A DNA stretch of 64,000 nucleotides, taken from NCBI GenBank assembly GCA_964527235.1, contig CAZGNC010000002.1, forward strand, positions 14,275 through 78,274, given 5' to 3'. The first letter of the stretch is position 1. The number at the start of each line of letters is the position of its first letter. Below are positions 1 to 64,000 of the stretch, piece after piece. The position numbers were made by a program, and so were the translations under genes. This DNA is from an uncultured Candidatus Saccharibacteria bacterium. GTDB lineage: Bacteria > Patescibacteriota > Minisyncoccia > Phycocordibacterales > UBA9973. The notes under the pieces are model-generated. The model searched no databases. It was not told the origin of the DNA and saw nothing but the letters and a program-made list of their open reading frames with translations.

Positions 1-640
1 TAGCTAGGTTGTCGATAGGCTTACCATTCATTATCACCACTTCTAGGCCCGCCACCATAGCATCTGTAGAAGCCGTAGGATCAAAGGGCGTACTCAAACC
101 AGGTTTCCAGTCCCTGGGAATTAAATTTAGATATTCAGCCCATGATAAATGCTCAAATTTTTTGGCGTTTGGATTGTGTCGAGGATCAGAATCATAAACA
201 TGGTCTATGTTCGATAAATTTATAATCCTCTTTGCTCCAACTTTCTTAGCTGCAAGCACAGCATCCCAATCAGTGCTATGACCCGGTCGGTAAGCAGCCC
301 CGATTATTACCGGCTTAGTTGTCGGGAAGTCTTCTGAGAGATTACAGATCACCTCGGAATGTGCTTTGTCTTCAAAAATAACTCTCACTAATTCCCCATT
401 TAGTCTAAGAGCAGATATGCCTATCCAATCCAGATCTTCACTCTGCGGTTTTGATAAATTTTTTGCTGCATCTTGATAAACTCTTGCTACTTTCCCTCCA
501 CCTGTTACGATAATAAACTTTTTCCCATTTTCAATATGAGACAAAATTAGTTCTTTGAATTCTTTCAAGAAGTTAGTGTCCACTCCGTCTGGCACGATAA
601 GCGATCCGCCAAGTGAGATAATAATAGTTTCTTTTTCCAT
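1..640 (-). CDS. pyrH: UMP kinase (archaeal-type uridylate kinase), partial; the C-terminus runs off the window
   Basis: Reverse-strand translation from the ATG at 640-638 reads MEKETIIISLGGSLIV...VTGGGKVAR...PGHSTD. This is the amino-acid-kinase-fold UMP kinase pattern. It is absent from the ORF track because it is truncated at the window edge. Confidence 0.6.
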   Translation of the reverse strand, partial: MEKETIIISLGGSLIVPDGVDTNFLKEFKELILSHIENGKKFIIVTGGGKVARVYQDAAKNLSKPQSEDLDWIGISALRLNGELVRVIFEDKAHSEVICNLSEDFPTTKPVIIGAAYRPGHSTDWDAVLAAKKVGAKRIINLSNIDHVYDSDPRHNPNAKKFEHLSWAEYLNLIPRDWKPGLSTPFDPTASTDAMVAGLEVVIMNGKPIDNLA

Positions 641-641
641 A

Positions 642-1229
642 TTATAAATTTAGTGCTTTATTTATATCTTTCTGCACATCTTCGATAGACTGCTCGCCGT
701 TTATGGTGTAGATTTCATAACCTGGTTTACCTTTGAAATATTCCATTGCAGGAATTACATTATTCTCATATTCAGCGAACCTGCGCGCTAGGCCTTCTTC
801 TGTATCATCTTTGCGTCCCCTCTTTAGGTTGCGCTTCATAGCTTCTTCTTTACTGAGTTCTATGTAGATAATTTTTACATTTTCTCTGTTGTAGAACTTC
901 ATCATTGCTTCGAAGTTCTCTGACTGCACGATAGTACGGGGATAACCATCAGCGATAAGATGCTTCTCGGGAGTTATGGACGACATTACTATATTTGCAA
1001 ATATAGAATTAGTTAGAAAGTTCGGCTGAAGTTCCCCGCGGTGTAAAGAATCCCGAACCAAACTGCCGGTATAACTATCAGACTCTATGAGGTTTCTAAA
1101 CTCTGCACCAGGGTAGGCATAGACTATCTCCTTGCCATCTTTGGCCTTAAGGAGTTCCATGAGTAGGTTTACTTGAGTTCCTTTACCAGAACCCACTATC
1201 CCAAAAAATACAAAAGTTTGAACTTGCAT
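642..1229 (-). CDS. adk: adenylate kinase
   Basis: P-loop GIVGSGKGT. The NMP-binding and LID regions are present, with ADGYPRT matching the adk DGFPRT motif. The position after secY is the conserved spc-operon position. Confidence 0.85.
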   Translation of the reverse strand: MQVQTFVFFGIVGSGKGTQVNLLMELLKAKDGKEIVYAYPGAEFRNLIESDSYTGSLVRDSLHRGELQPNFLTNSIFANIVMSSITPEKHLIADGYPRTIVQSENFEAMMKFYNRENVKIIYIELSKEEAMKRNLKRGRKDDTEEGLARRFAEYENNVIPAMEYFKGKPGYEIYTINGEQSIEDVQKDINKALNL

Positions 1230-1288
1230 GAATTCAGAATACCTAATTTTACTTGAAAAATCAAGGTTTAACTTGTATTATGTAGGTA

Positions 1289-1855
1289 ATGAAAAAAGAG
1301 ATTATAACTATCTGTGGAGGGCTTGGCAGTGGGAAATCTAGCACTGCGAAACTGGTCGCTAAGGAGCTTGGATTTAAGCATTTTTCCTCTGGGGACTTCT
1401 TTAGACAAGTCGGGGTAGAAATGGGACTGTCTGTAAATGAAATAAATAAAAGAGCAGAATCCGACCCAGAAATTGACTATCGCACAGATCAGAAACTACG
1501 GGACATGAGAGATGCAAGTAAGGTTGTTATAGACTCTCGCACAGCTTTTCATTGGATTCCAGAATCTTTTAAAGTTTACCTCGACCTCCCAGCAGAAATA
1601 GCAAAGCACAGAGTAGTAAAGAGTCTCACTGAAAATTCTTTACGTAACCAAAGTGAGCAAGTTTCAACCCCAGAAGAAGCCTATGAGAAGATGATTGAAA
1701 GACTAGAAAGTGAACAGAAAAGATACTGGAATTTATATAAAATAAATAACAAAGATTTAACTCAGTTCGATCTAGTAGTAGACACAAACAAAAACAACCT
1801 CGAGGAGGTTGTTTCTATCGTACTCAATGAGTACAAAAACTGGCTTTCAAAATAA
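1289..1855 (+). CDS. cmk: cytidylate kinase, archaeal/type-2 form
   Basis: ICGGLGSGKSSTAKLVAKELGFKHFSSGDFFR...DPEIDYRTDQ matches archaeal-type CMP kinases. It is encoded antisense between adk and secY. Confidence 0.65.
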   Translation: MKKEIITICGGLGSGKSSTAKLVAKELGFKHFSSGDFFRQVGVEMGLSVNEINKRAESDPEIDYRTDQKLRDMRDASKVVIDSRTAFHWIPESFKVYLDLPAEIAKHRVVKSLTENSLRNQSEQVSTPEEAYEKMIERLESEQKRYWNLYKINNKDLTQFDLVVDTNKNNLEEVVSIVLNEYKNWLSK

Positions 1856-1858
1856 ATA

Positions 1859-3130
1859 TTAGTACTCTCTCATCGATACCTGAGCATCAACTTTCTTGAT
1901 GAGATCTAGCACAACTGAGACAACGATGAGGAGCGCAGTACCACCGAGCGCAAGCGCTGTGATGTTTGTAAGCGCGCGCATGATTAGGGGCAAGACTGCG
2001 ATAAACCCTAAGAATGTGGCACCAAGAAGTGTAATGCGACTTAGAACTTTAGAGATATATTCAGCAGTAGAAGCACCTGGGCGAATGCCTGGGATAAACG
2101 CACCATTCTTCTGTAAATTCGTGGACAATGCTTCAGGGTCAAAAGTCACCGCAGTGTAGAAGTAAGTGAATAGGAAAACCAAGAAGAAATAAAGCACTGC
2201 ATAGAGCACTGAAGTCTGAGAGAAAGAAAGGAGCACAGCAGAAACTTTAGTTGCTATCGGGCCAGAAAATCTAGAAAGAAACGCACCAATCATCTGAGGG
2301 AAAAGCAATATAGATAGCGCGAAGATTATCGGGATAACTCCAGCTTGGTTAACACGTAGTGGTAGATATGTAGATCCCCCGCCGTAAACCTTGAGTCCTC
2401 TTACACGCTTTGCATAAGTTACAGGGATAGGACGCTCTGCTTCAGTCACCACCACCACCCCAGCAATAATCAACACACCAACAACCACGAACATAATATA
2501 AAGTGGAAGTTGAGAAACATCAAAGGTAAATATCAACTGTGCAACTTCAGAAGGAATACGAGAAACGATACCAGCAAAGATTAGTAGAGAGACTCCGTTA
2601 CCAATACCGAATTCAGAAATAAGTTCACCCAACCACATCAAGAGTATAGAACCAGCGATAACTACGATCAGGTTAGCGATGCGATCGAAAGCAGTAAGCT
2701 CTCCTAAGATGCCCTGATTCTCAAGAATAGCTAGCAAGGAGAAACCTTGGATAGCTGCAAGAGGAACTGTCGCTAGACGAGAGTATTGAGTAAATCTTCG
2801 GCGTCCTGCCTCTCCTTCTTCGTGGTAAATTCGCTTCAAAGCTGGCACCATTATAGTCAAAAGCTGCATTATGATGGAGCTTGTAATGTATGGACCAACA
2901 CCTAGCATGATTATAGATAGGTTAGAAAGACCACCTCCAGAGAATATATTTAAAATTCCAAAGAATTGGTTATTAGAAAGGAAACGAGATAGCGCTACTG
3001 TATCTATTCCTGGTATTGGTATTGCAGAGAAAAGTCTGAAAATAACTAACGCAAAAAATACGAACAAAACCTTACGGCGGAGAGATCTGTCCGTCCATAC
3101 CAATTTAATTTTATTCCAGAAATTTTGCAT
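1859..3130 (-). CDS. secY: preprotein translocase subunit SecY
   Basis: 10-TM protein with the canonical SecY signature GILNIFSGGGLSNLSIIMLGVGPYITSSIIMQLL. Confidence 0.95.
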   Translation of the reverse strand: MQNFWNKIKLVWTDRSLRRKVLFVFFALVIFRLFSAIPIPGIDTVALSRFLSNNQFFGILNIFSGGGLSNLSIIMLGVGPYITSSIIMQLLTIMVPALKRIYHEEGEAGRRRFTQYSRLATVPLAAIQGFSLLAILENQGILGELTAFDRIANLIVVIAGSILLMWLGELISEFGIGNGVSLLIFAGIVSRIPSEVAQLIFTFDVSQLPLYIMFVVVGVLIIAGVVVVTEAERPIPVTYAKRVRGLKVYGGGSTYLPLRVNQAGVIPIIFALSILLFPQMIGAFLSRFSGPIATKVSAVLLSFSQTSVLYAVLYFFLVFLFTYFYTAVTFDPEALSTNLQKNGAFIPGIRPGASTAEYISKVLSRITLLGATFLGFIAVLPLIMRALTNITALALGGTALLIVVSVVLDLIKKVDAQVSMREY

Positions 3131-3135
3131 GCTTT

Positions 3136-3447
3136 TTATTTAATTCTTATCTTGCGGCCCTTCAACCCGAGTCTCTTCCTCATAGCCGAGAAAGATTCAC
3201 GCTTGTCTCCTTCGTTTACCAATTTGTCTTTAGTAAGTATCAACATTTTGTTGATGGACTTGAACTGGTATCCGCGGTTCTTAGGGAGCTTCTTTATGAT
3301 ATCACGAAGTTCTGGTCGGCGCTTGTTACCAGCACGAGCTGTCTGACCCTTACCTCCGCGACCTGAAGTCTTAGCGTGTTTACCACCGCGTCCTACGATG
3401 CGGTCCTTTTTGTTCTTATGAATTCTTTTAAGGTTATGTATCTGCAT
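3136..3447 (-). CDS. rplO: 50S ribosomal protein L15 (short form)
   Basis: GRGGKHAKTSGRGGKGQTARAG Gly/Arg-rich N-terminal L15 motif. It lies between secY and rpsE with no L30 gene in between. Confidence 0.8.
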   Translation of the reverse strand: MQIHNLKRIHKNKKDRIVGRGGKHAKTSGRGGKGQTARAGNKRRPELRDIIKKLPKNRGYQFKSINKMLILTKDKLVNEGDKRESFSAMRKRLGLKGRKIRIK

Positions 3448-3455
3448 AAAATTAT

Positions 3456-4019
3456 TTAACTATTTTTCTCTTCTTTTGGAACCTCTTTACCTAACTGCAC
3501 CATTGTTTCAGGGATAGCCTTGGTATACTTAGAAGACACTTGTGCAAGAGCTCCCATAACCGCCTTGGCATTGTTCAATTTGTTTTTACTTCCAGAAAGT
3601 ATTTTACCAGTTACGTCTTTCACACCTGAAAGCTTTATGATATCGCGCATAACAGAACCAGCTACAAGTCCTCGTCCGCGATTTGGGAATATAGCAACCT
3701 GAGCACTTCCGAACTTCGCTCGAACTTCATGAGGGATAGAAAGAGATTTATTCAAATTAAGCTTGATCATGTTCTTCTTAGCATTACGAAGAGCTTTGTT
3801 GATAGCAAGTGCTGTATCTCCTGCCTTACCAAGACCAAGGCCGATAGCACCTTTATTGTCTCCTGCTACTAGAGCAACAGAGAAAGAAAATCTTCGTCCT
3901 CCAGCAACCACACGAGTCACACGACGAATACTAATGATCTTTTGATCAAATTCTGGCTTTGGTCTGCTTTGAGCAGGACCTCGGCGACCGGTATGCTTTT
4001 TTTCGTTAGTCTTTTCCAT
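3456..4019 (-). CDS. rpsE: 30S ribosomal protein S5
   Basis: S5 dsRBD and C-terminal domain motifs (VTRVVAGGRRFSFSVALVAGDNKG, GSVMRDIIKLSGVKDV). Confidence 0.9.
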   Translation of the reverse strand: MEKTNEKKHTGRRGPAQSRPKPEFDQKIISIRRVTRVVAGGRRFSFSVALVAGDNKGAIGLGLGKAGDTALAINKALRNAKKNMIKLNLNKSLSIPHEVRAKFGSAQVAIFPNRGRGLVAGSVMRDIIKLSGVKDVTGKILSGSKNKLNNAKAVMGALAQVSSKYTKAIPETMVQLGKEVPKEEKNS

Positions 4020-4026
4020 AAATTTA

Positions 4027-4368
4027 TTAGAATTTTAGTCCGCCTGCTCGGGCCTCATCTGCTACTAATTTAATACGTCCAGTATATTTGAATCCATTTC
4101 GGTCGAAGACAACTTCATTAATCTTGATCCCCTTACACTTCTCACTGATCATTTTACCTACTTCTTTTGCGCGTTCAGTCTTTGTGCCCTTGGTAGCTTT
4201 GATATCACTAGCTTCTACTAGAGTCTTACCACTCGCATCATCGATCACCTGTGCATAAATGAATTTATTCGAACGAAATACTGAAAGTCGAGGACGAGAC
4301 GAAGTACCAGAAATCCTTGCTCGGATTTTCTTCTTTAATCTTATTCTTTTGTCCTGTTTGTTTTGCAT
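4027..4368 (-). CDS. rplR: 50S ribosomal protein L18
   Basis: RPRLSVFRSNKFIYAQVIDD is the L18 signature. Operon position fits. Confidence 0.9.
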   Translation of the reverse strand: MQNKQDKRIRLKKKIRARISGTSSRPRLSVFRSNKFIYAQVIDDASGKTLVEASDIKATKGTKTERAKEVGKMISEKCKGIKINEVVFDRNGFKYTGRIKLVADEARAGGLKF

Positions 4369-4386
4369 GGTACTTTTTAATTCTTA

Positions 4387-4920
4387 TTAAACTGTCTTCT
4401 TGCCTTGCTTCCTGCGGATAACCTCATCATCGTAACGCATACCCTTACCCTTGTAAGGCTCAGGCTTCTTAAGCGCACGCACTGCAGCTGCAAAGCTACC
4501 GACTAATTCTTTATCAATTCCTGTGATAGTTATGTTGTTCTTTTCTGCTGTAGCAGTTATTCCTTCTGGGATAGCTACAACAACTGGGTGAGAAAATCCT
4601 AAAGCTAGGACCATTTCTTTTCCTTTAACTTCGGACTTAAATCCAACTCCTTCAAGTATAAGCTTCTTCTGGTAAGGAGTCTGCACACCAGCGATCATGT
4701 TCTTCAAATGAGAAGCGTAAGTTCCCCAAAGAGATTTTAGGAATTTGTCATTGCGTCCGATGTTTAGAGTTATGATTCCATCGCCCAACTTTATCTCAAC
4801 CTCAGGGCGGAAATCTTTAACCAAAGTACCCTTAGGACCAACTACTTTTACAGTAGCCCCATCTCGTGTGACTGTGACTCCTGCAGGTATTTGAATTTCT
4901 TGTTTTCCTATTCTTGACAT
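4387..4920 (-). CDS. rplF: 50S ribosomal protein L6
   Basis: MSRIGKQEIQIPAGVTV...two L6 repeats. Operon position fits. Confidence 0.9.
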   Translation of the reverse strand: MSRIGKQEIQIPAGVTVTRDGATVKVVGPKGTLVKDFRPEVEIKLGDGIITLNIGRNDKFLKSLWGTYASHLKNMIAGVQTPYQKKLILEGVGFKSEVKGKEMVLALGFSHPVVVAIPEGITATAEKNNITITGIDKELVGSFAAAVRALKKPEPYKGKGMRYDDEVIRRKQGKKTV

Positions 4921-4926
4921 AAAATT

Positions 4927-5313
4927 TTAAAAAATTTGGAACAATGCTTCTCCGCCGACATTTTCTTTCCTTGCTTCCTTGCCAGAGAGTATCCCCTTTG
5001 GAGTAGAAAGTACTAATAAACCTCCGCCATTTCGTACTGGATGAATTTCCTTGATACCAAAGTATACTCGTCGGGACTGCTTAGAAATTCTTTGCACATC
5101 AGAAATACGAGGCTTCTTGTCAACGTAAGAAAGCTCTATTTCAAGTACTGGATGATTTAGTCTTACTTTCTTAGAGATCTTGCCAACATAGCCTTCTTTC
5201 TTCAGGCACTCTGCTACAGCGTTCTTCATTTTAGAATAAGGCAACACAACAGACTCCTTACCTGCAAGGCCTGCGTTCTTAAGCATTATTATCATGTTTG
5301 AAATTGGATCCAT
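4927..5313 (-). CDS. rpsH: 30S ribosomal protein S8
   Basis: MDPISNMIIMLKNA...GGEALFQIF. S8 N- and C-terminal motifs. Confidence 0.9.
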   Translation of the reverse strand: MDPISNMIIMLKNAGLAGKESVVLPYSKMKNAVAECLKKEGYVGKISKKVRLNHPVLEIELSYVDKKPRISDVQRISKQSRRVYFGIKEIHPVRNGGGLLVLSTPKGILSGKEARKENVGGEALFQIF

Positions 5314-5329
5314 GTGATTGTATTGATTA

Positions 5330-5515
5330 TTACCAAGAAGATTTACGTACTCCTGGAAGCATGCCCTCGTTAGCTAATTCTCTGAAGCAGATACGGCAGA
5401 TGTTGAAATCTCGCATAAAACCGTTTCCTCGGCCACAGCGAAAACATCGATTTTTCTGTCGAGTGCTAAACTTTGGTGTTTTTTTACTTCGTGCTACTAC
5501 TGATGTTTTTGCCAT
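5330..5515 (-). CDS. rpsN: 30S ribosomal protein S14, zinc-binding type Z
   Basis: 61 aa with CFRCGRGNGFMRDFNICRICFRELA; CxxC...CxxC zinc S14. Confidence 0.9.
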   Translation of the reverse strand: MAKTSVVARSKKTPKFSTRQKNRCFRCGRGNGFMRDFNICRICFRELANEGMLPGVRKSSW

Positions 5516-5629
5516 AAAAAATTATACAGGGTTAGTCTTGCAATATCTCACTTTTTTTCTTTTGAGCCAAAATAATCAGGTCCCAAAAGGAGAAAAGCGG
5601 ATTAATCAAGGCTTATTTCCCTTAGGTAG

Positions 5630-5658
5630 ATACTATCAAATTGAGAGACATTAGTCAA
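5630..5658 (-). promoter_or_regulatory. sigma70-like promoter reading into rpsN: TTGACT, 17 nt, TGaTAGTAT (extended -10)
   Basis: Minus-strand sequence TTGACTaatgtctctcaatttgaTAGTAT lies about 110 nt upstream of the rpsN ATG. Confidence 0.4.
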
Positions 5659-5671
5659 ATATATCCCCTAT

Positions 5672-6190
5672 TTAATATGGATGGCAAAGACAATACTCTT
5701 TGGTCGCCAAGTCATTCGTGCACCAATTAATCACCCCCACAAAAGGTCTGCAAGATGGGGATATACCTATGGTTGTATCAGGCACAGCATCTAAAATGGT
5801 AACCATAAGGGCTCCACTAGAAGTTCCCGGGCCATAGTTATAATAATTATAACCATTGTACAGTTCGGGATTAGTACTATTGGGACTAACAGGCACTGCA
5901 CCGAGAAAACCCTCTGCCACCAACTGGCTAGCCATGGAATCGAAGTTATCTGACCATTGGTTTGTTAAAACATTTGCCCCTTCGTTGGGATATCTTCCAT
6001 GTTCGTCAAAATAAAGTTGTAGTGCGTTAGACACCTGCCTAAGTTCAACTATTTTCTTAATATCTTTAGCTCTCAAACGTGCGTGTCTTAAATTTGCAAA
6101 AATAATAGACGAGAGAAGGCTAATAATAGCCACAACCACCAATAGTTCTATCAGAGTGAAACCTTTTTTTGTTGTGTTTATTTTAAACAT
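5672..6190 (-). CDS. type IV pilin / pseudopilin-like protein (class III signal peptide)
   Basis: N-terminus MFKINTTKKG|FTLIELLVVVAIISLL is the prepilin peptidase cleavage/methylation motif, with Gly at -1 and Glu at +5. There is a C-terminal Cys cluster. Confidence 0.7.
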   Translation of the reverse strand: MFKINTTKKGFTLIELLVVVAIISLLSSIIFANLRHARLRAKDIKKIVELRQVSNALQLYFDEHGRYPNEGANVLTNQWSDNFDSMASQLVAEGFLGAVPVSPNSTNPELYNGYNYYNYGPGTSSGALMVTILDAVPDTTIGISPSCRPFVGVINWCTNDLATKEYCLCHPY

Positions 6191-6202
6191 ATCTCTAACT
6201 CT

Positions 6203-6430
6203 CTATTGAGAAATACCAGCTTGATTAACTCCCAGCCCAGCAGCTTGATTTATCAAAATCATATCCTCTAAAGTATATCTACCGACAGTTGTAGAAATAT
6301 AATGATTAATAAAAAACAAAACTAAAATCATTAATACAGTGCCCAACAAAACATCTGAGATACTATAATATATCTTAATAACACCGTCTTCATGCTCTTT
6401 AACATGCTTCTTCCTAATAAATTTAATCAT
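6203..6430 (-). CDS. small membrane protein, unknown function
   Basis: 75 aa with one TM helix. Same transcription unit as the pilin-like gene. Confidence 0.35.
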   Translation of the reverse strand: MIKFIRKKHVKEHEDGVIKIYYSISDVLLGTVLMILVLFFINHYISTTVGRYTLEDMILINQAAGLGVNQAGISQ

Positions 6431-6436
6431 AAAATA

Positions 6437-6754
6437 TTATCTAACAAATTGAGACTGATCAATTTTCTTAATATCAACCAAATTAGTCCTCTGCACCTGT
6501 CCTGACCTAAAAAAAAGATGGAACGAAGTTATAAGGGCTAAAAATGCTAAGACAAATACCAAATAATCAGCGTGTTCTTCATTTTTTATCAAACCTCCCG
6601 AGTACTTTATTACAAATTGAACCATTCTAGGAGTACTGGAGCCTGGGTTGGGTTTTGAATTTCTAAGTTGTTGATCGACAATTGAAGTTTGATTGAACGC
6701 CCGTAGCGCCTCCCTTATCTCACTGTTGTTGCCAACTCCCATGTTCTCTACCAT
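6437..6754 (-). CDS. hypothetical protein with a C-terminal TM segment
   Basis: 105 aa, tightly spaced with the following genes. A hairpin terminator after rplE lies upstream of it. Confidence 0.35.
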   Translation of the reverse strand: MVENMGVGNNSEIREALRAFNQTSIVDQQLRNSKPNPGSSTPRMVQFVIKYSGGLIKNEEHADYLVFVLAFLALITSFHLFFRSGQVQRTNLVDIKKIDQSQFVR

Positions 6755-6837
6755 GCTAAATAAGTATACCTTATCTCAAAAGCAAACAACACCCCTCTCG
6801 AGGTGTTTTGTTTGCTTTGTTTATATTTAAGTAAATA

Positions 6838-7401
6838 CTATCTCTTCTTCTCTTCTTCCTTCTTAAAAGGCATACCTAGAAGCTCAAAGAAGGCCATTCC
6901 TTCTTTTTGTGTTTTAGCTGAAGAAACCAAAGTAATAGCAAGCCCGAATACATCCTTTATGTCCTCGTCTGCTGTTTCTGGGAAAATAGTGTGCTCTTTG
7001 ATACCTAGGGTAAAGTTACCGATATTGTCTACTGCCTTGCGGTTCACACCACGGAAGTCCTTGGTTCTAGGTAGAGCTACGTTGATAAGCTTTTCAAGGA
7101 AAGAATACATACGATCTCCACGAAGAGTCACAACTACACCGATAGGGTCGCCCTGACGAATCTTGAAAGAAGCCACAGACTGCTTAGCACCACGTAGTGC
7201 ACCCTTCTGTCCTGTGATCTTTGCCAAACGATCCATGATGGCATTGTTCTTGTTCTTGTCTTTCTTGATTGCAGTTCCAGTACCAACACTAATAACCACC
7301 TTCTTCATCTTAGGAGCGGCCATGACATTCTTGTAATGAAAGCCTGCTTTCATTTTCTCAAATGCCTCTTTTTCTTTTTCTTTTACAGTTAAATGTTTCA
7401 T
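6838..7401 (-). CDS. rplE: 50S ribosomal protein L5
   Basis: L5 motifs (NVMAAPKMKKVVISVGTG, GDPIGVVVTLRGDRMYSFLEKLINVALPR). Confidence 0.9.
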   Translation of the reverse strand: MKHLTVKEKEKEAFEKMKAGFHYKNVMAAPKMKKVVISVGTGTAIKKDKNKNNAIMDRLAKITGQKGALRGAKQSVASFKIRQGDPIGVVVTLRGDRMYSFLEKLINVALPRTKDFRGVNRKAVDNIGNFTLGIKEHTIFPETADEDIKDVFGLAITLVSSAKTQKEGMAFFELLGMPFKKEEEKKR

Positions 7402-7415
7402 ATGCGTTCTTTGTA

Positions 7416-7721
7416 TTAAATTTCCTGATTACTTGCTCGAGCAATGCGCACTATCTTGTCGCCTACTTTCTTCTTACCAACACGAGTAGCCTTTCCGCTC
7501 TTTGGATCGAGAATTTGCACATTTGAAGCATTGATTGGCATAGCCACATCTACCATAGAACCCTTCTCTCCAGAACGTCGAGGACGTTGGTGCTTTTTGA
7601 CCATGTTCAAACCTTCAACAATCACTTTGTTTTCGCTAGGTAGGGCTCGGACAATTTTACCTTTCTTGCCCTTGTCCTTTCCTGTGGTCACTATTACGTT
7701 GTCGCCTTTTTTTAATTTCAT
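7416..7721 (-). CDS. rplX: 50S ribosomal protein L24
   Basis: KLKKGDNVIVTTGKDKGKKGKI; KOW motif. Confidence 0.9.
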   Translation of the reverse strand: MKLKKGDNVIVTTGKDKGKKGKIVRALPSENKVIVEGLNMVKKHQRPRRSGEKGSMVDVAMPINASNVQILDPKSGKATRVGKKKVGDKIVRIARASNQEI

Positions 7722-7738
7722 AAATTTTCTTCTATGTA

Positions 7739-8110
7739 TTATATAACCTCTGGAGCAAGTGATATTATCTTCTGGAAACCTTTCTCCGCTAGCTCACGAG
7801 GGATTGGGCCGAACACACGTCCTGCCTTTGGATCCTTCTTTCCCTTTTCAAGGATTACTACTGCGTTATCATCGAAACGAATATATGATCCATCCTTTCG
7901 GCGAAAAGCGTTACTGGTACGCACAACCACAGCCTGGTGCACGTCCTTCTTCTTGATCATCTTACGAGGTTGTGCAACTTTAACAGAAATCATAACCAAG
8001 TCCCCGATAGCTGCATATCTTTTCTTGGAACTACCAAGAACCTTGAATACTGCTCCTAGAGTACCTCCGCCGTTGTCTGTTATTTTTACTAGTGATCGTG
8101 GTTGAATCAT
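7739..8110 (-). CDS. rplN: 50S ribosomal protein L14
   Basis: MIQPRSLVKITDNGG...L14 signature. Confidence 0.9.
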   Translation of the reverse strand: MIQPRSLVKITDNGGGTLGAVFKVLGSSKKRYAAIGDLVMISVKVAQPRKMIKKKDVHQAVVVRTSNAFRRKDGSYIRFDDNAVVILEKGKKDPKAGRVFGPIPRELAEKGFQKIISLAPEVI

Positions 8111-8114
8111 AAAA

Positions 8115-8390
8115 TTATTTTATTACTTTGAAATTTTTATCCTTAGAAATAGGGCGAGTGGATTGGATAGATACATTGTCCCCTACTTTAAATTTATTCT
8201 CTTCATCGTGTGCCTTGTATTTCTTGTTAACCTTGTAGAATTTTCCGTAAAGTGGGTGTTTAACAAAGCGAGACACAGAAACAACAACAGTCTTGTCCAT
8301 TTTGTCAGACACTACTACACCCTTAAGCACGATACCCTTTGCAGTGGTTTCGCCTTTCTTTTCTTTTGTTGTTTTCATGCTCTTTGTCAT
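8115..8390 (-). CDS. rpsQ: 30S ribosomal protein S17
   Basis: OB-fold S17 motifs. Operon position fits. Confidence 0.85.
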
Positions 8391-8400
8391 ATTACTAATA

Positions 8401-8592
8401 TTATCTACTGTTAATTTCAGTTAAAACTCTAGCGATTTGTTTACGAATGGCTGCACCTTCTTTGACATTCTTAGACTTAGAACCCTCAGCTTTAAATCTA
8501 ATAGTGTGGAGCTCTGTTTCGAGAGCGGTATGTTTTTTCTTAAGCTCCTCAACCTTCATTTCTTTTAAATTTTCTTTTTTACTCTTTGCCAT
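8401..8592 (-). CDS. rpmC: 50S ribosomal protein L29
   Basis: 63 aa helical protein, [20 protein letters not shown]. Operon position fits. Confidence 0.85.
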
Positions 8593-8596
8593 AAAA

Positions 8597-9022
8597 TTAT
8601 TTGTGGATTCTAGCTACTACTCTAGTCTTTACTGGAAGCTTGGTACCAGCTTTACGCAATGCCTCACGAGCTACTGCTTCATCAACTCCGTCAACTTCGA
8701 AGATTATGCGTCCAGGGAAAACATCGAAACAATATCCTTGTGGATCTCCTTTACCCTTTCCCATGCCCACCTCTGCGGCTTTCGCAGTAAAAGGTCGATC
8801 AGGGAAAATACGAATCCAAAGCTTACCAGCCTTAGTTAGAGTTCGAGAGATTACCTTACGTGCAGACTCTATCTGCTTGGATTCTACTCGAGCCTGAGTT
8901 TCAGCTTTAAGTGCGTAAGAACCGAAAGCGATCTTGGTGCCACGAGTATCAGGCGAGATCTTCTTAGGATTAGATCTCTTGGTTTGCCATTTTCTAAATT
9001 TTACTTTTTTCGGTAGTAACAT
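8597..9022 (-). CDS. rplP: 50S ribosomal protein L16
   Basis: MLLPKKVKFRKWQTKRS...L16 N-terminus. Confidence 0.9.
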   Translation of the reverse strand: MLLPKKVKFRKWQTKRSNPKKISPDTRGTKIAFGSYALKAETQARVESKQIESARKVISRTLTKAGKLWIRIFPDRPFTAKAAEVGMGKGKGDPQGYCFDVFPGRIIFEVDGVDEAVAREALRKAGTKLPVKTRVVARIHK

Positions 9023-9031
9023 GGTAGTTTA

Positions 9032-9721
9032 TTAATTACTTGCGTTCTTATCTGGCTTATTATTCTTTTCAGCGAAAATTTTACCTCGGTAAATCCAAAC
9101 TTTCACACCGATAGTTCCATAAGGAAGGACTGCGCGCTCACGCTTGAAATCAATGTCCGCGCGGAAAGTCTGAAGCGGGATACTTCCACGCTTGAGCTCT
9201 TCCGTACGAGCAATTTCAGCTCCGCCTAGTCTACCTCCTAGAACAATTCTTGCTCCTTCTACTCCACGAGTAGTCATAACCTTCTCGATGATTTGCTTCA
9301 TTACACGGCGATATGGCATTCTCTTCTCAAGTCCTTCTGCAACCATGTAGGCAACGATAGCTGCGTCTGCCTCAGGGTTAGTAACTTCTACGATCTCAAG
9401 CTTGAAGTCTTCGGTCTTGGTAAGCTTAAGCTTCTCCATTTGCTTAGCGATATCTTCTTTAAGTTTAGTTGCACCTTCTCCGTTACGGCCGATTATTAGT
9501 CCTGGGCGAGAAGTCTTAATGATGAAACGAGTCATCTTCTGATTTCGCTCTATTTCAATCATAGAAACATACATACCACGTAGTTTCTTTTCTAGGTATT
9601 GACGCAAAAGAACATCCCCTTTTAGGAAATCACAGTACTTCTTGGTATCAGCAAACCAGCGACTCTTCCAGTCTCTAAGTATTACTAATCTATGTGCATA
9701 TGGATGGACTATTTTTGACAT
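9032..9721 (-). CDS. rpsC: 30S ribosomal protein S3
   Basis: KH domain and S3 C-terminal domain (GIKVWIYRGKIF). Confidence 0.9.
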   Translation of the reverse strand: MSKIVHPYAHRLVILRDWKSRWFADTKKYCDFLKGDVLLRQYLEKKLRGMYVSMIEIERNQKMTRFIIKTSRPGLIIGRNGEGATKLKEDIAKQMEKLKLTKTEDFKLEIVEVTNPEADAAIVAYMVAEGLEKRMPYRRVMKQIIEKVMTTRGVEGARIVLGGRLGGAEIARTEELKRGSIPLQTFRADIDFKRERAVLPYGTIGVKVWIYRGKIFAEKNNKPDKNASN

Positions 9722-9723
9722 AA

Positions 9724-10110
9724 TTATTCTTTAACTTCTTTCTTAAGTTTCTTTACTGCTTTCTTAGCTCTATTTTTAACTTTCGCTACTTTTTCAGCCA
9801 AGACTAAAGTTACATGACTGGTTCGCTTGTTAATGCGGTGTGCACTACCCATGGCAGCAGGCATCATGCGCTTCATCACTATACCTTTATCTACTCGCAA
9901 TTCTTTGATAAATAAATTTTCTGGTTCAGCTCCGATTTGTTTTGCATTTGCAACAGCAGAAAGAATAAGTTTCTTTATTGGGAATCCTGCACGCTTTGCT
10001 AAATGTTCTAAGTTGGTGATTGCGAAATTCACATCCTTGCCTCGTACTAGGCCCGCCACCAAGCGAACTTTTCTAGGAGATTGTCTGTAATTTTTTAAAA
10101 ATGCTTTCAT
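9724..10110 (-). CDS. rplV: 50S ribosomal protein L22
   Basis: MKAFLKNYRQSPRKVRLVAGLVRGKDV...L22. Confidence 0.9.
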   Translation of the reverse strand: MKAFLKNYRQSPRKVRLVAGLVRGKDVNFAITNLEHLAKRAGFPIKKLILSAVANAKQIGAEPENLFIKELRVDKGIVMKRMMPAAMGSAHRINKRTSHVTLVLAEKVAKVKNRAKKAVKKLKKEVKE

Positions 10111-10124
10111 TACTTTTATTTAAA

Positions 10125-10481
10125 TTATTTCTTCTTGGCGTCAGCAGCAGCTCCGGCAGTAGCAGTAGCAGCCTTAGCCTGAGTTATCTCAGCTTCTTTC
10201 TTCTTCTGCTCTAATTCTTTCTGCATCTTACCTCCGTGTTTTATAAACTTCTTAGTTGGAGAAAATTCACCAAGTCTGTGACCAACCATGTCTTCGGTAA
10301 CTAGAACATCGATATGGGTTTTGCCGTTATAAACGCCAAAAGTAAACCCGAGCATTTCGGGAGCTATCTGACAAGCCCTTTTCCAGGTCTTGATAGTTGG
10401 TGTATTGAGCGGAGTTTTACCGGCGATCTTCTTCAAGAGGCCTTCGTCCACAAACATTCCTTTTTTAATTGATCGTGTCAT
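10125..10481 (-). CDS. rpsS: 30S ribosomal protein S19, with a Lys/Ala-rich C-terminal tail
   Basis: MTRSIKKGMFVDEGLLKK...GHRLGEFSPT matches the S19 N-terminus (E. coli MPRSLKKGPFID). The ORF-track start at 10523 falls inside the upstream promoter -10 element, so the internal Met at 10481 is preferred. Confidence 0.8.
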   Translation of the reverse strand: MTRSIKKGMFVDEGLLKKIAGKTPLNTPTIKTWKRACQIAPEMLGFTFGVYNGKTHIDVLVTEDMVGHRLGEFSPTKKFIKHGGKMQKELEQKKKEAEITQAKAATATAGAAADAKKK

Positions 10482-10525
10482 ATAACGGGTAACAAAAAAG
10501 CTCCCAATCGAGCCTTGAAACATAC

Positions 10526-10553
10526 TAGCAAATATAAGAAGAATGTCAAACTC
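10526..10553 (-). promoter_or_regulatory. sigma70-like promoter for rpsS-rplV-rpsC... (TTGACA, 16 nt, TAGTAT), at the distal edge of the GC-rich insertion
   Basis: Minus-strand TTGACAttcttcttatatttgcTAGTAT lies immediately downstream of the GC hairpin terminator at 10571-10601. Confidence 0.4.
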
Positions 10554-10557
10554 TTCC

Positions 10558-10601
10558 TAGAAAGAGAGATGCCCGCCTAGCACACAATGGTGCTGGCGGG
10601 C
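10558..10601 (-). terminator. rho-independent terminator of the GC-rich cassette (12-bp GC stem plus T-rich tail)
   Basis: Minus strand: gcccgccagcaccattgtgtgctaggcgggc followed by atctctctttct. Confidence 0.5.
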
Positions 10602-10812
10602 TGTTCCCGATATTACTTCTAGCGTTCCGCTCGCAGAGAGCGGTAAAACATTTTCCCGAGATGCTCGGGTCAGCCCCTGTGAAGTGGTATTCCCTTGCTA
10701 GGAGAGAATAGCACCCATCCACGACCGTAGGCCCGTCGAGATGGTCTCCATTTTTACTAGAGTGGAGATTCTCTTTACTATCCACGGTCAGAGTTCATCC
10801 CGTGGTGCTACT

Positions 10813-11043
10813 TTACGACACCGGCCGGGAGTGAGCGATCGCGAACATCGCAGAGACCACTTCGGCCTGAAGCTCATCGAACTCCGGCTGCGCTGGTGCA
10901 CAGCCCATCAGGTGATGCGCGAGCCGTCTTTCGACGGCCGCGACAGTGTTCTGGTCGCTGACGGGAAACCCAGACAAGACCTGAACCGCAACCTGCTGCG
11001 AGACGACAGACGAACTCCTCTGCTGCGCTGGAAAACGGTACAT
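10813..11043 (-). CDS. GC-rich small ORF (76 aa) of unknown function, inside the rpsS/rplB intergenic insertion
   Basis: The ATG at 11043-11041 is preceded by AGGAGA 7 nt upstream and a near-consensus promoter. About 60% GC against about 40% in flanking genes. No recognisable family. Confidence 0.4.
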   Translation of the reverse strand: MYRFPAQQRSSSVVSQQVAVQVLSGFPVSDQNTVAAVERRLAHHLMGCAPAQPEFDELQAEVVSAMFAIAHSRPVS

Positions 11044-11091
11044 GCAAGTCTCCTGTGAAGAGCGGAGCCCGAAATTGGACCCTCTAAATTA

Positions 11092-11121
11092 GAGTATATC
11101 ACAAATAAACACAAAAGTCAA
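11092..11121 (-). promoter_or_regulatory. near-consensus sigma70 promoter (TTGACT, 17 nt, TGaTATACT) driving the GC-rich small ORF
   Basis: Minus strand: cgtaTTGACTtttgtgtttatttgtgaTATACTcta, with an extended -10 TG. Confidence 0.5.
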
Positions 11122-11155
11122 TACGAAAAAAGCCCTTATTTTAATGGATAAATTG

Positions 11156-11191
11156 GCAAAAGAAGAGCCCCGCCAGACAACCTGGCGGGGC
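11156..11191 (-). terminator. GC-rich hairpin terminator (gccccgccag...ctggcggggc plus T-run) ending an upstream ~300-nt non-coding, hairpin-rich segment (11192-11480)
   Basis: Minus strand: gccccgccaggttgtctggcggggc tcttcttttgcc. Confidence 0.45.
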
Positions 11192-11479
11192 GATTACCGG
11201 CCCTCAAGGGCCAGCATGCCCGAACACGACCATGCGTGCTCGGGGTCAAATATTTCGAGACACATAGAGTGCCTTGATGAAACAAAGGATTGGGCGGGGA
11301 GCCACTAAAAACCGTCCCTTATAACACCAAGAACACCTATGCGCCCGATTTTTCAAGAACTGAAAGTGGGAGAGCCTGGCCAGAGCCGAGCATGAAGTAG
11401 GGTTCCGGGCCCACACAACATGATCGGGATAGCCAGACTCATCTAAAACCAACAATAGCATATTATAAAAATTTGTCAA

Positions 11480-11510
11480 CAAAAAATCCCCTTGATTGGG
11501 GATTCCTTGT
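11480..11510 (-). terminator. host-type rho-independent terminator immediately after rplB
   Basis: Minus strand: ggaatccccaatcaaggggatt followed by tttttg. Confidence 0.55.
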
Positions 11511-11518
11511 TTTTAGTA

Positions 11519-12358
11519 TTATTTATTCTTTCCGGTCTTTCTTCGTGACACGATGAATACGTTTGAGTATTTCTTTGGAGTTCTGGTCTTTCGTCCACCA
11601 GTGATCTTACCCCACATGGTCTTAGGTCGGCGGGTTCCTCGTCCTTGTCTTCCCTCACCTCCTCCGTATGGATGATCTACTGGGTTCATGGCAGTACCTC
11701 GCACTGTTGGGCGGATACCCTTCCAGCGACTTCGTCCTGCTTTACCATAATTTTCCAAATGATGTTCTTCGTTTGAAACTACTCCGATAGATGCCCAGCA
11801 ATTCTCGTCGATTTTTCTAACTTCAGTAGAAGGCATCTTGATGTTAGTGTAACCGTCAGCGTTAGCCACAACTTGGGCGAACACTCCTGCGCCACGACTA
11901 ACTTTCGCACCACCACGAGGCTTGATTTCAATATTGTATACAAAAGTTCCTACTGGGATATTCCTAAGAGGTAGGCGATTTCCTGTAGCAAGCTCAGCTT
12001 TCTCAGAAACGATAAATGTATCTCCGGGCTTAACAGACTTCGGAAGGATTACATATCTCTTCTCTCCATCCTTGTAAACTGCTATACCGATGAAAGCAGA
12101 ACGGTTAGGATCATACTCAACACTCTTGATAGTTGCAGGGATGTCTTTCTTGTCGTATAGAAAATCCACATCTCGGAAGAGTCTCTTGTGTCCCCCACCC
12201 TTGTGTCGCATGGTTATGCGTCCTTGGCTATTTCGGCCAACAGAACGACGAAAACCGTGTACTAGAGATTTCTCTGGAGTAGACTTGGTTAGAACATCGC
12301 GGTAATTGATGTTCGACATCTGTCTGCGTGATTTACTTGTAGGTTTGTATGTCTTCAT
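11519..12358 (-). CDS. rplB: 50S ribosomal protein L2
   Basis: L2 N- and C-terminal domains (HKGGGHKRLFR, GRNSQGRITMRHKGGG..., HPYGGGEGR). Confidence 0.95.
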   Translation of the reverse strand: MKTYKPTSKSRRQMSNINYRDVLTKSTPEKSLVHGFRRSVGRNSQGRITMRHKGGGHKRLFRDVDFLYDKKDIPATIKSVEYDPNRSAFIGIAVYKDGEKRYVILPKSVKPGDTFIVSEKAELATGNRLPLRNIPVGTFVYNIEIKPRGGAKVSRGAGVFAQVVANADGYTNIKMPSTEVRKIDENCWASIGVVSNEEHHLENYGKAGRSRWKGIRPTVRGTAMNPVDHPYGGGEGRQGRGTRRPKTMWGKITGGRKTRTPKKYSNVFIVSRRKTGKNK

Positions 12359-12375
12359 AATCAGTTTTTATAAAA

Positions 12376-12648
12376 TTAAACAAATTTAATCTCGTCGCCC
12401 TTTTTTAAATAAACAATCGCTTTCTTGCCTCCACCTTTCGAGCCCTTGATGCCACGAGACATTACTTCTTTCTTTGGTAGGGATACGATATTTACTCGAG
12501 TTGGTTTGACTTTGTAGAGTTCGAATATTGCTTTCTTTATCTCAGTCTTGTTCGCAGATTTAGAAACGTCGAAAGTATAAGCATTTTGCTCTAGGGCAAC
12601 AGAAGCTTTCTCAGTAATTCTTGGATTTTTAATTATTTTTGTTTTCAT
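12376..12648 (-). CDS. rplW: 50S ribosomal protein L23
   Basis: 90 aa, KIIKNPRITEKAS...L23 fold. Operon position fits. Confidence 0.85.
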   Translation of the reverse strand: MKTKIIKNPRITEKASVALEQNAYTFDVSKSANKTEIKKAIFELYKVKPTRVNIVSLPKKEVMSRGIKGSKGGGKKAIVYLKKGDEIKFV

Positions 12649-12669
12649 CTTTTTGATATTTAACTGATT

Positions 12670-13332
12670 TTACTTTCCACGAGCTTCTAAGAATTTAACA
12701 CTCTCAGTCGGATTCTCAATAACCAAGTAACGGTGATTAAGCACATCGAGCGGGTTTAAATTGTTCATGAAAACTATTTCTAGGGCAGAAATATTTCTAA
12801 AGCTCTTTTCTTTCTTTTCTCCTCTACCCCAAAATGCTGTAAGTATTCTAGGCTTCTTACTAGATGCAGTTGCAGACCACTTAGAAGCTTTGGCGATGCT
12901 GTTTACCACATCGATAGCAGGCTTGGTCTTGATATCAGACATATCTAGAGAATCAACAAAGATTATCTCATTGTCAGCGAATTTCTTAGAAAGTACTGAG
13001 AATAGTGCTTGTGCTCGCATTTTCTTAGAAATCTTTCTCTTGTAGTTCTTCTCTGCAAGTGGACCGTGAGTTACACCTCCACCAACCCAGATAGGACTGC
13101 GTGTAGAGCCATGACGAGCTCGTCCTGTCCCCTTCTGCTTCCAAGGCTTCTTACCTCCTCCGCGAACTTCTCCACGGCCCTTTGTGTCAGCAGTACCTGC
13201 ACGCTTGTTCGAACGCATGCCTTCTACGACTTGGTGAACCAAGTCGGCTCGCCACTTCGCAGCGAAAACACGCTTAGGAAGTTCTATCTTTCCAGTCTCA
13301 GCTCCTTTTTGATTGTAAATCTTTGCTTCCAT
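12670..13332 (-). CDS. rplD: 50S ribosomal protein L4
   Basis: L4 motifs (GTADTKGRGEVRGGGKKPWKQKGTGRARHGS). Confidence 0.9.
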   Translation of the reverse strand: MEAKIYNQKGAETGKIELPKRVFAAKWRADLVHQVVEGMRSNKRAGTADTKGRGEVRGGGKKPWKQKGTGRARHGSTRSPIWVGGGVTHGPLAEKNYKRKISKKMRAQALFSVLSKKFADNEIIFVDSLDMSDIKTKPAIDVVNSIAKASKWSATASSKKPRILTAFWGRGEKKEKSFRNISALEIVFMNNLNPLDVLNHRYLVIENPTESVKFLEARGK

Positions 13333-13337
13333 AAAAA

Positions 13338-13952
13338 TTATTTTGAAACTATTTCAACTAAAGTACCACGCTTCCCGGCAATCGCTCCTTTTACCAGCAT
13401 TAAATTATTTTCGGTATCAACAAAAACAACTTTCAAATTCTTTTGAGTTATTCTGTCAGAACCCATACGTCCTGCCATTCTCATACCCTTTGGCACGTGG
13501 GTTCTTAATCCTCCACCGATAGATCCAGGCTCACGCTCAGAGTGCTTCTGACCGTGTGTTCGAGGGCCTCCTGCGAAACCATGGCGCTTTACAACACCTT
13601 GGAAACCTTTACCCTTTGAAACACTAGAAACCTGCAATTTATCTCCTTCTTTAAAGATAGAAAGATCAATCACATCACCTTCTTTAGCAGAACTTTCTTC
13701 TCCAGCTTTGAGTCTGAATTCTTTGAGAGTCTTGTAAAGTCCGCCACGCATCTGACCTACTTGTGCTTTGTTTACACGATGCTTTTTCTGAACACCGTAG
13801 CCAACTTGCACAGAGTTATAACCATCTTTTGCTTTCTCGAAAACTCTAGTAACAGTTACTGGCCCAGCCTTAAGCACGGTCACAGGGAAAACTCTACCGT
13901 CTTCGGCAAAGTATTCTGTCATATCTTCTTTTGTAGCCAAAATGAACTTCAT
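13338..13952 (-). CDS. rplC: 50S ribosomal protein L3
   Basis: L3 motifs (KGKGFQGVVKRHGF, PGSIGG). Confidence 0.9.
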   Translation of the reverse strand: MKFILATKEDMTEYFAEDGRVFPVTVLKAGPVTVTRVFEKAKDGYNSVQVGYGVQKKHRVNKAQVGQMRGGLYKTLKEFRLKAGEESSAKEGDVIDLSIFKEGDKLQVSSVSKGKGFQGVVKRHGFAGGPRTHGQKHSEREPGSIGGGLRTHVPKGMRMAGRMGSDRITQKNLKVVFVDTENNLMLVKGAIAGKRGTLVEIVSK

Positions 13953-13980
13953 TTTTTTATGTTATAACTGTTAACTAAAA

Positions 13981-14361
13981 TTAGAGCATCTTCACATCAA
14001 TATCAACTCCAGAAGGAAGAGATAGGTTGGTCAGCGCTTCAACTGTTTTAGCGTTTGGGTTGATAATATCAATCAATCTTTTGTGTACTCTTATCTCAAA
14101 TTGTTCTCGTGTATTTTTGTAGATGAAAGACGCACGATTGACTGTGTATTTCTTTATCTCTGTCGGCAATGGAACTGGACCTACAACTTTCGCATCATAA
14201 CGCATAGCAGTGTCGATAATTTGTTTTACCGAACTATCAAGAATCTTGCTCTCATACGCTCGTACACGTATGCGTAGCACAACCTTACCCTCCTCTCCTG
14301 CGCGAGCTACTTTGGCTGTAGAAGTCTTAGCTTTTTTTGGTTTTATTTCTTTAGTTGCCAT
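13981..14361 (-). CDS. rpsJ: 30S ribosomal protein S10, with an N-terminal Lys-rich extension
   Basis: RIRVRAYESKILD...GPVPLPTEIKKYTVNRASFIYKNTREQFEIRVHKRLIDI. Confidence 0.9.
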   Translation of the reverse strand: MATKEIKPKKAKTSTAKVARAGEEGKVVLRIRVRAYESKILDSSVKQIIDTAMRYDAKVVGPVPLPTEIKKYTVNRASFIYKNTREQFEIRVHKRLIDIINPNAKTVEALTNLSLPSGVDIDVKML

Positions 14362-14443
14362 GAATTGATTTTAAACGAACAAAGTAAGCTTTTTGGTGAT
14401 AGTTACTCTCGTAAAATAACTGTCAGTTAGGATAGTTAATGTC

Positions 14444-15637
<1,194 letters not shown>

Positions 15638-15735
15638 AATACTTTTTTGTTTACTAGTTAAAACTTAACGTACGAGAACCAGTCGCTAAGGCCTAACTAC
15701 TAAATAAATTAAACTTATAATAATTTTATATTTAT

Positions 15736-15750
15736 CCGCCTCTGGCGGAA
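15736..15750 (-). promoter_or_regulatory. GC hairpin UCCGCCAGAGGCGGA in the tuf 5' leader; a near-identical copy sits in the DEAD-box helicase leader (26161-26175)
   Basis: 15/16 nt identical between the two sites. Not followed by a U-run on either strand, so it is not a terminator. Confidence 0.35.
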
Positions 15751-15787
15751 AAAAACCAATACAAAAGACCCGAAAGGGCCCTTAGGG

Positions 15788-15818
15788 ATTATATTAGCAG
15801 ATTAAAAAACATTGTCAA
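15788..15818 (-). promoter_or_regulatory. tuf promoter (TTGACA, 16 nt, TAATAT)
   Basis: Minus-strand hexamers with proper spacing, about 150 nt upstream of the tuf ATG. Confidence 0.4.
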
Positions 15819-15825
15819 ACCCACA

Positions 15826-15866
15826 TATACGAGAAACCGCCTGTAGAAGCGCGGTCACTTCTCAGG
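15826..15866 (-). terminator. GC-rich hairpin terminator of GC-rich cassette B (accgcctg...caggcggt)
   Basis: A 13-bp interrupted stem followed by a T-rich tract on the minus strand. Confidence 0.4.
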
Positions 15867-15873
15867 CGGTGAA

Positions 15874-16245
15874 CTACACTGTGTCATCCGAGGGGGTTGT
15901 GATCAGCCCGAAGAATCCACGGATCTCCCCACCCAAGTCGACTTCATCATCCCCCTCATTTCTTCTAGGGACGATCAAGAGATTCGGGTCCTGACTATCA
16001 GGAACACTCTCCGTCTGCGATAGAAACACGACACGGATGTGCGGATGGTTCCTCCGAAGCTGGGCCAACTTACCCAGGTTCTGATTCCCCATCACGAGCG
16101 CCCCAACTAGTTGTCTGGTGTTGTCTGCCAGAAAATCGTCCAGACGATCTGCGGCTGGAACAGAAACGTCGACGCCGTTGAGAAGGTCAGAAAGAGAAAC
16201 CTCCCACTCGGAGTCAGACGACACCACCAGTATGCTCTTCTTCAT
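15874..16245 (-). CDS. GC-rich ORF (123 aa); CheY-like receiver-fold protein lacking the phospho-acceptor Asp (pseudo-receiver)
   Basis: Beta1 ILVVSSD, beta4 VVFLSQTES, beta5 LLIVPRR. Own promoter (TTGACA, 17 nt, TAATTT at 16311-16339) and SD GGGAGAG. About 58% GC. Confidence 0.35.
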   Translation of the reverse strand: MKKSILVVSSDSEWEVSLSDLLNGVDVSVPAADRLDDFLADNTRQLVGALVMGNQNLGKLAQLRRNHPHIRVVFLSQTESVPDSQDPNLLIVPRRNEGDDEVDLGGEIRGFFGLITTPSDDTV

Positions 16246-16343
16246 GAGGTTTCTCTCCCGGAAGATGAAGTTGGAAAACCCAAGACGGCGGACGAAAACG
16301 ATCCTTTTTAAAATTACAGAAATATACCCTTCTTGTCAAACAC

Positions 16344-17138
16344 CTACCTATACTTATTAATCTTCTCGCACAAATTTTGCGCTTCAGCTTTAGGATTATC
16401 TGAGAATATTATTCCCCGAGAGGAATTTATTATTAGACCCAACTTTTCTTTATTTAAACCAGACGTAATAACAGCCTCTAAGTCCCCTCCTTGGGTGCCG
16501 ATACCCGGTACAAGTAGCGTCATCTCTCCTGAGACCTCGCGAACCTTCTTAATTTCTTCGGGATACGTCGCACCCACTACTAGCATGCAGTTATTATTTT
16601 TATTCCAATTTTTAGAAACACTCTCAGCAACTATTTCGTAAAGCTTTTTACCACCACTTTCTAAATCCTGAAATTCTCCAGACCCCCCATTTGAAGTCTT
16701 GCATAAGATTATTGAAACTTTATCTTCTCTGTCTAAAAAGGGTTGCAAGGCTTCTTGGCCTAAATATGGATGAAGAGTTATCGCATCAGCCCCCAGAAAA
16801 TCATAAGCGAAAGCTACATAGCCGTTGTTGGTATTGCCGATGTCTGCACGCTTCGCATCTAGAATTGTGAAAATTTCTGGATAGTTTTGGCCCAAATAAT
16901 CCATAGTTATCTTGAGCTCTAATATCCCTTTATCCCCTCGAGCTTCGTAGAATGCAGTGTTGGGTTTATAAGCAGAAGCGTACTCGTGGGTCTCGTCAAT
17001 AATCCATTTATTAAATTCAAATTGCGGAAATTCTAAATTCTTAAATCGCGCAGGAATCTTTTCAAAATCAGGATCTAGCCCAACGCAAAGAAGCGAGTTT
17101 ATTTTTTTAGCCCTAGTGTTATATTTTTGTAATGACAT
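16344..17138 (-). CDS. pyrF: orotidine 5'-phosphate decarboxylase (type 2)
   Basis: LCVGLDP...DAKRADIGNT; OMP decarboxylase motifs. Confidence 0.8.
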   Translation of the reverse strand: MSLQKYNTRAKKINSLLCVGLDPDFEKIPARFKNLEFPQFEFNKWIIDETHEYASAYKPNTAFYEARGDKGILELKITMDYLGQNYPEIFTILDAKRADIGNTNNGYVAFAYDFLGADAITLHPYLGQEALQPFLDREDKVSIILCKTSNGGSGEFQDLESGGKKLYEIVAESVSKNWNKNNNCMLVVGATYPEEIKKVREVSGEMTLLVPGIGTQGGDLEAVITSGLNKEKLGLIINSSRGIIFSDNPKAEAQNLCEKINKYR

Positions 17139-17741
17139 TTAATTACTCTGTGACTCTAGAAATTTCTTGCCATGACCAACTGTAGTATTAATCGGCACCC
17201 CACTTTTACAAAGCGGGCAGTCTTCACTCTTGTAAGTAGCGACGAAAATACTAGCAAGTGCTTCTTGGCCTAGATTTTCATTTCTATTAACCATTGCGCA
17301 AGTCGCCACTATCTCTCCCCCCGCCTCCTTGATAACATCTACAGTTTTAGCTACCGAGCCCCCAGTAGTTACGATATCTTCAACCACTAGAACTCTTTTA
17401 TTTTTTACATATTTGTCATACCCGCGAGTAAAGACCTGACCACTTATGGGGCTCTTTTCAGTATAAACTCCCAAAACTTCCCTACCTGTCATCTTGCTTA
17501 AAGCATATGCAGTCCACTGAGAAAGGATTATGCCTCCCATCGCAGGACCAACTACAACTTCGATGTTTTTATCTTTATATTTTTCAGCAAAAAGCTCTCC
17601 TATTCTTTTCGCATCTTCAGTATGAACATATAAAAAATCTTTATTAATGTAAGTATCAAAATGAAGCCCAAAAGTTCCAACAAAATGATCATTCTCGATA
17701 ATGGCTCCAACCCTATACAAGATCTCTACAACTTCTTCCAT
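17139..17741 (-). CDS. pyrE: orotate phosphoribosyltransferase
   Basis: PRTase type I PRPP-binding motif VLVVEDIVTTGGS. Confidence 0.8.
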   Translation of the reverse strand: MEEVVEILYRVGAIIENDHFVGTFGLHFDTYINKDFLYVHTEDAKRIGELFAEKYKDKNIEVVVGPAMGGIILSQWTAYALSKMTGREVLGVYTEKSPISGQVFTRGYDKYVKNKRVLVVEDIVTTGGSVAKTVDVIKEAGGEIVATCAMVNRNENLGQEALASIFVATYKSEDCPLCKSGVPINTTVGHGKKFLESQSN

Positions 17742-17745
17742 GATG

Positions 17746-18816
17746 TTATCCTAACTTTTTTTTAATCTCTTGTGCAAGTAATGGGTTCCACATGGCGCCC
17801 GTCGCAGACATCACGAAGTCTGCTCCAGCATCACGGTATTCGAAGAAATCTTCTGGGTCAGTAACACCGCCAACGCCTATGATTTGATAGGTTAAATTTA
17901 AATCCTCACGTAACTTTTTTAATTTTTTAACCATCTCGAGCCCTGCCCATTTAATAGCGTGACCACACAGTCCACTCACAGCCCTGCCCTCCCCAGGCAG
18001 GGCTTGGTTGCCTTCCTCGTCGGTGACCTTAGCTGGCAGAGTATTTATCGAAGCATAAGCCTGCACAAAAGGGCTTGTTTCTTTTATTAAATTTTTTAAC
18101 GCTTCATCGTCAGCAAAGTATGCAATCTTGGCTATTAGCGGGATAGGACCAATCTCTTTTTTGATCGCTTGCAATATTTGCTTAGTTCTTTCAGTGTCGA
18201 AACAAAGCAGATGCGCCGAGCCTTCGTTGGGACAACTTAAATTCACCTCCATGACTTTCACAGATGTTTCCTTTAGAAGCTTGGCACAAAGGGCAAAGTC
18301 TGCAATATATGCTTGCGCGTTTCCCTTCTCCCAGGATGTCCCCTGAAAGCTCCCCACCACGACCTGCCCGTGGCGGGCATAACGAACCGCATCAGATAAA
18401 TCTTTCTGCCAGAATTCTGGGTCAAACGACGGTACCCCGAAAGAATTCGTAATGAGCTCGGGCGTACCAGAACTATCTTTATCTACCACCACACCCTGTT
18501 TCATCTTCTCAAGCGTTAGATCACCTTCTATCTTCACAGACAAAACATTGGGCCACGGATGGCATGGATACTTCCCCGAGCGCACTGTTTTATAAATAGG
18601 AATATCGAAGCCCTTATCAAGTGCACCTTTTACGAATTTGCCATTCAGTAGCGGACCGGCTGGAATACCAAAAGGAGAATTCACTTCGAATCCTAGAAAA
18701 TTATATTTGTGTTCTTCTGTATTATCGAAAACTTTCTTATCAGCAAAAATACCAAAAGGCCCTTGATTGAAATTATCTTCGTATGATTTCTCGGGGTCGT
18801 AAAAAGGGGTAAGCAT
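17746..18816 (-). CDS. pyrD: dihydroorotate dehydrogenase-like flavoenzyme
   Basis: TIM-barrel DHODH motifs (NSPFGIPAG, NLSCPN, GGV...D). Adjacent to pyrE and pyrF. Confidence 0.65.
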   Translation of the reverse strand: MLTPFYDPEKSYEDNFNQGPFGIFADKKVFDNTEEHKYNFLGFEVNSPFGIPAGPLLNGKFVKGALDKGFDIPIYKTVRSGKYPCHPWPNVLSVKIEGDLTLEKMKQGVVVDKDSSGTPELITNSFGVPSFDPEFWQKDLSDAVRYARHGQVVVGSFQGTSWEKGNAQAYIADFALCAKLLKETSVKVMEVNLSCPNEGSAHLLCFDTERTKQILQAIKKEIGPIPLIAKIAYFADDEALKNLIKETSPFVQAYASINTLPAKVTDEEGNQALPGEGRAVSGLCGHAIKWAGLEMVKKLKKLREDLNLTYQIIGVGGVTDPEDFFEYRDAGADFVMSATGAMWNPLLAQEIKKKLG

Positions 18817-18842
18817 TAAAGATATCGTATCAGAAAAAATCT

Positions 18843-18896
18843 AAAACAAAAACCACCATTTCGGGTGGCCCTTGTTTGTAGTATGTAATTTTATTT
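18843..18896 (-). terminator. terminator module copy 1: conserved 26-nt box plus a ccacc...ggtgg hairpin plus U-run
   Basis: Shares aaaacaaaaaccacc...cttgtttgtagtatgtaattttattt with 19521-19580. Confidence 0.5.
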
Positions 18897-18910
18897 ACTG
18901 ATGAATCTAA

Positions 18911-19474
18911 TTACAGAGCTTGTAGAACTCCAACCAATGGACCTTTGCATGAAGAAGAACCGTCGATGACCGCATTAAATTCATTCTCGAAGGATTTCTG
19001 GAAACTTACTTTATTATCCATCACACAAGTCATTTCTTGGTTAACCCATGCTGGGTTAGGATTCTTAACGTATTTAAACGAAACTTCACATTTACCGCTT
19101 TTTGGCCCGATAATCTTGAAGTAAGAAGCCGCAAAGCCAGCATCTGATGTGACGGTCGCAGGCTGGCAAGCAGAGAATTTTTCCTGAAAACAACTCTCAC
19201 TACCGCAATCCACAGTAGAAGATACGTCTGCTTTAATATTAGTTTCAATCTTTATCTCACCCGCATTGTCCTTCTTGGTGGATTGTTCGGTCTTAGTCGT
19301 CGTAACGGTATTTTTATTTTCTATTTGAATCTCAGCACCCTTTTCTTCAACTGTTTTTACTTCTTTCTCAGCTTTTTGCTTTTCATAGACATAAAAGCCA
19401 CCTCCGCCGACAGCAACCACAGATATTATTATTAAAAATAGAACGCCGATAAAACCTTTTTGAGTTGTATTCAT
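18911..19474 (-). CDS. secreted/membrane-anchored Cys-containing protein, unknown function
   Basis: N-terminal TM anchor (FIGVLFLIIISVVAV) followed by a Thr/Lys-rich linker and a Cys-containing globular region. Confidence 0.4.
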   Translation of the reverse strand: MNTTQKGFIGVLFLIIISVVAVGGGGFYVYEKQKAEKEVKTVEEKGAEIQIENKNTVTTTKTEQSTKKDNAGEIKIETNIKADVSSTVDCGSESCFQEKFSACQPATVTSDAGFAASYFKIIGPKSGKCEVSFKYVKNPNPAWVNQEMTCVMDNKVSFQKSFENEFNAVIDGSSSCKGPLVGVLQAL

Positions 19475-19520
19475 GAGAATAAATTAATTAATTTATAACC
19501 CATTAATTATACTACACCAA

Positions 19521-19580
19521 AACAAAAACCACCCCGAGATAATCAAAGAGTGGCTCTTGTTTGTAGTATGTAATTTTATT
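19521..19580 (-). terminator. terminator module copy 2 (after fusA)
   Basis: Same 26-nt box and flanks as 18843-18896, with a different loop. Confidence 0.5.
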
Positions 19581-19587
19581 TCCTCTT

Positions 19588-21735
19588 TTACTTTCTCCCG
19601 GCGATGATAGTCTCGGCGACGTTTTGAGGAACAATATCGTAACGTAGGAATTCCATTGTGAAACTCGCACGGCCTTCAGTCATAGAACGTAGGCCAGTCA
19701 TGTATCCGAACATTTCAGATAGAGGCACAACTGCGCGCATGACTTTGTTCATACCGCGGTCTTCCATGCCTTCGATAAGTCCACGCTTTGAAGATAGGTT
19801 ACCTGTTACGTCTCCCATGAATTTATCAGGAGTCACAACTTCAACCTTCATCATAGGCTCAAGTATCACAGGGTTTGCACGCTTACATGCGTCTTGGATT
19901 GCCATAGAAGCTGCGATTTTGAAAGCCATTTCGTTAGAGTCAACTTCGTGGTAACTTCCATCATAAAGATCGACAGAAACGTTAACCATTTTAAATCCTG
20001 CGAGGATTCCACGATCAAGACCTTCTTTGAATCCTTTTTCACAAGGAGCGATGTATTCCTGAGGAATAACACCTCCTTTGATGTTGTTGATAAATTCAAA
20101 TCCAGGAGAACGCTTGGTGTTCTTTGGCAGATCTTCGATTTCTTCTTTGGTAAGCATGGTCATAGGCTTGACCTTGATCTTCACGTGGCCGTAGTTACCG
20201 CGACCTCCAGACTGCTTGATGTACTTACCTTCTGCTTCACCAGTGCCGTTGATGGTTTCACGATAAGCAACCTGAGGCTTACCAACGTTCGCCTCAACAG
20301 CGAACTCTCTCTTCATACGATCAACTATGATTTCAAGGTGTAGCTCTCCCATGCCGGCGATGATAGTCTCCCCTGTTTCTTGGTCAGTTGATACTTTAAA
20401 AGTTGGGTCTTCTTGTGCGAGACGATTAAGTGCCATACCCATTTTCTCTTGGTCAGCTTTGGTCTTTGGTTCGATACGTAGAGAGATAACAGGTTCTGGG
20501 AATACGATACGGTTGAGCTCTATCGGAGAACTCTCATCACAAATAGTATCTGAAGTAATAGTATCTTTTAGTCCCACAGCTGCCGCTATTTCTCCAGCGA
20601 AAACTTGCTTAACTTCTTCTCGATCATTTGCATGCATTCTTAGGATTCGGCCGATTCTTTCTTTGTTGCGAGTTCTAGGATTATATACATAACTTCCAGC
20701 AGTTAGAGTTCCAGAATATACACGGAAGAAAATAATCTGTCCCACGAATGGGTCAGTAGCAACCTTGAAAGCAAGTGCCGCGAAAGGTTCTTTATCAGAA
20801 GCGTGGCGAACCAAAGGCTCATCGTTGTCTGGATTTATTCCAGGGATAGGAGGGATGTCTGTAGGTGCTGGCAAGTAGTCAACAACAGCGTCAAGTACCA
20901 ACTGCACACCTTTGTTCTTAAGCGCAGAACCTGCGAATACTGGGAAAATATCGTTAGAGATAACCGCCTTACGTAGTGCCTTCTTAAGACTTTCTAAGTT
21001 TGGGATAACACCATCTAGGTATTCAGTCATCATGACATCATCGGTCTCAACTATTCTTTCAACCAATTCACTGTGATATTTCTGCGCATCAGCCTTAAGC
21101 TCTTCGGGAATATCTTTCTCGATAACTTTGTTACCCATATCTCCTTCGAAGTAATAAGCCTTCATGCGAAGCAAGTCCACAACACCTTCGAAGTTATCTT
21201 CGAGTCCTATTGGGGTCTGTACTCGAACAGCCTTCTTACTAAGTCTGTCTAAGATAGTTGCATATGAATGTTCAAACGAAGCACCAGTTCGATCAAGCTT
21301 GTTGATGAAACAAATACGAGGAACCTTCGCTTCGTCGGCATACCTCCAGTTAGTCTCAGACTGAGGCTCTACTCCAGCAACGCCGTCGAAAACCACAACC
21401 GCACCGTCGAGCACGCGAAGTGATCGCTTAACCTCTACGGTAAAGTCAATGTGTCCAGGGGTGTCGATAATATTGAAACGATGTTTGCGAGATTTATCAG
21501 TTAGAGCATATGTCGGAGTCCAGAAACAAGTAACAGCAGCTGAGGTAATAGTGATACCTCTTTCACGCTCTTGCTCCATCCAGTCAGTGGTAGTCTCGCC
21601 ATCATGCACCTCACCTATCTTGTGGGATACGCCAGTATAATAAAGCACGCGTTCAGTCGTGGTAGTCTTACCTGCATCGATGTGTGCAATGATTCCAAAA
21701 TTTCTAACTTTTTCTAGTGGATAATCTCGTTCCAT
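19588..21735 (-). CDS. fusA: elongation factor G
   Basis: 715 aa with [23 protein letters not shown]; EF-G domains II-V. Confidence 0.97.
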
Positions 21736-21848
21736 TTGTAAATTCTCTTTTTAAGTAATAAAAAAGCGCGAAAAAGCGCTAGAAATAATATATACTAAAA
21801 AGCACTTTTTAGCAAACCTATATTCAGGGTAAGCCCATTATAAAATAT

Positions 21849-22451
21849 CTACCACATCAACGCCCTCCACAAAAAACCACCAAAGAACCACCAAAGAAGC
21901 AATAAAACAATTAGAAGAGTACCTATAGACCTAGAAGACATATTGAATCTTTGCAATACATCCTTATGCTCTCTATCTAAACAAGTAGCCACCACCAAGA
22001 AAGACGAGAAAGCTATAATACCGATAGAACTGATGGCTTTACTTAGGACATCAGACTCTACCATATCCCAAATCGAAAGAATACCAATAAAAGCTAGAAC
22101 CGCTACTGCGGCGATAAAAACACCTATGGTTAACTTTCTTATTACAGAAAAAGCTGGATTTGGTAAGTTCGCAAGACTTGGGTCAGTCTCTGATTTACCA
22201 TCTAAGAAATGCCCAGCCACTACGACAACGACTGCCACTGCAGCCAACAAGCCAAGAGTTTGGAAAGATTTAGTTATAACATCTTTTCCAAATACATCCC
22301 AAACACCAAAAACAGACACCACAGTAAGAACAACTACAGAAAGAATAAAAAACAAACCAGCACCATCTTGAATTTTCTTCATTTTATTGTGATTATTAAT
22401 AAAACTAACATTTTTATTATACAACAACGATAAAAAAACAAAAACTCCCAA
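21849..22451 (-). CDS. polytopic membrane protein, unknown function
   Basis: Five or six predicted TM helices. Inserted between rpsG and fusA. Confidence 0.4.
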   Translation of the reverse strand: MGVFVFLSLLYNKNVSFINNHNKMKKIQDGAGLFFILSVVVLTVVSVFGVWDVFGKDVITKSFQTLGLLAAVAVVVVVAGHFLDGKSETDPSLANLPNPAFSVIRKLTIGVFIAAVAVLAFIGILSIWDMVESDVLSKAISSIGIIAFSSFLVVATCLDREHKDVLQRFNMSSRSIGTLLIVLLLLWWFFGGFLWRALMW

Positions 22452-22489
22452 CTGGGAGCTTTTGTTTTTTAAATTTATTTAAATTGAAC

Positions 22490-22960
22490 CTACCAAGCGA
22501 AGTGAGCGAAGGCTTTGTTGGCCTCGGCCATCTTGTGAGTGTCTTCTCGCTTCTTGATAGCACTTCCCTCGTTCTTTGAAGCAAGGATTATTTCTTCAGC
22601 AAGCTTCACGTGCATAGGAGAACCTTTCTTCGCACGTGCTGCGTCACGAATCCATCGCATAGCGAGCGCTAGACGGCGTTCAGGACGAACTTCGCGAGGA
22701 ACCTGGTAGTTAGCTCCACCGATTCTCTTAGAGCGAACTTCTGTTATAGGACCAGCGTTCTTCATAGCTAGGTCGAAAACTTCTAGAGGATTTGGGTTGC
22801 CTGTCTTTTCTTTGATAACGTCAAAAGCTTGATAGATTATCTTTCTTGAAGTTTCTTTCTTTCCAGACCACATAACGTAGTTTATGAACTTCTCTAGTTT
22901 CTGAGAATTATAAACGAAATCAGGACCTACTATATTTTTATTTTTTATTTTTCTTCGCAT
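22490..22960 (-). CDS. rpsG: 30S ribosomal protein S7
   Basis: S7 motifs (KNAGPITEVRSKRIGGANYQVP). Confidence 0.9.
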   Translation of the reverse strand: MRRKIKNKNIVGPDFVYNSQKLEKFINYVMWSGKKETSRKIIYQAFDVIKEKTGNPNPLEVFDLAMKNAGPITEVRSKRIGGANYQVPREVRPERRLALAMRWIRDAARAKKGSPMHVKLAEEIILASKNEGSAIKKREDTHKMAEANKAFAHFAW

Positions 22961-22977
22961 AAATCAGTATTTAGAAA

Positions 22978-23403
22978 TTATTTCTTATCTCCACCTTTTG
23001 GCTTCTTGTTACCGTATAGGGATCGTCCTTGTCGTCTCTTCTCTACTCCTTGAGTATCGAGAACACCACGAACTATGTGATATCGTACTCCGATCAAGTC
23101 TTTCACGCGACCTCCGCGGATCATAACCACAGAGTGTTCTTGTAGGTTGTGTCCTTCTCCTGGGATGTAAGCAGTTACTTCCATGCCGTTGGTTAGTCTT
23201 ACGCGAGCGATCTTTCGGAGAGCGGAGTTAGGCTTCTTAGGAGTGGTTGTAGATACTTTGGTACAAACTCCACGCTTGAATGGTGAAGGGAAAAATGTAG
23301 GCTTGTTCTTAAGAACGTTAAATCCACGCGCCAAAGCAACCGCCTTTGACTTCTGGCGGACTCGACTGCGGTTTTTTCGAACTAATTGATTGATTGTTGG
23401 CAT
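22978..23403 (-). CDS. rpsL: 30S ribosomal protein S12
   Basis: [10 protein letters not shown]...[10 protein letters not shown]...; the start is chosen at the S12-conserved Met rather than the longer ORF-track start. Confidence 0.9.
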
Positions 23404-23490
23404 CAGGTTGTCTTTATGAAACAAAATAGCCCTCATGGACTAGTCCAATGAATATACTATTTCAGTATAGAAAAAGCAAGTACTCCCCTG

Positions 23491-24111
23491 TTAAAGGGTA
23501 AATCCAGTGACAAGCTGAAAAGCAAATCGAAGAATTGGAGAAAGGTAGTCCGCAAAATATACAACAAAAATAATTATGAATATGAAAGCGTATTGTTCCA
23601 TAAAACTCATGGCTTTATAGAAACTTCGAGGCAAGAACGAGAACAATATCTTCGAACCATCTAGTGGCGGGATAGGCACCAAGTTAAATATAGCCAAACC
23701 TAAATTCATAATCACGATAAGTGACACTATCTCTATAAATCTATCCGGCGCTCCCATGGGCACAGTGAACCTGAGTATTAATCCGAAAATCACCGCTATA
23801 AGAATATTGGCGAGCACTCCCGCAGCCGCCACTGCTAGAGTCCCCCATCTTTCATTTCGCAAATTGTCTGGATTATATGGCACTGGTTTAGCCCAACCGA
23901 GGAGAAATGGAGCTTTAGTAATTATCAAAATCGCAGGAAGGAATATCGAACCGAAAATATCCAAGTGTTTCAGTGGGTTGAGAGTAAGCCTACCCGCATA
24001 TCTGGCTGTTTTGTCTCCGAAATACTCTGCCATGAATCCATGAGAGACTTCATGGATCACTACAGACATGATCAGTACGGCTATGTAAAAGATTATATCA
24101 ATGGGTTGCAT
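23491..24111 (-). CDS. site-2 protease family zinc metalloprotease (peptidase M50)
   Basis: HEVSHG (HExxH) in TM helix 1; polytopic membrane protein. Confidence 0.7.
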   Translation of the reverse strand: MQPIDIIFYIAVLIMSVVIHEVSHGFMAEYFGDKTARYAGRLTLNPLKHLDIFGSIFLPAILIITKAPFLLGWAKPVPYNPDNLRNERWGTLAVAAAGVLANILIAVIFGLILRFTVPMGAPDRFIEIVSLIVIMNLGLAIFNLVPIPPLDGSKILFSFLPRSFYKAMSFMEQYAFIFIIIFVVYFADYLSPILRFAFQLVTGFTL

Positions 24112-24146
24112 AGTAACGAGTTTAATGATAGCATGTAGGAACTCTT

Positions 24147-24395
24147 ATGAAAACATGTGCAATAACTAAAAAAGGCGGAATTATCGGGGGCGGATACTCA
24201 AACCGTACTCGTGCTACTAAATTCAACCCTACCGGCAAGGTCCGCAAATACCCAAATCTTCAAAAGAAGAGAGTTTTCGTCCCTGAACTAGGTAAAACTG
24301 TAAATATTGAAGTCTCAACTCGTGGTATGCGCACCATCAAGAAAAACGGTGCTTACGCTACCCTTCTCAAAGCTGGACTAATCCAAGCTAAGTAA
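24147..24395 (+). CDS. rpmB: 50S ribosomal protein L28
   Basis: MKTCAITKKGGIIGG...NPTGKVRKYPNLQKKRV; L28 pattern. Confidence 0.75.
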   Translation: MKTCAITKKGGIIGGGYSNRTRATKFNPTGKVRKYPNLQKKRVFVPELGKTVNIEVSTRGMRTIKKNGAYATLLKAGLIQAK

Positions 24396-24439
24396 TCTAA
24401 GACTTTGCTTTTAGCCTATTTCCGCATATAATTAAATCT

Positions 24440-24826
24440 ATGCCTGAAGGACTCAATACAACCAACGAAAGACAAAGAAATATTGAAGTTTTTACTGATC
24501 AAGCTCTGGAGGTCTTTAAAGGAAGACTGGCTGGAAGGTCATTTTCCCTGTCTCATGTAGGTGGAGAATACGGCGATACAAATGTAACTGTAGTCCCAGA
24601 CAAGAAAAACCCAGGCCAAGCACTCTGGGACAACACCTCTCCAGATTTTTTATATGTTAAAAGAAAAGACAAAGAAAACTCTGGTTCAATTTCTTTAAAC
24701 AACATACTGGTATCCCCTGAGGCAGAGGACCAGATCTCAATAATACTAAAAGAGATGAAAATTCCTCCAGGCATGCAAGAAGAAGTTAAAAAACAAATTA
24801 AAAAAGATTACCCTCCTTTAAACTAA
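24440..24826 (+). CDS. hypothetical protein
   Basis: 128 aa, co-directional with rpmB. No recognisable motifs. Confidence 0.35.
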   Translation: MPEGLNTTNERQRNIEVFTDQALEVFKGRLAGRSFSLSHVGGEYGDTNVTVVPDKKNPGQALWDNTSPDFLYVKRKDKENSGSISLNNILVSPEAEDQISIILKEMKIPPGMQEEVKKQIKKDYPPLN

Positions 24827-24830
24827 ACTA

Positions 24831-24858
24831 AAAATCCCCCATATGGGGGATTTTTAGT
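24831..24858. terminator. bidirectional rho-independent terminator (aaaaatccccc atat gggggattttt)
   Basis: A perfect 10-bp stem flanked by A-run and T-run, between convergent genes. Confidence 0.6.
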
Positions 24859-24859
24859 T

Positions 24860-26089
24860 TTACGCAGGTACGAAAGTAAGCGCAGTGCCGGCTTTGCCAC
24901 TTCGGCCAGTTCGGCCTATGCGGTGTACATAAGTATCGTAAGTTTGAGGTACGTCGAAATTTATAACATGAGTCACATCTGGGATATCTAGACCTCTAGC
25001 AGCCACGTCTGTAGCAATCAATATATTTATTTTATCTTGCTTGAAAGAATCAAGTATTCGTAGACGTTCACGACTTCTCTTGTCACCATGAATGCCTCCT
25101 ACCTTGAACCCAGCCTGAGAAAGCTCTTTAGCTAGGGTATCAACACTGTGTTTCATCTCGCGGAAAATAAGAACTTTATCTGAGCCGTCTTTTTTCAATA
25201 CTTCATGAAGCTTGGCTATTTTCTCTTCTTTGGTTCTAGTACGGATGACGTCTTGGTCGATATTCTTAGCAGTCTCACCAGAAACTACAGATACGAAAAC
25301 TGGATCTTTCAAATACTCACTTGTTAACTTTTTAATCTCAGGAGAAAGAGTCGCTGAGAAGAAAAGAGTCTGGCGATCTTTCGCAGTCTTGCCGATAATG
25401 TAAACCATATCATCACGGAATCCCATGTCGAGCATACGATCTGCTTCATCAAGCACTACAGAATTACAAGTAGTTAAGTCTAAAACTTTGCGATCTATTA
25501 AATCTCGAAGTCTACCTGGGGTACCAATTACAAAAGAAACGCCCATTTTTATCTCACGAATTTGTTTCATTATTGGCAAACCTCCAACGCATGAAACTGA
25601 AAACATACCAAAACCAAAAGCGAGCTTCTTAAACTCTTCTTCTATTTGGATTGCTAATTCGCGAGTCGGTGCCATTATGAGCACTGTTTCCCTCTTGCTC
25701 TGACCTTTGGTCTTCGCAATTTTCTCAATCAAAGGAATTAGAAATGCTGCGGTTTTACCAGTACCGGTGTTCGCTAGACCAAATATATCCTTACCTGAGA
25801 TAGACACGGGTATAGACTGATCCTGAATAGGACGAGGTGCAGTGTAGCCAGCACGTGCTATGTTCTTGTGAAGTTGTTCACTTAAAGGAAAATCAGAAAA
25901 AGCATGCTTGGCAACGTATGGTCGCTCTGCAACTTGGACAGCCTTCTTAATAAAACGAGAAAAGTCTATCCTCTCTCCGCGAGATCGAGACCCTCCACTC
26001 CCTCCTCGGCCCTTAGGCTTGAAGCGAGATTTAAAATTAGTATTTGGACGTCCGAATTTAGACGGACGTGCCGGATGACGTGTGTACAT
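24860..26089 (-). CDS. DEAD-box ATP-dependent RNA helicase with an RG-rich N-terminal extension
   Basis: Q-motif, GTGKT (motif I), DEAD, SAT, HRIGRTGR (motif VI). Confidence 0.9.
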   Translation of the reverse strand: MYTRHPARPSKFGRPNTNFKSRFKPKGRGGSGGSRSRGERIDFSRFIKKAVQVAERPYVAKHAFSDFPLSEQLHKNIARAGYTAPRPIQDQSIPVSISGKDIFGLANTGTGKTAAFLIPLIEKIAKTKGQSKRETVLIMAPTRELAIQIEEEFKKLAFGFGMFSVSCVGGLPIMKQIREIKMGVSFVIGTPGRLRDLIDRKVLDLTTCNSVVLDEADRMLDMGFRDDMVYIIGKTAKDRQTLFFSATLSPEIKKLTSEYLKDPVFVSVVSGETAKNIDQDVIRTRTKEEKIAKLHEVLKKDGSDKVLIFREMKHSVDTLAKELSQAGFKVGGIHGDKRSRERLRILDSFKQDKINILIATDVAARGLDIPDVTHVINFDVPQTYDTYVHRIGRTGRSGKAGTALTFVPA

Positions 26090-26237
26090 ATGCTTTATTT
26101 GTCATGGATACTAGCTCAATGACAAACATCGCTAATTTCCACAAAGTCAGTCTCGTTAGAATAATTTCATCCGCCTTTGGCGGAAGTGAGAATGATTTTA
26201 GAAGAATAGCATTTTACATTGAACTTGTCAATGTTTC

Positions 26238-26666
26238 TTAAGAAAATCTAACCTTTGTGGCATTAATTATTTCTTCAGTTGAATTATATCTTTCAAAGGC
26301 AAAGTCTGGGTGAGTTATACCCCGGATCAACCTTGTAACCTCTGAGTCTTTATGAGCCATGGCAAGCACTGGTATCCCCCTCTTCTCTACCGCAGTAGCG
26401 ATCTCATAACCAAGCCCAAGCGATGGAAAGTCGCAAATAGCCAGCATGCAGTCTGCTTTCATCACACACTCTTTGATATCAAAATTATAAACTTCAGGTG
26501 GTGAAGCTTGTGATGCATCATCAACACCCAAAAACTCCATAACTTCAAAAAATTCACTTAAAGAATTTTTAACTTCTCTGATAGTTCTTAAAAATTCCAC
26601 TTTTTTATCTAGGGGTAAATTAGTTAGGGCGCAACCTATATAAAGCTTCTTCTTCATTTTATTCAA
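26238..26666 (-). CDS. nucleoside 2-deoxyribosyltransferase superfamily protein, DNPH1/Rcl-like (2'-deoxynucleoside 5'-phosphate N-hydrolase-like)
   Basis: KLYIGCALT...ADCMLAICDFPSLGLGYEIATAVEKRGIPVL matches the DNPH1/NDT core (compare ADVVVAEVTQPSLGVGYELG). Confidence 0.55.
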   Translation of the reverse strand: MNKMKKKLYIGCALTNLPLDKKVEFLRTIREVKNSLSEFFEVMEFLGVDDASQASPPEVYNFDIKECVMKADCMLAICDFPSLGLGYEIATAVEKRGIPVLAMAHKDSEVTRLIRGITHPDFAFERYNSTEEIINATKVRFS

Positions 26667-27180
26667 ACTGACGACCCATTATGTTCCCAGGATTATTTAT
26701 ATCAAATAACACTTCACTACCCTGCAACAAAAATACACGCTTAACGCCAGCTTCAATCATTTTGTCCCAACATGGCTTACAACACCACCAATGCCCCCAA
26801 AGATATAAATCTAAATTAGAATTAACTTTCTGTGGAAATTTTTTTAATAATATAGCAGAAGCTCTGTACTCACCATGATTTTCATGGGAAGCACATCCTG
26901 GGCAAAGCCAATACTTTTGACCAGAAGGCACACCAAACATTCTGCGAATACAATGTTTCTTATGTAAATTTTTAAGAAATGGGTTAGATAATGGTGTCTT
27001 ATTAGAAGCTTCAATTATAATTTCCCCATTCTCAACAATCACAGCTCCTGTTGGGAAACTCTGGTCGTTGGAAGTTCGAGCAATTTCTTTAGCTTTTTGC
27101 ATGTATTTATTTGAGCCATCAACGTATTCAATACTTTTACCTTCCGGTAGATAAGGATATTTTATATTTTTTGTTTCCAT
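26659..27180 (-). CDS. CMP/dCMP-type (CDA-fold) zinc deaminase, divergent
   Basis: SHENHGE (H.E) and CKPC zinc ligands, with C-terminal MIEAGVKRVFLL matching the dCMP deaminase helix. An extra Cys cluster suggests a second zinc site. Confidence 0.55.
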   Translation of the reverse strand: METKNIKYPYLPEGKSIEYVDGSNKYMQKAKEIARTSNDQSFPTGAVIVENGEIIIEASNKTPLSNPFLKNLHKKHCIRRMFGVPSGQKYWLCPGCASHENHGEYRASAILLKKFPQKVNSNLDLYLWGHWWCCKPCWDKMIEAGVKRVFLLQGSEVLFDINNPGNIMGRQFE

Positions 27181-27205
27181 ATATTTATATTGTATACTTT
27201 ACTAC

Positions 27206-28039
27206 ATGACCCCATTCGACACAATCTACCAAAACATTATAAAGCAGATAATGGAAGAAGGTATAGAGGAATTGAACGAGCGCACCGGGCATAAGACCAA
27301 AGCTCTCCCCGGAATCACATTTTCTTTAGACATTGAGAGAGACGGATTCCCTGTTCTAACTTTAAGGAAAAACCCAATAAAGTCACCCATAGCAGAACAG
27401 ATATGGTTTATCACCGGAGAAAAAGAAACAACTTTTTTAAGGAAATTCACTAAGATGTGGGATTTATTCACTGAGTCAGACGGCACGGTTGCGGCTGCTT
27501 ATGGCTGGCGCTGGCGACATCATTTCGGCAGAGATCAGCTTGGTAAGACTATTGAATTATTGGAGAAAGAACCAAGCTCTCGTCATGGAGTAATAATCAC
27601 CTGGGACCCTAAAGACGATGGCTATGGTGGCACACCAAAGAAGAACGTTCCCTGCCCCTATACCTACACTCTCAACATCATTGGTGGCCGGCTCAATATG
27701 CACAACATCCTCCGATCTGAAGACATGATTCTGGGTTGTCCTTTTGATGTTCTGGGTTTTGCGCTACTTCAATGCATGATTGCTCAAAGACTCGGAGTCC
27801 GTCCTGGAGTACTCACTCAGTCAATTTCCAATGCTCATGTTTACGACAATCACTACGAAGGAGCGAGGGAAATAATCAGCAGGACTAATGAACATCCTAA
27901 AATAGAACTACACCTACCAGAAAATGCATTCAAGCGCGCTGAACAAAAAGACGAAAATTTAGTCGGAGAAATTTTCGCAGATTTACAAGCACAATACAAT
28001 CCTCTACCCGCAATAGGAGGATTAGACATAGCACTATAA
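27206..28039 (+). CDS. thymidylate synthase (ThyA) family enzyme with Asp in place of the uracil-specifying Asn (GCPFDV vs GLPFNI); possible dCMP methyl- or hydroxymethyl-transferase
   Basis: Aligns to ThyA motifs (ERTGHKT, EQIWF, YGWRWRHHFG, VPCPYTY catalytic Cys, LRSED, PFD). Asn177 to Asp is the known dUMP-to-dCMP specificity switch in the TS / dCMP hydroxymethylase family. Confidence 0.6.
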   Translation: MTPFDTIYQNIIKQIMEEGIEELNERTGHKTKALPGITFSLDIERDGFPVLTLRKNPIKSPIAEQIWFITGEKETTFLRKFTKMWDLFTESDGTVAAAYGWRWRHHFGRDQLGKTIELLEKEPSSRHGVIITWDPKDDGYGGTPKKNVPCPYTYTLNIIGGRLNMHNILRSEDMILGCPFDVLGFALLQCMIAQRLGVRPGVLTQSISNAHVYDNHYEGAREIISRTNEHPKIELHLPENAFKRAEQKDENLVGEIFADLQAQYNPLPAIGGLDIAL

Positions 28040-28044
28040 AATAT

Positions 28045-28536
28045 ATGATTTCACTTATCGCCGCCATCGGGAAAAACTATGAACTAGGAAAGAAAAATGC
28101 TCTTCTTTGGAATTTGCCATTGGACATGAAGCATTTTCAAGACACAACCCGCGGACATACTGTCATAATGGGACAGAAGACATATGAATCTATGGGCAAA
28201 CCTCTACCCAATCGTAAAAACATAGTAGTGACTAGAAATAAAGATTTCAAAGCAGAGGGAGTCGAGATTTCTTACTCTCTCGAAGATACAATCGAATCTT
28301 TTAAGGATAGCCCTGAAGAAATTTTTGTTATTGGCGGAGGAGAAATATATAAACAAACTATCAACAATGCTGACAGGCTATATATAACGCACGTAAATGC
28401 AACATTCCCCGACGCAGACACGTTCTTCCCAGAGATAATACCGATAGTGTGGAACGAGGTTTCGCACGAAGAACACAAGGCAGACTCTAGGCACGCCTTT
28501 GATTATACTTTTTCTACCTACGAGAAATTCTTCTAA
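28045..28536 (+). CDS. folA: dihydrofolate reductase
   Basis: MISLIAAIGKNYELGKKNALLWNLPLDMKHF...VIMGQKTYESMGKPLPNRKNIVVTR; DHFR motifs. Confidence 0.85.
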   Translation: MISLIAAIGKNYELGKKNALLWNLPLDMKHFQDTTRGHTVIMGQKTYESMGKPLPNRKNIVVTRNKDFKAEGVEISYSLEDTIESFKDSPEEIFVIGGGEIYKQTINNADRLYITHVNATFPDADTFFPEIIPIVWNEVSHEEHKADSRHAFDYTFSTYEKFF

Positions 28537-28859
28537 GGATCTTCGGGGGTTCGAATACGAATAAATATGTCTTTACCGTCAGGAGATTTCTCTTTCCTAT
28601 ATTTTCTAGTTTTGTTCTTCTCCACTTTATCCACTAATTCTTTCTCTAGATCAAAGCCGAGATTGTGAGAAATACCAAGTAGAAAAATAATCACATCTGC
28701 AAACTCTTCTGCTACCCCAGGCTGGTTGCGATCATATTTTGAAAACGCTTCTGAAAGTTCTTCGTACGCACGGCAGAAATCATTAACCACGTCATTACGA
28801 AAGCCCTTCTCTGCCCTGTTAGCCATTATGTCTGCTGTAAGTTTTTTGAAATCAACCAT
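28533..28859 (-). CDS. MazG-like nucleoside triphosphate pyrophosphohydrolase (small all-alpha NTP-PPase)
   Basis: EELSEAF...EEFADVIIFLL; the MazG/HisE-type EExxE...D metal-binding helices. Confidence 0.5.
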   Translation of the reverse strand: MVDFKKLTADIMANRAEKGFRNDVVNDFCRAYEELSEAFSKYDRNQPGVAEEFADVIIFLLGISHNLGFDLEKELVDKVEKNKTRKYRKEKSPDGKDIFIRIRTPEDP

Positions 28860-28937
28860 ACAACTAATATACTACCCTCAAATCAAAAAAGCCAACACTT
28901 TATCGTGCTGACCTTTTTGTTTTGAAAATTTAATTTA

Positions 28938-29360
28938 TTATTTCACTTCTATCCCCATTGAGCGAGCAGAGCCGGCAACTATTGCAATAGCACCTTCGTC
29001 GTCTTTAGCATTCAAGTCCTTTCTTTTCTTGTTAGCGATTTCTAGGGCTTGAGCGCGAGTGATCTTGCCTACCTTAGATGAGTTGGGATTACCTGAACCT
29101 TTCTCTACTCCAGCAGCTTTAAGGATCAAACCTGTAACTGGAGGAGTCTTAACAACGAAATCATAGCTTCGGTCTTCGTAGACGGTAATAGATACCCCTA
29201 CTTTGTCCCCTGCCATACTCTGAGTTGCGGCATTAAACTTGGTAACGAAGTCACCTATGTTTATACCAGCCTGTCCAAGCGCTGGACCTAAAGGAGGCGC
29301 AGGAGTAGCTTTCGCGGCCTGTATCTGAAGTTTTATTTTTTTGGTTATTTTCTTTGCCAT
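28938..29360 (-). CDS. rplK: 50S ribosomal protein L11
   Basis: [24 protein letters not shown]; L11 N-terminal domain. No rplA follows. Confidence 0.9.
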
Positions 29361-29389
29361 ATATTTTTTCTGTTATTTCTTAATCTATC

Positions 29390-29935
29390 TTAAATCTTCT
29401 TAACTTGCAAGAAGTCTAGTTCTACTGGAGTTTCGCGACCGAACATCGAAACCAGAACCTTAACCTTACCTCTTTCAGAATCCACTGAATTTACTTTGCC
29501 TTCTAAGTCCTTAAACGGTCCATCTGTTATTAGCACGGTCTCATCTATGGCTAGATCAATGTTGTGTTTAACCAGACTACTGTCCATCTTCTTAAATAGG
29601 TAGTCAACTTCTTCTTTTTTCAATGGAACTGGATTAACCCCTGCCCCAACGAAACCTGTAACTCTCGGAGTATTGCGCACAACATACCAAGAATCATCAG
29701 TAACTATCATGTCTACTAGCACATATCCTGGGTATATTTTCTCCTCTACCTCTACGCGCTTTCCGCCTTTAATCTTTATCTTTTTCTCCACAGGCACAAT
29801 GACATTGAAAATTTTGTCATTCATTCCAAGAGAATCGATACGCTGACGTAAATTTCGAAGCACCACATTCTCATAACCTGCATAGGTATGGATTGCGTAC
29901 CAATTTCTAGCTCCTTGTGTTTCTTGTCTAGACAT
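29390..29935 (-). CDS. nusG: transcription termination/antitermination factor NusG
   Basis: NGN domain (WYAIHTYAGYENVV) plus C-terminal KOW domain. Confidence 0.85.
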   Translation of the reverse strand: MSRQETQGARNWYAIHTYAGYENVVLRNLRQRIDSLGMNDKIFNVIVPVEKKIKIKGGKRVEVEEKIYPGYVLVDMIVTDDSWYVVRNTPRVTGFVGAGVNPVPLKKEEVDYLFKKMDSSLVKHNIDLAIDETVLITDGPFKDLEGKVNSVDSERGKVKVLVSMFGRETPVELDFLQVKKI

Positions 29936-29957
29936 AAAAAATTATTTTAGTTAAAGA

Positions 29958-30143
29958 TTAAAAAGAGATTACTTTTTCTAAACCTCGTGAGAAAATAAAA
30001 TCAAATATTCCTAAGAAATACGCTATCACCACAGAAAGTACTACAACTATAAGAGTGTAGTAAATGGTCTGGCTTCTTTTAGGCCATATGACGTGTGTAA
30101 GTTCAGTTTTTGTATCTTTTAAATATTCTGTGATTTTTGACAT
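29958..30143 (-). CDS. secE: preprotein translocase subunit SecE
   Basis: 61 aa, single TM; the secE-nusG-rplK order is conserved. Confidence 0.8.
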   Translation of the reverse strand: MSKITEYLKDTKTELTHVIWPKRSQTIYYTLIVVVLSVVIAYFLGIFDFIFSRGLEKVISF

Positions 30144-30236
30144 AAAGTTAAGATTTATGCATTCATTTTAAAAAAGCCCCCTTTCAAGGGCTCTTTTAAT
30201 ATACTCTTTTTACCTCAAATAGTCAACCAGCAGATA

Positions 30237-31043
30237 TTAGCGGATCTCGAAGGTGATTGTTACATCGCTAGTGATGGTATTCTCACCTTTAGGTATTTGA
30301 GCGGGAGCAGATTCAGCTACAGCCATCCCTGCGTCCATGGATTTAGCATACATCATTGGTCGAGGATAGTCTTCAGACTCACTGAAGGTAACCACCTTGC
30401 CCAAGCTAACACCAAGATCTTTAGCTAGAACCTTAGCCTTCTCGCGAGCTTCTTCTATAGCTTCCTTGCGAGCTTGTGCCTTAAGCGCATCTTCATCATC
30501 AATAGTGAAATTAGGACCACTCAAGTCAGACACCCCTAGAGAGCCAAGGTCTTGCATAACTTTACCTACAGTGTCCACATTTCTAACCTTTACAGTTAGA
30601 CTCTCAGAAGCTGTATATCCTGTGATTACATTCTTGCCTCGAGAAGGTGGGCAACCATATTCAGTACATGGCATCATTTTACTGTACTGATATTCGTAAA
30701 CTGGAGAAAAAGAAGCATTTGAAACTTTGAAGTCCTTTTCTAGCACTCCATTGGTCTTTAATGATTCAATAGCCTTAGCCTCGATGGTAGCAACAGCTTC
30801 CTGAGCCTCTTTCACCGTCTTAGCTTCTTTCTGGATTGTGAAATATACAGTTGCTAGATCTGGAACTGCTGAAACTTCACCATGTCCAGATAGAGTAATA
30901 ACATTCACATCTGTACCCCCTGCTCGGCCGTATGCCTTAAACTCAGAGAGCAATTTAACTGCAAAATATAAAGACAAAACTACCAGCAACACTGTCACCA
31001 CCTTACCCAAAACTCCCTTAGAAAATTCTTGTACTGTTTCCAT
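30237..31043 (-). CDS. SIMPL-domain (DUF541) membrane-anchored protein
   Basis: N-terminal TM anchor. The C-terminus ...ITSDVTITFEIR matches the SIMPL family. Confidence 0.55.
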   Translation of the reverse strand: METVQEFSKGVLGKVVTVLLVVLSLYFAVKLLSEFKAYGRAGGTDVNVITLSGHGEVSAVPDLATVYFTIQKEAKTVKEAQEAVATIEAKAIESLKTNGVLEKDFKVSNASFSPVYEYQYSKMMPCTEYGCPPSRGKNVITGYTASESLTVKVRNVDTVGKVMQDLGSLGVSDLSGPNFTIDDEDALKAQARKEAIEEAREKAKVLAKDLGVSLGKVVTFSESEDYPRPMMYAKSMDAGMAVAESAPAQIPKGENTITSDVTITFEIR

Positions 31044-31063
31044 ATTTTTTAATTAATTAATAA

Positions 31064-31591
31064 TTACTTTTTAATAGCAACCAACTCAACATCAAAGCTA
31101 AGCGTTGCATTTGGTGGGATAATACCTCCTGCGCCGGTTGAACCATAGCCAAACTCAGGCGTGATTAGAAGATTCCTCTTCTCTCCAACCTTCATACCAG
31201 CCACTCCGACGTCCCAACCCTTTATAACCATTCCAGAGTCAATTGTAAATACGAATGGTTGAACGTGTCCAAATTTTGGATCTACATTAGAATCAAATAC
31301 AGTTCCATCTGTAAGTTTGCCAGTGTAGTTCATCGCTACTGTGTCTCCTGACTTAGCAACCTCACCATTACCTTCTTGTAAGATTGTAATTTTAACCCCA
31401 TCTGTTTGTGTTGTATTTTCCATATTGTTTTGTTTTTCGTCTACTTCATTTAAAGTAGAACCCTCAACACTTCCAAGCTGGGAGTCTATAGGTGCAGGAG
31501 CCTTACTGTTTACAGTCAAAAATACCAAAACGCCGATAACCACTATTACTATAGCAAACCATAACACCATATTCCCACCTTGTTTTTTCAT
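31064..31591 (-). CDS. FKBP-type peptidyl-prolyl cis-trans isomerase, membrane-anchored
   Basis: FKBP domain (GDTVAMNYTGKLTDGTVFDSN..., GYGSTGAGGIIPPNATLSFDVELVAI). Confidence 0.85.
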   Translation of the reverse strand: MKKQGGNMVLWFAIVIVVIGVLVFLTVNSKAPAPIDSQLGSVEGSTLNEVDEKQNNMENTTQTDGVKITILQEGNGEVAKSGDTVAMNYTGKLTDGTVFDSNVDPKFGHVQPFVFTIDSGMVIKGWDVGVAGMKVGEKRNLLITPEFGYGSTGAGGIIPPNATLSFDVELVAIKK

Positions 31592-31693
31592 AATTTTTGT
31601 TAAATTAAATTGTTAATAAGCCCAATTATATACTCAAAATACCCTTAAATCAAATTGACTTTTATCCCGAATTACATGCCCAATATGTGATTC

Positions 31694-32710
31694 TTAGTAA
31701 GGGTTAGAGCCCTGAATAAGTCGCGGAGCCCCAGGCTGAACCACAATCCCCTGAGAGGGCGCCGGGGTGTTCCCAGATGGTGTATTTGGAGAATTGCTTG
31801 GACTACTCGTAGTTGATCCCCCAGTAGAGGAATTAGTATTTGGATCTGTTGTGGTATCTTCTGGCGGAACATAAACAGTCGGATTTTGAGCCTGAATCTG
31901 TTCGTTAACTACAGCAAGCTGTGCTTCTATATTCTCCACCTCCGCCTGCACAACAGCGACAGATTGTTCTGCCACGACAACTTGTTCTGGGGTTACTGTG
32001 ACTTCATTTGAGGTTGGGTTCCAATTTATATTGGCTGCTGGCTCATAAGTATCTTCTGCTTCGGCTATGCCTTGAGAATTATTAGTGGAATTATCTATAA
32101 TATCATTCAACGCAACAATTACTTCCTCGATACTCTCTACGGAGGGTAAACTGTAAACATATGTATCTATCTGGAACTGGGTCAACCCTGAATTTTCTAC
32201 TGTTAAATTCTCAACAATTTTGGTTAGATCTTCTATAAACGCTTTTATACTTTCTGCTTCTGCTTGTATCTTTTCTGCTTCAGAAATATTTATCTTACTT
32301 AGATACATTGCGTTATCTTTCTTCTTCCACTCTGCAAGTAATAAATTTATTTTCGCTCTCTGTTCGTTTATCTTTAAACTAACTAAGGGATTAGTGAAAA
32401 CTAATTGAGGGTTGGCACTAAGCGAGTTTGTGAACAAATAGTCTGTCTCCCCTACCAACCCTGAAGCTCTGCGCATTTGCTCTTGAACCCCCACAGCTAA
32501 AGGAAAGGAGTCTCTGAGCCCAACCTTAAGGGAATCCAAATTACTCTGCTCCTGCTCCAGTTTGCTTTTTGCAGTAGCAAGGCTAACTTCTAATTTATTT
32601 TTCTGTGAAAACAAATCCTCTTTCTTTTCTTCTCTTGTGAGAAAATATACACCACTCAGCACAATGAGTAAAAAAGCAACTATTGAACCAGCAACAATCG
32701 ACTTATTCAT
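31694..32710 (-). CDS. membrane-anchored coiled-coil protein with a Thr/Ser/Pro-rich C-terminus
   Basis: N-terminal TM, long heptad-like region, low-complexity TSSPSNSPNTPSGNTP tail. Confidence 0.4.
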   Translation of the reverse strand: MNKSIVAGSIVAFLLIVLSGVYFLTREEKKEDLFSQKNKLEVSLATAKSKLEQEQSNLDSLKVGLRDSFPLAVGVQEQMRRASGLVGETDYLFTNSLSANPQLVFTNPLVSLKINEQRAKINLLLAEWKKKDNAMYLSKINISEAEKIQAEAESIKAFIEDLTKIVENLTVENSGLTQFQIDTYVYSLPSVESIEEVIVALNDIIDNSTNNSQGIAEAEDTYEPAANINWNPTSNEVTVTPEQVVVAEQSVAVVQAEVENIEAQLAVVNEQIQAQNPTVYVPPEDTTTDPNTNSSTGGSTTSSPSNSPNTPSGNTPAPSQGIVVQPGAPRLIQGSNPY

Positions 32711-32729
32711 AGAATATATTGTAACACGA

Positions 32730-33743
32730 CTAAATAAAATTCACTTCAGGTGTAAGCTTTAATCCGAACTTTTCATACACGGAAGATATGATGCTCTCCG
32801 CCAATTCTTTTATCTCGAGGCCAGTCGCACCACCGTGGTTCACTAAAACCAATGCTTGCTTGTCATGCACCCCTACGTTACCCACTCTTTTGCCCTTCCA
32901 TCCACAGGACTCTATAAGCCAAGCAGCAGGAATTTTCACTAATCCGTCCTCTTCAAAGAACGGCATATCTACATATTCAGATTTCAGCTCCTCGGCTTTG
33001 TCTTTAGAGAGAAAAACATTCTTGAAAAAACTCCCAGCATTACCCAAAACTTTCGGATCAGGCAACTTACTGCGTCTAATGTTCGCCACAGCCTCACTCA
33101 CATCTTTGGGATTTTTTACTTCAATTTTATTTTTTTCTAAATATTCTTGCAAAACCCTATAACTAAGATTTTTCTTCTCAATTTTTGAAAGCCTGAAGGT
33201 AACAGCAGATATAAAATACTTCCCCTTTAGCTCGTTTTTAAAAACACTATCTCGATACCCCAGCTTACATTCTTCATTGCTGAAGACCTTTTTCTCCCCA
33301 GTACTTAAATCATAAGCCTCTACGCTATCAAGAGTTTCCTTGAGCTCAGCACCATAAGCTCCTATGTTCTGCATGGGAGCAGCGCCTACTGTGCCAGGAA
33401 CTAGCGCCAAGTTTTCTATTCCCCAAAAACCGCGCTCAACTGCAAAGTTAACTAAGTCATCCCAGATCTCCCCACCCATAGAGCGAACGAGTGCTTGCCC
33501 AGAATCTTCTTCAAGTATTTGTATACCTTTTAATTTATTTAAAATCACGACACCATCCCAGTCTTCTGTAAAAAGCACATTACTCCCCCCGCCCAGAAAA
33601 AGCTTTTTGTTTTCTTTAAATTCTTTCGTCTTTAAAAGCTCTTTAAGTTCTGACTCGCTTTGCACTACAGCAAAAAACCTAGCCCGGGCGGGCACACCAA
33701 AAGTGTTTAATTTCGACAAGTCGTAATCTCGTAAAATCTCCAT
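32730..33743 (-). CDS. murB: UDP-N-acetylenolpyruvoylglucosamine reductase
   Basis: FAD-binding PCMH domain (FLGGGSNVLF) and C-terminal MurB domain. Confidence 0.85.
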   Translation of the reverse strand: MEILRDYDLSKLNTFGVPARARFFAVVQSESELKELLKTKEFKENKKLFLGGGSNVLFTEDWDGVVILNKLKGIQILEEDSGQALVRSMGGEIWDDLVNFAVERGFWGIENLALVPGTVGAAPMQNIGAYGAELKETLDSVEAYDLSTGEKKVFSNEECKLGYRDSVFKNELKGKYFISAVTFRLSKIEKKNLSYRVLQEYLEKNKIEVKNPKDVSEAVANIRRSKLPDPKVLGNAGSFFKNVFLSKDKAEELKSEYVDMPFFEEDGLVKIPAAWLIESCGWKGKRVGNVGVHDKQALVLVNHGGATGLEIKELAESIISSVYEKFGLKLTPEVNFI

Positions 33744-33755
33744 ACAAAGAGAATA

Positions 33756-35018
33756 TTACAACAAAATCGAGAGTATTGCGATTATCGCAACCACAGCCAT
33801 AACCCCCGCAACTATATATCCAAAAATCTTACTAGATTTTTTATTTTTATACTCCCCCATTATTTTGTCACTAGAACTTATTTCTACGATTAAAAACAAA
33901 ATAACTGGAGCTATAATACCATTCAAAAGAGCAGAATAAATAAGAGTTTTTATCGGATCAAGTCCCACAAAATTCAAAATTATCCCCACCACAACTGCTA
34001 AAATAATCACCCCGTAAAACGCTCCAGCTTGTTTCAGCTTTCTATACAATCCATATTTCCAGCCGAAAGATTCAGAAACAGCATAAGACGCAGCACCAGC
34101 CAAAACCGGTATTGAAAGAAAGCCAGTACCTAAAATTCCTAATGTAAACAAAGCGTATGCAAAATCCCCCGCAAAAGGCCTCAGCGCGAGCGCTGCATCA
34201 GAAGCGGTAGCTATGTTGGTAACCCCATTTTGAAAAAGTGTAGCAGCCGAAGCAGCAATAATGAAAAACATCACAAGATTCGAAATAAACATACCAGACC
34301 ATACATCAATGCGCATCTTTTTAATATCGAGTTGGCTAGTGCCAATGCGTCTTTGTTGTTCTGAAAACTCCCCTTTGGCTATTTGCTCTTCAACCTCCTG
34401 ATCAGTCTGCCAAAAAAATAAATACGGCGAAATAGTGGTCCCTAAAGCCGCACAAATCAAAATTAAAATTTCACCAGAGAAAGAAAAGTGCGGTATAAAA
34501 AGATGCCTCGAAACATCCACCCAATCAATATTGACTAACAACGCTGAAGCAACATAAGCAAATAGCGTGAGAGCTAGATATTTTAGATATTTAGCGTACC
34601 CTTTGTAAGAAACAAAAATTTGCAAAACCAAACTAATAAAAGCAAAGGCAACAACCAAGAAAAGAAAATTAAAACTCGGGAAAACAAGTTTAGTACTCTC
34701 AGCCATAGCTCCCAAATTCGCCCCAATATTAAAGACGTTTGCTATCACTAAAAGTGAAGTACAGAGAAGAAGAACTTTTTTGGAATAATTTCTTTTTATA
34801 TTAGTAGCAAGCCCAGAACCTGTAGCAAGCCCAATACGAGCACACATCTCCTGCACGACTCCCATCATCGGATACGAAAAAAGAGCCAACCAAATCAAAC
34901 CGAAGCCACTCTGTGCTCCTATTTGAGAATAAGTTGCAATACCCGAAGGATCATCATCAGCTGCTCCGGTAGTTAAACCTGGTCCTAAAATCTTCCAATA
35001 TTCTTTAAGCGGTTTCAT
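33756..35018 (-). CDS. NRAMP-family divalent metal cation transporter
   Basis: GPGLTTGAADDDPSGIATYSQIGAQSGFGLIW matches the Nramp/MntH signature. About 11 TM helices. Confidence 0.75.
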   Translation of the reverse strand: MKPLKEYWKILGPGLTTGAADDDPSGIATYSQIGAQSGFGLIWLALFSYPMMGVVQEMCARIGLATGSGLATNIKRNYSKKVLLLCTSLLVIANVFNIGANLGAMAESTKLVFPSFNFLFLVVAFAFISLVLQIFVSYKGYAKYLKYLALTLFAYVASALLVNIDWVDVSRHLFIPHFSFSGEILILICAALGTTISPYLFFWQTDQEVEEQIAKGEFSEQQRRIGTSQLDIKKMRIDVWSGMFISNLVMFFIIAASAATLFQNGVTNIATASDAALALRPFAGDFAYALFTLGILGTGFLSIPVLAGAASYAVSESFGWKYGLYRKLKQAGAFYGVIILAVVVGIILNFVGLDPIKTLIYSALLNGIIAPVILFLIVEISSSDKIMGEYKNKKSSKIFGYIVAGVMAVVAIIAILSILL

Positions 35019-35069
35019 TAGATATTATTATGACACACAATAATTACGTCTCCTATGAAACCTGGGAAT

Positions 35070-36071
35070 TTAGAATTTTCCTGTCGCTTTTTTAAGTCTA
35101 TCCATAACTGCGATACCTATACCCTCCTCTTTAAAGGACTCACACAGAATGACATCAACAACATTATCATCGAAAAACCTAAGTGCCTGATAAAAACTTT
35201 TAGATATTTCTTTTAGATCATCACTAGAACCAATAATAAAGATAGTCCCTCGACTTTTAAGAAATTTCTCATTTTGAAATGTACAAATTACCCCTACTTT
35301 TTTACCCTGAGACTCAAGCTCGTCGACATAACTCGCCATCTTTTCTGGAGATACTATTTCAATGGGAGCTTTGGGTGCATAGTGTCTATACTTAGTCCCC
35401 GGAGAAGCATTTAGGTCCTCTTTCTTGTTTGAGAAGAACACCTCCACACCTGGCAAAACTTTCTCTATCATTTCCTTGGTTACAGCACCAGCCCGTAAAA
35501 TAGCTACTTTACCATCGATAACTTTAACTACAGTGGACTCTAACCCTATATCTGAAATACCTGCATCAACTATCAAGTCAACCTTGCCATCCAAGTCCAC
35601 ACACACATGGTCCCCAGTGGTGGCACTAGGTCGTCCAGAAATATTTGCAGAAGGAGCAGCAATCGGCACACCAGCAACTTCAATCAACTCACGCGCAAAA
35701 ACATGAGAAGGCATCCTCACCGCCACAGTAGACAAACCACCAGAAACAGATGAAGACACTACGTCTTTCTTTTTTAGTACAAGAGTGAACGGCCCAGGCC
35801 AAAAAGCATTAACGAGCCTCTCTTCTGCGCCAGATAATGGCTCAGCTAATAATCTGAGTTGGTCGAAATTACTAATGTGAACAATTACCGGATTATCTCC
35901 GGGCCTACCCTTAGCTTGAAATATTTTCTTCACAGCACTTTCATTCAAAGCATCCGCACCCAAGCCATATACAGTCTCTGTAGGAAACACCACTAAACCC
36001 CCTGACTTTATAATGTCTGCGGCCCGCTTCAACACCTCCTCTTTATTATCCTTACTTAGCTTTATTTTCAT
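35070..36071 (-). CDS. tsaC: L-threonylcarbamoyladenylate synthase (Sua5/YrdC with a C-terminal Sua5 domain)
   Basis: LVVFPTETVYGLGADALNESAVKKIFQAKGRPGDNPVIVHIS; YrdC motif. 333 aa. Confidence 0.8.
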   Translation of the reverse strand: MKIKLSKDNKEEVLKRAADIIKSGGLVVFPTETVYGLGADALNESAVKKIFQAKGRPGDNPVIVHISNFDQLRLLAEPLSGAEERLVNAFWPGPFTLVLKKKDVVSSSVSGGLSTVAVRMPSHVFARELIEVAGVPIAAPSANISGRPSATTGDHVCVDLDGKVDLIVDAGISDIGLESTVVKVIDGKVAILRAGAVTKEMIEKVLPGVEVFFSNKKEDLNASPGTKYRHYAPKAPIEIVSPEKMASYVDELESQGKKVGVICTFQNEKFLKSRGTIFIIGSSDDLKEISKSFYQALRFFDDNVVDVILCESFKEEGIGIAVMDRLKKATGKF

Positions 36072-37314
36072 TGATTTTATCTTCTATCTCAATCAGCCTA
36101 TCATATTTGCATATTCTTTGTTTTTGGGAAAGCGCCCCAGCTTTTATATACTCACAGGCAAGCCCAGCAGACAGATCAGCAATAAATGTGTCCATAGTTT
36201 CTCCCGATCTATGAGATACAAAAGCGGACCAACCTTCCTTGTGTGCAAGCTCAACTGCAGATATCGCTTCAGATAGAGTTCCTATCTGATTGGGTTTAAT
36301 TAATACACAGTTAACTGCTTTTTCTGTTATCGCTTTTTGAATTCTTTTTAAATTTGTCACCAAGAGGTCATCCCCAACTATCCTTATCACACTGCCAAGC
36401 TGTTCGTTCAAAGCACGAAAGCCCTCCCAGTCTTCTTCATCTAAACCATCTTCAATAGAAGCGATCGGATAACGTTCTACAAGTTCTTGATACCAAGCTA
36501 TTAATTCTTTGCTATTTAAATTTTTTGTTTCTCCAGCAATATTGATTTTATAAACTCCATCTTGATAGAAACTCGAAGCAGCAACGTCAAGACTGATTTT
36601 AATCTGATCTTCTCCATACCCAGCATCTTTTATCGCTTTCATTATTAGCTCTATAGGCTCCTCACTAGAAGAAACTCTTGGGGCAAAACCTCCCTCATCC
36701 CCTGTTTCTGTAGATAAATTTTTCTCAATCAGAATATTTTTAAGCGCGTCTATAACTTTCCCAGCAACCTCGACTTTTTCTCTAAAATTTTCAAATGCGA
36801 CTGGCGCTATTAAAAATTCTTGAACGTCTAGGCCGTTATTCGCATGCTTGCCACCATTGAGAATATTAAACATTGGCTGTGGAACTTTAAAACCAGTATT
36901 ACCAACCAGGCCACCTATGTATTCATACAGCTCTTTACCCTCCTCGACTGCACTAGCACGTGCAAAAGCGAGCGACACACCGAGAATTGCGTTAGCCCCC
37001 AATCTTGATTTGTTTTCTGTTCCATCTAAATCAATGAGTGCTTGATCTAAATTTTTCTGGTTCCACTCTTTATTCTTTACATATTCTAAAATCTCTACAT
37101 TTATATTTTGAACTGCTTTTAGAACACCTTTCCCTGAATACCGAGACTGATCGTGATCCCGCAACTCTAAAGCTTCGTGAACACCTGTACTAGCCCCTGA
37201 GGGCACTGACGCCTTAGCAGAAACTCCACTTTCTAATACGCAAACAACTTCAACTGTGGGGTTTCCTCTCGAATCTAAGATTTCACATGCCTCTAAGATC
37301 TTTATTTTTTTCAT
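36052..37314 (-). CDS. eno: enolase
   Basis: ILDSRGNPTVEV...SHRSGETED-like motifs (SHRSGETMDTFIADL). Confidence 0.95.
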   Translation of the reverse strand: MKKIKILEACEILDSRGNPTVEVVCVLESGVSAKASVPSGASTGVHEALELRDHDQSRYSGKGVLKAVQNINVEILEYVKNKEWNQKNLDQALIDLDGTENKSRLGANAILGVSLAFARASAVEEGKELYEYIGGLVGNTGFKVPQPMFNILNGGKHANNGLDVQEFLIAPVAFENFREKVEVAGKVIDALKNILIEKNLSTETGDEGGFAPRVSSSEEPIELIMKAIKDAGYGEDQIKISLDVAASSFYQDGVYKINIAGETKNLNSKELIAWYQELVERYPIASIEDGLDEEDWEGFRALNEQLGSVIRIVGDDLLVTNLKRIQKAITEKAVNCVLIKPNQIGTLSEAISAVELAHKEGWSAFVSHRSGETMDTFIADLSAGLACEYIKAGALSQKQRICKYDRLIEIEDKINENKAK

Positions 37315-37316
37315 AT

Positions 37317-38126
37317 TTATAAAGGTTTTAATGGATTAAAATTAGACTTACCGTTTAGATGTTTCTCAGCTTCAATTATAACCTTCTCCATCATAACTAC
37401 CGCTTCTACTGGATATCTACCTTGAGCAGTTTCTTCTGAGAGCATTACAGCATCTGCGCCTTGCATAATCGCCACCTCGACGTCAGTCACCTCGGCTCTT
37501 GTTGGCGAATCATGCTCAACCATGGAAAGCATCATCTGTGTGGCAACGATCACAGGCTTGCCGGCTTTCTTGGCTTTGTGAACTATTTTCTCTTGAATAA
37601 ATGGTATCTGCTCAAGCGGAACTTCATTACCCAAATCCCCTCTCGCCACCATCACCGCATCAGTAACTGATATTATGTGATCCAATGAAAACAGCGCATC
37701 CACTCTTTCTATTTTGGCTATAATCATTTGCTTGCCACCAAAATTTTTTATAATTTTTCTACAACTTTCTATGTCGTGAGCATTCGCAACATAAGACAGA
37801 CCGATATAATCTACCTCGTGCTCCACTGCAAATTTTATAAATTCCTTATCGTGCTCAGTCACAGGAGAAACTGCATTGTGATTATAAGTATGACCTTTGA
37901 TATTCTGAACTCGGGGACCAGGTAAATCTACTAAAATCAAAACTTTTTTATTTAATTCCTTGGCAAGAGCCCTCACGAGTTTGATTTGCTCTCGTCTTTC
38001 CTCGACAGTCCCCCATGAAAAATTCAATCGTGCTACGTCTAAGCCGTGTGCCATCATGGCGCTTAAACTTTCGGGGTTTGAAGATGCTGGGCCAATTGTT
38101 GCTACAATTTGTGCTTTTGATTTCAT
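37317..38126 (-). CDS. pyk: pyruvate kinase, short form (barrel domain only, 269 aa)
   Basis: KIVATIGPAS...MVARGDLG pyruvate kinase motifs. Lacks the C-terminal regulatory domain. Confidence 0.6.
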   Translation of the reverse strand: MKSKAQIVATIGPASSNPESLSAMMAHGLDVARLNFSWGTVEERREQIKLVRALAKELNKKVLILVDLPGPRVQNIKGHTYNHNAVSPVTEHDKEFIKFAVEHEVDYIGLSYVANAHDIESCRKIIKNFGGKQMIIAKIERVDALFSLDHIISVTDAVMVARGDLGNEVPLEQIPFIQEKIVHKAKKAGKPVIVATQMMLSMVEHDSPTRAEVTDVEVAIMQGADAVMLSEETAQGRYPVEAVVMMEKVIIEAEKHLNGKSNFNPLKPL

Positions 38127-38130
38127 TTAT

Positions 38131-39717
38131 TTAATTCTCAATTAGACTATCTTCTGTCATCTCACTTGGCTTAGTAATACCAAATAAGGATAAAATCGTT
38201 GGGGCAATGTTCGCCAAACTGCCTTCTTTTATTTTAACACCCGCAACGGTAATAATAACTGGCACCTTGCTAGTGGTGTGGGCCGTATTCTTGGCACCAG
38301 TATCGGGGTTTATCATTATTTCAGCGTTTCCATGATCTGACGTCACCAATGCAGTTCCCCCAACACTAAGCAATTTTTCGATAATTCTCTTTAAATTTTG
38401 ATCGACAACCTCTACTGCTTTTATGACAGCAGACTCATTGCCTGTGTGTCCCACCATGTCCAAATTCGCGAAATTCACAAATATAAAATCAGTGCCTTTT
38501 TCTATTTGTTTTATCGCCTCATCGGCAATTTCTTTAGCTCTCATCTCTGGTACTTGATCATAACCTCTTATGTGTTGCCCATCGATTTCTCGGATGCTAG
38601 GCACCAGTATGTCTTCTTCTTTATCATAGGGTTCTTGTCTGCCACCGTTCAAGAAATATGTTGCATGTGCAAATTTTTCAGACTCAGCTATATGGCATTG
38701 AGTTAGCCCGTGCGCTGATATTTCTTCACATAGAGTATGGGTGATGTGCTGTGGAGGGAACGCTACATCTGTCTTTAAATTTTCATCATACTCGGTCATG
38801 GTAACGAAATACAAATTGCTTTTCTCTGCTCGTTCAAGAATTATTTTAGACAGCATACGTGCCCTGTCAGGTCTAAAGTTAAAGAAAAATACTCCATCAT
38901 TTTCTTTAATCCCACAAGTTTGGTTCATTTTGTCTAAACAAACAATCGGAGCGATTAAATTATCGTGCAATTCTTTGTTTTCATAAAGTTGTTTCTTAAG
39001 CTCATCACCAGCTTTGAGCTTACAGACATTGCCACGGCAATCAAACATCGCATCTTCTACTTTTTTTACCCTGTCCCAATTGTGATCACGGTCCATTGCA
39101 TAATACCTACCAGCGACAGTAGATATAAAACCGACTCCCAAATCATCTAAGAATTTTTGTAATTCATCAATATACCCACTCGCAGACTGTGGTGGCGTAT
39201 CGTAACCATCAGTAAAAACATGTATAGCTATTTTCTGTATCCCGGCATTTTTTGCTGCTCGCAAAAATGCATACAGATGCTCTGTGTGGCTATGAATTCC
39301 CCCAGGTCCCAACAATCCTTCAACATGCAAAACCGAATTATTTTTTTTCACATGATTGAAAAGTCTTATGAAACTTTCATTAGTTTCGAATTCACCATTT
39401 TTAGCTGCATTAGAAATACGAACTAAGTCTGTCGGCGGTATCCTACCAGCTCCGATAACATGATGCCCAGTTTCACTGTCACCCATCTGCCCTTTCGGCA
39501 ATCCTACGTATTCTTCACTAGCCCGCAAAAAAGAATGCGGATATTTATCCCACAATGAATCAAAAAAAGGTTTCTGAGCTAAGGCTATGGCGTTATGTTC
39601 TTTGGTTTCACTAAAACCCCAACCATCAAGAACCACCAAGAGAATAGTTTTTTTATTTGTTTGATTCATTTTGTCTGATTTAAATTGATACCGAATTTCT
39701 AGGAGTTTTACCCTCAA
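38131..39717 (-). CDS. gpmI: 2,3-bisphosphoglycerate-independent phosphoglycerate mutase
   Basis: ILLVVLDGWG...DGRD...; iPGM alkaline-phosphatase-like core, 528 aa. Confidence 0.85.
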   Translation of the reverse strand: MRVKLLEIRYQFKSDKMNQTNKKTILLVVLDGWGFSETKEHNAIALAQKPFFDSLWDKYPHSFLRASEEYVGLPKGQMGDSETGHHVIGAGRIPPTDLVRISNAAKNGEFETNESFIRLFNHVKKNNSVLHVEGLLGPGGIHSHTEHLYAFLRAAKNAGIQKIAIHVFTDGYDTPPQSASGYIDELQKFLDDLGVGFISTVAGRYYAMDRDHNWDRVKKVEDAMFDCRGNVCKLKAGDELKKQLYENKELHDNLIAPIVCLDKMNQTCGIKENDGVFFFNFRPDRARMLSKIILERAEKSNLYFVTMTEYDENLKTDVAFPPQHITHTLCEEISAHGLTQCHIAESEKFAHATYFLNGGRQEPYDKEEDILVPSIREIDGQHIRGYDQVPEMRAKEIADEAIKQIEKGTDFIFVNFANLDMVGHTGNESAVIKAVEVVDQNLKRIIEKLLSVGGTALVTSDHGNAEIMINPDTGAKNTAHTTSKVPVIITVAGVKIKEGSLANIAPTILSLFGITKPSEMTEDSLIEN

Positions 39718-40654
39718 GAAAATCTATTATATTATTTGCTGCGATTTCGGCCATTTCATTTCTTACCTCCATACTTGCGGAAGCTATGTGTGGAGTTAAA
39801 ACTACATTCGAAAGTTTTGTTAAACCTTTCGAAAGCTTGGGTTCAAATTCAAATACATCCATTCCCGCCCCACCAATTTTATTTTTCTTCAAAGCATCCA
39901 CTAGAGCCAACTCATCTATAACAGGACCACGAGAAGTGTTAATCAAGAAACTATTAGGCTTCATCAGAGCAAGCCTTTCTTTGTTTATAAGATGCTTCGT
40001 TGAAGGAAGTAACGGCACATGAAGACTAACTATGTCTGAATTTTTTAAAAGTTCATCCAGAGATGAATAAAATACCGCACCAGTTTCTTGCTCTAGAGCT
40101 TCGCTTTTTTTCATATCATGATAAGCAACCTTAAGACCAAGACCCTTAGCGCAAACAGCCACCCTGGAACCTATGCGCCCTCCCCCAACCAAGCCCAACG
40201 TCTTACCCAACAAATGCGTACCTATCAAATTCATCGGGGCCCAACCTTTATATTTGCCTTTGCGAACAAAATTATCAGCCTCCACTATCCTGTTAGCAAG
40301 CGCAAACATAAAACCAATAGTATGTTCAGCCACTGCTTCTGACGTAGAAGGAGCTGGCGCGTTGGCAACTGCCACCCCTCTCTTCTTGGCTTCTACCACG
40401 TCGATGTTGTCAAAACCAGAAGCATAGTTGGCAAATATTTTCACAGTTGGAGCTTTCTCAAAAACATTCGCATCTATCTTGTCTGTCAACAAAGACAGCA
40501 CAGCGTCATAATTGCCCTTTTGTAAATATTTAATAAGTTCCTTTTGACTCAGGATTGTATCCTTAGGATTAACCTCAACTTCATAACCCTTACTTCTAAG
40601 CATTTCAATGCCTACCTCAGGAATTTTCCTGGTTATAAAAATTTTTTTACTCAT
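39680..40654 (-). CDS. D-isomer-specific 2-hydroxyacid dehydrogenase (PGDH / glyoxylate reductase family)
   Basis: NAD Rossmann GxGxxG (GLVGGGRIG) and the catalytic R/E/H triad region. Confidence 0.8.
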   Translation of the reverse strand: MSKKIFITRKIPEVGIEMLRSKGYEVEVNPKDTILSQKELIKYLQKGNYDAVLSLLTDKIDANVFEKAPTVKIFANYASGFDNIDVVEAKKRGVAVANAPAPSTSEAVAEHTIGFMFALANRIVEADNFVRKGKYKGWAPMNLIGTHLLGKTLGLVGGGRIGSRVAVCAKGLGLKVAYHDMKKSEALEQETGAVFYSSLDELLKNSDIVSLHVPLLPSTKHLINKERLALMKPNSFLINTSRGPVIDELALVDALKKNKIGGAGMDVFEFEPKLSKGLTKLSNVVLTPHIASASMEVRNEMAEIAANNIIDFLEGKTPRNSVSI

Positions 40655-40700
40655 TAGGTATATTTTACACCTAACGATGAAAAGTGCCTAAACTAATTCT

Positions 40701-40774
40701 TGGGTGGCTACTGGGAGTTGAACCCAGACTAAGAGCTCCACAAGCTCGTGTGCTACCGCTACACCATAGCCACC
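40701..40774 (-). tRNA. tRNA-His (GUG) with encoded G-1 and CCA
   Basis: Reverse complement folds with acceptor gtggcta/tagccac plus an extra 5' G, anticodon loop uuGUGga, and T-arm ctggg-ttcaact-cccag. Confidence 0.6.
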
Positions 40775-40864
40775 ATGTCCATCTTTTATATCAAAAAACT
40801 CACATAAATGCTAATTATTATTGTTATCTAGCGAAAATTGCAACCTTGAGGTATCATTAATCTA

Positions 40865-41245
40865 ATGATTAAAATCATACAATTTTTCGATAAACTTGAA
40901 GACAGAATACGAGGCAAGCTCAGCCACTACCCTATACTTTATGCAATCATTGGCGGTATTGGGGTGGTTTTATTCTGGCGCGGAGTCTGGCACATCGCGG
41001 ATGATCTCAACGTCGGCTCTGTTGTGTCGTTGGTTCTAGGCACAATATTTCTACTCATGACGGGAGTCTTCGTTTCTGCGTTTATTGGTAGTCGCCTTAT
41101 CATATCTGGACTAAGTGGAGAAAAGAAACTAACAGAAAAAGCCAAAGATGAAATAGAAACCGAAGAAGACCAAATCAAAAAACTCCAAAACACTCTAAAT
41201 AAAGTAGAGAAGGATCTCGCTAATATAGATTCAAAGTTAAAATAA
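40865..41245 (+). CDS. membrane protein with a C-terminal coiled-coil, unknown function
   Basis: Two TM helices, then a Lys/Glu-rich helix. Confidence 0.4.
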   Translation: MIKIIQFFDKLEDRIRGKLSHYPILYAIIGGIGVVLFWRGVWHIADDLNVGSVVSLVLGTIFLLMTGVFVSAFIGSRLIISGLSGEKKLTEKAKDEIETEEDQIKKLQNTLNKVEKDLANIDSKLK

Positions 41246-41645
41246 AAATCAGTATTGAAATAAATGCTGAAACAAAACACCAAGAGCACCCCTTCTTGAG
41301 TATAAACACCTGTACTCCAATCAAATAAAGAGAGAACAAAAATGCCCCACCAGAAATCCCAGCGAGCACCATAGATAAAGTCACAGACAGAGACATACTC
41401 ATAACAACCAATAGAAAATAAGACAGCGCTACCACACCATAGTAAATCATACCTAGGACTTCGAGTGGTATGCCGAAAAATTTAGAATAGTCACTGTTAA
41501 CCACAGTGTTGCAGTCAAACCTTATAGGGCACACAAGTGGCTTGTTGGCTCTTTTGCTTTTATATATATGCCTCGCGACCCACAGACCACACAAACCTAA
41601 AACAAATATAGCGGTACGAACAAGAACGAGATTATTTAATTCCAT
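41220..41645 (-). CDS. vitamin K epoxide reductase (VKOR) family protein
   Basis: 4-TM protein with loop Cys pair and the CSWC active-site motif in a TM helix. Confidence 0.6.
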   Translation of the reverse strand: MELNNLVLVRTAIFVLGLCGLWVARHIYKSKRANKPLVCPIRFDCNTVVNSDYSKFFGIPLEVLGMIYYGVVALSYFLLVVMSMSLSVTLSMVLAGISGGAFLFSLYLIGVQVFILKKGCSWCFVSAFISILIFILTLNLY

Positions 41646-41681
41646 GAAATTAATTATAACAACCTAGAAAATTAAAACCAA

Positions 41682-42260
41682 CTAATCCCCGTCTAGTATT
41701 TGCCAGAGGTGTAAAGTTAGCTCTGTGTAGCTACCAATGTGTGGCTCTGCAAGTTTCAACATTTGTTTTTCGTTGGGTAAATTTTTGAGATTAAATGCTT
41801 TCTGAAATCCTTTCTTTGTTCCCAGATCGCCTAGGGGTAAAACATTCTCGCGATTCAGAGCAAATATCAGGAACATATCAGCCGTCCATGGACCTATGCC
41901 CTTCACTTGCATCAAGTGCTCTTTGATATCCGCATCTGCCATCTTATGAAAATTTTTGGGATCTATAGTTTTATCTAAAAACTTTTCTGCTAAGTCTTTC
42001 AAGTAGCCAGATTTCTGCGGTGAAATGCCAGCATACTTTAAGTCAGAAATTGAGAAATTAAGATAAATTTCAGGGGTTGGTTTTTTCTTGCCGAAAAGTG
42101 CCATGAACTTTTTATATATTGCATCCCCTGCTTTGGTAGAAATCTGCTGATAAATTATCGAACTCGCTAAAGATAGAAAATAGTTCTTGCTGGGAGTTAT
42201 TTTGCGAAGTTTTTTCTTATTTATCTTTAATTTTTTAGACATAAAATTAGGCAAAAGCAT
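41682..42260 (-). CDS. HhH-GPD superfamily DNA glycosylase (AlkA / 3-methyladenine DNA glycosylase II-like)
   Basis: LMQVKGIGPWTADMFLIFAL...LPLGD (HhH-GPD with catalytic Asp). Confidence 0.7.
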   Translation of the reverse strand: MLLPNFMSKKLKINKKKLRKITPSKNYFLSLASSIIYQQISTKAGDAIYKKFMALFGKKKPTPEIYLNFSISDLKYAGISPQKSGYLKDLAEKFLDKTIDPKNFHKMADADIKEHLMQVKGIGPWTADMFLIFALNRENVLPLGDLGTKKGFQKAFNLKNLPNEKQMLKLAEPHIGSYTELTLHLWQILDGD

Positions 42261-42282
42261 TATAGCACAGACTTTTCTTTTA

Positions 42283-42311
42283 TTGACTAAAATCCTTTTT
42301 TGTTTTAATAT
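42283..42311 (+). promoter_or_regulatory. sigma70 promoter (TTGACT, 17 nt, TAATAT) for GC-rich cassette C
   Basis: Followed by SD GGGGAGG 6 nt before the ATG at 42347. Confidence 0.45.
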
Positions 42312-42346
42312 ATTTTCGGAAGCTCAACACTCACCGGGGAGGAAGC

Positions 42347-42547
42347 ATGAACGACATGCAGAGGGTGTTTGTAGTTGTGAAAATCAACACTAAATACCCC
42401 AAGAGGTGGTCAGTACGTGAAGAAATTCGTAGGATCACTGGTGTGAGTATTCCCTGGAAAGAGGGAGACTCTTACCGTTTCGACATCAAGAAGGGTGACG
42501 TCCGGAAGCTCGTCGACGCCGGCCTCAACGTGGAAGTGGTGGAATGA
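42347..42547 (+). CDS. GC-rich small ORF C1 (66 aa), unknown function
   Basis: Strong SD; about 52% GC. Stop overlaps the next start (ATGA). Confidence 0.4.
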   Translation: MNDMQRVFVVVKINTKYPKRWSVREEIRRITGVSIPWKEGDSYRFDIKKGDVRKLVDAGLNVEVVE

Positions 42548-42792
42548 CAGAAACAAGAGAGAAAGAGAAGCCTTTGTTGATCTTTGGGGGACACGTGGGC
42601 TTGAGCCAGGCCCAAGTAATCAGGATTCTGGACGAACTAGGTGTCCATCACCGAGCAACACCCTCATCGAACCTGTACCACGTCAGGGTGTCAGAGTCCA
42701 GCGACCTGAGCTGGATTGATCGGTTGCTGGAACGGGGTATCGACATTTCGCCGCCCGGCAAGATTCATCAGGTGCCAACGCCAAAGAGATAA
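42544..42792 (+). CDS. GC-rich small ORF C2 (82 aa), unknown function; translationally coupled to C1
   Basis: 4-nt overlap with C1, followed by a GC hairpin terminator (42821-42856). Confidence 0.4.
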   Translation: MTETREKEKPLLIFGGHVGLSQAQVIRILDELGVHHRATPSSNLYHVRVSESSDLSWIDRLLERGIDISPPGKIHQVPTPKR

Positions 42793-42820
42793 GGCGACTA
42801 GCACCTTCATCAAAAACGAA

Positions 42821-42856
42821 AGCGCCACCGAGATTCGGTTGGCGCTGTTTTTGTTT
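42821..42856 (+). terminator. rho-independent terminator of cassette C (agcgccaccgagattcggttggcgct plus T-run)
   Basis: 8-bp GC stem followed by gtttttgttt. Confidence 0.55.
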
Positions 42857-42863
42857 ATGGGTG

Positions 42864-42947
42864 TGCCCAGGGGGAGACTCGAACTCCCATGCCCTTGCGG
42901 GCGCTACCACCTCAAGGTAGTACGTCTACCAGTTTCGCCACCTGGGC
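42864..42947 (-). tRNA. tRNA-Leu (GAG), class II with a long variable arm
   Basis: Reverse complement gcccagg...anticodon loop uuGAGgu...variable arm...T-arm ggagttcgagtctcc...cctgggc a. Confidence 0.65.
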
Positions 42948-42970
42948 ATCGGGGGCATTACAATAAAAAA

Positions 42971-43375
42971 TTATTCAGCAGCTTGAGCCACTTCTTCTTT
43001 TTCTTCTACTTCAGGAGTATTGATAGAACGCATCTTTCGGCGAACATCTTTAACTGCTTTAGTTCGTATGTAGTAGAGCTTACTTCTTCGAGCGCGAGAC
43101 TTACGAACAAGCTCGATTTTATCAATCATAGGAGAGTATAGTGGGAAAATTCTTTCTACTCCAACACCAGAAGCGATACGGCGCACAGTGAAAGTTCCAC
43201 CCGCCTCTGTACCATGCTTGCGAGCTAGCACTGTACCCTCAAAAGCCTGGGTTCGAAATTTACCCTTTTCATCTTTAATCTTAGACCATACACGCACTGT
43301 GTCGCCGGACTGAAAATCAAGGCCTTTTCGCGCCTCGATATCTACTGGACTGAATTTGATTTTGTTTACTGGCAT
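42971..43375 (-). CDS. rplS: 50S ribosomal protein L19
   Basis: L19 motifs ([35 protein letters not shown]). Confidence 0.9.
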
Positions 43376-43416
43376 AGTGAAAACACTTTAACATATAAGG
43401 CAAAAGGAATCAACTG

Positions 43417-45120
43417 CTAGGCAAACTCGCCTTGGTAGCATTTCACGCAATACACTATCTCAGGTCTCTCAGGGGCATAAGGGGTGTAGATTGGTGCGCT
43501 ACACTTTGCACAATTCCTATGATACATTCCGGGCTTATTCAAGCGATTAAACCTAGCCTTCTCGCGACACTTAGAACACTCATGTGGCACAGGTAGTCCC
43601 ATCTTTTGTAAAAGCAAAAGCTCCCCTTTCACTATTCGATAGCTCCTTTGGCATTCTAAACATTCTATGACTTCTTCAAGCACAGCATCACTTGTCTCTG
43701 AAATGGTATCAGGCAACTGAGAGGAATGTATCGAAGATTGTGGGTTTGGGCTCTCTGTATCATCCCATTTATACGCCTCAGCGAGAGCCTCTTCTTTAGT
43801 CTTTGGGAAAAATCGCACAGCATTGGATTTATTGTAAGCAAACTTGTAAAACCCCGGCTTGAAAAACTCCCCATAAGTCCAAACAGTTCCATCTTCATCA
43901 ATATACGGATTAGTTTTCATGTCTTCTGCTATCTGCGCTTTCAGTTTCTCATATTCTTCTTTAGAGTATTCTTTATTTAAAATACAATAATTCTTGCGTT
44001 TCAAATTTACACAACCAAAATTATTTTTCCCATTAATACACCACCAAGAGTATTCAATATTTGAAACATCTGGGAAGCAAAATCCTGAAAACTTCACGTT
44101 GCTTGCTCCTGCACCCACATTCGTAGATTCATAAATAAGTTCTACGTTATTCCCCCATCCAGAATAATCCATGCAATCCTTAACAGACGGCACAGTCGTG
44201 AACTGACAGTACTTTGAATTCTCAGCATAGTTGAGAATATAACCTTCTTTAGAATTTTTAGACTGAAAAACATACTCACCGGTAACGTTTAAATTCAAGC
44301 TATGTCCGTGGTATTCCCTATATGGTTGAGTGAGCCAGAACTCATGCGCCTTACTCTCGAGGTCACGAAGGCCTTTCCAAGAGTCGAGGCGCAATTCTCT
44401 TATCTTTGCCTGGTAATCTTCTTTTGAATATTTAACATTGAAAATGCAGTTCGAGGCTCCTCGTAAATTTACACACCCAACACAATTTGTGCATCCATAG
44501 CAATTACGCGAGAACCATACATCAATACAATCATCACACTCGTCAGAAAAGAAGGTCCGGTAATTTCTAATAAATCCAATAGAGTCGTAACAAAGTTCTG
44601 ACTCCCATCCACGTAAACAATCTAAGCTATTTTTTAATCCATTGATAATAGATGAGTAGAAAACATTTTCACAATAGTCTGCCCACGACACAAGGTAACA
44701 ATCTTTAGAATACGCTATGGCATTACTGTAGTCACAGTTTTTCAAAGTTAGATATTCTGTTTCAAGCGCAGAATATGGAGTACGTTCAGAAAGTTCTTTA
44801 AGTTGAGCTAAGAATGGCTTGCTGGGATCATAATCCATCGCAAATTCAGTCCCGTCCCAAGAATCCCCCCACCAGCACGGCTGGCAATAAACTTTCAAGT
44901 CCGTTTCTGGAGAATACATAGACATAGTCTTCTTGCCACATTTGTCGCAGTTCCTCCAAAACAAAGACCAGCCATTCACACAAGATATTCGTCTTATTAT
45001 CCTGCACTCAGGGCACCAAGTAGGCGCCGGTACAGAAATCTTTTCATAGTAATTAAAATCTTCTGCGTCTACTGTAAATTCTCTTTTGCAATGCTGGCAG
45101 GATTTTGTTTCCGAGTTCAT
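43417..45120 (-). CDS. cysteine-rich protein (567 aa, about 50 Cys) with two zinc-ribbon pairs at each terminus and a Cys-repeat core; unknown function
   Basis: N-terminal: CQHC...CPEC and CDKC...CQPC. C-terminal: CLEC...CSKC and CAKC...CVKC. Central NC.Y...C repeats. Confidence 0.45.
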   Translation of the reverse strand: MNSETKSCQHCKREFTVDAEDFNYYEKISVPAPTWCPECRIIRRISCVNGWSLFWRNCDKCGKKTMSMYSPETDLKVYCQPCWWGDSWDGTEFAMDYDPSKPFLAQLKELSERTPYSALETEYLTLKNCDYSNAIAYSKDCYLVSWADYCENVFYSSIINGLKNSLDCLRGWESELCYDSIGFIRNYRTFFSDECDDCIDVWFSRNCYGCTNCVGCVNLRGASNCIFNVKYSKEDYQAKIRELRLDSWKGLRDLESKAHEFWLTQPYREYHGHSLNLNVTGEYVFQSKNSKEGYILNYAENSKYCQFTTVPSVKDCMDYSGWGNNVELIYESTNVGAGASNVKFSGFCFPDVSNIEYSWWCINGKNNFGCVNLKRKNYCILNKEYSKEEYEKLKAQIAEDMKTNPYIDEDGTVWTYGEFFKPGFYKFAYNKSNAVRFFPKTKEEALAEAYKWDDTESPNPQSSIHSSQLPDTISETSDAVLEEVIECLECQRSYRIVKGELLLLQKMGLPVPHECSKCREKARFNRLNKPGMYHRNCAKCSAPIYTPYAPERPEIVYCVKCYQGEFA

Positions 45121-45124
45121 AAAG

Positions 45125-45838
45125 CTATTTTATCACTGCTTTTATATCTTTAGATAGTGGGGACTCTATTTGAAGCAATTTACCCTTTGGAGTTCTGATT
45201 TCTATAGAAACCGCATGAAGGGCTAAACGTTTAAGACCCTTAGGACACGGACCTTTGGGATCATATAAAGAATCGCAGACCACTGGGTGGTTTAAGAATT
45301 TCATATGCACTCTTATCTGATGAGTGCGTCCAGTTTTAGGCTTAACCTCAACATAAGAAAATTTCTTAACGCCTTCGCTGAATCTTTTCAGGACTTTGTA
45401 TTCTGTTATAGCCTCACGAAGCTCCCCTCTTGCCCCTCGCCCAGCAAGTCGACGACGAAAGTCTGACGGGCTACGACCGATGGGTTTATTTATCACCCCA
45501 TGATCATCTTTTAAAAATCCAAACACAATCGCATGATAAATTTTCTTTACTTCTCTCCCCGCAAACTGTGCCTTGAGGAACTCATAAGATTTTTGATTTT
45601 TAGCTAGAATTAAAACTCCAGAAGTATCTTTGTCGAGTCGATGCACCACGCCTGGGCGCACAATGTCACCCATCGGCTCTCCGACGTTCTTCATCCGAGG
45701 ATAATTTTTCAAAACCCAATCAGTAACTGTTTTTTCCTTTTTCTTACCTTCAGGTCTACCGTCTGGATGCACAGAAATACCAGCAGGTTTATCTATCGCC
45801 AAAATGTCAGAATCTTCATACAGAACTTTTATTCTCAT
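45125..45838 (-). CDS. RluA-family pseudouridine synthase
   Basis: ILAIDKPAGISVHP...HRLDKDTSGVLILAK; catalytic Asp motif. Confidence 0.85.
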   Translation of the reverse strand: MRIKVLYEDSDILAIDKPAGISVHPDGRPEGKKKEKTVTDWVLKNYPRMKNVGEPMGDIVRPGVVHRLDKDTSGVLILAKNQKSYEFLKAQFAGREVKKIYHAIVFGFLKDDHGVINKPIGRSPSDFRRRLAGRGARGELREAITEYKVLKRFSEGVKKFSYVEVKPKTGRTHQIRVHMKFLNHPVVCDSLYDPKGPCPKGLKRLALHAVSIEIRTPKGKLLQIESPLSKDIKAVIK

Positions 45839-45840
45839 TG

Positions 45841-45912
45841 TGCCCCCGGTAAGAATCGAACTTACATCAGCGGCTTAGAAGTCCGCGGTTCTATCCATTG
45901 AACTACGGGGGC
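45841..45912 (-). tRNA. tRNA-Arg (UCU)
   Basis: Reverse complement gcccccg ta gttc aatggata gaac...anticodon loop cuUCUaa...gtaag ttcgatt cttac cgggggc a. Confidence 0.55.
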
Positions 45913-45936
45913 AAAATCTAAGTCTTTTCAAATATA

Positions 45937-46962
45937 CTACAAAGATTCTTTTTTACCAATTTGTTTTTTCTCAGCAACCTCTAGGTAATGATTTATATTT
46001 GCTGCAGTTATTTCGTCCGGAGCAATGGTTGTATTATGCCTCAAACCCGCCATTACGCTTTTTTCTATTCTCTCTTCGTCTCCAACAGCTTTTATGATTC
46101 TAGCCAACTGGGAATCCGCTTCACTCTCATGCCCAGGAGGATACACCACCTCGAGTTCTCCTGAAATATAAGTAATGGGACACTCTGTGTTACGTATCTT
46201 TTCTAAAAGATGACCCCTGGACACCCTAGAACCCTCCGCCATTCTTTGTGCCAATCTATTAACAGCAAACGGGCTTTTAGTTTTTGGAATATATTTCTTT
46301 AAGCGATCTTCGTAATCTGTTTCACCAGAAGCTTTAAGTCTAGAAGCATATTCGATGTTGGTTTGAGCCCCAGAACCTAAAAATCTTGCAAACAATGCCG
46401 CAGCGTTTTCTTTTTCTTCAATCCCAGCAGGGTTTAATAACACCAGACTAGAAACCCTGTCTGGATATTTCTCAGCAAAAGTTGCCATGATTTCACTCCC
46501 CATAGAGTGTCCTATCAAATGAAATCGGGCTCCAGGATTTAATGCGACTTTATCTAAAAGTTGATTTATTACTTCGGCTTCATTGTCAAAATTATCTTTA
46601 TTAAAATAATTCTTAGATGGATCATCGGAATTACCATATCCAGGCAAAGACGGCATAATTACTTTTCTACCCTCACATGCTAAAGAGAAACCAAGCTCTG
46701 AGATCCCCTCCCAACCTGACCCAAAACCCGGCAGGAGAACTACAACATCTCCATCTTTATTTTCTAGTGATGCTACCGATATCTCCCTATAATCAATGCT
46801 TAGAGATTCACCTCCAACTTCAATATCGGCTTTTGTTTCTCTTTCTAGTTGTTCGCCAATTTCGTGGATAAATTTTGCACGACCTTCAAATGTCTCAGTT
46901 ATAGACTGATTTTCTCTTTTAAACACTTTAGTCGGCTGATTGGGGAAACCCTCATTTGGCAT
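45937..46962 (-). CDS. alpha/beta hydrolase fold protein
   Basis: GHSMGS nucleophile elbow. The start is chosen at MPNEGF because the longer ORF-track N-terminus reads through the tRNA-Val gene. Confidence 0.6.
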   Translation of the reverse strand: MPNEGFPNQPTKVFKRENQSITETFEGRAKFIHEIGEQLERETKADIEVGGESLSIDYREISVASLENKDGDVVVLLPGFGSGWEGISELGFSLACEGRKVIMPSLPGYGNSDDPSKNYFNKDNFDNEAEVINQLLDKVALNPGARFHLIGHSMGSEIMATFAEKYPDRVSSLVLLNPAGIEEKENAAALFARFLGSGAQTNIEYASRLKASGETDYEDRLKKYIPKTKSPFAVNRLAQRMAEGSRVSRGHLLEKIRNTECPITYISGELEVVYPPGHESEADSQLARIIKAVGDEERIEKSVMAGLRHNTTIAPDEITAANINHYLEVAEKKQIGKKESL

Positions 46963-47037
46963 GGTGCGCGGTGTAGGACTCGAACCTACGACCTTCCCGG
47001 TGTAAACGGGTTGCTCTACCAACTGAGCTAACCGCGC
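46962..47037 (-). tRNA. tRNA-Val (UAC) with encoded CCA
   Basis: Reverse complement gcgcggt ta gctc agttggta gagc a acccg uuUACac cggg...gtagg ttcgagt cctac accgcgc a cca. Confidence 0.7.
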
Positions 47038-47058
47038 ATAAGGTTCAAATTAACATTT

Positions 47059-47373
47059 TTAAAGCGACGGGTCAATTACCGGAGACGGAGAATTAAATAT
47101 CTCTTTAGATTTGTCTTCTCTGTCTTGGAAGTATTGAAGGACCTTTTCTAGCCTTTCCTTAGGCAAAACGGTAGCTTCTGCCCCTAACCCGCCAGAACCT
47201 GATATAACTTCTTTATTTACTTTCTGAAAAACAAAAAAGGTAAAAGAGAAAGCGAAAACTATCATAATAGCTCCAAACATCAATACAACGTTCCAGAAAG
47301 GATTGGGATTGACCTCCGCACTTCCCCTTTTGAAAACCTTTTTCTCTTTAAATTTTAAAAATTTTAAATTCAT
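47059..47373 (-). CDS. small membrane protein, possibly pilus-assembly associated
   Basis: 104 aa, one TM, immediately downstream of pilMNO. Confidence 0.3.
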   Translation of the reverse strand: MNLKFLKFKEKKVFKRGSAEVNPNPFWNVVLMFGAIMIVFAFSFTFFVFQKVNKEVISGSGGLGAEATVLPKERLEKVLQYFQDREDKSKEIFNSPSPVIDPSL

Positions 47374-47382
47374 ATATTTTTA

Positions 47383-47919
47383 TTACGGCAAGAAGCTCAC
47401 CAGCTTTATCCTTAATCGGGACTCCCATTCTGGGATATCGGTACCTAACGCCCCCTCTACTCCCCCAACTTTCTGCATATCAACTGAGAGAAATTCTAGC
47501 TCATACGCAGAGTTCTCTAAAAGCATCAAGAACTTGTACAAATTCTCAAAGCTACCTGAGGATCTTATTAGCACAATGAGATTAGAATTATTTTTGCCTA
47601 CGTCTACAGAAGTTATCTCTGATTTCACAGACACAGATAATGCTAATCTCTCGAGTGAGTCCAAGAAAGGCACAGCGTCAGAGCTCTTAGCGAAATGAGT
47701 CTGAAGCAAAGCTCGCTCGTTTTCTATCGCCTTCATTGATCTCTCTAATTGCTTTATGTCATCAAATTTCTTAGTCTCCGACTGCCACTCTGTTTGGGCT
47801 TTTAATAATTCCTTGTTCTTTCTATCTATGGTTGCGTAAAGAAACAAGAAAGCGGCAACCGAAAGGAGCAAGAGCAGTACCGAGGGAACCAACATGTTTT
47901 TAAATATTTTATGCAACAT
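47383..47919 (-). CDS. pilO: type IV pilus assembly protein PilO-like
   Basis: N-terminal TM plus coiled-coil plus C-terminal PilO-like domain, in a pilM-pilN-pilO order. Confidence 0.5.
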   Translation of the reverse strand: MLHKIFKNMLVPSVLLLLLSVAAFLFLYATIDRKNKELLKAQTEWQSETKKFDDIKQLERSMKAIENERALLQTHFAKSSDAVPFLDSLERLALSVSVKSEITSVDVGKNNSNLIVLIRSSGSFENLYKFLMLLENSAYELEFLSVDMQKVGGVEGALGTDIPEWESRLRIKLVSFLP

Positions 47920-47923
47920 AATA

Positions 47924-48472
47924 TTAAGAAGGAATTAGGGTTAGTGAAAATTTAATATTCGACCCTTTAACGAAGTTTGAAATCGGTAAATCAACCTTCT
48001 GGAATGCAGCATTATCCTCTAGGGCAACACGAAACAGTAGCAGCCTCTCTCTCGATGGAGCCAAGCCGTTGATGTTGACCTTTTTGCTTCCCTTAGGATC
48101 AAGTTCATATGTTATCTGGGTTATTTTTATATCAGGCATCTTCTCCGCGATAATCTCATTTATAACTTTCTGTGAGACTAGGAAGGTTTTACCTTTTACT
48201 TTCTCAATTGTCAGAAGCTGAAGATCCAGCGCCTTAAATTCATTAAGCGATTTCTGGTCGACTTCCAGGGCGAGCTCTTTTTTCTGAGTATTTAAGTTTT
48301 CTTTTATTATTCCCTCTTTTATATTAAGCATAACGTAAGATGGGAAAAGAAGTAGACAGAGCAACAAGAAAGAAAAACACAACATCATTAAAATAACCGA
48401 TGTCAGCCTGACATAGAAACTCTTCACCATCTTTTTCTTTTCTTCGTTTGGAATTAAATTAATCATTTTCAA
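47924..48472 (-). CDS. pilN: type IV pilus assembly protein PilN-like
   Basis: MKMINLIPNEEKK is the PilN INLLP motif, followed by a TM. Confidence 0.55.
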   Translation of the reverse strand: MKMINLIPNEEKKKMVKSFYVRLTSVILMMLCFSFLLLCLLLFPSYVMLNIKEGIIKENLNTQKKELALEVDQKSLNEFKALDLQLLTIEKVKGKTFLVSQKVINEIIAEKMPDIKITQITYELDPKGSKKVNINGLAPSRERLLLFRVALEDNAAFQKVDLPISNFVKGSNIKFSLTLIPS

Positions 48473-49544
48473 AGTCTCCTAGAGCTAGCCCAAGAGCCGC
48501 CGCCAACGACAGCGCACTCTTGAAACTAATATCCGGAATATGTTTATTAGTATCTTGAATATTAATCCAAACATTGGCCATCTCTACTTTTGTCTTCAAA
48601 CTCACAGACAAATAATCCGCCAAACCAATCAGATTCGAATCTCCGCCACATATCAATATCTTCTCTATTGGGGGGTTACCATTGCCTGCTTCGTCCTTAT
48701 GCGTCTGCCAATACAAAAAATGCTTAGCCACTTCGTCTCGCAGTATCGACACACTATTTAACAACACAGAGAAAACTTCCTTATTTTCTGGATTATTGCG
48801 TTGCAAACCAAGCTTCTTTTTTATTTTATCTGCTTCCTCATAACTAATATTGAAATTCTTCTGAATCATGTTGTTTAGAGTGCTACCTCCAAAGTCTAAA
48901 GTTGAAGTGAACATAGTCACACCTCGAGAAATAATGAATATTCCGGTGCGCTTCTCTCCGAAGTCTACAATCATATGGGTACTCATATCCCCTGTCCTAA
49001 TTACCGCACGAGCTATGGCCTGAGCTTCTATTTCAACGGATTTTACCAAAATAGAAGCATTCTTAAACACAGTTAGGTAATTTTCTATAACATTAGTAGG
49101 TATAGCTGCCACTTGAAGTTGAATACTTTTCTCGTCTTCATCTAGAAGCCTGTAGTCGAAAGTCGCCTCTGGAGCAGACACAGGTATGTACTCTTCTAGG
49201 GAGAGCTCGATACTCTCTCTTATACTCTTGAGCCCTGCTTTTTCTAAACGAAGCTTGAACAGGTAAATCTGGTCTTCAGGTAGAGAAACTCGCACAGACT
49301 TGAGCCCTGACTCTTTTCGTAGCTTAGATAAAATCTCTTCCATCTTTATAGGGTCCTTTATCTTACCTGATTCGATCACCCCAGGAGGAATCTTCTGTTC
49401 ACCATGGGCTACGACATGAATACCGTCTCTGTGTGATACAAGTTTTATAAACTTTAATGACTCATCAGAAATATCAAGACCGAAAGACGGCATCGCCAAA
49501 AAAGACGGAGCAGGGAAAAACCTGTTGAAAGAATTTATAAACAT
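48459..49544 (-). CDS. pilM: type IV pilus assembly protein PilM (actin-like ATPase fold)
   Basis: FGLDISDESLKFIKL...; ASKHA fold with the PilM architecture. Confidence 0.7.
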   Translation of the reverse strand: MFINSFNRFFPAPSFLAMPSFGLDISDESLKFIKLVSHRDGIHVVAHGEQKIPPGVIESGKIKDPIKMEEILSKLRKESGLKSVRVSLPEDQIYLFKLRLEKAGLKSIRESIELSLEEYIPVSAPEATFDYRLLDEDEKSIQLQVAAIPTNVIENYLTVFKNASILVKSVEIEAQAIARAVIRTGDMSTHMIVDFGEKRTGIFIISRGVTMFTSTLDFGGSTLNNMIQKNFNISYEEADKIKKKLGLQRNNPENKEVFSVLLNSVSILRDEVAKHFLYWQTHKDEAGNGNPPIEKILICGGDSNLIGLADYLSVSLKTKVEMANVWINIQDTNKHIPDISFKSALSLAAALGLALGDFEND

Positions 49545-49585
49545 CTTAGTACTAATATTATACGATATCTATTTCGACACCGCTA

Positions 49586-49915
49586 TCATTTTGCGCGAGT
49601 TCCAGCGGGGATATCTTCGTTTGGCGTCAGAAGTGAGAAATTACCTTCGTCAGTTGATACTGCAAGTATCATTCCCTGGCTTTCTAAGCCACGAATTACT
49701 CGCGGTTCTAAATTTGCAACAAACATACATTTCTTCCCTACCAAAACTGAGCAATCTGGAAAATACATAGAGATTCCTGAAACTATCTGCCTAGGATTTT
49801 CTTCGCCCAAGTCTACTGACAAGCGCAATAATTTATCAGTATCTGGCACTTTCTCGGCAGAAAGAATCTTCCCTACTGCAATATCTACTTTTTTAAAATC
49901 TTCAAATGAAATCAT
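49586..49915 (-). CDS. tRNA-binding domain protein (CsaA / Trbp111 / MetRS C-terminal-like OB fold)
   Basis: FKKVDIAVGKILSAEKVPDTDKLLRLSVDLGEE...RQIVSGI matches the tRNA-binding EMAP/CsaA family. Confidence 0.65.
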   Translation of the reverse strand: MISFEDFKKVDIAVGKILSAEKVPDTDKLLRLSVDLGEENPRQIVSGISMYFPDCSVLVGKKCMFVANLEPRVIRGLESQGMILAVSTDEGNFSLLTPNEDIPAGTRAK

Positions 49916-49916
49916 G

Positions 49917-50366
49917 CTATTTGGTATCGTTCTTTTTATTAATTTTATCTAAATACCTCTGCAATATTAAAGCCGCCGCACCCGCATCTACTTTCTCACC
50001 TTTTTTTTCTTTTTGTTTACTGTGTGACTCAGATTTATGCGAATTTGTTTTAGTCGTCGTAGATTTGCGCGCCTCGACTGAAGTCATGAACTCTTTTTGC
50101 TTCCTAATTGGTAAATTAAATCTATTGTGCAACTCATCTATGAATACTCCGATGCGGGCCTGGAGCGCATTCTCTTGGCCACTTAAATCTAGCGACTCTC
50201 CGACAACAATTTCTGTTATGTGGTTACTCTTTATAAGTTCTTCAATCTTTTTAAACACATTAGAATCATTGAGAATGATGACTTTTGGGAATGCTAAGGT
50301 GCCCATCTCATCCGACACAGCCACCCCTATCCTTTTCATTCCATAATCTATTCCCATAAATCTCAT
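49917..50366 (-). CDS. ruvX: Holliday junction resolvase-like RNase H-fold nuclease YqgF/RuvX with a Lys/Ser-rich tail
   Basis: MRFMGIDYGMKRIGVAVSDE...EIVVGESLD; YqgF motifs. Confidence 0.75.
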   Translation of the reverse strand: MRFMGIDYGMKRIGVAVSDEMGTLAFPKVIILNDSNVFKKIEELIKSNHITEIVVGESLDLSGQENALQARIGVFIDELHNRFNLPIRKQKEFMTSVEARKSTTTKTNSHKSESHSKQKEKKGEKVDAGAAALILQRYLDKINKKNDTK

Positions 50367-50400
50367 GCCAAAATACTAGCATAAAATACGCTTTTTTGAT

Positions 50401-50664
50401 ATGATTCCCCAAATGAATCCTTTATTTTTGCAACAAAATATAAGTTGGTTATTACCCCTTATGGTTTGGACATTGTTCTGGAAAGCCTTGGCTTTATGGA
50501 CTAGTGTAAAACAAGAGCAAAAGGGTTGGTTCATAGCAATTCTAGTCTTAAATACTGCAGGTATTCTAGAAATTGTTTATTTCTTCATGATATCAAATAA
50601 GAATATTGCTGATATCAAAACTTTCTTTTCCTTCAAAAGATCAGAGGGTCAGACAACAGAATAA
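50401..50664 (+). CDS. small membrane protein, unknown function
   Basis: 87 aa, two TM helices. Confidence 0.35.
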   Translation: MIPQMNPLFLQQNISWLLPLMVWTLFWKALALWTSVKQEQKGWFIAILVLNTAGILEIVYFFMISNKNIADIKTFFSFKRSEGQTTE

Positions 50665-50668
50665 ATAC

Positions 50669-50753
50669 GGAGGCGTCGCATAGTGGTTTAGTGCACCTGT
50701 CTTGAAAACAGGAGTACCGCAAGGTACCGTGAGTTCGAATCTCACCGCCTCCG
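50669..50753 (+). tRNA. tRNA-Ser (UGA), class II
   Basis: ggaggcg...anticodon loop cuUGAaa...long variable arm agtaccgcaaggtaccgt...gtgag ttcgaat ctcac cgcctcc g. Confidence 0.7.
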
Positions 50754-50788
50754 CTTGAAGTTTTTCAATATCAGAAATATACAAGGAC

Positions 50789-51574
50789 TTAGATAGAGTC
50801 TTCTTTAGACTTGAGTGCTTCCAGATACTTTTCCATACGTTGAATAAGTGTTCTCCCTCTCTTGCCACCCGGGATTAATTCAAGTACGTCTTTATGCTGA
50901 TCGGATAATTTCCAGTAACGTAATGGTTTTACATAGCGAGCTAGTAAATGTTCGGTAATAACGCTGCACACTTCGGTTGAAGACATTAGCATCATAAGAC
51001 CCATCGCTACGGTTTCTTGCTCTTTAGGATCATATAATCCACCTACACATAATGGAGTCGCCGATTTGTGCGGCATAAGGTGTAACACACTCACATGTGT
51101 AAACTTATCACTGAGTGCCCCGTAAAATTGAGCAACAATAGGATGAACTTTTTTCACCTCTTTTATACTGTCAGTTGAATCAAATTTTCCGGGGGTTTTA
51201 GTCAATAACTCAAACCTATCTTTGTTTGCAGCAATGTCATACGCCGTAGCAAATATCTCGAAAGCATTACGTACTAGCATATGTGGCTCTCTGGGATAGC
51301 CAGCTCTAAAAAGACTCAGTGCAGCAAGTAGCGTGTTTAGACCAGTCCAGGATAACACAAATGCATGGAACTCATTATCGGGAATCTTATCCTGATCAGG
51401 ACGGTTAATAACCTGGTATAGCTCGTTGTACGTGTCTGCAAAATCTTCTACAAGATCTTTCAGTTCATCAGCATAGTGTTTGTCGTAGGCTTCCGCAATT
51501 TTAGCCTCATCCTTAAGTGCAGCCCACACAGCATCTTTAGTAATCGGAGGCATAGTAGGTTCCATACATACCAT
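50789..51574 (-). CDS. hypothetical cytoplasmic protein (about 255 aa), unknown function, adjacent to tRNA-Ser
   Basis: No recognisable motifs. Acidic N-terminal region. Confidence 0.35.
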   Translation of the reverse strand: MVCMEPTMPPITKDAVWAALKDEAKIAEAYDKHYADELKDLVEDFADTYNELYQVINRPDQDKIPDNEFHAFVLSWTGLNTLLAALSLFRAGYPREPHMLVRNAFEIFATAYDIAANKDRFELLTKTPGKFDSTDSIKEVKKVHPIVAQFYGALSDKFTHVSVLHLMPHKSATPLCVGGLYDPKEQETVAMGLMMLMSSTEVCSVITEHLLARYVKPLRYWKLSDQHKDVLELIPGGKRGRTLIQRMEKYLEALKSKEDSI

Positions 51575-51744
51575 TATAGTCGTCGTAACGGCAAATTTCT
51601 AGGCATGTTGCAGACATCTTGATAAAACAACTTATCTGGGGTAACCATTATTTATCAATAAATTAGTTCCAACAGCGTTCTAAACTGCCCGCCAAAAACC
51701 AAAATCTCCCTTTGAATACACAAAGCGTGGTGTATAATTAATAC

Positions 51745-52713
51745 ATGCTTAAAAAAGTAGTTCGTTTTGTTTTAGCAACTTTTTTCTTACCATTAATAAC
51801 TCTAGCGCACGTTAAGTGGTTCGCTCACGAAGAAGCCCAAGTTCGTCCCTACGAACTTACCGATACTCCCGTGATAGCAGCAGCCGTGATTGGACTAATC
51901 ATAACTTCAATAGCCTACTACTTAGATAACAAATTAAAGATCCCTGTCTGGCTTAAAAATTTTACAACCAAATGGAGCCCACACGCACTCTCGATAGCTA
52001 GTATTGGTTTCGGTCTTGCTTTCATAATTTTCTCATACAATGGATTCGTCTTTGCCCCAAACCTGTTACCAGAAGGCCCGCTCGCAGGTACACTGCTACT
52101 AATTCAAGCACTAGCCGGTACACTCATACTGCTAGGTCTCTACGAGAGAGTTGGTGGAGTGTTGATACTTCTCTTGTTCGCTCTTTGCGTAAGGCAGTTC
52201 GGTGGCATAGAGATGCTCGACACCCTAGAGATGGTCGGCTTTGCTTTGTATGCAATTATAGTCGGCAGACCAAAATGGAAAATAGCTGATACAAACATAT
52301 TGCAGAAGTTTACTCACCATATTCACGAATACGGAGTACCAATACTACGTGTAGCCACGGGACTAAATCTTATAATCCTTGGTTTTTCAGAAAAAATACT
52401 CACCCCGTCACTGACTGAGAACTTCTTATCGATGTACCACTGGAATTTTATGCAAGCACTGGGCTTTGAGCAATTCACGAATTATTGGTTCGCTTTCTCA
52501 GCTGGTGCAACCGAAGCATTGTTTGGAGTATTGCTGGTTCTTGGTGTAGTAACACGATTAACAACCATAACTTTAGCGGTATTTCTTGTAACAACACTCT
52601 TCCTGCTTGGCCCGACTGAACTTATGGGCCACCTACCACACTTCTCTATCGCTATTGTACTCTTGGTACTTGGTACCGGATCTAAGCTCAGACTACGCAA
52701 AAACGTAGATTAA
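51745..52713 (+). CDS. polytopic membrane protein (possibly DoxX-like), unknown function
   Basis: About 8 TM helices. Promoter TATAAT 6 nt before the ATG (possibly leaderless). Confidence 0.35.
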   Translation: MLKKVVRFVLATFFLPLITLAHVKWFAHEEAQVRPYELTDTPVIAAAVIGLIITSIAYYLDNKLKIPVWLKNFTTKWSPHALSIASIGFGLAFIIFSYNGFVFAPNLLPEGPLAGTLLLIQALAGTLILLGLYERVGGVLILLLFALCVRQFGGIEMLDTLEMVGFALYAIIVGRPKWKIADTNILQKFTHHIHEYGVPILRVATGLNLIILGFSEKILTPSLTENFLSMYHWNFMQALGFEQFTNYWFAFSAGATEALFGVLLVLGVVTRLTTITLAVFLVTTLFLLGPTELMGHLPHFSIAIVLLVLGTGSKLRLRKNVD

Positions 52714-52741
52714 CAATTTATTATTGTGATATAATTTATTT

Positions 52742-53224
52742 GTGGACACACTAGAGAAATTAGAATGGGATGCACTAGAATACGATGAGAAGGATCGAGG
52801 CCAAGATTGGTTCTGGGCTTTGGGTGTTGTTGTTGGCGCAGGATCTATCGCTTCTATTTTATTTCAGAATTATTTCTTCGCTGCCTTGCTTGTCATTGCT
52901 GGGATCATGCTCGGCTTTTTCGCAATTAAAAAACCAGCGACAATTCACTACGAGATCAATAACAAAGGCATCAAGGCTAGAAATAATATTTATACTTTCG
53001 ACAGCATCAAGGCGTTCTGGGTTCGCACCGAACCAAAAGAAAACCAAATCAACCGCCCTACCCTATTCATACACTCTCAAAGATTTTTCATGCCTGTTAT
53101 TTCTATACCTATAGAAATTGAATCAGCTGATATGATTCGTGCGATAATGCTAGAAAAAGAAATCCCTGAAGAAGAAATGCAGGAACATATTTCTGAACAT
53201 CTAATGGAAATACTTGGATTTTAA
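52742..53224 (+). CDS. membrane protein, unknown function
   Basis: 160 aa, two TM helices, then a soluble domain. Confidence 0.35.
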   Translation: MDTLEKLEWDALEYDEKDRGQDWFWALGVVVGAGSIASILFQNYFFAALLVIAGIMLGFFAIKKPATIHYEINNKGIKARNNIYTFDSIKAFWVRTEPKENQINRPTLFIHSQRFFMPVISIPIEIESADMIRAIMLEKEIPEEEMQEHISEHLMEILGF

Positions 53225-53269
53225 TATTTGTATTTTTTTCAATCAACTGCTAATCTAAATTAGCGACAT

Positions 53270-53341
53270 GCCCTCATAGTTCAATGGATAGAATGCGAGC
53301 TTGCGGAGTTTGCGATGTAGGTTCGATTCCTACTGAGGGCA
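53270..53341 (+). tRNA. tRNA-Arg (anticodon tentatively GCG; the anticodon stem needs two G-U pairs)
   Basis: gccctca ta gttc aatggata gaat g cgagc uuGCGga gtttg cgat gtagg ttcgatt cctac tgagggc a. Confidence 0.5.
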
Positions 53342-53415
53342 CAAAATAACAAAATACCCAGTTTCTGGGATTTTTAGAACTATAAAATATAATAAAAATT
53401 CCTCTCTACAGATAC

Positions 53416-53444
53416 TTGACTTTTTGAGTCGGTGGTGATATAAT
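53416..53444 (+). promoter_or_regulatory. consensus sigma70 promoter TTGACT, 17 nt, TGaTATAAT for the GC-rich collagen-like gene
   Basis: cTTGACTttttgagtcggtggtgaTATAATcac; then SD GAGGGGG 7 nt before the ATG at 53514. Confidence 0.55.
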
Positions 53445-53513
53445 CACGAAAGATCCTAAGTGGGGCACCCTGCCCTAATGAACCTTGATTTATGCCCTCC
53501 GAGGGGGCAAAAT

Positions 53514-54296
53514 ATGTGGCTGATCAAGATGCTAGCATTCTGCTTCCTTTGGGCCATCATGGCCGCAGAGGAAGGGCTCCGCCTAGTGGCGGACGCCCTG
53601 AAGGAGTCCTTCGGGACGGCGCTTCTGGGGAGGAAAAACGTACCGTTCTTGGTGTTGGCGCTCATCCTGAGCACAACCCAGCTCGAGGCGCAAGCACCCC
53701 GACGGACCGCAGACAACTCTGTAACCCCCCAGTGCAACCTGGGGACCGACTGGTCGGTCAACAAAAACCGCCCCGTTGCTTCCGACGAGAAGCTCTACCG
53801 CCTCGAAGGCGGTCCCGCCATCGTCGCCCAGCGCGAAGCACCCGGATCGACGCACATCGTCTACCGGCGATGCAATGTACCCCCAGGAACCGAAGCGTAC
53901 TGCAGCATCAGAGGCTGCTGGATCAAGGTCTGTGGCAACGACCTTGGTTCTCCTGAAGGATGGAAGTTCCCCATCGAAATACCGATGGGAGCGCCTGGAG
54001 TGAACGGGCGCGACGGGAAGGATGGACGAGATGGCCGTGATGGACAGATCGTCTACGCTCCCCCTGCATCGACCGCCCTAGTGCCAGACTTCGACGGACG
54101 ATACAAGGTCCGCGGGGATAGGGGCTTCTGGTGTTTCCGTGGTGCAGGTCAAGGTGCATTTTGCACCGCGATCGCCACCACAGCGGTCCTTGTGGCCAAG
54201 AACAACCTGCCACGAAAGGATGACGAGCCCAAGGGCGGCAAGCCCATCGTCGTAACCCTCCCCAACACAATCCTGATGGCGCTGTTGGGTCGATAA
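53514..54296 (+). CDS. GC-rich (about 58% GC) secreted protein with a short collagen-like Gly-X-Y run and several Cys; unknown function
   Basis: Hydrophobic N-terminus MWLIKMLAFCFLWAIMAA. GAPGVNGRDGKDGRDGRDGQ gives six triplets. The start is chosen at the SD-preceded ATG rather than the longer ORF-track start. Confidence 0.45.
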   Translation: MWLIKMLAFCFLWAIMAAEEGLRLVADALKESFGTALLGRKNVPFLVLALILSTTQLEAQAPRRTADNSVTPQCNLGTDWSVNKNRPVASDEKLYRLEGGPAIVAQREAPGSTHIVYRRCNVPPGTEAYCSIRGCWIKVCGNDLGSPEGWKFPIEIPMGAPGVNGRDGKDGRDGRDGQIVYAPPASTALVPDFDGRYKVRGDRGFWCFRGAGQGAFCTAIATTAVLVAKNNLPRKDDEPKGGKPIVVTLPNTILMALLGR

Positions 54297-54414
54297 CATC
54301 TTGCAGGAGGTTGAGTACTGGAAAGGACTCATCTTCCTGTACTCTTCAAAGTTATGAGAACAAAGTCATGATTTTGAAGAGTAAAATATTAGTTTTACTT
54401 TTAATTAAATTATT

Positions 54415-57400
54415 ATGAAAAAAATAAAAACGTTTGCAAAATTATTAATGGTCGCAATTATCGCTTTCGCGGGAGTATTTGCTAATGCAAATCTAGTCCA
54501 GGCTGACTATGCAATACCTGCATGTAACACAGCTACCCTAAACGGAGCGGTAAATCCTAATGGCGCAGTAACTACTGTGTGGTTTGAATGGGGCCCAGGT
54601 TCTTCCATGCCCTATTCGACACCAAAGCAGACTTTCACCACAAGTGGAACTTTCAGCCAAAAAATAAGTGGCCTTCAAGAAAACTCTTCTTACTCTTTCC
54701 AAGCAGTAGCTCAGAATAGTTTCGGCACTTCTTATGGTTCAGTTATTTCTTTCACAACTCAAAACTGTACCCCAACTGTACCAGCTCCAACTGTAAATAT
54801 TTCTGCAGACTCTACCAACCTTTCATACAACGGCGCAACAACAGTTCGCTGGAATTCAACCGATGCTACTTCTTGTTCTGCATCTGGTGGCACAAACGGC
54901 TGGTCAGGAAACAAAGCAACTTCAGGTAGTTTCTATACAGGCAACCTAACATCTAACTCAACTTTCCACATTTCGTGTTCAAACTCTACCGGCTCAGACT
55001 CTGACTCGGTAACAATAAACGTTGCAAGCGCTCCAGTACAGAACCCAACTGTAAGTATTTCTGCTAGTCCTTCTTCTGTAGCATACAACGGTGCAAGTAC
55101 CATATCTTGGAATTCTGCAAACGCAACTTCATGTTCTGCATCTAGTGGTACAAATGGATGGTCAGGAAATAAGGCTCTGTCAGGAAGTTTCTACACCGGC
55201 AACCTAACTAACACTACGACTTTCACTATCACCTGTACTAATAGTTCAGGTCAGCCAGCTTCTGATTCAGTAACTGTGAGTGTAGGTAATGCGCCTGTAA
55301 GTAGCCCTACTGTAAGTATCACCGCTGATAATTCTAACCTCCCCTACAACGGCTCAACAACCATCCGTTGGAGTTCCAACAATGCTACTTCATGTTCTGC
55401 AACTGGTGGCACAAACGGATGGGCAGGAAACAAAGCTCTATCTGGAAGTGCAAGCACTGGATCACTAACAAATTCTCAAACTTACAATATCACCTGTACA
55501 AATAGTTCAGGCTCCGCTAGTGACTCAGTATTTGTAAACGTAGGCAATGCCCCTGTAATAAGTGCTCCTACTGTAAACATAACTGCAGACAGTTCTAATG
55601 TTGCTTATAACGGTTCTACCACTATCCGATGGAATTCTAGTAACGCTACTTCTTGTTCTGCTTCAGGTGGTGTAAATGGTTGGTCTGGCAGTAAGGCATT
55701 ATTGGGAAGTTTCCATACTGGAAGCCTAACAAACGCAGCCACATTTCATATAAATTGTAGTAACAGCAGTGGCTCTGATAACGCTTCTGTAACCGTAAGC
55801 GTAGGAAGTCAGCAGGTACAAATGCCAATCGTCACAATATCTGCAAACCCAAACAACGTGTCCTACAATGGCACAAGTATAATAATTTGGAGTTCCACTG
55901 ACGCAACTTCATGTAACGCTTCAGGCGGCACCAACGGATGGGCAGGTACAAAATCTTTGTACGGCAACTTCAACACCGGAGCGATGACAGGCACTCGAAC
56001 ATTCAACATAACTTGTAGCAACTCTGCAGGGTCCAACAGCGCCTCAGTCACAGTAACTGTCGGAAACCAACAGATTATTAATCCGAACGTAACAATTTAC
56101 GCTGACGATAACGACATAGACGAAGACGACAGCACTATTATCCGCTGGACTTCTAACAACGCAGACTCTTGTTCTGCATCAGGTGGTGCAAATGGTTGGT
56201 CAGGAAGCAAAGCTCTATCTGGAAGCTTCCACACTGGCTCACTATCTAGCAACCGCACATTTAGCATAACTTGTAGTAACGAACAGGGATCAGACTCTGA
56301 TTCTGTAACCATAAATGTAGATGAGGATAATGGATCTTCAGGAGACATCAGTGTTGACCTTACAGCTGACGACACAAGTATCGACGAAGGAGATAATGTA
56401 AGACTTCGATGGGATTCTGACAACGCCGACGACTGTGAAACCATAGGAGGAACAAGCGACTGGAATCGTAAAAACATCGGCACATCTGGCTCATTCACTG
56501 TTAACGATCTTGATGATGATGAAACATTCAAAATCGAATGTACTAACGACGACGGAGATTCTGACACCGACTCTGTAACAGTACGTGTAAGTGGCAACAG
56601 CAATAACAACGACCGCCCTACGGTAGACCTAACTGTTGATCGTTCTGTTATAAATGCTGGCCAAAGCACTACTGTCCGCTGGGATGTAGAAGACGCCGAT
56701 GATTGTTACGCTTCTGGGGGGACAAATGGTTGGTCTGGGAGCAAGAACCGCTCTAGTGGTAGCTTCTCAACAGGCGCTATGTACGGAAGTGCAACATTCT
56801 TCCTTGATTGTGGAAACGATGAAGGTAACGAAAGTGATTCTGTAACAGTACAGGTTGTAAGTACTCCTGTAGTACAACCTCCCCAGACTATATATATCCC
56901 TAGCCCAGCCCCTGCTCCAATAGTAAGAAACACAACAACTTACATAAACACTGGTGGAGTATCTAAGCCTCTTGTAGAGCTTACTATCGACGGTGGCGAT
57001 GATTCTATCTCTACCAACGAAGAACGCATCTATGATGTTGAGTGGAAAAATATAAGCGGTCAAACTCTAAGAAAAGTTGCTCTACGAATAGTATTGCCTG
57101 AGTCTATGACTTTCGAGAATACAAATCGTGGATCTTATACTTCGAAAGATAACACCATCACCCTAGACGTAGACGAGCTTCGTCCTGGTGAAACTGGTGA
57201 TATGCTTTTCACAGCTAGAACCAAATCAACACTACGAAACAATCAGCTTGTTGTGGTTGTAGCCAACATGGTGTACACCGACAACTCTGATACCCAAGGC
57301 GATGTGGTTGCATACGCAACTCACCATGTAGACCTAGGTGGTAGTGTATTAGGAGCGAATGTATTCGGTGCAGGATTCTTCCCTACTACTCTTCTCGGAT

Positions 57401-57504
57401 GGTTGTTCTTCTTACTACTTCTGCTTTTGCTCTTATTGCTAGTGAGATACCTATACGGCAGGCCTGAGCAAAGACATGTAGTTGTTGACGCTGGACATCA
57501 TTAA
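54415..57504 (+). CDS. giant cell-surface protein: signal peptide, Fn3-like domain, about ten tandem ~85-aa Cys-pair repeats, acidic repeats, a DUF11-like domain and a C-terminal poly-Leu TM anchor
   Basis: Repeat unit ...YNG.TTIRW.S.NATSCSASGGTNGWSG.KALSGSF.TG.LT...TF.I.C.N..GS.SDSVTV.VG. C-terminus LLGWLFFLLLLLLLLLLVRY. Confidence 0.7.
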   Translation: MKKIKTFAKLLMVAIIAFAGVFANANLVQADYAIPACNTATLNGAVNPNGAVTTVWFEWGPGSSMPYSTPKQTFTTSGTFSQKISGLQENSSYSFQAVAQNSFGTSYGSVISFTTQNCTPTVPAPTVNISADSTNLSYNGATTVRWNSTDATSCSASGGTNGWSGNKATSGSFYTGNLTSNSTFHISCSNSTGSDSDSVTINVASAPVQNPTVSISASPSSVAYNGASTISWNSANATSCSASSGTNGWSGNKALSGSFYTGNLTNTTTFTITCTNSSGQPASDSVTVSVGNAPVSSPTVSITADNSNLPYNGSTTIRWSSNNATSCSATGGTNGWAGNKALSGSASTGSLTNSQTYNITCTNSSGSASDSVFVNVGNAPVISAPTVNITADSSNVAYNGSTTIRWNSSNATSCSASGGVNGWSGSKALLGSFHTGSLTNAATFHINCSNSSGSDNASVTVSVGSQQVQMPIVTISANPNNVSYNGTSIIIWSSTDATSCNASGGTNGWAGTKSLYGNFNTGAMTGTRTFNITCSNSAGSNSASVTVTVGNQQIINPNVTIYADDNDIDEDDSTIIRWTSNNADSCSASGGANGWSGSKALSGSFHTGSLSSNRTFSITCSNEQGSDSDSVTINVDEDNGSSGDISVDLTADDTSIDEGDNVRLRWDSDNADDCETIGGTSDWNRKNIGTSGSFTVNDLDDDETFKIECTNDDGDSDTDSVTVRVSGNSNNNDRPTVDLTVDRSVINAGQSTTVRWDVEDADDCYASGGTNGWSGSKNRSSGSFSTGAMYGSATFFLDCGNDEGNESDSVTVQVVSTPVVQPPQTIYIPSPAPAPIVRNTTTYINTGGVSKPLVELTIDGGDDSISTNEERIYDVEWKNISGQTLRKVALRIVLPESMTFENTNRGSYTSKDNTITLDVDELRPGETGDMLFTARTKSTLRNNQLVVVVANMVYTDNSDTQGDVVAYATHHVDLGGSVLGANVFGAGFFPTTLLGWLFFLLLLLLLLLLVRYLYGRPEQRHVVVDAGHH

Positions 57505-57520
57505 TTAACTCGAAAATAAA

Positions 57521-57548
57521 AACACCCCGATGAGGGGTGTTTTTATTT
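57521..57548. terminator. bidirectional terminator (aacaccccgatgaggggtgtt plus T-run)
   Basis: 8-bp stem with flanking A-run and T-run, between convergent genes. Confidence 0.55.
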
Positions 57549-57573
57549 TGTTTAATTTTTTTCAAGCAGTCGT

Positions 57574-57831
57574 TTACTTTGCCCAGTCTTTGAGTTCTTC
57601 GTATGAAGCTTCTCCGCAAATCCATTTCTCTGTTTTAGTATTAAAGAAGAATGGCACTCCTCCACAGAATTCTTTATCTAACTCTAGCAGTCTTTTTTCA
57701 TTCTCTTTGTTGTGCCAGACTTCGAGGGCTTCTACCTTGACTCCCTCCTCTTTCTCGAGACGCTCCACGAGCTCATGCATACGCACGCAGTGTGGGCATT
57801 CTGTTCCATAGAATTCTAGGAGATGACTCAT
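57574..57831 (-). CDS. thioredoxin-fold small redox protein (glutaredoxin/NrdH-like, CPHC active site)
   Basis: FYGTECPHCVRM...; 85 aa. Confidence 0.6.
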   Translation of the reverse strand: MSHLLEFYGTECPHCVRMHELVERLEKEEGVKVEALEVWHNKENEKRLLELDKEFCGGVPFFFNTKTEKWICGEASYEELKDWAK

Positions 57832-57834
57832 AGA

Positions 57835-58086
57835 TTATTTAGTGATTTTATAGAGTCTAGCTTTCTTGCGAGCAGCGTTATTCTTCTTGATAACGCCAGA
57901 CTTAGCAGCTTTGTCGATAACAGAAAAGGCGCTAGGAAGCATTTTTAGTCCTTCCTTTTTGTCAGTTTTAGAGACCTTCTCAATTTTCTTGATTACGTCC
58001 TTCATGGCGCGCTTTTTGCGGTCATTGTAGCCCTTCTTTCGAAGAGATCCGCGTATCGCCTTCTTTGCTGATTTGGTTATTGGCAT
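57835..58086 (-). CDS. rpsT: 30S ribosomal protein S20
   Basis: MPITKSAKKAIRGSLRKK...IKKNNAARKKARL matches S20. Confidence 0.8.
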   Translation of the reverse strand: MPITKSAKKAIRGSLRKKGYNDRKKRAMKDVIKKIEKVSKTDKKEGLKMLPSAFSVIDKAAKSGVIKKNNAARKKARLYKITK

Positions 58087-58159
58087 ATGAACAATTTAGC
58101 AGAAAACCACATAAAATGCAACTTGTCTCTATAAACAGAGAATATGATATGATTGGTAC

Positions 58160-58723
58160 ATGATTGGAAGCTTGAGAGGAAAAATTACATTTAAGTCCGA
58201 GAAGTTCATACTTGTAGAGACTGGCGGGGTGGGTTACAAGGTCAACATATCCCCCGACACCCTAACCAAAGTCCCCCTAAATAGCGAAGTATCGCTATTT
58301 ATTCACACACACATACGAGAAGATATGTTCGATTTATATGGATTCCTGGACCGACAAGAATTAGAATTTTTCGAGATGCTCATCAACGTATCAGGCATAG
58401 GACCCAAGGGTGCTCTATCAATACTCGGCATTGCTTCCTTGGAGACACTCAAAAAAGCCATCAGCACTGGAGACATATCGTACCTGACCAAGATTTCTGG
58501 TATTGGCAAGAAGACTGCAGAGAAAATTGTCATCGAGCTACGAGACAAACTCGGCAAAGACACCTCATCACAGTCTCTCCAAGGAGAACTCGATGCCCTA
58601 GAAGCATTGAAGTCTCTAGGCTACTCTCAGAACGAAGCCCGCGACGCCCTCAAGAAAGTTTCTCCTGACCTCGACACCAATGCCAAGATCCGCGAAGCGC
58701 TAAAAAGCCTAGGAGGAAGATAG
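58160..58723 (+). CDS. ruvA: Holliday junction DNA helicase RuvA
   Basis: MIGSLRGKI...GVGYKV...; OB domain, two HhH motifs (SGIGPKGA, ISGIGKKTAEKI), and C-terminal domain III. Confidence 0.85.
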   Translation: MIGSLRGKITFKSEKFILVETGGVGYKVNISPDTLTKVPLNSEVSLFIHTHIREDMFDLYGFLDRQELEFFEMLINVSGIGPKGALSILGIASLETLKKAISTGDISYLTKISGIGKKTAEKIVIELRDKLGKDTSSQSLQGELDALEALKSLGYSQNEARDALKKVSPDLDTNAKIREALKSLGGR

Positions 58724-58725
58724 CC

Positions 58726-59625
58726 ATGCCAGAATTACCAGAAGTAGAAAACCTGAAGATGGGCCTCGAGCATGCCATCGTCGGGCAGAAGATCAAGAAA
58801 GTCGTGGTGAATAAGCCCAAGCTAATTTCAGGTAAGGGCACTCTCCGCACTGCCAGCGAATCCAAGAGAAAAGAATTTATCGCAGGGCTCACTGGTGAGA
58901 AATTTCTCAGCGTTGATCGCCGGGCAAAGAATCTAATATTTCATCTAAGCCACGAGAAAATCGTCATAGGACACCTAAAGATGTCTGGGCAATTTGCATA
59001 CAAAGGAAAAACAAAAGGTAAGACTTTAGTAGGTGGACATCCAATAGAAATATCCGAACACGAACTACCCAACAAACACACCCACATAATATTTGAGCTC
59101 GAGCACGGCACGCTCTACTACAACGACACCCGAATGTTCGGCTATCTACTCTACTACCCTACCCTTAAAGCATTTGAGAAAGAAAATCATTTTGCTCTTT
59201 ACGGTGTAGAGCCACTATCGAACGACTTTACTCCAAAATATTTATTCGAAAAATTAAAAGAAAAATCTGGAAAAATGAAAGCTGTCTTAATGGACCAGAA
59301 AATAGTCACCGGCCTCGGGAACATTTACGCAGATGAAGCACTCTTTGAATCTGGGATAAGACCTACACGCGCATCTTCAAGTATTACCAAAGAAGAAGCT
59401 AGTAAACTACACAAAGCAATAATCAGGATATTAGAGCGTGCGATACATGTCGGGGGTTCATCAGTCGCCACATATCGCCTACTAGATGAATCACAGGGCA
59501 ACTATGCCCGAGAACACAAAGTGTACGGCAAAGGAGGTCAAAACTGCCCACGCTGTAAAACTCCTCTGCAAAAAATATTAGTCCAAACCCGCACCACAGT
59601 TTTCTGCCCTAAGTGCCAGAAGTAG
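58726..59625 (+). CDS. mutM: formamidopyrimidine-DNA glycosylase (Fpg/Nei family)
   Basis: MPELPEVE N-terminus (catalytic Pro2, Glu3), H2TH, and a C-terminal zinc finger CPRC...CPKC. Confidence 0.85.
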   Translation: MPELPEVENLKMGLEHAIVGQKIKKVVVNKPKLISGKGTLRTASESKRKEFIAGLTGEKFLSVDRRAKNLIFHLSHEKIVIGHLKMSGQFAYKGKTKGKTLVGGHPIEISEHELPNKHTHIIFELEHGTLYYNDTRMFGYLLYYPTLKAFEKENHFALYGVEPLSNDFTPKYLFEKLKEKSGKMKAVLMDQKIVTGLGNIYADEALFESGIRPTRASSSITKEEASKLHKAIIRILERAIHVGGSSVATYRLLDESQGNYAREHKVYGKGGQNCPRCKTPLQKILVQTRTTVFCPKCQK

Positions 59626-59683
59626 CTTTGACTTTTGGTATATAAATTTGCTTTAATTTGGTTGAATCCAACCGGAGCTCTTA

Positions 59684-59836
59684 ATGTCTTCATGGGATAC
59701 GTTCGGACCACCCGAACCATGCCCTAATTGCGGACTTAGGTACTGTGGAGTACTTCAGCCGTGTCAGGGCAAAGAAAAAGATCCTGAGCCTCCAACGCCA
59801 CCCGTAGATAAAAAACCCGACAAGGCCCCGGCCTAG
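59684..59836 (+). CDS. unannotated GC-rich small ORF (50 aa): Cys-rich N-terminus (CPNC...C...C) plus Pro/Lys-rich tail
   Basis: SD GGAG 6 nt upstream. Followed by a GC hairpin (cccgac...gtcggg, 59815-59843). About 56% GC. Below the ORF-track size cutoff. Confidence 0.35.
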   Translation: MSSWDTFGPPEPCPNCGLRYCGVLQPCQGKEKDPEPPTPPVDKKPDKAPA

Positions 59837-59851
59837 GTCGGGTGTCTTGCT

Positions 59852-60346
59852 TTATAGACCCAGAATCCTAAACAACACTACACCTAATGACACAGAGACG
59901 TTTAGCGACTCTTTCTTCCCCTTCATTGGTATCTCAGCAATCACATCGCACTTATCTAAAATATTTTTAGATATTCCCGTAACTTCAGTACCAACGATAA
60001 AAGCATTTTTGTTTTTTAATTTTACTTTTTTATAGTCTACTGATTTCTCATCTTGCTCTATGGCTACAAAATAAAACCCGTCTTTCTTAAGTTTAGATAA
60101 AATTGGTGCAATAGTTTTCTTGTACTCCCAAGCCACATACTCCTCTGCCCCGAGCGCAGACTTGGCGATGTCGCTCCTCTTCCTGCCGAATCTATCAAGT
60201 GGTGCCGGGGTGTAGCCCGAGAGGTATATCTTATCTATCCCCGCTGCGTCAGCCGTACGAAACATAGCGCCCACGTTCTCTACGCTACGAATGTTATGAA
60301 GTATTAAAATGTTTTCCGATTTTTTCATTTGATTTAGCAAAATCAC
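59852..60346 (-). CDS. SpoU/TrmH-family (SPOUT) RNA 2'-O-methyltransferase
   Basis: SPOUT motifs (NIRSVENVGAMFRTADAAG, VIAEIPMKGKKESLNVSVSLGVVLF). Confidence 0.75.
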   Translation of the reverse strand: MILLNQMKKSENILILHNIRSVENVGAMFRTADAAGIDKIYLSGYTPAPLDRFGRKRSDIAKSALGAEEYVAWEYKKTIAPILSKLKKDGFYFVAIEQDEKSVDYKKVKLKNKNAFIVGTEVTGISKNILDKCDVIAEIPMKGKKESLNVSVSLGVVLFRILGL

Positions 60347-61609
60347 CTACTTGGTCAAAAAGTTTTTATTTCGCATATCTTTATGGTACGCGATAGCGAA
60401 TCTGTGGGCCTCACTGTTGGCTAAAAGTATCGCACCCTGGTGTTGTAGTGCAAGAACTCGAGACCCCAGAACACTCTTTGGCCTGTGACGTTCATCTTTC
60501 AGAACCGAAACAATATTTATATCAAACCCAGACTTCTCTATCGCCTTCTTGGCGACATTCATCTGAGCAACTCCCCCGTCTACAACCACGAGGTCAGGAG
60601 TACGCCACTCAGGGTGGTTGAACCTTCGCTCTAGAACTTCAGACAGGGCGCCTGTGTCGTTAGCCCCAGACTGTGTTCGAATCTTAAATTTTTTATACTC
60701 ACTTTTTACAGCGTTACCATTCTCTACTACTGTCATTACACCCACCATGTTCTTGCCCGACATGTGGGCAATATCATATGCCTCGATTCTAAACACCGAA
60801 GCCTGATACGACTGCCTATCAGAACGAAGTAGTGAAACATCGTTGATGTGACCCAGGGCAAATATCTGCCTCTTGATCTCAGAAGCCTTTTCGAACTCAC
60901 GAGCTTTAGCATACATAGCCATATCTTTCTTGAGGTTTTGTAAAATTTTCTTCTTCTTGCCTTGAAAGAATAAATTTATATTCTTGATATTCTCTTTGTA
61001 CATCTTTGTATCCTCCAAATCCGGCACCAGGTTTATCTGTCGGTAGAATTCTTCATAATTTTTACTCTTGTCATCCAGGAAAGGGAAAATCCTGCGGATA
61101 ATCTTTATCGCTTCTTTCAACTGCGCCCCATGAGGATAAGGGCCGTACACAGCGGAAAAATCAGAAAAATTCCGTCCGTGTCGGAGCCCGCTTGCGGGTA
61201 AAGCGGCGGAATTTTTCTGATTTTGAAGCCCTCTTTCACCCTCTAGCTCTTTACCTCTTTTTATTACCACTCTAGGTAAAGCCTCTTTGGTAATGCAAAC
61301 ATAATTAAAACTTTTATCTGACTTTTCTTTAGTGTTGTATTTAGGCTGGTACCTTTTTATAAGTTCTGCTTCTAGTATTAAAGCCTCGAGCACACTGTCG
61401 GTCTCTTCCCACCTTATATTGTCAGACTTGAAAACCATATCGAGGATCACAGGCCCTCGGGTTTCGATAAGGTCTTTGCTGAAATAACTTTTCACCCGAC
61501 TTTTAAGCTCGGTGGCTTTACCAATATATAGAATTTCTTTACCCTTCTTCCAGAAATACACCCCTGGCTTGCTTGGAATTTTAAGTTTTTTTAAATCCCC
61601 TAGTTTCAT
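60347..61609 (-). CDS. uvrC: excinuclease ABC subunit C, short form (GIY-YIG plus UvrBC-interaction plus RNase H-like endonuclease domain; no C-terminal HhH)
   Basis: GIY-YIG N-terminus (PGVYFWKKGKEILYIGKA...). Contains an in-frame palindromic insertion at 61157-61224. Confidence 0.7.
   Translation of the reverse strand: MKLGDLKKLKIPSKPGVYFWKKGKEILYIGKATELKSRVKSYFSKDLIETRGPVILDMVFKSDNIRWEETDSVLEALILEAELIKRYQPKYNTKEKSDKSFNYVCITKEALPRVVIKRGKELEGERGLQNQKNSAALPASGLRHGRNFSDFSAVYGPYPHGAQLKEAIKIIRRIFPFLDDKSKNYEEFYRQINLVPDLEDTKMYKENIKNINLFFQGKKKKILQNLKKDMAMYAKAREFEKASEIKRQIFALGHINDVSLLRSDRQSYQASVFRIEAYDIAHMSGKNMVGVMTVVENGNAVKSEYKKFKIRTQSGANDTGALSEVLERRFNHPEWRTPDLVVVDGGVAQMNVAKKAIEKSGFDINIVSVLKDERHRPKSVLGSRVLALQHQGAILLANSEAHRFAIAYHKDMRNKNFLTK
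61157..61224. repeat. 68-bp GC-rich palindromic element (18-bp perfect inverted arms around a 32-bp GC core) inserted in-frame in uvrC
   Basis: Arms aaaatcagaaaaattccg / cggaatttttctgatttt. Core tccgtgtcggagcccgcttgcgggtaaagcgg. Encodes ...LQNQKNSAALPASGLRHGRNFSDF... Confidence 0.55.
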
Positions 61610-61610
61610 T

Positions 61611-64000
61611 TTATTTTCGTAAAACTTTTTTCAGATATTTACCTGTATAACTTTTACTATTCCCGGCTACGTCTTCGGGGGTACCTTTCGCCACCAAGTT
61701 GCCACCCTCTATTCCCCCCTCAGGACCAAAGTCTACCAGGTAGTCTGAACTTTTAACTACATCTAGGTTGTGTTCTATAAGCACCACAGTGTTGCCTTTC
61801 GTTACAAGTTTATTCAGAACTTCAAGAAGCTTCTGTACATCATCATAGTGTAGCCCCACGGTTGGCTCATCAAGAAGATATATAGTTTTCTCTAAATGCG
61901 GACGATAAAGCTCACTAGAAATTTTTACGCGCTGAGCTTCTCCACCCGAGAGTGTGGTAGCTGGCTGACCAAGCTCTAAATACCCAAGCCCCACATCCAT
62001 CAATGTTTCCAAGCGATCAGAAATCGCTGGGATATCTTTGAAGAATTTGAGCCCTTCTTCGACAGTCATCTTTAGAACTTCATGAATGTTTTTCTTCTTG
62101 TATTTTACTGTTAGGGTTTCCTTATCGAAACGCTTACCCTGGCACACATCACAAGTCACATACACTGTCGGCAAGAAATGCATTTCTACTGCTATCTCAC
62201 CGTTCCCCTCACAAGCTTCACAGCGTCCACCTTTAACATTGAAAGAAAATCTGTTTATCTTCCAGCCACGTAGTCGCGCCTCTTCAGTCGCCGCAAAAAG
62301 ATCTCTAATGTGAGAGAATGCTCCCGTGTATGTCACCAAGTTAGACCTCGGGGTGCGCCCTATCGGAGACTGGTCAATGAGTATTACTCTCGAGACATAC
62401 TCGGCCCCAGTGAAAGTCGCACAGTTAAATGTCTGCGCTGATCGATACTTTCTCTCAAGACGTGCTTGTAAATTCTTGTAAAGAATTTCATACATGAAAG
62501 AACTCTTGCCAGAGCCAGAGACTCCAGTTATAGAAGTCATAACCCCCAACGGAATTTCTATATTTAAATTTTTTATATTGAAAACTTTCCCCCCAGTTAC
62601 CCTTAGCACTCCCTTACCCTCGCGGCGCTTTTCTGGAACTGGAATTTTTGCTTCTTCACGTAGGTATGCCAAGGTTCTAGAATTGCTAACATTCTTTTTA
62701 GCTGTTAGTAGTTCCTCTAAATCCCCAGCAACCACCACCTGCCCTCCATGTACGCCGGCTTTTGGGCCAATGTCTACGATGTAGTCAGATGCATATATAG
62801 TGTCCTCGTCGTGCTCAACAACCAGAATTGTATTCCCTAGGTCACGAAGGTTTAGAAGTGTTTTTATCAGGCGGTCGTTATCCCTCTGGTGAAGACCGAT
62901 AGTCGGCTCGTCTAGCACGTACAGAGCCCCGACCAAGCGAGACCCGAGCTGAGAGGCAAGCCTGATGCGCTGGGCTTCCCCTCCTGAAAGTGTGTTGGCC
63001 TTACGAGAGAGCTGAAGGTAATCAAGCCCCACATCTAACATAAACTGCAGACGTGCTTCTATCTCCTTGACTACTGGCAAAGAGATTTCTTTCTCCTGAG
63101 AAGAGAGTTTAAGATTTTTAAAAAACTCTGTCGCATCCGCGATAGAAAGGGATGCTAAATCTAAAATATTCTTCCTTATCTGTCCTGTACTAATAAAAAC
63201 ATTTAATGCCTCAGATCGAAGTCTCGCCCCATGACATGCATCACAGAGTTCTTCCCCTCCGAAATATTTGGTGCCCAGACCATTGCAGACAGGGCATGCT
63301 CCATAAGGAGAGTTGAAAGAAAATAATCTCGGCTCAACTTCGGGAAAAGAAAATCCATCATTCTTGCAAGCAAACTTTGCTGACATTACGAATTCATCTT
63401 CTCCTATTTTAACCTGCACCAAGCCATCAGACTCTATGAGCGCTCGCTCAAGAGCTTCAGCAAGTCTCGCTCTACCTGTTTCTTTGTTGTCATTTAATTC
63501 ATGTACGGCAAAACGATCCACCACAACATCGATATTGTGCGCTTTGTTCTTCGATAGGGTTATCTGCTCGCGCAGTTTCTTGATATTGCCATCCAGGCGA
63601 ACCTCAGAAAATCCTTTGCCGAGTAAATCATACAGCAGCTGATAATACTCCCCTTTACGCCCGCGGACCACGGGAGCAAGTATCATTATCTCAGTTTCAT
63701 CCCACTCTACTCCCATAACTTTCCTTACTTTTGTTTTTGAATTTTGTAAAGAAGAATTCTGTGAACCGTCGTAGGTTGAAGAATTCTTCTTTACAATTTT
63801 TTCCTCGATTTTAATCTTCTCTAAAATAAAATTTAATATTTCTTCATTAGAAAGTTTCTTGATTTCTTCTCCACACTCTGGGCAATGCGGGTGCCCGATA
63901 CGCGCATACATAACGCGCAGGTAATCATAAATCTCTGTAATGGTCGCAACAGTTGAACGCGGATTATTCGAACGAGATTTCTGATCGATAGATATAGCTG
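61611..64000 (-). CDS. uvrA: excinuclease ABC subunit A, N-terminus beyond the window
   Basis: The reading frame continues upstream of the ORF-track Met (...VATITEIYDYLRVMYARIG matches the UvrA ITEIYDYLRLLYARVG motif). Tandem ABC ATPase modules and zinc fingers. Confidence 0.9.
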   Translation of the reverse strand, partial: AISIDQKSRSNNPRSTVATITEIYDYLRVMYARIGHPHCPECGEEIKKLSNEEILNFILEKIKIEEKIVKKNSSTYDGSQNSSLQNSKTKVRKVMGVEWDETEIMILAPVVRGRKGEYYQLLYDLLGKGFSEVRLDGNIKKLREQITLSKNKAHNIDVVVDRFAVHELNDNKETGRARLAEALERALIESDGLVQVKIGEDEFVMSAKFACKNDGFSFPEVEPRLFSFNSPYGACPVCNGLGTKYFGGEELCDACHGARLRSEALNVFISTGQIRKNILDLASLSIADATEFFKNLKLSSQEKEISLPVVKEIEARLQFMLDVGLDYLQLSRKANTLSGGEAQRIRLASQLGSRLVGALYVLDEPTIGLHQRDNDRLIKTLLNLRDLGNTILVVEHDEDTIYASDYIVDIGPKAGVHGGQVVVAGDLEELLTAKKNVSNSRTLAYLREEAKIPVPEKRREGKGVLRVTGGKVFNIKNLNIEIPLGVMTSITGVSGSGKSSFMYEILYKNLQARLERKYRSAQTFNCATFTGAEYVSRVILIDQSPIGRTPRSNLVTYTGAFSHIRDLFAATEEARLRGWKINRFSFNVKGGRCEACEGNGEIAVEMHFLPTVYVTCDVCQGKRFDKETLTVKYKKKNIHEVLKMTVEEGLKFFKDIPAISDRLETLMDVGLGYLELGQPATTLSGGEAQRVKISSELYRPHLEKTIYLLDEPTVGLHYDDVQKLLEVLNKLVTKGNTVVLIEHNLDVVKSSDYLVDFGPEGGIEGGNLVAKGTPEDVAGNSKSYTGKYLKKVLRK

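What the first reader, a model, noticed from the sequence alone, without database searches (positions are those of the whole stretch)
42283..42947. Two translationally coupled GC-rich small ORFs with own promoter and terminator immediately beside tRNA-Leu
ORFs of 66 and 82 aa overlap by ATGA. They are preceded by TTGACT, 17 nt, TAATAT and GGGGAGG. A GC hairpin terminator follows, 8 nt before the 3' end of tRNA-Leu(GAG). Small-size, coupled bicistrons next to a tRNA are typical of toxin-antitoxin or other addiction / defence modules, or of the cargo end of an integrated element. Neither protein matches a family I can recognise.
Basis: partly seen in the sequence, partly recalled or inferred. 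Interest (0 to 1): 0.55.

Follow-up and report, generated by a model that had tools for sequence, protein, structure and literature searches.

The report
Orphan small-protein cassette beside tRNA-Leu
A real two-gene operon for two tiny proteins with no known relatives sits as a foreign-looking insert next to a tRNA gene in a Nomurabacteria (candidate phyla radiation) genome; it occurs in only three closely related lineages, where it diverges and recombines far faster than its surroundings, and whether it is a toxin-antidote-like pair is unproven.

Summary
ORF1 (42347-42547, 66 aa) and ORF2 (42544-42792, 82 aa) overlap by ATGA. A TTGACT-17-TAATAT promoter and a GGGGAGG ribosome-binding site precede them. 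A strong hairpin terminator follows, 6-7 nt from the 3' end of tRNA-Leu(GAG).

Both ORFs are protein-coding: dN/dS is 0.2-0.3 with an excess of third-position changes. They belong to a cassette found in only three closely related Nomurabacteria lineages, with an extra upstream gene A in the other two. Two more distant relatives with the same gene order lack it.

Cassette GC3 is 0.53-0.64 against 0.30-0.39 in flanking genes. Two genomes whose flanks differ by dS 0.01-0.09 differ by dS 0.5-1.1 in the cassette. Site patterns show a recombination mosaic (p = 3e-14).

No homologue exists in any protein, family, phage, plasmid or defence library searched. ORF1 is confidently predicted as a generic ferredoxin-like fold, ORF2 weakly so.

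There is no integrase, no repeat of the tRNA end, no DNA-binding antitoxin fold and no toxin homology. It is an orphan accessory islet in a tRNA-flank hot spot. A toxin-antidote-like or immunity-like partner pair is the best guess, but only an inference.

The parts
42283..42311 (+). Sigma-70-like promoter: -35 TTGACT (42283-88), 17-nt spacer, -10 TAATAT (42306-11). It lies in the AT-rich divergent intergenic region shared with the HhH-GPD glycosylase gene.
   Evidence: 9/12 match. Both hexamers and the spacing are identical in L002 and L064, while the spacer differs at several positions. Function is inferred, not shown.
42312..42346 (+). 5' leader with ribosome-binding site GGGGAGG (42336-42), 4 nt before the ATG. 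The GC-rich insert starts here.
   Evidence: The leader TTTTCGGAAGCTCAACACTCACC is identical in L064, where it precedes gene A. So the window either lost gene A or the other lineages gained it.
42347..42547 (+). ORF1, the 'B' gene, 66 aa. It is a fast-evolving small protein with a confidently predicted ferredoxin-like beta-alpha-beta-alpha-beta fold. Invariant loop motif T-G-x4-W-K-x-G-D-S and C-terminal A-G-L-x-V.
42544..42792 (+). ORF2, the 'C' gene, 82 aa. It is translationally coupled to ORF1 (ATGA at 42544-47), more conserved, always basic and His-rich. Predicted with low confidence as a ferredoxin/RRM-like beta-alpha-beta-beta-alpha-beta fold with a disordered tail.
42811..42856 (.). Intrinsic terminator: G+C stem AGCGCCA/TGGCGCT with an inner CCGA/TCGG stem, flanked by CAAAAAC on one side and GTTTTTGTTT on the other. 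It can therefore terminate both the cassette (+) and the convergent tRNA-Leu transcript (-).
   Evidence: -27.8 kcal/mol, z = -4.1. It is nearly identical in L002/L001 and L064. Bidirectional use is inferred from the sequence.
42863..42947 (-). tRNA-Leu(GAG). Its 3' end abuts the cassette. It is 100% identical in the three cassette-bearing lineages. Its 3' flank varies in gene content among Nomurabacteria.
   Evidence: tRNA identities; different genes follow the tRNA in different relatives.

Best explanation
This is a lineage-restricted accessory islet of 0.55 kb here and about 0.8 kb in the two relatives. It was inserted between the HhH-GPD glycosylase gene and the 3' end of tRNA-Leu(GAG) in a small clade of Candidatus Nomurabacteria.

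Shown:
- One promoter, one leader and one terminator frame two translationally coupled genes (three in the relatives) for single-domain proteins of 66-82 aa.
- The genes are under purifying selection.
- Their codon usage is foreign to the host genome.
- They are absent from syntenic relatives.
- They diverge roughly ten times faster than the flanks.
- They exchange segments between lineages by homologous recombination.
- ORF1 has a confident ferredoxin-like fold. ORF2 has a weakly predicted one.

Inferred: the coupled products B (ORF1) and C (ORF2) act as a stoichiometric binding pair. C is conserved, always basic and carries invariant His/Arg/Ser residues, so it would be the active component, probably binding or cutting nucleic acid. 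B evolves fast, has no conserved charge and keeps one invariant loop (WKxGDS), so it would be the neutralising or partner protein. That makes it a toxin-antidote-like or immunity-like conflict module, whose diversity is maintained by recombination at a tRNA-flank hot spot.
For: Coding:
- dN/dS is 0.21-0.32.
- Differences by codon position are 21/13/30 for C and 9/7/17 for A.
- ATGA coupling is kept in all three lineages.

Insert:
- L014 and L016 keep the order L19 - tRNA-Leu - HhH-GPD - VKOR with only 190 and 25 nt between the tRNA and HhH-GPD, and carry no cassette.

Foreign composition:
- GC3 is 0.53-0.64 against 0.30-0.39 in the flanking genes. Long ORFs of the window average 0.38.

Accelerated and mosaic evolution:
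- The flanking genes of the L002-type lineage (L001/L002) and L064 have dS 0.01-0.09 and 98-100% aa identity. A, B and C have dS 0.5-1.08 and 80/52/74% aa identity.
- 88 of 102 informative flank sites group L002 with L064. In the middle of gene C, 27 sites group the window with L064 against 10 (Fisher p = 3e-14; identity profile).

Hot spot:
- Another small GC-rich ORF family occupies the same tRNA flank in L069 and L080.
- The genes after tRNA-Leu differ widely among relatives.

Partner-pair reading:
- The upstream gene evolves faster than the downstream one.
- B has pI 5.0-9.7, while C has pI 8.2-10.4 and a KR-rich tail in the relatives.
- Precedent exists for a type II pair in which toxin and antitoxin both have ferredoxin-like folds: VapW-VapD (PMC11980593).
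Against: - No homology to any toxin, antitoxin, immunity or defence family.
- No HTH, RHH or AbrB DNA-binding fold for autoregulation.
- The gene number varies between 2 and 3.
- Known toxin-antitoxin families are spread widely by horizontal transfer. This one is seen in only three related lineages. A word-indexed search of 5.8 billion protein clusters (both ORFs) and a full HMMER scan of 1.84 billion representatives (ORF2 only) found nothing else.
- In the window both B and C are basic, unlike the usual acidic antitoxin with basic toxin.
- B-C binding, toxicity and expression are all untested.
- The ORF2 model has low confidence (pLDDT 61).
Confidence: 0.35

Rival explanations
1. It is leftover cargo (a 'moron' or anti-defence-type genes) of a phage or integrative element that once used the tRNA-Leu 3' end as an attachment site. 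The mobility genes and att repeats have since been deleted. The small proteins act on an invader or on host defence rather than forming an addiction pair.
For: - Position at the 3' end of a tRNA, foreign GC3, own promoter and terminator, small fast-evolving ORFan genes in tandem.
- Other GC-rich, fast-diverging or strain-specific genes lie next to tRNA-Arg(gcg) and tRNA-Ser in the same window.
Against: - No repeat of the tRNA 3' end.
- No integrase or phage genes within about 8 kb.
- No match in IMG/VR contigs, INPHARED phages, PHROGs or BFVD.
- No HTH regulator of the kind that accompanies anti-CRISPR operons.
Confidence: 0.2
2. The cassette encodes lineage-specific small nucleic-acid-binding or adaptor proteins (RRM/ferredoxin-like) with an ordinary, non-conflict cellular role, for example RNA chaperoning or regulation. 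It simply happens to sit in a recombination-prone spot.
For: - C is always basic, with a KR-rich tail in the relatives.
- Purifying selection acts on all genes.
Against: - Pfam RRM models do not hit.
- B has no conserved charge.
- Tenfold faster divergence, mosaic recombination and foreign codon usage are unusual for a physiological regulator.
Confidence: 0.2
3. The ORFs are spurious. The GC-rich stretch is a structured non-coding RNA or non-functional foreign DNA.
For: - GC-rich islands in AT-rich genomes are often RNA genes.
- ORFs of 74-75 aa also occur in other frames of this stretch.
- Folding z-scores are mildly negative, -2.2 and -2.6.
Against: - No Rfam match even at E = 10.
- Substitutions are concentrated at third codon positions, dN/dS is 0.2-0.3, and GC2 < GC1 < GC3 in the window's ORF1 and ORF2.
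- The frames and the ATGA junction are preserved across lineages in which gene B has diverged beyond DNA alignment between the window and the relatives.
- AlphaFold gives pLDDT 88 for ORF1 from a two-sequence alignment.
Confidence: 0.03
4. It is a member of an already described type II toxin-antitoxin family (RelE/ParE, MazEF, HicAB, VapBC, VapXD/VapWD and the like) that has diverged beyond easy recognition.
For: Two small overlapping genes with their own promoter. The upstream gene is the more variable one.
Against: - Pfam, NCBIfam, PADLOC and PDB profile searches are empty.
- The predicted folds are not RelE, MazF, PIN or HicA folds, and no antitoxin DNA-binding domain is present.
- The MazE/AbrB lead failed in hhalign.
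Confidence: 0.03

Closest known systems
VapW-VapD (and VapX-VapD) type II toxin-antitoxin systems, Cas2-like ferredoxin-fold toxins (PMC11980593)
   Same: Adjacent small genes in one operon. The toxin, and in VapWD also the antitoxin, has a ferredoxin-like fold, so a pair of small ferredoxin-like proteins can form an addiction module.
   Different: - No sequence similarity to VapD or Cas2 (Pfam, NCBIfam and PADLOC scans are empty).
- The proteins here are shorter (66-82 aa) and lack the C-terminal dimerisation extension.
- The catalytic Asp at the end of strand 1 is not evident in B or C.
- Toxicity is untested.
tRNA-flanking genomic islands or islets (integration hot spots at tRNA 3' ends)
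   Same: It sits directly at the 3' end of a tRNA gene, has non-native base composition, is present in some relatives and absent in others, and the flank varies in content across the group.
   Different: It is only 0.55-0.8 kb. It has no integrase, no att direct repeat of the tRNA end and no mobility genes. Exchange appears to occur by homologous recombination between related lineages.
Tandem arrays of small fast-evolving ORFan genes in conflict loci (orphan immunity gene arrays, anti-CRISPR/anti-defence operons)
   Same: Small proteins without homologues, their own promoter, variable copy number, rapid divergence, recombination mosaics and foreign GC.
   Different: No cognate toxin or effector gene nearby, no HTH 'aca'-type regulator, no mobile-element context, and no match in the PADLOC or PHROG libraries.
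Single-domain ferredoxin-like / RRM-like small proteins (e.g. Hera helicase RNA-binding domain, ClpS, DUF2179, subtilisin pro-domain)
   Different: Sequence identity is 7-20%. No family-specific motifs (RNP1/RNP2, ClpS N-degron pocket, metal-binding CxxC) were found, and the matches are spread over dozens of unrelated families.

Membership tests
Type II toxin-antitoxin module (generic) | Two adjacent small genes co-transcribed, often overlapping | tested here: met
   ATGA overlap, single promoter and terminator, conserved in three lineages
Type II toxin-antitoxin module (generic) | Toxin belongs to a recognised toxin superfamily (RelE/ParE, MazF/CcdB, PIN, HicA, Doc/Fic, GNAT, VapD ...) | tested here: not met
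Type II toxin-antitoxin module (generic) | Antitoxin with a DNA-binding domain (RHH, HTH, AbrB, Phd) plus a toxin-binding region | tested here: not met
   ORF1 is confidently modelled as a compact ferredoxin-like domain. hhalign against MazE gives probability 0.15%.
Type II toxin-antitoxin module (generic) | Toxin inhibits growth and the antitoxin rescues by direct binding | not testable with these tools
   Needs expression assays and pull-downs. No multimer prediction was available.
Cas2/VapD-like ferredoxin-fold nucleases | Sequence or structure match to Cas2/VapD, with catalytic Asp at the end of strand 1 and a C-terminal dimerisation extension | tested here: not met
Integrated mobile element at a tRNA gene | Direct repeat of the tRNA 3' end marking the far boundary | tested here: not met
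   The 21-nt tRNA 3' end occurs only once in the window, even with up to 3 mismatches allowed.
Integrated mobile element at a tRNA gene | Integrase/recombinase or other mobility genes adjacent | tested here: not met
   The neighbours are housekeeping genes (VKOR, HhH-GPD, L19, RluA, glycolysis genes). Window-specific extra ORFs show no resemblance to recombinases on inspection; no family search was run on them.
Integrated mobile element at a tRNA gene | Non-native composition and presence/absence among relatives | tested here: met
   GC3 0.53-0.64 against 0.30-0.39. Absent from the syntenic loci L014 and L016.
Ankyrin repeat proteins | Match to the 33-residue ANK repeat profile over whole repeats | tested here: not met
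   The library hits were long ANK arrays matched 5-11 times by one 17-20 residue motif (iDRLLErGxDv). Pfam Ank models do not hit ORF2. hhalign against a consensus ANK protein gives probability 0.5%. AlphaFold predicts beta strands.
RRM (RNA recognition motif) domain | RNP1/RNP2 motifs and a Pfam RRM_1 match | tested here: not met
   No Pfam hit at E <= 10. There is only fold-level resemblance of a low-confidence model.
Known structured RNA families (Rfam 15) | Covariance-model match in 42100-43100 | tested here: not met
   Only tRNA-Leu matches. The other hits have E 0.35-0.55 and score far below gathering.

The most novel reading that the evidence does not exclude
A previously unseen toxin-antidote or immunity system specific to the candidate phyla radiation. 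It would be built from roughly 65-aa ferredoxin-like mini-proteins, with the neutraliser possibly a diverged paralogue of the effector, as in VapW-VapD. Diversity would be maintained by inter-lineage recombination in a tRNA-flank hot spot that needs no integrase.
Probability: 0.15. Interest if true: 0.55.

Novelty: new member of a known kind. Interest (0 to 1): 0.3.

Why it matters
If the pair proves to be a self-contained toxin-antidote or immunity module, it would add a new minimal protein family to the conflict systems of ultra-small episymbiotic bacteria, whose accessory genes are almost entirely uncharacterised.

It would also be a clean example of a strain-variable islet exchanged by homologous recombination rather than by a mobile element. 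Together with the other GC-rich or strain-specific genes next to tRNA-Arg and tRNA-Ser in this window, it suggests that tRNA flanks are where this reduced genome keeps its fast-changing genes.

As it stands it is a well-delimited ORFan operon of unknown function. That makes it a useful experimental target but not a surprise.

Tried and rejected
1. Structured RNA: Rfam at gathering threshold and at E <= 10 found only the tRNA. Whole-cassette folding z-scores are only -2.2 and -2.6.
2. Ankyrin repeats: suggested by DARPin hits at E = 0.24 and by six long repeat proteins in the full HMMER scan of 1.84 billion representatives. These are summed matches of a short motif repeated 5-11 times. One hit is a TPR protein and one carries a 'LVHHRVTPS' repeat. 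hhalign probability is 0.5%.
3. MazE/AbrB swapped-hairpin antitoxin: suggested by 'RWKEGDS..' resembling 'RWGNSPAVRIP'. hhalign probability is 0.15% and there is no Pfam hit.
4. Paralogy among the cassette proteins: B versus C is undetectable (E = 0.22). A versus B is only weak (E = 0.0038, probability 8.7%). So 'paralogous' is not established beyond a shared predicted topology.
5. Element boundary: the tRNA 3' end is not repeated anywhere in the window.
6. Phage or plasmid origin: no relatives in IMG/VR, INPHARED phages, PLSDB plasmids, PHROGs or BFVD.
7. More copies in metagenomes: the JGI metagenome scan with the C profile and with the terminator DNA found nothing.
8. Presence/absence variants within the window's own species: exact-protein look-ups of L19 and HhH-GPD returned only the window's own contigs.
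9. The Foldseek afdb50 library was unavailable.

Full report
**Anatomy**

- ORF1 is 42347-42547 (66 aa). ORF2 is 42544-42792 (82 aa). They overlap in ATGA.
- TTGACT (42283-88), a 17-nt spacer and TAATAT (42306-11) precede them.
- GGGGAGG at 42336-42 lies 4 nt before the ATG.
- After ORF2 there is a hairpin, AGCGCCA..TGGCGCT with an inner stem. It is flanked by CAAAAAC and GTTTTTGTTT and folds at -27.8 kcal/mol, z = -4.1. Because an A-tract precedes it and a T-tract follows, it can serve both the cassette and the convergent tRNA-Leu(GAG) at 42863-42947 (-).
- The T-run ends 6-7 nt from the tRNA 3' end.
- GC rises to 0.52-0.56 against about 0.40 for the window.
- Promoter-like hexamers are as common as chance in this AT-rich DNA. 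Only their conservation in relatives argues for function.

**Organism and neighbours**

The left neighbour is an HhH-GPD DNA glycosylase, transcribed divergently. The right neighbours are tRNA-Leu, ribosomal protein L19, a 567-aa zinc-ribbon protein and RluA. The 567-aa protein retrieves 80 loci from GTDB genomes labelled Candidatus Nomurabacteria, Paceibacterota or Patescibacteria. The window therefore comes from a candidate phyla radiation bacterium of that group.

**Distribution**

A word-indexed search of 5.8 billion protein clusters returned only ORF1 itself, and for ORF2 one relative (P0002, 68% local identity). A profile search added the orthologue of ORF1 from that second lineage (P0004, 32% identity).

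A full HMMER scan of 1.84 billion representatives with the ORF2 profile found only P0002 plus repeat-protein artefacts.

The contigs carrying P0002 and P0004 (L001-L003, L087) and one GTDB genome (L064, CAZUID010000004.1) have the cassette at exactly the same place. In those two lineages it has three genes:
- A, 66 aa, which is absent from the window.
- B, 67-69 aa, the orthologue of ORF1.
- C, 82 aa, the orthologue of ORF2.

B and C are again coupled by ATGA. The window's leader is identical to the one that precedes A in L064, so A was lost here or gained there.

Two more distant relatives, L014 and L016, keep the order L19 - tRNA-Leu - HhH-GPD - VKOR. They have only 190 and 25 nt between the tRNA and HhH-GPD and no cassette. 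The cassette is thus an insertion confined to a narrow sub-clade.

**Coding or not**

Rfam finds nothing but the tRNA. Folding z-scores for the whole cassette are modest. By contrast, pairwise comparisons show the following.
- dN/dS is 0.21-0.32.
- Differences are concentrated at third codon positions: C 21/13/30, A 9/7/17, B 25/14/30.
- In the window's two ORFs GC2 < GC1 < GC3; the order varies in the relatives' copies.
- The frames and the ATGA junction are preserved even where gene B no longer aligns at the DNA level between the window and the relatives.

These are protein-coding genes under purifying, though relaxed, selection.

**Foreign and fast**

Cassette GC3 is 0.53-0.64. The flanking genes have 0.30-0.39, and long ORFs of the window average 0.38.

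The L002-type and L064 genomes are nearly identical in the flanks: dS 0.01-0.09, and HhH-GPD, VKOR and L19 are 98-100% identical. In the cassette they differ by dS 0.5-1.08, with A, B and C at 80%, 52% and 74% aa identity (profile).

Informative sites in the flanks group L002 with L064 (88 of 102). In the leader and the middle of gene C (about 42600-42715) they group the window with L064, 27 against 10 (Fisher p = 3e-14). Cassette segments have therefore been exchanged between lineages by homologous recombination, independently of the genomic background.

**Hot spot**

The window holds no repeat of the tRNA 3' end. The surrounding genes, about 8 kb on each side, include no integrase or phage genes. 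No trace appears in viral, phage or plasmid collections.

Even so, the tRNA-Leu 3' flank varies across Nomurabacteria. L069 and L080 carry a different small GC-rich ORF family there (30% identity, E = 4e-7). L014 has a short GC-rich remnant.

**The proteins**

No Pfam, NCBIfam, PHROG, PADLOC or PDB sequence match was found for any of the five family members scanned, or for profiles of the A, B and C families.
- B keeps an invariant loop, T-G-x4-W-K-x-G-D-S, and the motif A-G-L-x-V, while the rest varies. Its pI ranges from 5.0 to 9.7.
- C is conserved over residues 8-65 and retains His17, His35, Arg37, His46, Ser41/42, Asp54 and Trp57. It is always basic and has a KR-rich tail in the relatives.
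- Leads to ankyrin repeats and to MazE/AbrB were tested and rejected.

**Interpretation**

What is shown: a real, self-contained, protein-coding ORFan operon. It is an accessory insert of foreign composition in a tRNA-flank hot spot, and it evolves and recombines much faster than the genome around it.

What is inferred: such behaviour, together with translational coupling and a faster-evolving upstream partner, is what conflict modules (toxin-antidote, immunity, anti-defence) typically show. The VapW-VapD system shows that two small ferredoxin-like proteins can form a type II pair (PMC11980593).

No defining feature of any known toxin-antitoxin family is met. The extremely narrow distribution is atypical for toxin-antitoxin genes. 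Binding, toxicity and expression are all untested. I put the partner-pair conflict reading at about 0.35. The main rivals are leftover phage or element cargo (0.2) and a lineage-specific nucleic-acid-binding function (0.2). Non-coding or housekeeping readings are essentially excluded.

**Verdict**

The finding is a new ORFan member of a familiar kind of locus, a strain-variable islet at a tRNA gene. It is of modest interest unless experiments show a new minimal toxin-antidote or immunity family.

Noticed in passing
window 53345-54330: A second GC-rich island (GC about 0.60, GC3 0.70) lies directly 3' of tRNA-Arg(gcg) at 53270-53342 (+). It holds a 278-aa ORF (53460-54296) with no Pfam hit. The relative L001 has a gene at the same spot, but only the C-terminal ~80 aa align (45% identity), and the DNA does not align between 53534 and 54234. 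It looks like another fast-diverging tRNA-flank gene.
   Followed up: partly
window 50789-51574 (-), beside tRNA-Ser(tga) 50669-50754: A 261-aa ORF lies in a ~1.2-kb segment present in the window but absent from the otherwise collinear relative L001. This is a strain-specific insertion next to a third tRNA.
   Followed up: no
window 45937-47022 (-), between tRNA-Arg(tct) and tRNA-Val(tac): A ~1-kb segment carries a 361-aa ORF whose sequence reads like an alpha/beta-hydrolase (by eye; no family search run). It does not align to the relative L001 at the DNA level.
   Followed up: no
window 10741-11114 and 15874-16245: Two further short GC-rich patches (GC 0.54-0.62, GC3 0.61-0.72). Their ORFs have no Pfam hit, and there is no Rfam hit. 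Their nature is unknown; they could be divergent RNA genes or other foreign inserts.
   Followed up: no
L069 8308-8526 (+) and L080 3613-3933 (+): A different small GC-rich ORF family (30% identity, E = 4e-7) sits immediately after the same tRNA-Leu in two other Nomurabacteria genomes. This suggests the tRNA-Leu 3' flank is a recurrent insertion site.
   Followed up: partly
L001 540-570 / L064 3690-3720 and L014 7855-7885: The relatives keep a second, ancestral-looking bidirectional terminator (AAAACCGGCCTAAGCCGGTTTTT) between the cassette terminator and tRNA-Leu. The window has lost it. The relatives also carry ~65 extra nt between tRNA-Leu and the L19 gene.
   Followed up: no
L001, L002, L003, L087 contig ends: Four independent metagenome contigs of the L002-type lineage end inside or next to the cassette. 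That would fit co-existing cassette variants breaking the assemblies. The window-type Logan contigs instead end inside the tRNA.
   Followed up: no
window 42863-42947: The whole-window Rfam scan at gathering threshold did not list tRNA-Leu(gag). It scores 49 bits, above the 29-bit cut-off, when the 1-kb region is scanned alone. This is a filter artefact to keep in mind for other negative Rfam results on the full window.
   Followed up: yes

Follow-up and report, generated by a model that had tools for sequence, protein, structure and literature searches.

A GC-rich gene for a collagen-stalked surface protein in Candidatus Nomurabacteria, with an excess of predicted mRNA structure

The inspection of a 64,000-nt stretch of DNA from an uncultured bacterium (hereafter, the window), the overall GC content of which is 0.413, showed one gene to stand apart from its surroundings. 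Its coding sequence reaches 0.607 (0.561 across positions 53270..54296), making this region the top GC island of the 64 kb when scanned in 300-nt windows. The step, of about 20 points, is sharp, falls exactly around this one gene, and lies beside a tRNA gene. The GC richness claimed in an earlier note, made from the sequence alone, is thus borne out. When a GC island appears in an AT-rich genome, it is routinely taken to be foreign DNA or a non-coding RNA; the locus raises the question of what such an island is and of what holds its composition in place. The answer reached here is a native protein-coding gene, the features of which are collected in Table 1.

Of the neighbouring genes, one encodes a DoxX protein, two encode proteins of unknown function, and one encodes the giant surface protein, which has matches to DUF11 and to Filamin-like domains. 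The same arrangement recurs in independent Logan, ENA, JGI and GenBank MAG assemblies, which rules out an assembly artefact. In a scan of the island against Rfam 15 the tRNA alone reached the gathering score, the sub-threshold matches of a permissive scan being at chance level.

Table 1. Features of the locus (window coordinates; aa, positions in the 260-aa protein)
Feature	Position	Strand	Basis
tRNA-Arg (anticodon GCG)	53270..53342	+	ARAGORN; Rfam 63.5 bits
Small terminator-like hairpin and T run 3' of the tRNA (CCCAGTTTCTGGG ATTTTT)	53357..53375	+	
Sigma-70-type promoter: TTGACT (53416..53421), 17-nt spacer, TATAAT (53439..53444), TG extension (53436..53437)	53416..53444	+	
5' UTR, ~63 nt, with two hairpins (53462..53475 and 53494..53508)	53451..53513	+	Predicted fold; inferred transcription start
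CDS, 260 aa (P0001), 60.7% GC: collagen-stalked, membrane-anchored surface protein with a predicted hyper-structured mRNA	53514..54296	+	
Sec-type signal-peptide-like segment, aa 39..61, GRKNVPFLVLALILSTTQLEAQA	53628..53696	+	Alignment; AF2 helices 2-32 and 43-54; read from sequence
Head domain, aa 70..157, small all-beta (invariant C74, R86, C120, W136, C140, G141)	53721..53984	+	
Collagen-like run GAPGVNGRDGKDGRDGRDGQ, aa 159..179, 7 Gly-X-Y triplets rich in charged GRD/GKD	53988..54050	+	
C-terminal TM helix, aa 212..231, then short basic/Pro tail (NNLPRKDDEPKGGKP...)	54147..54206	+	AF2 helix 212-231
3' hairpin A, GC-rich; sequence varies among genomes, stem maintained	54303..54339	+	Individual folds, 7 loci; 13 further loci
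3' hairpin B (TACTCTTCAAAGTTATGA..TCATGATTTTGAAGAGTA), conserved between the small and giant genes	54340..54383	+	Repeat I1; covariation
Partner gene, 1029-aa surface protein, Ig-repeat/DUF11	54415..57504	+	ORF list; domain matches

Coding status of the GC-rich island

The promoter scored 11/12, with the TG extension, and was the top-scoring site in the 2 kb scanned. The elements reported earlier (TTGACT, 17 nt, TGaTATAAT, and a Shine-Dalgarno sequence GAGGGGG) are all present, and the upstream regions of the orthologues follow the same design, TTGAC(T/A)..TGnTA(T/C)AAT. Transcription would start near position 53451. The Shine-Dalgarno sequence (53501..53507) lies 6 nt 5' of the ATG at 53514 and, in the predicted fold, falls inside the second UTR hairpin. 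Mechanical ORF calling starts at a GTG (53460; 278 aa), but the ATG is the likelier start, since the UTR that it leaves resembles the 58-60 nt of the orthologues, and the public gene calls agree. An internal TTG or GTG start at the signal peptide was rejected: such a start would have its nearest Shine-Dalgarno-like sequence (GGGAGG) 15-18 nt upstream, and the ATG is favoured by the length of the UTR.

The gene is genuinely protein-coding. Only frame 0 of the plus strand is open, every other frame containing 4-12 stops, and the GC content at the three codon positions is 0.62, 0.50 and 0.70, with G-rich first positions; the single open frame and this pattern indicate that the ORF is not a by-product of GC richness. 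The dN/dS of the core is about 0.06 (dN 0.11-0.20 versus dS of at least 1.6), the head core being under strong purifying selection, and HMMER returned 54 family representatives. That the transcript acts mainly as a structured RNA, non-coding or dual-function, with the ORF secondary to it, is very improbable. Such an RNA might be suggested by the strong promoter that precedes this GC-rich island in an otherwise AT-rich genome, and by the whole transcript folding better than its dinucleotide shuffles (z -7.3); in addition, a second GC-rich island, located between rpsS and rplB, has the same promoter type, is strongly structured, and is non-coding at least in part. Against this stand the lack of an Rfam match, the clear codon periodicity and low dN/dS, a protein family with a confidently predicted fold, and an RNA structure that is not conserved (SCI 0.196 for four orthologues).

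The window protein has the six invariant residues listed in Table 1 and, C-terminal to them, a Gly-X-Y run and a TM helix, a combination shared with a set of Paceibacterota proteins that we propose as a new family, defined here from a 39-sequence alignment, profile matches, and the architecture read off the sequences. Relatives were recovered only via a RuvA-anchored scan with local tblastn, and via a scan for the hairpin B motif that gave 120 matches, 13 of them real and most due to chance. No relatives emerged from pattern-based searches of GTDB genomes, JGI metagenomes or IMG/VR; a profile of the full-length alignment gave 10 matches, dominated by collagen words, and a head-only profile gave none.

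Protein architecture and the conserved two-gene module

In the orthologues a canonical Sec signal stands at the N-terminus (e.g. MRVIAVVFLALFVGFPLEAQA, followed by P). Cleavage of the window protein would be expected after AQA. Here, the signal is preceded by a 38-aa hydrophobic or amphipathic extension that the orthologues lack and that counts against the explanation favoured below. The AF2 model of the head has a pLDDT of about 95. The head had no match in Pfam, NCBIfam or the PDB, and its predicted structure no fold match; as modelled, it is a new Cys-containing all-beta domain. Of its five cysteines, C74, C120 and C140 are invariant in the family, while C130 and C135 are subfamily-specific; two additional cysteines near the TM helix are not conserved. 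The earlier note's Gly-X-Y run and cysteines were thus both confirmed, as seven triplets and the five head cysteines.

Against the Pfam family PF01391 (Collagen), the Gly-X-Y run of the window scored 15.4 bits, below the gathering cutoff of 27.2; longer runs in the relatives P0010, P0028, P0037, P0038 and P0056 do match it (precomputed matches). Seven triplets make a short run for a triple helix that is to be stable. The stalk probably trimerises and may form such a helix. All orthologues end in a hydrophobic helix followed by a short tail of basic/Pro character, N230, N231, P233, P239, K240 and G241 being conserved. From one genome to another the head is swapped on a retained signal peptide, stalk and anchor. 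Such head swapping on a constant framework fits the host-interaction role suggested beforehand, and likewise one in ligand binding. A surface location of the protein appears likely, and the earlier proposal of a secreted, collagen-like surface protein tied to the giant one is supported by the Sec signal, the C-terminal helix, and the pairing of the two genes at every locus that reaches far enough downstream to contain the partner.

The giant Ig-repeat/DUF11 protein comprises a signal peptide, an N-terminal ‘CNTATLNG..WFEWG’ domain, Ig-like repeats of about 86 aa with Cys pairs, a DUF11/CLIPPER part, and a C-terminal TM anchor. Its gene has a native composition (GC 0.44, GC3 0.34). For hairpin B, which lies between the two genes, 93.7% of cells in the covariation analysis are paired and six pairs show double changes; none of 500 shuffles equalled it, and slid controls reached 35-44%. 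Hairpin B is probably the 3' end of the transcript or a stabiliser. The whole module (promoter, small gene, conserved double hairpin and giant gene) was found at 16 further distinct loci of Nomurabacteria/Paceibacterota, 17 in all. A two-gene surface module, consisting of a variable-head collagen-stalk protein and a giant Ig-repeat protein, is therefore conserved in Nomurabacteria, and provides a concrete candidate for host contact by these episymbionts.

Origin of the high GC content

The earlier note suggested that the gene had been acquired horizontally, in view of its place beside the tRNA. Put as a recent genomic islet, this would mean that a mobile element or phage placed a GC-rich donor gene beside the tRNA-Arg, and that its composition has not yet ameliorated. 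The sharp GC step around one gene adjoining a tRNA is what such an event would leave, and the codon usage of the gene differs from that of the host. Further, at locus L002 the gene is preceded by no more than the final 15-17 nt of the tRNA, every Logan contig breaks at the tRNA, and related genomes contain further GC islands of one gene each (L013, and the BACON gene of L004). The search for a duplicated tRNA-Arg 3' end (attL/attR) was negative across the 64 kb, a 22-mer (up to three mismatches) and a 15-mer (up to two) each being found once. There are no integrase, recombinase or phage genes near the locus, and no viral contig encoding a relative was found. The best match in PHROGs (phrog_1806, E 0.0011) covers only aa 157-181; matches in both PHROGs and the PDB are confined to the Gly-X-Y segment, and the phage affinity once considered did not materialise. 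The distance and orientation of the tRNA relative to the small gene vary in relatives. The tRNA-Arg is a neighbour in a loosely conserved synteny, not an integration site.

The behaviour of the gene across genomes also argues against a recent islet. Its AT-rich promoter and 3' hairpins are kept with it at the 16 further loci, and it diverges in step with its AT-rich neighbour: for the closest orthologues, the identities of the small and giant genes are 61.8 versus 61.1%, 49 versus 46%, and 41 versus 43%. The pair L004/L026 is discordant, the giant C-termini being 69% identical and the small genes just 29%, which indicates some allele exchange and an inheritance that is not purely vertical. At 4-fold sites, 60-74% are G+C in the window gene and in L001, L002 and L004, versus 20-39% in neighbouring genes; GC3 is 0.59-0.71 in these same four copies and 0.74-0.77 in L014 and L026. 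Synonymous sites are saturated among orthologues while the high GC3 persists, and amelioration should have erased it. Host codon adaptation was rejected as the source of the high GC3, the highly expressed tuf gene and the ribosomal protein genes preferring T or A at 4-fold sites.

The close orthologues are all GC-rich (0.57-0.635). Across loci, the GC content of the small gene is bimodal, either 0.57-0.64 or 0.38-0.40, with no intermediates, which again does not suit an islet undergoing amelioration. The versions with 38-40% GC (L012/L185, L095, L116 and L129) occupy the same locus in genomes of 31-37% GC. Homologues at native GC in relatives, which the earlier note had named as evidence against its reading, therefore exist for the locus; these versions, however, carry a different head domain and so bear on the locus, not on the head family of the window. 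A recent islet is, on balance, quite improbable. On this evidence the high GC does not point to recent import, and the gene is best read as a vertically maintained surface-protein gene of Candidatus Nomurabacteria (Paceibacterota, CPR).

Predicted folding of the message and comparison with known systems

The coding sequence is predicted to fold well beyond expectation. Against synonymous shuffles (15-32 per gene, all structures being in silico predictions), the z score was -6.5 for the window gene and -6.4, -4.5, -2.7 and -4.5 for orthologues; further loci gave -7.4, -10.8 and -11.5, and one AT-rich version gave -8.3. When 42 other window genes were scored for comparison, their z averaged -0.57 (sd 1.29, minimum -4.07), versus -10.3 for the gene examined here. 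The MFE differed from that of shuffles by 8-25%, with the excess distributed along the CDS. Some members of the locus showed little excess (L014, -1.65; L148, -1.9; L012, -1.8; L095, -2.0). Perfect hairpins (stem of at least 6, loop of 3-8) numbered 6 in the window CDS versus 1.2 expected, and up to 11 versus 1.2 in L119; most GC-rich copies were enriched 4-9x in such short hairpins, while in control genes the observed number was close to that expected. A single conserved mRNA architecture was rejected on the SCI given above; if selection is real, it would act on foldedness and not on one architecture.

The reading that we consider probable, if far from secure, is that of a hypervariable-head, Scl-like surface protein, vertically maintained, with an mRNA selected for dense structure and GC enrichment as the means. 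The strong promoter would produce a monocistronic message, most likely ending at the conserved double hairpin, and the small gene would be highly expressed. The Sec signal would export the product and the C-terminal helix hold it in the membrane, so that a short, charged Gly-X-Y stalk would present the small beta head with its cysteines, a ‘lollipop’ design as in Scl proteins. It would be made beside, and presumably cooperate with, the giant Ig-repeat/DUF11 protein, its head being exchanged between genomes as might be expected of a ligand- or host-binding tip. Selection for a densely folded message would act through synonymous codon choice to create many short local hairpins, and would in this way hold the high GC in place. 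The folding may serve mRNA stability or ribosome pacing; CDS structure has been reported to extend functional mRNA half-life (10.1101/549022).

Watson-Crick hairpins are symmetric between strands, and a DNA-level cause remains compatible with them. In such an alternative, high GC and palindromes would diversify a surface antigen by driving recombination or template switching, by analogy with Borrelia vls, or would be left as a mutational footprint where a hyper-transcribed locus undergoes template switching. The heads are indeed swapped and the locus mosaic; hairpins lie at the same protein positions in orthologues with different sequences; the palindromes fold on both strands with a nearly equal excess; and vls sets a precedent for high GC with unconserved inverted repeats (PMC11499132). 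No silent cassettes or paralogues are found within the 64-kb window, however, and GC skew is absent (-0.011 in the CDS versus 0.52 in vls). The purifying selection on the head core, the modestly greater folding excess of the sense strand in eight of nine genes, and the G-U pairs used in the helices of the AT-rich L129 also speak against it. We regard this alternative as unlikely, though not negligible.

Returning to selection for a folded message, a broader and more tentative proposal, which we would not yet call probable, is that in a clade of ultra-small CPR bacteria one hypervariable surface-adhesin gene has long been kept hairpin-studded and, in many lineages, GC-inflated beside AT-rich neighbours, as a gene-specific compositional equilibrium under nucleic-acid-structure selection. 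Its purpose could be an ‘armoured’, long-lived mRNA in ribosome-poor cells, or hairpin-driven exchange of head domains; to our knowledge, bacterial protein-coding genes have not been reported to have either. Across 17 distinct loci from independent assemblies, nucleic-acid structure appears to shape both the composition of the gene and its synonymous codons; if true, this would be a natural case of structure selection along a whole bacterial coding sequence.

Among known systems, the closest in design are the streptococcal Scl1 and Scl2 proteins, the prototype bacterial ‘lollipop’ collagen-like adhesins, in which a signal peptide, a variable N-terminal globular head, a charged Gly-X-Y stalk and a C-terminal anchor follow one another, the head varying among strains (PMC8968730). 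The order of the parts is identical here, as is the combination of a variable head with a kept stalk and anchor. There is no sequence relationship beyond the Gly-X-Y run, however (12.1 bits for NCBIfam NF038329 / NF038330, versus a cutoff of 325). The anchor here is a TM helix with a basic tail, without an LPXTG sortase signal, and the seven triplets (more in relatives), the new Cys beta head, the CPR host and the giant Ig-repeat partner further set this protein apart. Bacillus BclA and the collagen-like tail fibres of phages likewise join a short, trimerising Gly-X-Y segment to a globular domain. Their globular domain, of the C1q/TNF-like type in BclA, stands at the C-terminus, whereas the present head is N-terminal, has no fold match, and has no phage context.

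At the level of composition, the vls cassettes of Borrelia have 49% GC in a genome of 28.6% GC, with inverted repeats that are always present but unconserved in sequence (PMC11499132). The present locus is similarly a surface-protein locus some 20 GC points above an AT-rich genome across species, with unconserved inverted repeats; it differs in that the gene is single-copy in the window, and the strong skew, silent cassette array and gene conversion of vls are not seen. In the genome-scale ordered RNA structure (GORS) of RNA viruses, an excess of folding energy is spread along the coding sequence with no one conserved architecture. The predicted excess over shuffles along the present CDS resembles that of GORS and of structure-stabilised mRNAs in both respects, although here it is predicted for a single bacterial gene and not for a viral genome or a designed mRNA.

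The small gene and its product

The mean GC content of the window is 41.3%, and the segment 53450..54300, at ~60% GC, is the strongest GC island of the 64 kb. The earlier note's observation of this island, with its tRNA-Arg, promoter, Shine-Dalgarno sequence and ORF, was borne out in the sequence, and the collagen-like run GAPGVNGRDGKDGRDGRDGQ and the cysteines match its description.

Coordinates of the features discussed (window positions, unless a contig handle is given)
Feature	Position (strand)	Remarks
tRNA-Arg(GCG)	53270..53342	small terminator of its own directly after
Promoter	53416..53444	TTGACT, 17 nt, TATAAT with TG extension; score 11/12
Shine-Dalgarno GAGGGGG	53501..53507	6 nt upstream of ATG 53514
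Small gene	53514..54296 (+)	260 aa
Double hairpin	54303..54383	hairpin A, 54303..54339; hairpin B, 54340..54383
Giant gene	54415..57504 (+)	1029-aa Ig-repeat/DUF11 surface protein; GC 0.44
Repeats in giant gene	54824..56320	at least 6-7 tandem repeats of 258-261 nt (86-87 aa), 60-86% identity, each with a 'C.ASGGTNGWSG' Cys motif
TTGACTTTT site	59628..59836	a further site, right behind fpg; then a 50-aa Cys/Pro-rich ORF (MSSWDTFGPPEPCPNCGLRYCGVLQPCQGKEKDPEPP...)
Insert between rpsS (10125..10523) and rplB (11519..12358)	10524..11518 (-)	~1 kb, GC up to 0.58; two promoter-led units
Insert, unit 1	~11135..11450	no ORF; z -8.2; GC hairpin and T run at end
Insert, unit 2	~10545..11085	59% GC; z -4.4; begins with a TATTGACTTTT..TGTGATATACT promoter of the type at the small gene; possible ~77-aa ORF (MYRFPAQQRSS...)
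ORF directly upstream of tuf	15874..16245 (-)	123 aa; GC 0.54; GC1/2/3 0.63/0.36/0.62; looks receiver-domain-like from its sequence
GC-rich stretch adjoining tRNA-Leu and rplS	42380..42860	GC up to 0.57; weakly structured on - strand (z -2.0)
Possible 82-aa ORF	42544..42792 (+)
tRNA-Arg at contig starts	L001 1..43; L002 30..46; L003 1..64	Logan contigs
BACON/Flg_new_2 gene	L004 1183..2016 (-)	GC 0.64; GC3 0.75; adjoins orthologous small gene
Single-gene GC island	L013 5951..6562 (-)	GC 0.60; GC3 0.78; 203-aa, apparently cytoplasmic protein ending '...DWDDSWWFAGVRK'
AT-rich ORF beside island	L013 5200..5661 (-)	'DWNDNWWFAGVR' motif internal, shared with island protein

Since GC-rich DNA keeps long open frames in all frames, the coding signal of the small gene was tested. 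Internal stops were absent from frame +0 only, GC at the three codon positions was 0.62/0.50/0.70, and 37% of first positions were G. Comparison of the head core with two orthologues (62% and 49% identity) gave a dN of 0.11-0.20 and a pS of 0.67-0.79, that is, a dN/dS of ~0.06 with saturated synonymous sites; an Rfam scan returned no match at the gene. The small gene is thus protein-coding, beyond a mere GC-rich open frame. The likeliest start is ATG 53514, because the resulting 63-nt UTR resembles the 58-60 nt of the orthologues; the window protein has 38 additional residues ahead of the signal-like segment.

When 5.8 billion proteins were searched through a word index, the protein itself and two relatives alone came back; cluster representatives, searched exhaustively with HMMER, yielded 54 proteins at E <=1e-3, nearly all of 180-390 aa. 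From N to C terminus, the relatives share a Sec-type signal, a head of ~90 aa with invariant C74, R86, C120, W136, C140 and G141, a Gly-X-Y run of differing length, a hydrophobic helix and a short basic/Pro tail. An AF2 model from 39 sequences showed a small, all-beta head (pLDDT ~95) and a C-terminal helix (212-231). The head had no match in Pfam, NCBIfam, PHROGs or PDB sequences, where the Gly-X-Y run alone scores, and fold searches of PDB and BFVD with the full-length model returned no significant match. As compared in this way, the protein is a new family among the already known bacterial collagen-like surface proteins.

A conserved module, probably not a recent import

Relatives of its RuvA assign the window to Candidatus Nomurabacteria/Paceibacterota (best match 98% identical, next ones 71-77%). 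With tblastn run locally, scans of GC content and a search of metagenomes for the downstream motif, the module was located at 16 more loci, distinct and from independent assemblies (L001, L002, L004, L012/L185, L014, L026, L092, L095, L116/L203, L119, L129/L133, L148, L153, L170, L189 and L194). Its order is a strong promoter (TTGAC., then TGnTA.AAT), a small secreted/anchored gene, a double hairpin and a giant surface protein starting 'C.SATL.G....WF(E/D)WG'. This conserved pairing, together with the architecture of the small protein, supports the earlier suggestion of a surface or host-interaction factor.

The double hairpin has no Rfam entry and lies at the same place in L001, L002, L004, L012, L014, L026 and 13 metagenome loci. 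Hairpin A maintains its stem while varying in sequence; hairpin B (ACTCTTCAAAG...CTTTGAAGAGT) is conserved and carries compensatory changes, with six pairs changed on both sides and 93.7% of cells paired, a result reached by none of 500 shuffles (slid controls, 35-44%). The element may terminate transcription, stabilise the 3' end or be a site of processing.

tRNA-Arg(GCG) is mostly close to the module, on either strand and 0.1 to 5.6 kb off; it is inverted relative to the small gene in L001, L026, L092 and L119. All three Logan contigs with the gene begin in or at this tRNA, of which just the last 15-17 nt are recognisable in L002, behind unrelated sequence. These starts may be due to local rearrangement, or assembly may have broken at a tRNA that is shared.

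The proposal that the gene was horizontally acquired at a tRNA was not supported: the tRNA 3' end occurs once in the window, no integrase or phage gene was found adjoining the small gene, and none of the viral contigs searched encodes a relative of its product. Further, in the three closest comparisons the identities of the small and giant genes were 61.8 versus 61.1%, 49.1 versus 46.1%, and 41.0 versus 42.8%; this equal divergence of a GC-rich and an AT-rich gene indicates that the two travelled together. The small gene is probably no recent import. Exchange at the locus does occur, as shown by L004 and L026, whose giant proteins are 69% identical at the C-terminus and whose small genes are merely 29% identical. 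At least four head types were found at the locus, and heads swap between proteins while signal peptide, stalk and tail stay nearly constant (compare 'GQVVYAPPAPTALAPDFGGRYEVR' in the related protein P0036 with 'GQIVYAPPASTALVPDFDGRYKVR' in the window protein, the heads being unrelated).

Predicted message folding and persistent high GC

The predicted MFE of the window CDS was -348.6 kcal/mol, versus -302.5 kcal/mol for shuffles preserving protein and codon usage (z -6.5). Corresponding values were -6.4, -4.5, -2.7 and -4.5 for the orthologues in L001, L002, L004 and L026, -7.4, -10.8, -11.5 and -3.9 for L092, L119, L194 and L153, and -8.3 and -4.0 for the AT-rich versions L129 and L116; L014, L148, L012 and L095 were weak cases (-1.65, -1.9, -1.8 and -2.0). 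The whole transcript gave a z of -7.3 against dinucleotide shuffles. The first 600 nt of 42 other window genes averaged -0.57 (sd 1.29, minimum -4.07), and the small gene scored -10.3 in the same test. The excess is distributed along the CDS, is somewhat greater on the sense strand in eight of nine genes, and consists mostly of short perfect hairpins (stems of 6-12 bp, loops of 3-8 nt). Six such hairpins were present in the window gene (1.2 expected), 10 in L092 (1.6), 11 in L119 (1.2) and 11 in L194 (2.5), control genes being at expectation. Hairpins of differing sequence recur at matching protein positions, for instance at 'YRLEGG', at 'PIE..MG' and, in four orthologues, around 'C.LGT(D)W'; a shared global RNA architecture is not conserved (SCI 0.196).

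Despite the saturation of synonymous sites, the four close copies examined (window, L001, L002 and L004) have G+C at 60-74% of their 4-fold sites, compared with 17-30% in the adjoining giant gene and 39% in UvrA. GC3 is 0.59-0.71 in these four copies and 0.74-0.77 in L014 and L026. Host translational bias was ruled out as the source, since the 4-fold sites of tuf are 87% A+T. Across loci, the GC of small genes is either 0.57-0.64 (flanks 0.35-0.46) or 0.38-0.40 (flanks 0.31-0.37), none of intermediate GC being seen, and one head type occurs in both states (L148 and L194 heads versus L095, L116, L129 and L012 heads). A single import followed by amelioration should have cost the gene its GC3, and under repeated import each new copy would have to fit precisely between AT-rich flanks that are conserved. 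It is simpler to posit a force specific to this gene.

Other GC-rich spots were seen. The rpsS-rplB insert lies within the ribosomal-protein operon; its unit 1 had no Rfam match and is probably an undescribed structured RNA; 42380..42860 contained no convincing long ORF and no Rfam match. The BACON/Flg_new_2 mRNA of L004 is strongly over-folded (z -6.1) with no excess of perfect hairpins. The GC-island mRNA of L013 shows no over-folding (z -1.2), so these genomes contain GC islands of more than one kind.

Interpretation and comparison with known systems

On the best-supported reading, the small gene is native and its product is a surface protein of Scl-like design that is probably abundant and can exchange its head. 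The mRNA would be under selection for densely packed local structure, with synonymous sites enriched in GC as a means to that end or as a by-product. A consensus promoter, a strong Shine-Dalgarno sequence, 5' UTR hairpins and a 3' double hairpin are traits of the long-lived mRNAs of abundant envelope proteins (ompA, S-layer). Structure within a CDS lengthens functional half-life (10.1101/549022). The combination of lasting GC inflation with a hairpin-studded coding sequence was unexpected and merits experiments.

The main rival is a role at the DNA level, in which palindromes promote head exchange or template switching. Such a role has been argued for two features of Borrelia vls, its conserved high GC and its inverted repeats of variable sequence (PMC11499132); unlike vls, however, the small gene has no GC skew, and no cassettes lie within the window. 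As for streptococcal Scl proteins, the product lacks both sequence membership in their families and an LPXTG motif, but it is arranged as they are, with the signal first, then a variable head, a charged Gly-X-Y stalk and finally the anchor (PMC8968730).

Follow-up and report, generated by a model that had tools for sequence, protein, structure and literature searches.

Palindromic repeats that are read in frame within protein-coding genes have, to our knowledge, been documented mainly in Rickettsia, where the Rickettsia palindromic elements (RPEs) RPE-1 to RPE-8 were reportedly described by Ogata et al. in 2000 and 2002, and we know of no enzyme that moves such elements, even for the RPEs. The RPEs have been given a length of 100–150 bp and are abundant in both intergenic and coding regions, an RPE-7-like insert in PheT being one example (PMC1779305); elsewhere, they are described as elements of about 105–146 bp that form internal in-frame fusions (PMC3184786), and their in-frame location within housekeeping genes is common to both accounts (PMC1779305, PMC3184786). 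Other short repeats of bacteria include the MITEs, for example Correia/NEMIS of Neisseria, RUP and ERIC (reviewed in PMC3184786 and PMC10969869), and the REP sequences, which are extragenic imperfect palindromes of 20–40 nt with a GTAG or CGTC head (PMC3733652).

The window, by which is meant the whole 64-kb stretch of DNA that was analysed, contains in its uvrC gene an insert that almost certainly belongs to a dispersed family of palindromic repeats, the hosts of which are Paceibacteria/Nomurabacteria, ultra-small bacteria of the CPR. The Rickettsia palindromic element is the closest known kind, in that the family occupies many non-homologous loci, forms a long hairpin and is found as in-frame, stop-free inserts that are absent from orthologues. 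Both are short interspersed palindromes of small-genome bacteria that are present in intergenic and coding regions and in frame in housekeeping genes; both are translated as extra loops and have proliferated in a lineage-specific manner, and a transposase has been identified for neither. However, the RPEs belong to the Alphaproteobacteria and the present family to the Patescibacteria, its members are shorter (about 70–100 bp) and have a conserved central loop and apical-stem base combined with compensated variable arms, and their host site is reused by other subfamilies and in both orientations. Because a different phylum is involved, homology to RPE-1 to RPE-8 of Rickettsia is unlikely, and the two are likened here by description and not by sequence. 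A search of the full-text literature found no description of RPE-like or MITE elements in Patescibacteria; an earlier description is possible, and the family looks to be previously undescribed in CPR bacteria.

Inspection of the window sequence by itself (hereafter, the sequence-only reading) had pointed to perfect 18-bp arms around a 32-bp GC-rich core, placed in frame in the linker between the GIY-YIG and UvrBC-interaction regions of UvrC, and these features are confirmed (Table 1). The two arms are 100% complementary and 32 nt apart; 0.14 matches to the arm are expected by chance, and two matches were present in none of 100 shuffles. The host gene encodes a short UvrC in which Pfam recognises GIY-YIG (residues 15–92), UVR (residues 220–252) and UvrC_RNaseH (residues 271–406) domains but returns no HhH domain at the C terminus. 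The peptide encoded by the insert, LQNQKNSAALPASGLRHGRNFSDF, is in frame and stop-free and begins at residue 128, indicating that the insert is located in the linker that follows GIY-YIG. The number of added residues, previously put at about 23, is corrected to a net gain of 25 by comparison with P0003, which has a UvrC of 395 aa and is the nearest relative in which the site is empty.

The homologous element extends slightly past the perfect arms, as indicated by a covariance model (R2) that was built from aligned copies together with their arm-pairing structure; this model matches the uvrC copy over its entire length (model positions 1–92 of 92) with a score of 71.7 bits and an E-value of 8.6e-14. 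The expectation that the palindrome would form a strong hairpin is supported by the predicted RNA fold of the sense strand, which has an energy of −40.1 kcal/mol (z = −3.5 relative to shuffles). With respect to the integrity of the assembly, Logan assembly L001 (run SRR14271372) agrees exactly with the window, element included, across 4 kb or more; it should be noted that this agreement probably reflects the same reads passed through a second assembler. In an AF2 model of UvrC generated from a 20-sequence alignment, which is weak overall (mean pLDDT 63.9), the insert (residues 127–148) is among the least confident segments, consistent with a loop. The length of the linker that holds the insert varies among relatives, one of which, a close one, lacks it. 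The insert would most likely be neutral baggage for UvrC, with no effect on the protein.

Table 1. Positions in the window of the two repeat copies, their component parts and the uvrC host gene
Feature	Position	Strand	Remarks
Host uvrC ORF	60347..61609	(-)	Short UvrC, 420 aa; Pfam
Whole uvrC repeat copy, including degenerate outer arms	61145..61236	(-)	Covariance model R2
Perfect 5' arm, sense strand	61207..61224	(-)	AAAATCAGAAAAATTCCG; within translated QNQKNS
Conserved GC-rich 32-nt core between the arms	61175..61206	(-)	GCAAGC-loop subfamily
Core, sense-strand order: CC-GCTTTA	61204-61199	(-)	
Core, sense-strand order: stem-loop	61198-61187	(-)	CCCGCAAGCGGG
Core, sense-strand order: segment after the stem-loop	61186-61177	(-)	CTCCGACACG, followed by GA
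Perfect 3' arm, sense strand	61157..61174	(-)	CGGAATTTTTCTGATTTT; translated RNFSDF
Degenerate second copy in uvrA, after the zinc finger	63733..63807	(-)	R2 33.4 bits, E 5e-5
Perfect 17-nt arms of the uvrA copy	63744-63760 + 63780-63796	(-)	Fit the family arm consensus GAAGAATTCTTC

Alignment of 31 copies shows that the centre of the element is nearly invariant and that the arms are variable. The conserved centre consists of GCTTTACCC, a variable apical stem-loop and GGGCTCCGACACG, and the arms on either side of it, though they vary, are Watson-Crick complementary. In the hairpin, arms of about 20 nt enclose an asymmetric internal loop (GCTTTA opposite CTCCGACACG) that is placed on an apical stem, which has a CCC/GGG base and varies in length. 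When a further copy of the 18-nt uvrC arm was sought elsewhere in the window, as had been suggested from the sequence, no third site was found with up to three mismatches allowed. Copies of the core are present at many other loci. Its motifs recur in the fetched loci of relatives, elsewhere in uvrC, in uvrA and in other genes, in all cases in long stop-free ORFs. About 45 distinct copies were identified with a core regular expression and R2 in 1.37 Mb around the uvrC genes of 84 relatives, and an exact-pattern scan of metagenome contigs gave at least 120 stretches with a match.

The complementarity of the arms is maintained through compensated changes. In the 31 copies, 93.1% of the arm cells are paired, in comparison with 69.9% in column shuffles, none of 500 of which reached 93.1%, and with 34–54% in slid controls in which the 3' partners were shifted; double-sided changes are found in 18 of 24 arm pairs, with 171 compensated cells, and the arm covariation score is 0.597 versus 0.161 in shuffles. 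The GCAAGC-loop subfamily is represented by 16 copies beyond that of the window, in other genes and samples. At loci L156, L095 and L195, the central 58 nt are the same as in the window uvrC copy except for a single compensated pair (TTCTGCC...GGACAGAA versus TTCCGCC...GGACGGAA), and the hosts of L156 and L095 cluster with the host of L091, which has CCA-adding/poly(A) polymerase domains according to Pfam. Other variants are genome-specific, GCTTAACCC being read in the two copies of L047 and likewise in the two of L027, and CGACGGAGAATTC in all three of L044, which points to spread or homogenisation within genomes.

The uvrC site itself differs from one relative to another. The UvrC homologues, which have 393–459 aa and are assigned by their sources to Paceibacterota, Nomurabacteria or Patescibacteria, show in a protein alignment a patchily present segment between RGK.L and (F/Y)GP(Y/F). 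P0003 (L082), the UvrC of which is 88% identical to that of the window, has only 8 residues in this segment and is effectively empty; P0002 and P0004 (87% and 84% identical, respectively) have about 30 residues that represent a different subfamily at the same codon position; and in more distant relatives, with lower UvrC identity, the site is empty or filled with variants. Every variant of the insert has K/E-N-S/F-S close to one of its ends and K/R/Q-N-F/S-S close to the opposite one. In nucleotide sequence, the window and L006 have arms CAGAAAAATTCCG and CG(G/A)AATTTTTCTG around a centre consisting of CCGCTTTACCC, the loop and GGGCTCCGACACGGA. The uvrC arms of L083 and L084 (GAGAGCGAGAATTTTT and AAAAATTCTCGCTCTC) differ from those of the window yet are self-complementary, and they enclose a core, GC(G/T)TTAACCC...GGGACC(C/T)ACACGA, that is recognisably homologous. 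In L086, the same position and the same arm consensus are combined with a core that is exactly the L006 core in reverse complement, and the copies in the two orientations encode unrelated peptides (AALPSLRGLRHG versus VRVGAPVERVKRR). One codon position therefore holds nothing, subfamily A, subfamily B or inverted A, depending on the lineage, in agreement with the lineage-specific character anticipated for the segment. The linker that follows GIY-YIG is a tolerant site that is reused repeatedly, and loss, subfamily replacement and core inversion are seen among the relatives.

The full copy in uvrC and the degenerate copy in uvrA are the only ones in the window, its other matches to R2 being AT-rich terminator-like hairpins. 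The arms of the uvrA copy fit R2, most of its core is missing, and it encodes KKNSSTYDGSQNSSLQNSK. At the place where the window, L082 and L083 have this degenerate palindrome, L084 (84% UvrC identity) has a full copy of the GCAAGC type, the core of which is identical to that of the window uvrC copy, and the uvrA palindromes of the window and L082 are distinguished by compensated changes in the arms.

The metagenome copies listed number 127 and comprise 75 in the sense orientation in ORFs of at least 100 aa, 8 in the antisense orientation in such ORFs and 44 outside long ORFs. Among the matches listed, the 83 genic copies belong to at least 32 clusters of host proteins; many are orthologous, so that copy counts do not represent independent events. 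The hosts identified with Pfam include class I aminoacyl-tRNA synthetase, UvrA, UvrC and DNA polymerase I (PolA); queuine tRNA-ribosyltransferase (TGT), CCA-adding/poly(A) polymerase, MnmA and an RluA-type pseudouridine synthase; DprA, RNase HII, a tyrosine recombinase and a T4SS coupling protein; and class V aminotransferase, iPGM, ClpP, GatB, a WecG-type glycosyltransferase, a TPR protein and ribosomal protein S16. The copies outside ORFs typically span the whole of a short intergenic spacer. Five of these spacers were read; in each, the ORF upstream has its own stop and the one downstream starts at a proper ATG, indicating that these are genuine spacers and eliminating, in these five cases, the view that they are genes split by the element; the ORF downstream of one filled spacer is presumably rpoC, as judged from its N terminus.

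The reading frame and the orientation of the copies are both strongly biased. The TAAA-loop type is read in the frame SRFTLKGSD in 20 of 20 genic sense copies; in the frame AALP...GLRHG, which is that of the window copy, the TAAA loop would give a TAA stop, and this frame is found only with stop-free loops (GCAAGC, TCTCTACGG and similar). All 12 of the sense-strand copies of the GCAAGC type are in one frame even though other frames are open. Frame use is thus stricter than stops require, suggesting a further filter for tolerated hydrophilic peptides. The preponderance of the sense orientation in genes (75 to 8) has a counterpart in the spacers between co-directional genes, where 21 copies are co-oriented and 5 opposed, so that translation is not its sole cause; relative to the locally G-rich strand, intergenic copies are biased 15 to 4. 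The orientation bias may be a replication-strand or a transcription-strand effect, the two being inseparable in these data.

On balance, the insert is probably a non-autonomous selfish palindromic repeat that exists at the level of DNA, as opposed to a functional RNA or peptide module. If it were instead a functional mRNA structure, such as a stability element, a target for RNase III or other processing, or a hairpin that tunes host transcripts by binding a protein, the strong fold, the heavy covariation of the arms and the conserved internal loop would be accounted for, as would the sense bias in genes and in co-directional spacers and the frequent occupation by a copy of the entire spacer between co-transcribed genes; transcripts of Correia elements, for comparison, form hairpins that are cut by RNase III, an effect of the type that the sequence-only reading had suggested for uvrC expression. 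However, a selected RNA helix should tolerate G-U pairs and not A.C, and the opposite is found here: on the strand that in most cases corresponds to mRNA sense, the arm helices of 129 copies contain 2476 Watson-Crick pairs, 15 G.T and 66 A.C mismatches, and 48 mismatches of other types. When non-redundant copies are considered individually, A.C is in excess in 45 and G.T in 10 (p = 2e-6), and the wobble-compatible form of the arm mismatches falls on the complementary DNA strand. In addition, the element is present in both orientations at a single uvrC site, its host genes have no functional theme, and a search of Rfam at the gathering threshold returned only tRNAs, the best relaxed E-value being 0.8, far below gathering scores. 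The A.C mismatches, the two orientations at one site, the absence of a host theme and the absence of an Rfam match all favour a DNA-level element over an mRNA hairpin, and a selected mRNA structure is regarded as unlikely.

Selection for the peptide itself (QKNS...RNFS, with an N-x-S motif at either end), which would act as a flexible, modifiable or interaction loop, is improbable. The near-exclusive frame of each subfamily and the hydrophilic nature of the peptides are in keeping with such a module, and the insert, as one of the lowest-confidence parts of a generally weak AF2 model, is consistent with a loop; however, the same frame bias would result from filtering for hydrophilic loops that are tolerated, the peptide of inverted copies in the same position is unrelated, one third of the copies are outside long ORFs, and a close relative, P0003, is without the insert. 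It is hardly credible that the palindrome is a local, non-mobile product, either of in situ linker expansion by template switching or of faulty assembly. Intrastrand template switching can create perfect palindromes, and the window contains no second copy of the 18-nt arm elsewhere, but the same 58-nt centre is found in unrelated genes and in independent samples, two assemblies agree, and both orthologous and non-orthologous copies are present in dozens of MAGs. The selfish-repeat reading has its own difficulties. No transposase or other mobilising gene was identified and no target-site duplication was seen, both of which count against it; the 64-kb window has just one full and one degenerate copy; the centre of the element is conserved and not the termini, unlike in classical MITEs; and the near-exclusive use of one frame and the strong orientation bias are not obviously predicted for a neutral selfish element and could instead reflect a function at the level of RNA or peptide, or strand-specific insertion.

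The sequence-only reading had compared the palindrome to a MITE-like or hairpin element inserted without a break in the frame, and the comparison holds as far as a hairpin insertion is concerned, the same sequence being present in unrelated genes. The family is similar to bacterial MITEs in being small and without coding capacity, in having inverted repeats and many copies, and in being at times fused in frame with ORFs. In contrast to MITEs, it showed no target-site duplication, its termini are the least conserved part and most of its copies are intragenic; the arms are inverted repeats, yet they constitute the variable part of the family, and we know of no parent IS whose terminal inverted repeats match. 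Neither the comparison of filled and empty uvrC sites nor the flanks of the copies revealed a target-site duplication. The flanks, GCTYC/GCAG...CTGC/TYCGC (slashes marking the boundaries), are alike in all copies and so seem either to belong to the element or to represent a target preference; the variable bases within them agree within a copy in 4 of 10 instances, as judged by eye, which is the level expected by chance. With no further arm in the window and no target-site duplication, the element is not a textbook MITE. It also differs from REP/BIME sequences, since it is 70–100 nt in length, mostly intragenic and without GTAG, and CGTC is confined to certain subfamilies, where it is on the opposite strand.

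A different type of similarity is apparent with systems in which DNA is recognised as a folded single strand, namely the ends of IS200/IS605 elements and PATEs, REP/RAYT, and integron attC sites. In these, stems can vary provided that they are paired, conservation is found in the unpaired or bulged bases, and there is a strand bias in orientation; in elements derived from IS200/IS605, the Y1 (HUH) transposase TnpA recognises subterminal hairpins, and insertion is strand-specific, beside a short target motif. The present family resembles the IS200/IS605, REP/RAYT and attC substrates in its variable paired stems, conserved loop and strand-biased orientation, a likeness of logic only. Unlike those substrates, it is linked with no HUH/Y1 transposase, RAYT or integrase and has no conserved GTAG/CGTC tag or attC R-box.

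According to the selfish-repeat reading, a palindromic repeat would have spread through Paceibacteria genomes, its conserved internal loop possibly being recognised by a putative trans-acting enzyme that would copy or move the element as folded single-stranded DNA, and its arms would need only to be complementary to each other. Movement of this type, in which the conserved loop would be the feature by which the folded single strand is recognised, is put forward tentatively as one possible route. Genic copies would survive only when in frame, stop-free and located in a tolerant surface loop or linker, where they would be translated as a hydrophilic peptide of about 25–30 aa (QKNS-AALPASGLRHG-RNFS in the window). 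A more speculative and rather doubtful extension is that the element is the substrate of an undiscovered hairpin-specific system of single-strand DNA transposition or recombination in CPR bacteria, in which the internal loop of the bottom strand would be recognised, existing copies or remnants would be preferentially re-targeted, and the surface loops of essential proteins would be continually remodelled; preferential re-targeting would explain the hot spots, the replacement of subfamilies and the inversion in place. A phage was also considered as a vector and was rejected, the pattern scan having given 0 matches in viral contigs.

If the family is selfish DNA, streamlined CPR genomes also tolerate such DNA in essential genes, including those for aminoacyl-tRNA synthetases, PolA, UvrA/C, ClpP and S16. 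The family accounts for part of the variation in length, and for some of the odd low-complexity loops, of CPR proteins; it is a marker for recent genome dynamics and, at the same time, a caveat for the annotation, alignment and structure prediction of host proteins. The conserved loop, the covarying Watson-Crick arms, the strand-asymmetric mismatches and the reuse of a codon position in either orientation together provide a handle for finding the enzyme that moves the element.

A resemblance had also been proposed between the GC-rich core of the uvrC palindrome and the hairpins of "GC cassettes" in the same DNA, here taken to be the CCGCC..GGCGG hairpins at 53.56–53.82 kb. This kinship is rejected, as R2 detects nothing above noise in the GC-rich stretch 53460-54296, the best match there (54292-54351) having 13 bits and an E-value of 2.3. 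R2 also gave no match at two other GC-rich segments, 17972-18013 and 18347-18381, which are inside a 356-aa ORF that we take to be DHODH-like. The stretch 53460-54296 is a separate ORF of 278 aa that lies beside a tRNA-Arg gene (53270-53342).

The uvrC copy of the palindromic family is accompanied in the window by a second in-frame palindrome, which lies in uvrA after the zinc finger of the encoded protein and specifies the peptide KKNSSTYDGSQNSSLQNSK. Its arms fit the family, and most of the core is missing. The same palindrome is present in two loci from relatives, L082 and L083, where changes in the arms are compensated, and a third locus, L084, carries at this spot in uvrA a full copy of the subfamily with the GCAAGC apical loop.

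Across 129 copies, from loci L002-L206 and the window, the most frequent arm mismatch is an A in the left arm facing a C in the right arm. On the core-sense strand, the strand usually matching the mRNA sense, A.C mismatches outnumber G.T mismatches by 66 to 15 (per-copy sign test, p 2e-6).

The relatives also contain a different, second family of GC-rich in-frame palindromes, CCTGCCCGCAATGCTT...GCATAGCGATGCAGGCGGG, which encodes PARNA..SDAGG and fills another hot spot in UvrC, about 20 residues upstream, in some relatives. This family is dispersed too, with copies beyond the uvrC hot spot; the uvrC of the window has no palindrome of this type. Another set of palindromes, which has the core AATCGCTTATCCCTACCTCG...CGGCGCGCGCCCACRCCTACGATT and long arms, forms either one more subfamily or a sister family; its copies likewise lie in frame within long ORFs of the relatives, and there is none in the window.

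Palindromes and other features in the window and in loci (L) from relatives and metagenomes; (-), minus strand
Feature	Position	Description
uvrA palindrome	63733-63807	perfect 17-nt arms, 63744-63760 and 63780-63796
AT-rich near-perfect palindromes	24825-24860, 22433-22470, 6779-6818, 57513-57549	A-run, G/C block, T-run
GC-rich ORF	53460-54296	278 aa; adjoins tRNA-Arg (53270-53342)
PARNA..SDAGG, uvrC	L002 9968, L013 10316, L024 10301, L081 1001	between ITK and E.LPKV
PARNA..SDAGG, further copies	L011 709, L014, L016 5552, L025, L029 1282, L092	
AATCGCTTATCCCTACCTCG...CGGCGCGCGCCCACRCCTACGATT	L027 4841, L044 4095, L044 7833(-), L079 2391(-), L027 11332(-)	

The four AT-rich palindromes of the window are not members of the family and match its covariance model weakly, as generic hairpins; they look like bidirectional intrinsic terminators. 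The GC-rich ORF contains a stretch of collagen-like sequence, GRDGKDGRDGRDG, and short hairpins of the CCGCC/GGCGG type; the GC content of the genome as a whole is 41%. The ORF may be a foreign island integrated next to the tRNA-Arg; kinship with the family is not supported, the model giving no match above noise there.

Canonical UvrC has about 600 residues and a C-terminal HhH domain. The UvrC proteins of this clade are short, at about 393-459 residues (window ORF 60347-61609 and homologues P0002-P0120), and the Pfam matches in the window protein are to the GIY-YIG, UVR, and RNase H-like domains only, with none to the C-terminal HhH domain. The GC skew of the forward strand is negative in almost all 1-kb bins of the window, and its cumulative curve declines steadily, reaching -7.7; the whole window therefore appears to lie inside one replichore.
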